A DNA stretch of 5,925 nt. It comes from Octopus sinensis. Taxonomy: Eukaryota. Where the stretch lies: assembly GCF_006345805.1 (NCBI RefSeq), contig NW_021829784.1, positions 1 through 5,925 of the forward strand, in the 5' to 3' direction. Within the stretch, counting starts at the first letter, position 1. The number at the start of each line of letters is the position of its first letter. Position numbers and translations under genes: made by a program. Below the pieces are notes generated by a model that was not told the DNA's origin, searched no databases, and worked only from the letters and a program-made list of their open reading frames with translations. This document shows, piece by piece, positions 1 through 5,925 of this stretch.

Positions 1-162
1 AGATTGGGTTTATTAACATTTGTGAAAAAAAAGATACCCTTCCCCCCACTCCTAACCCTAACTAACCCTAACCCTAAAACAGATCGATACTAGGGTCATA
101 ATTATGGGTGACAATTTCATATGACACCGCTAGAAAAAAATGCCATTCAAACAGAAGATATC
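1..162. mobile_element. Terminal part of a probable non-autonomous DNA transposon or MITE, cut by the window edge
   Basis: Contains imperfect (CCCTAA)n at 51-77 and ends AAAAAATGCCATTCAAACAGAAGATATC, similar to a recalled terminal inverted repeat of an abundant Octopus repeat. The other end lies outside the window, so the TIR cannot be confirmed. Confidence 0.4.
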
Positions 163-171
163 GTAACGTTC

Positions 172-232
172 TTCAAGGCGGTGCTCCAGCAAGGCCGAAG
201 TCTAATGATCGAATCAAAGTAACTGATAAAAG
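172..232 (+). mobile_element. 3' tail fragment of an octopus-type SINE
   Basis: AAGGCGGTGCTCCAGCAAGGCCGAAGTCTAATGATCGAATCAAAGTAA resembles a recalled SINE end (AAGGCGGTGCTCCAGCATGGCCGCAGTCAAATGACTGAAACAAGTAAAAG). Memory-based only. Confidence 0.5.
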
Positions 233-408
233 CTACAACAACAAAAAATATAACAACTACGAAATATTCTATATCGTTTAAATGCCGAAGGGACTTGTGA
301 ATCACTGTTGTATATCAATCTTTCTTGCCCAGCAATCTATTGACTTAATCATATTTTCTAATTGCTACTTAACGGTTTGTTGTTCATTCAAATTTTCTGA
401 AGTTATTG

Positions 409-487
409 CTGCTGTAGTAGTTGTTGTTGTTGTTGTTCTCGTTGTTGTTATTGCTGTATTTGTTATAATTAATGTAGTTGGTAGTTG
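409..487. repeat. Imperfect (GTT)n/(GTA)n microsatellite
   Basis: Directly visible trinucleotide repeats. Confidence 0.8.
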
Positions 488-668
488 AAATAGTAATTGT
501 ACTGATTTCCATTGTTACCTTACTTTGCAAAATTGTACCGCCTCCACCGCGCATACATATACAAAACACGATCACACACACACACACCACACACACACAC
601 CATACTGTTCATGCCAATTAGGTGATGTGGATAATTATTGTTCACAACCTTGAATTCAGCAGAGTGAC

Positions 669-760
669 TATACATACATACATACATACATACATACATA
701 CATACATACATACATACATACATAATACAATATATATATACATATATACTTATATATTAT

Positions 761-793
<33 letters not shown>

Positions 794-890
794 TATATAT
801 GTTGAATTTTTGCTGCTTTTAAATAAAGTATATATATCTATATATAGTATATATATATATAGATATATATATTATATATATATATATAAT
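669..890. repeat. (TACA)n followed by (TA)n compound microsatellite, interrupted at 801-829
   Basis: Directly visible. Confidence 0.9.
801..829 (+). mobile_element. Short fragment of the same repeat family, opposite orientation
   Basis: GTTGAATTTTTGCTGCTTTTAAATAAAGT matches the reverse complement of 1930-1958 (GTTGAATTTTCTGCTGCTTTAAATAAAGC) and sits between two (TA)n tracts. Confidence 0.7.
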
Positions 891-1045
891 ACCAGAGCAA
901 GCACATAAATGCGAAACAGGGTGGAAAAAATAGTACTTGAATACCAGTGGTAGAGTAATATGCCTTATCAAAAAGCTATAAAATGATCAAAAAAGCTGTT
1001 ACTCAGAGTAACAGTTTTTGTTATATTTTTGCTGATTTTTAATAA
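891..1045 (-). mobile_element. Second copy of the hammerhead-bearing repeat, core missing, ending in an inverted junction
   Basis: 891-1009 aligns with 1859-1977. CTGTTACTC-A-GAGTAACAG (996-1014) is a perfect odd-centred palindrome, and 1006-1045 resembles the reverse complement of 1932-1972. Confidence 0.7.
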
Positions 1046-1059
1046 TATATATATATATT

Positions 1060-1240
1060 AAATGCTCGAAATACGAGAGTAGAAAAACAGGCAACAACTG
1101 ATTAAGAGTCGTTTTTTGTGTCGTTTGTCTTCTTTTCCATTTGTGTCTTTCGTTGTTCAAAAAAATAGTTCATACCCCATGTACTCGTACTTCGTATTTT
1201 TTTGTTGTACACGTTTCGTGACGTCCTGTGTCCACATATG
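1060..1240. repeat. Probable interspersed repeat fragment, class unknown
   Basis: Complex island bounded by (TA)n tracts, with a strong T-rich strand bias and a GAAACGTGTA motif on the minus strand. Vaguely resembles a recalled Octopus repeat. Confidence 0.3.
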
Positions 1241-1263
1241 CATATGCATATAGCATATATATA

Positions 1264-1309
<46 letters not shown>

Positions 1310-1389
1310 GTATAAATGTAAGTATGTACATATACTTATATATATATGCATATATATATATTATTATATTATATTATATATTATATATA
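1241..1389. repeat. Imperfect (TA)n microsatellite
   Basis: Directly visible. Confidence 0.9.
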
Positions 1390-1397
1390 GGGGTCAG

Positions 1398-1747
1398 GGC
1401 CACTCCGTCGGTTACAACGTTGATTCGATCAACGGAACAGCCTGCTCGCGAAATTAATATGCAAGTGGTTGAGCACTCCACAGACATGTGTACCCTTAAC
1501 GCAGTTCTCAGGAAGATTCAGCGTAAAACAGAGTATGACAAGGCTGGCCCTTTAAAATACAGGTAAAACAGAAACAGGAAGACAGAATGAGAGAAAGTTG
1601 TGGTGAAAGGGTACAGCAGGGCTCACCACCACCCACTGACGGAGCCTCGTGGAGCTTTCTTTTAGGTGTTTTCGCTCGATAAATACTCACAACGCCTGAT
1701 CTAGGATCGTGAGTCCGCTGCCCTAACCCCAATGGGCCATTGCGCCT
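1398..1747 (-). mobile_element. tRNA-derived SINE (octopus-type) with a deleted B box
   Basis: Minus strand starts AGGCGCAATGGCCCATTGGGGTTAGGGCAGCGGACTC (tRNA-like 5' half with A box). It is a GC-rich island between microsatellites with a 3' hairpin CGTTGAT/ATCAACG (1418-1434). It resembles a recalled abundant Octopus SINE (unverified). No GTTCRA B box follows the A box. Confidence 0.75.
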
Positions 1748-1858
1748 ACACATACATACGTACATACATACATACATACATACATATATACATACATACA
1801 TACATACATACATATTCTGATTTTATATATATACATATATATATATATATACATATAT
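1748..1858. repeat. (TACA)n/(TA)n microsatellite
   Basis: Directly visible. Confidence 0.9.
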
Positions 1859-2021
1859 ACCGGAGTAAACACATAAATGTGAAACAAGGTGGAAAAAAGA
1901 GTACTCAAATACCAGTGGTAGAGTAATATGCTTTATTTAAAGCAGCAGAAAATTCAACAAAATCTGTTACTCTGAGTTTCCCGTTGCCGTTCATCGGACA
2001 GTTTTTGCTAGATTCTAGCAA
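1859..2021 (-). mobile_element. Short non-autonomous hammerhead-bearing repeat (Penelope-like LTR or retrozyme-like), most complete copy
   Basis: Homologous to 891-1009 (65/73 identical over 1859-1931 vs 891-963). In hammerhead sense: ribozyme, then AATAAA (1937-1932), about 75 nt more, then (AT)n. Flanked on both sides by TA-rich microsatellite. No coding region. Confidence 0.65.
1955..2010 (-). ncRNA. Minimal type I hammerhead ribozyme (variant core), probably dimer-type
   Basis: Minus strand reads UAGCAAAAA-CUGU-CCGAUGA-ACG-GCAA-CGG-GAA-ACUC-A-GAGU-A-ACAG-AUUUUGUUG. Stem I is CUGU(2001-1998)/ACAG(1967-1964), extended by CAAAA/UUUUG. Core is CCGAUGA (1997-1991, U4C relative to CUGANGA). 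Stem II has a GNRA loop (GCAA) and an A.G pair at its base. GAAA lies at 1980-1977. Stem III is ACUC/GAGU with a 1-nt loop. The NUH triplet is GUA, predicting cleavage between 1968 and 1967. Confidence 0.8.
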
Positions 2022-2026
2022 TAAAG

Positions 2027-2196
2027 TATATACATATATATATATACATATATACATACATATATTCATACATACATACATATATATATTCATATATACA
2101 TACATATATTCATACATACATACATATATACATACATACATACATATATACATACATACATACATATATACATACATACATACATATATATATATA
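2027..2196. repeat. (TA)n/(TACA)n compound microsatellite
   Basis: Directly visible. Confidence 0.9.
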
Positions 2197-2299
2197 TTTT
2201 TTAATTTTTGTACATTTTATCATTATTCTTTTGCAAAAACAATGCAATTTTCTTTTTTTTCCCCTTTCTAATTTAAAAAAAAACTTTTAAAACATAAAT

Positions 2300-2337
2300 T
2301 TCTTGACAAGTCATACATGACGAAACCGTTGAATAAA
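2300..2337 (+). ncRNA. Degenerate type I hammerhead-like motif (different family)
   Basis: TTC-TTGACAA-GTCA-TACA-TGAC-GAA-ACCGT-T-GAA-TAAA. The core differs from CTGACGA by two transitions. Stem II is a perfect 4 bp with a G-C base pair, followed by GAAAC, a near-ACCGGT stem III, a 3-bp stem I, and AATAAA at 2332-2337. Confidence 0.45.
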
Positions 2338-2470
2338 TATATATTTATATATTTTATCAATTCTCATTTTATTAAAATTTTCTTTCATTTGAGCATTCTG
2401 CATTTTTAAAAAATTTTTTCCTTACTTATCATTTCTCCACGTGCGGTCAACATAACCCACCATTTATTGA

Positions 2471-2512
<42 letters not shown>

Positions 2513-2638
2513 CTAATTATATATACATATGTCTTGCCCGCTTTCTCGTTTCCTCTAGAGAACATTCCTTTCTTTGTAGTTAGATCGTGGTGATCTACTT
2601 CTAGCATACGGCCGACCACATAGTGGCTTGCCCTTCAA

Positions 2639-2806
2639 ATATACATATAATATATATATACTATATATTTATGTATGTATGTATGTATGTATGTATGTAT
2701 GTATGTATGTATGTATGTATGGTATAGATAGATAGATAGATAGATAGATAGACAGGTAGATAGGTAGGTAGGTAGGTAGGTAGGTAGGTAGGTAGGTAGG
2801 TAGATA
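2639..2806. repeat. Compound (TA)n-(TATG)n-(TAGA)n-(TAGG)n microsatellite
   Basis: Successive tetranucleotide blocks, directly visible. Confidence 0.9.
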
Positions 2807-2851
2807 GGTTGATTGATATACATAAGTATGGGTCTATATTTAAGTAAATCT

Positions 2852-3084
2852 AGGGCGGTGAGCTGGCAGAAACCTTAGCACACCGGGCGAAATGCTTAGC
2901 AGTATTTCGTCTGCCGCTACGTTCTGAGTTCAAATTCCTCCGAGGTCGACATTGCCTTTCATCCTTTCGGGGTCGATAAATTAAGTACCAGTTACGCACT
3001 GGGGTCGATGTGATCGGCTTAATCCGTTTGTCTGTCCTTGTTTGTCCCCTCTGTGTTTAGCCCCTTGTGGGTAGTAAAGAAATA
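2852..3084 (+). mobile_element. tRNA-derived SINE, unit 1 (complete head)
   Basis: GGCGGTGAGCTGGCAGAAAC head, A box TGGCAGAAAC (2864-2873), B box GAGTTCAAATTCC (2926-2938), central GCCTTTCATCCTTTCGGGGTCGATAAATTAAGTACCAG, ending GTAAAGAAATA. Resembles a recalled Octopus SINE. Confidence 0.85.
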
Positions 3085-3268
3085 GGTATTTCGTCTGTCG
3101 CTACGTTCTGAGTTCAAATTCTACCGAGGTCGACTTTACCTTTCATTCTCTCGGGGTCGATTAAATAAGTACCAGTTATGCACTGGGGTCGATATAAACG
3201 GCTTAATCCGTTTGTCTTTCCTTCTTTGTCCCCTCTGTGTGTAGCCCCTTGTGGGCAGTAAAGAAATA
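3085..3268 (+). mobile_element. SINE unit 2, 5'-truncated tandem copy of 2901-3084
   Basis: Direct repeat with an exact 184-bp period. B-box-like GAGTTCAAATTCT at 3110-3122, no A box, same GTAAAGAAATA end. Confidence 0.85.
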
Positions 3269-3476
3269 AGAAACGTTAACACGCCGGGCGACCGGCTTAG
3301 CGTTATTTCGTCCGTTTTTACGCTCTGAGTTCAAATTCCGCCAAGGTTGACTTTTGCCTTTCATCCTTTGAGGGTCGATAAATTAAATTCCAGTTGTGTA
3401 CTGGGGTCGATCTAATCGACTGGGCCCCTTCCCCCAAAACTGGAGCCTTGTGCCTAGAGTAGAAAAGAATATCTAT
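3269..3476 (+). mobile_element. SINE unit 3, truncated within the A box, with a different 3' tail
   Basis: Begins AGAAACGTTAACACGCCGGGCG (equivalent to 2868 onward). B box at 3327-3339. After the shared central region it ends in CCCCTTCCCCCAAAACTGGAGCCTTGTGCCTAGAGTAGAAAAGAAT instead of the unit 1/2 tail. Confidence 0.8.
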
Positions 3477-3477
3477 G

Positions 3478-3481
<4 letters not shown>

Positions 3482-3513
<32 letters not shown>

Positions 3514-3519
3514 CTCTCT

Positions 3520-3563
<44 letters not shown>
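3482..3563. repeat. (TC)n-(TA)n microsatellite
   Basis: Directly visible. Confidence 0.9.
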
Positions 3564-3565
<2 letters not shown>

Positions 3566-3943
3566 TTAGTGTGCAAGCGTGTATCTCGTGTGACTCGTAC
3601 CTCGTTCCCGGGTATACAACATAATAAATCCTCTCCTTTCAAACAGACTTTCATTGAAACTGCGTTTAAAGATTCTGCTTAAGATTTTTTCCCTGTCGAT
3701 CGTTCATATTGTATCCCAAAATATACAAAAGATAAATAAAAAAAAAAGTATATATATATATGCATAGATGTATAAAAAATATATTACAAGTTAAAGGTGC
3801 CCAGTCTTCTTATTCAACCGTAAACGTTGATGAGAAAAGAAATACTGCCAACCATTTTGAAGTCCATTCTTTGGTAACTAACAACGATTTCACGCGTGAG
3901 ACATTGCCCCCTATATTATTAATACTTTCGTATTACACCTGTA

Positions 3944-4010
3944 GGTTGTTGTTGTTGTTGTTGTTGTTAGTGTTGGTGGTAGTGGCGGTGGTGTTGGTGT
4001 TGTTGGTGTT
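3944..4010. repeat. (GTT)n/(GGT)n microsatellite
   Basis: Directly visible. Confidence 0.85.
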
Positions 4011-4139
4011 ATGTGCTTCAGGGACCTCTTCAAATATTGCTGGCATGCGCACTAACGATTGGTAATATTATGACTATACATTCCGTTGGCCTGTGATGCA
4101 AATTGAATATCTACTTGCGTGCACCTTTATATACATACT

Positions 4140-4367
4140 TGCATATATACTTGTATTGTATACATGGATATATACATATATATATGTGTGTGTGTGTGTG
4201 TGTGTCCCCGTGTGTTTGAGTGTGTGTGTGTGTGTGTGTGCATATAGCTATAAATATAAATATATATATATGCATATATCTATCTATCTATATTTGTGAA
4301 TATGTGTGTATTTTAATTTAGTGTTTGTGTGCGTATATATATATGTGTGTGTGTGTGTATATATTTG

Positions 4368-4399
<32 letters not shown>

Positions 4400-4603
4400 T
4401 GCATACATGTATATACATGTACGTATATGATTGAGCATTAATGTGTATATACATTATACATGTCTATATGTATATTTTATGTATATATATATATATATAT
4501 ATATACATAAAATATACATATAGACACATGTATAATGTATATACGATATGCCTATATATATATATATGAAGATAAAGCGAATTATTAGAACTTTAATAAC
4601 ACA

Positions 4604-4643
<40 letters not shown>

Positions 4644-4660
4644 GCACGAACACGCACGCA
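4140..4660. repeat. Low-complexity (TA)n/(TG)n/(CA)n region
   Basis: Directly visible mixed dinucleotide tracts. Confidence 0.8.
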
Positions 4661-4661
4661 C

Positions 4662-4733
4662 CGAATTGTAGCCCTCCGAACATCGCAACGCACCAATTTC
4701 ATCATATTCACCGAGTCTGCATAGCAAACTGTT
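4662..4733 (-). CDS. Candidate 72-nt internal exon of an unidentified host gene
   Basis: Long polypyrimidine tract ending TTTTTCTTTATAG, a 72-nt CpG-rich block, then CG|GTGCGT donor. Phase-0 translation is NSLLCRLGEYDEIGALRCSEGYNS; one other frame (TVCYADSVNMMKLVRCDVRRATI) is also open. Confidence 0.5.
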
Positions 4734-5215
4734 CTATAAAGAAAAAGACAGAATAAAGTAAAACCAAAAGCAAAAAAAAAAAAAAGCAAAACCAAAACAA
4801 GACGAAGAACAACAAACAAACAAAAAACTCAAATAATAAATGAATAAATAAATAAATAAATAAATAAATAGAAGAAAGGCGGAATGAATTCTTCAGGTCT
4901 GTTAGACAAAGAACATACTCGCCGAAAGACCTATACCATTCAACATTTTGGCCATGCTAACAATTATTACAGAACTCACCATAATTTTCTTGTATGAAGA
5001 ACTCATAGCCTTACCAATACACAAATTCCACCCTGCTATCTTCTACCATTTATTGAACCCGGAAGTTCGTGATGGGATTCCGTAATTCCAATAACATTGC
5101 ATAAACATGTTGGGTTTTTTTTCTCTTCTACTTTCATTAATATATGAAGTGTATTGGCTAAGAATAAGATGAGCCTCTGGCTACAGGAAAAACAATCTAT
5201 GTCTATAGTTTATTG

Positions 5216-5353
<138 letters not shown>

Positions 5354-5454
5354 AGTCTGTCTGTATGTCTGTCTAATATTTGTTGTAATGTGTCTGCATA
5401 TGTATATATCCTCATGTATTTTCATGTGTTAATGTATGTGTCCTTTCTCACGGT

Positions 5455-5613
5455 GTGTGTGTGTGTACGTATGTATGTATGAATATATATTTATATATAC
5501 TTATCCTATGTATGCATGTATGCATGCGTGTATGTATGTATGTATGTATGTATGTATGTATGTATGTATGTATGCATGCGTGTATGTATGTATGTATGTA
5601 TGTATGTATGTAT
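5455..5613. repeat. (TG)n/(TATG)n microsatellite
   Basis: Directly visible. Confidence 0.85.
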
Positions 5614-5779
5614 GAATACATGTATCTACCTTTCTGATAGATACACATCTATTCATACACGCATACATACATATAGATACATACCTGAATGCATGCATGC
5701 ATGCACGCATGCCTGTATGCATGTATGTATGCGGGTACGAATAGATGTATATCTATAAGATAAATAGATACATGTATTC
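5614..5779. repeat. Inverted repeat with 59-bp arms (fold-back core)
   Basis: 5614-5672 matches the reverse complement of 5721-5779 at 52/59 positions. The 48-bp spacer contains (ATGC)n. Confidence 0.85.
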
Positions 5780-5925
5780 ACACACACATACATAGATACA
5801 TCATACACGCATGCATACATGCATATATATATACATGTGTGTGTATATAGATATATATATATATTGTTCAAAATGATACAAAAAATTAAAAAAATAAAAG
5901 CGTGAGAGAGAGATAGGTGAAAGAG

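What the first reader, a model, noticed from the sequence alone, without database searches (positions are those of the whole stretch)
1950..2015. Hidden minimal type I hammerhead ribozyme with a variant CCGAUGA core
Seen: the minus strand has every hammerhead element in type I order. Stem I (CUGU/ACAG) extends with two mismatches and some G.U pairs to about 18 positions (2015-1998 against 1967-1950). It is followed by CCGAUGA, ACG-GCAA-CGG, GAAA, ACUC-A-GAGU and a GUA site. Known: minimal type I hammerheads with very short stem II and palindromic stem III occur in Penelope-like element LTRs and metazoan retrozymes and cleave as dimers. Inferred: the 1-nt loop III cannot close as a monomer, so two copies would pair through ACUCAGAGU. 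U4C and the A.G pair at 10.1-11.1 are either family-specific variants or decay in this copy.
Basis: partly seen in the sequence, partly recalled or inferred. Interest (0 to 1): 0.85.

Follow-up and report, generated by a model that had tools for sequence, protein, structure and literature searches.

The report
Decayed hammerhead-like motif in a repeat
One copy of a short, microsatellite-flanked repeat in an invertebrate-like genome has a hammerhead-ribozyme-shaped sequence at the tip of a long hairpin, but it has two defects, no database model recognises it, and the only other copy of the repeat lacks the catalytic core, so it is most likely a dead relic (or a look-alike), not a working ribozyme.

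Summary
In type I order they are helix I, CCGAUGA, ACG-GCAA-CGG, GAAA, ACUCAGAGU, then GUA|ACAG. The motif counts as a hammerhead only if one core mismatch (U4C) and one helix II mismatch (A10.1.G11.1) are both allowed. That relaxed descriptor hits 1.0-1.3% of composition-matched random windows. Adding U7 and C15.2-G16.2 lowers this to about 4e-4, and no random hit also had the GNRA loop. No Rfam hammerhead model matches at E<=10. The hammerhead fold is 3.1 kcal/mol above the predicted minimum, and helix II forms in about 9% of the ensemble.

The motif lies in a ~170-nt repeat (1857-2030) with a second copy at 889-1056 (86% identical). That copy lacks exactly the 19 nt CCGAUGAACGGCAACGGGA, so helices I and III merge into a perfect 9-bp hairpin. 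No further copies could be retrieved, so consensus and covariation tests were impossible.

My estimates are: decayed hammerhead relic about 0.5, chance look-alike from an indel in a palindromic repeat about 0.37, active dimeric variant about 0.08. It fails the membership tests for Penelope-like-element minimal hammerheads and for non-LTR retrozymes. Interest is low to moderate.

The parts
1998..2015 (-). Helix I, 5' strand (GAAUCUAGCAAAAACUGU). The four core-proximal pairs are CUGU at 2001-1998.
   Evidence: sequence; this helix forms in the minimum-energy fold, with pair probabilities of 0.79-0.99 for the four core-proximal pairs.
1991..1997 (-). Core box 1, CCGAUGA (C3 C4 G5 A6 U7 G8 A9). 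Position 4 is C instead of the conserved U.
   Evidence: PMC9901934: single mutants of the CUGA turn all have low activity. PMC3088659: U4C is a natural viroid variant with much reduced activity in vitro.
1981..1990 (-). Helix II and loop 2, A.CG-GCAA-CG.G: two Watson-Crick pairs, a GNRA tetraloop and an A10.1.G11.1 mismatch.
   Evidence: pair probability about 0.09, and a competing CCG/CGG hairpin ties up C3-G5.
1977..1980 (-). Core box 2, GAAA (G12 A13 A14 A15.1).
1969..1977 (-). Helix III, ACUC-A-GAGU. It can form 4 bp around one central base, or 3 bp with a CAG triloop. It is near-palindromic, with an A.A clash at the centre in a homodimer.
   Evidence: monomer pair probability is about 0.25, and the predicted dimer forms the intermolecular 4+4-bp helix.
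1967..1968 (-). Predicted scissile bond, between A17 (1968) and A1.1 (1967).
   Evidence: Follows from hammerhead numbering applied. Not tested experimentally.
1950..1967 (-). Helix I, 3' strand (ACAGAUUUUGUUGAAUUU).
1979..1997 (-). The 19-nt GC-rich block CCGATGAACGGCAACGGGA (core box 1, helix II and G12-A13). It is present only in this copy of the repeat.
   Evidence: alignment gap in copy 1; unique in the window at up to 3 mismatches.
1857..2030 (-). Repeat copy 2 (~174 nt), flanked on both sides by (TACA)n/(TA)n microsatellites. Its 1926-2030 part is a long imperfect palindrome.
889..1056 (-). Repeat copy 1, in the same orientation and 86% identical over 154 aligned bases. It has no core; 996-1014 is a perfect hairpin, CTGTTACTC-A-GAGTAACAG on the + strand.
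   Evidence: it folds as a long hairpin with z = -2.4.
800..840 (.). A ~40-nt fragment of the same family inside a (TA)n tract. It matches the palindrome arm, so its orientation is ambiguous.
   Evidence: family D6; 85.7% over 42 nt to the reverse complement of copy 2, and 84% over 38 nt to the + strand end of copy 1.

Best explanation
The motif is most likely the decayed remnant of a type I hammerhead ribozyme carried by a short (~170 nt), AT-rich, microsatellite-flanked interspersed repeat.

In an ancestral minus-strand transcript, the two arms of the element's long hairpin would have formed helix I. The 19-nt GC-rich block (CUGAUGA-type box, a short helix II capped by a GNRA loop, and GAA) would have bulged from one arm. 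The hairpin tip would have formed a short, near-palindromic helix III. Cleavage would have fallen after GUA (between 1968 and 1967), probably needing a second RNA to lengthen helix III.

The present copy probably does not cleave at a meaningful rate, for five reasons:
- It carries U4C.
- It has an A.G mismatch at 10.1-11.1.
- Helix II has only two pairs.
- There is no loop-loop tertiary contact.
- A more stable alternative fold ties up the core.

In the sister copy the bulged block is gone and the hairpin is perfect. Template-switch 'correction' of an imperfect palindrome would produce exactly that.

Shown here: the sequence anatomy, the repeat family, the exact 19-nt difference between copies, the chance rates and the folding energies. 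Inferred: hammerhead ancestry, the direction of the indel and the loss of activity.
For: - All elements are in type I order.
- Features I did not require also match the natural consensus (U7, C15.2-G16.2, GNRA loop 2). Only 10 of 25000 random windows reach the relaxed descriptor plus the first two, and none reach all three.
- A random 15-25-nt insert in the family's palindrome gives a relaxed hammerhead in only 1-3e-5 of trials.
- The motif sits in an AT-rich interspersed repeat, as metazoan hammerheads do (PMC4209133, PMC7229834). Its surroundings recall insertions of Penelope-like elements (PLEs): (TA)n targets and an adjacent truncated or inverted fragment (PMC8557442).
- About 14% divergence between the copies predicts two or three substitutions in a 38-nt motif, which matches the number of defects seen.
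- U4C, a 2-bp helix II and a 10.1-11.1 mismatch each have natural precedent (PMC3088659).
- The T in copy 1 that replaces the block is exactly the complement of A17, as template-switch correction predicts.
Against: - No Rfam hammerhead model matches at E<=10.
- The relaxed descriptor alone hits about 1% of random windows, so a scan of many windows will produce such hits.
- My random controls contain no palindromes, and a palindrome supplies helices I and III for free.
- The only other family copy has no core. If the palindrome arose by inverted duplication, an insertion in copy 2 is as parsimonious as a deletion in copy 1.
- The fragment at 800-840 and the AATAAA-like end are more simply read with the + strand as the element's sense strand, which would put the motif on the antisense strand.
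- The hammerhead fold is 3.1 kcal/mol above the minimum-energy fold.
- The GNRA loop was noticed after the fact.
- No other family copies could be obtained.
Confidence: 0.5

Rival explanations
1. Chance look-alike. The repeat family simply has a long palindromic hairpin, for example a structural end of a non-autonomous transposon. A 19-nt GC-rich indel in one arm of copy 2 happens to read C-GAUGA...GAA, and the palindrome supplies helices I and III. On this reading no ribozyme ever existed here.
For: - Copy 1 has a perfect hairpin and no core.
- Both arms of the palindrome extend about 45 nt in both copies, independently of the core.
- The motif needs two relaxations to be found, and that descriptor hits about 1% of random windows.
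- Rfam models are silent.
- The folds are not significant and are not hammerhead-like.
Against: - A random insert at the palindrome yields even the relaxed motif in only 1-3e-5 of trials.
- The observed motif also has U7, C15.2-G16.2 and a GNRA loop, which no random hit combined in 25000 windows.
- No source for the 19-mer exists in the window.
Confidence: 0.37
2. One reading: an active minimal type I hammerhead with a family-specific C4 and A10.1.G11.1 core. It would cleave after A1968 when two RNAs pair through ACUCAGAGU, as dimeric hammerheads of Penelope-like elements (PLEs) and of retrozymes do.
For: - The predicted dimer forms the intermolecular helix III.
- A U4C viroid hammerhead still works in vivo (PMC3088659).
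- Natural hammerheads with a 2-bp helix II and a mismatched 10.1-11.1 pair exist (PMC3088659, section 8).
- Metazoan minimal hammerheads act as dimers with low activity (PMC4209133).
Against: - Several weakening features are combined: U4C, where all CUGA single mutants have low activity (PMC9901934); an A.G mismatch rather than the better tolerated U.U; a 2-bp helix II; and no loop 1-loop 2 contact.
- The core is tied up in a more stable alternative hairpin, even in the predicted dimer.
- No second core lies within the window, and the sister copy has lost the core, so there is no sign of selection for it.
- The motif is not in a tandem repeat or a pseudo-LTR.
Confidence: 0.08

Closest known systems
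Minimal type I hammerheads in the pseudo-LTRs of Penelope-like elements (Cervera and de la Pena 2014, PMC4209133)
   Same: Both have type I topology, a short helix I core (4-5 bp) and a very short, near-palindromic helix III that implies dimeric action. Both are expected to have low activity and sit in AT-rich metazoan repeats. The surroundings also recall PLE insertions: (TA)n microsatellite targets and an adjacent truncated or inverted fragment (PMC8557442).
   Different: PLE minimal hammerheads have a long helix II (6-8 bp), a conserved G10.1-C11.1 pair, an extra unpaired base after A9 and an intact CUGANGA box. Here helix II has 2 bp, 10.1-11.1 is A.G and position 4 is C. The window holds no reverse transcriptase or GIY-YIG reading frame, no pseudo-LTR pair and no second motif.
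Metazoan non-LTR retrozymes with type I hammerheads (Cervera and de la Pena 2020, PMC7229834)
   Same: The unit is small (~170 nt, at the low end of the 150-450 nt range), has low GC and is highly self-paired, with a type I hammerhead-like motif embedded in a rod or hairpin.
   Different: Retrozymes are head-to-tail tandem arrays in which every unit has a ribozyme, usually with loop 1-loop 2 contacts. Here two copies lie 968 nt apart, separated by unrelated sequence and microsatellites, and only one has a core.
Natural hammerhead core variants: the U4C viroid variant, U10.1-U11.1 and 2-bp helix II (Perreault et al. 2011, PMC3088659; Ambros and Flores 1998 as cited there)
   Same: The same kinds of deviation occur in nature one at a time: U4C, a mismatched first pair of helix II and a two-pair helix II.
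   Different: In those cases a single deviation is offset by tertiary contacts and by conservation across homologues. Here several deviations coincide, no tertiary contact is evident and no conservation could be shown.
SINE-like hammerhead-bearing repeats such as Schistosoma Sm-alpha (from my own knowledge; cited in PMC4209133 as Ferbeyre et al. 1998)
   Same: A short, interspersed, non-coding repeat carries a type I hammerhead.
   Different: Sm-alpha hammerheads are canonical, active and conserved across thousands of copies. This family's core is seen in one of two copies, and the element's likely sense strand may be the opposite one.

Membership tests
Hammerhead ribozyme (any type) | Conserved core C3-U4-G5-A6-N7-G8-A9 ... 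G12-A13-A14 | tested here: not met
   The sequence is CCGAUGA...GAA, so 8 of 9 conserved bases match and U4 is C. U4C strongly lowers activity (PMC9901934, PMC3088659).
Hammerhead ribozyme (any type) | A15.1-U16.1 pair followed by H17 at the cleavage site | tested here: met
   A1977 pairs with U1969, and A1968 is H17 (GUA).
Hammerhead ribozyme (any type) | Three helices around the core, with helix II starting at a (G)10.1-(C)11.1 pair | tested here: inconclusive
   Helix I is solid and helix III has 3-4 bp. Helix II has only 2 Watson-Crick pairs behind an A.G mismatch. Natural examples with a 2-bp helix II or a U.U mismatch exist (PMC3088659). Predicted helix II occupancy is 9%.
Hammerhead ribozyme (any type) | Match to a curated covariance model (Rfam hammerhead families) | tested here: not met
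   No hammerhead family appears at E<=10 in the whole window or in 141-nt sub-searches.
Hammerhead ribozyme (any type) | Conservation of the core and covariation of the helices among homologues | tested here: inconclusive
   Only one homologue could be found (889-1056), and it lacks the core and helix II altogether. No copies were found in the viral, metagenome, prokaryote-genome or protein collections.
Hammerhead ribozyme (any type) | Site-specific self-cleavage | not testable with these tools
   This needs in vitro transcription and cleavage assays, or mapping of RNA ends.
Minimal hammerheads of Penelope-like elements (PLEs) | Located in pseudo-LTRs flanking a reverse transcriptase / GIY-YIG reading frame, or a second motif nearby (<50 kb) | tested here: not met
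   All ORFs are microsatellite or low-complexity readings and none hits Pfam. There is no second core in the window. Only 5.9 kb could be examined.
Minimal hammerheads of Penelope-like elements (PLEs) | Long helix II (6-8 bp), an unpaired base between A9 and 10.1, and a conserved G10.1-C11.1 pair (PMC4209133) | tested here: not met
   Helix II has 2 bp and the first position is A.G.
Minimal hammerheads of Penelope-like elements (PLEs) | Palindromic 15.2-16.2 pair and loop 3, allowing a dimeric helix III | tested here: met
   ACUCAGAGU is palindromic except for its central A. The predicted homodimer forms a 4+4-bp helix.
Metazoan non-LTR retrozyme | Head-to-tail tandem repeats of 150-450 bp, each with a type I hammerhead (PMC7229834) | tested here: not met
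   The two copies start 968 nt apart with unrelated sequence between them, and only one has a core.
Metazoan non-LTR retrozyme | Expression as small circular RNAs | not testable with these tools
   No transcriptome data are available here.

The most novel reading that the evidence does not exclude
A previously undescribed hammerhead subfamily with a C4 / A10.1.G11.1 core, carried by a short repeat that sits in microsatellites. Core-bearing copies would act as dimers or in trans on core-less copies. Those copies still present the substrate strand GAGUA|ACAG, and their helix III sequence (ACUCUGAGU) is the exact complement of this copy's ACUCAGAGU.
Probability: 0.05. Interest if true: 0.55.

Novelty: new member of a known kind. 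Interest (0 to 1): 0.2.

Why it matters
If the relic reading is right, it adds one more decayed hammerhead-bearing repeat to the thousands known in invertebrate genomes. It would also be a small example of how a ribozyme bulging from a hairpin can be erased cleanly, leaving a perfect palindrome. That is ordinary biology and mainly useful for repeat annotation. It would matter more only if genome-wide copies showed C4 and A10.1.G11.1 to be a conserved, active core. That would widen the accepted sequence space of natural hammerheads and link them to a new class of microsatellite-associated short repeats.

Tried and rejected
1. Rfam covariance models. I searched the whole window and three sub-regions at E<=10 and found no hammerhead. 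The many mir-297 and mir-466-type hits are microsatellite artefacts.

2. More family copies, DNA searches. A conserved 18-20-mer found nothing in viral contigs, three unrelated chance hits in metagenome contigs and four unrelated bacterial hits in prokaryote genomes. The core 20-mer found nothing in viral contigs.

3. More family copies, protein searches.
- A translated-ORF query through the motif found no candidate.
- A chimeric query joining translated segments of both copies in several reading frames on both strands had 2034 candidates, none at E<=10.
- None of the ten longest window ORFs is in the protein collection.
- A query from the neighbouring SINE-like repeat found one protein on a 543-nt ENA contig, which is too short to help.
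As a result, consensus and covariation could not be tested.

4. Plus strand 1899-1972 as a tRNA-derived head. By eye it shows a 74-nt cloverleaf with CAGTGGTAGAG. I rejected it as unsupported, because ARAGORN found no tRNA and Rfam gave no tRNA hit at E<=10.

5. Penelope-like element coding capacity. No ORF has a Pfam hit.

6. A local source for the 19-nt block. There is none within 3 mismatches.

7. Helitron or Helentron-like reading of the element. It has a CTGG/CCGG end followed by T, a short CACAT..ATGTG hairpin about 10 nt upstream and microsatellite association. I considered this by eye only. The 5' end does not fit, so I left it unresolved.

8. Literature. Supplements of PMC4209133 and PMC8557442 are not held, so no published motif lists could be compared. 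A search for hammerheads in cephalopods returned nothing relevant.

Full report
**What is in the sequence**

Read on the minus strand from 2015 to 1950, the window gives:

GAAUCUAGCAAAAACUGU | CCGAUGA | ACG-GCAA-CGG | GAAA-CUC-A-GAG-U | A | ACAGAUUUUGUUGAAUUU

In hammerhead numbering the parts are:
- Helix I: CUGU (2001-1998) pairs with ACAG (1967-1964). The pairing extends to 18 positions, with 13 Watson-Crick pairs, three G.U pairs and two mismatches.
- Core box 1: C3 C4 G5 A6 U7 G8 A9 (1997-1991).
- Helix II: A10.1.G11.1, then C-G and G-C, capped by GCAA (1990-1981).
- Core box 2: G12 A13 A14 A15.1 (1980-1977).
- Helix III: ACUC/GAGU around a single A (1977-1969).
- A17 at 1968, with the predicted scissile bond between 1968 and 1967.

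**Is it more than chance?**

I wrote a type I descriptor with these requirements: 4-bp helix I, CUGANGA, an optional extra base, helix II of at least 3 positions, a loop of 3-10 nt, GAAA, helix III of at least 3 bp including 15.1-16.1, a loop of 1-8 nt, and U-H.
- The motif is found only when one core mismatch and one helix II mismatch are both allowed. Nothing else in the window matches at any setting.
- This relaxed descriptor hits 16 of 1200 dinucleotide-preserving shuffles of the window. The strict descriptor hits none.
- In 25000 first-order Markov windows the relaxed descriptor hit 250 times, or 0.010 per window.

So a scan of many windows will produce hits of this grade by chance.

The observed motif also matches three consensus features that I did not require: U7, the C15.2-G16.2 pair (the classical GAAAC...GUH boxes) and a GNRA loop 2. 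Among the 250 random hits, 46% had U7, 6.8% had C15.2-G16.2 and 0.8% had a GNRA loop. Ten had the first two and none had all three. I noticed the GNRA loop after the fact, so it should be discounted. Even so, the motif is a clearly better hammerhead than a typical chance hit.

**Model-based and thermodynamic tests are negative**
- No Rfam hammerhead family appears at E<=10 in the whole window, in 1900-2040 or in 1855-1995.
- The 66-nt and 106-nt RNAs have unremarkable minimum-energy folds, with z = -0.8 and -1.7. Helix I forms, but the centre pairs as CCG/CGG, which ties up C3-G5.
- The hammerhead secondary structure, with a 3-bp helix III and a CAG triloop, costs -8.4 kcal/mol against -11.5 for the minimum. 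Ensemble pair probabilities are about 0.09 for helix II and about 0.25 for helix III.
- Two copies of the RNA are predicted to dimerise through ACUCAGAGU (4+4 bp around an A.A clash), but the core stays in the alternative hairpin.

**The motif lies in a repeat, and the sister copy has no core**

The region 1857-2030 is one copy of a ~170-nt AT-rich element. A second copy in the same orientation lies at 889-1056. The first 85 nt are 87% identical, and a global alignment gives 133 of 154 aligned bases, or 86%. A ~40-nt fragment lies at 800-840. Both full copies are bounded by (TA)n/(TACA)n microsatellites. In both, the half that holds the motif is a long imperfect palindrome with arms of about 45 nt. 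Copy 1 folds as a long hairpin with z = -2.4.

The global alignment places a single large gap. The 19 nt CCGATGAACGGCAACGGGA (1997-1979), which hold core box 1, helix II and G12-A13, are absent from copy 1 and replaced by one T. Copy 1 therefore reads CUGU-U-ACUC-U-GAGU-A-ACAG on the minus strand, a perfect 9-bp hairpin (996-1014) in which helices I and III are fused and A17 is paired.

Three things follow:
- The long helix I extension belongs to the family's palindrome and is not independent evidence for a ribozyme.
- The core is not conserved in the only homologue available.
- The difference between the copies is exactly the catalytic insert, and this can be read in two ways.

**Weighing the two readings**

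If the family merely has a hairpin and copy 2 gained a random insert, the resemblance is unlikely. Random 15-25-nt inserts placed anywhere in the copy 1 palindrome produced even the relaxed motif in 3-13 of 400000 trials, or 1-3e-5. The 19-mer has no source elsewhere in the window.

If copy 2 is the older form, one template-switch correction of an imperfect palindrome would remove the bulge and write the complement of A17. This mechanism is established knowledge, not tested here. It matches what copy 1 shows.

The about 14% divergence between the copies predicts two or three substitutions in a 38-nt motif, which is the number of defects seen.

Three points count against ancestry:
- My controls contain no palindromes.
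- If the palindrome arose by inverted duplication, an insertion in copy 2 is just as parsimonious as a deletion in copy 1.
- The fragment at 800-840 and the AATAAAG end next to (TA)n are more simply read as a 5'-truncated copy with the + strand as the sense strand. That would put the motif on the antisense strand.

My estimates are: hammerhead ancestry about 0.5 (plus about 0.08 that it is still active) and chance look-alike about 0.37.

**Would this copy work?**

Comprehensive mutagenesis of a hammerhead found that all single mutants of the CUGA turn have low activity; among the single and double mutants in that region, only the C3-G8 base-pair swap kept activity (PMC9901934). [quoted passage not shown] A two-pair helix II and a U10.1-U11.1 mismatch occur in nature, but U.U is the best tolerated mismatch, and here it is A.G (PMC3088659, section 8). 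This copy combines all of these defects. It has no evident loop 1-loop 2 contact, it prefers another fold and it has no core-bearing partner within the window. I therefore infer that it is inactive or nearly so. This was not tested.

**Comparison with known families**

Minimal hammerheads of Penelope-like elements (PLEs) share the type I topology, the short helix I, the near-palindromic helix III and the dimer logic. They are defined by a long helix II (6-8 bp), a bulged base after A9, a conserved G10.1-C11.1 pair and a location in pseudo-LTRs (PMC4209133). None of these is met here, and no ORF in the window hits Pfam.

Non-LTR retrozymes are head-to-tail tandem arrays of 150-450-bp units, each with a ribozyme (PMC7229834). 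Here the copies start 968 nt apart, unrelated sequence lies between them, and only one has a core.

The surroundings do recall PLE-type insertions: a (TA)n target bias, 5' truncation and adjacent inverted truncated copies (PMC8557442). That is a resemblance, not a membership test. The family's class remains unresolved. I considered a Helitron or Helentron-like reading by eye only.

**Limits**

No further copy of this family exists in any collection I could reach. The source organism is unknown. The window looks like invertebrate DNA, with TTAGGG-type repeats, dense microsatellites and SINE-like repeats.

**Verdict**

The best reading is a dead hammerhead relic in a short microsatellite-associated repeat. 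A chance look-alike is a close rival, and an active variant ribozyme is unlikely. Interest is 0.2.

Noticed in passing
window 2868-3421: Three adjacent copies of a ~185-215-nt SINE-like repeat. The first two are 91% identical over 183 nt. A translated frame matches (82% identity) one 109-aa ORF on a 543-nt ENA metagenome contig, the only outside trace of this genome that I found.
   Followed up: partly
window 40-80: A short run of telomere-like CCCTAA/CCTAA units (cctaaccctaactaaccctaaccctaaaac) in an interstitial position.
   Followed up: no
window 1381-1740 (minus strand): A GC-richer ~355-nt block between microsatellites. By eye its minus strand begins like a tRNA-derived SINE head (GGCGCAATGGCCCATTGGGGTTAGGG...). 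ARAGORN and Rfam report no tRNA.
   Followed up: partly
window 660-880, 1230-1380, 1744-1856, 2031-2200, 2640-2810, 4130-4640, 5213-5350, 5460-5870: Very dense microsatellites: (TACA)n, (TA)n, (TG)n, (TAGG)n/(GATA)n and (CA)n. All sub-threshold Rfam hits (mir-297, mir-466, mir-5014, mir-3149 and others) fall on them and are artefacts.
   Followed up: yes
window 1899-1972 (+ strand), inside repeat copy 2: This 74-nt stretch can be drawn by eye as a cloverleaf, with a GAGTACT/GTTACTC acceptor, a CAGTGGTAGAG D-loop-like box and a TGCTT...AAGCA stem. No tRNA model hit appears at E<=10, so it is not supported.
   Followed up: yes
window 1969-1977 and 1001-1009: Helix III of copy 2 (ACUCAGAGU) and the hairpin tip of copy 1 (ACUCUGAGU) are exact reverse complements. 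Their minus-strand transcripts could therefore form a perfect 9-bp heteroduplex, and core-less copies keep the GAGUA|ACAG substrate strand.
   Followed up: no
window 2003-2019 (minus strand UGCUAGAAUCUAGCA): A small local palindrome, GCTAGA-T-TCTAGC, lies in the outer arm of copy 2 only. It forms its own hairpin in the 106-nt fold and competes with the distal part of helix I.
   Followed up: partly
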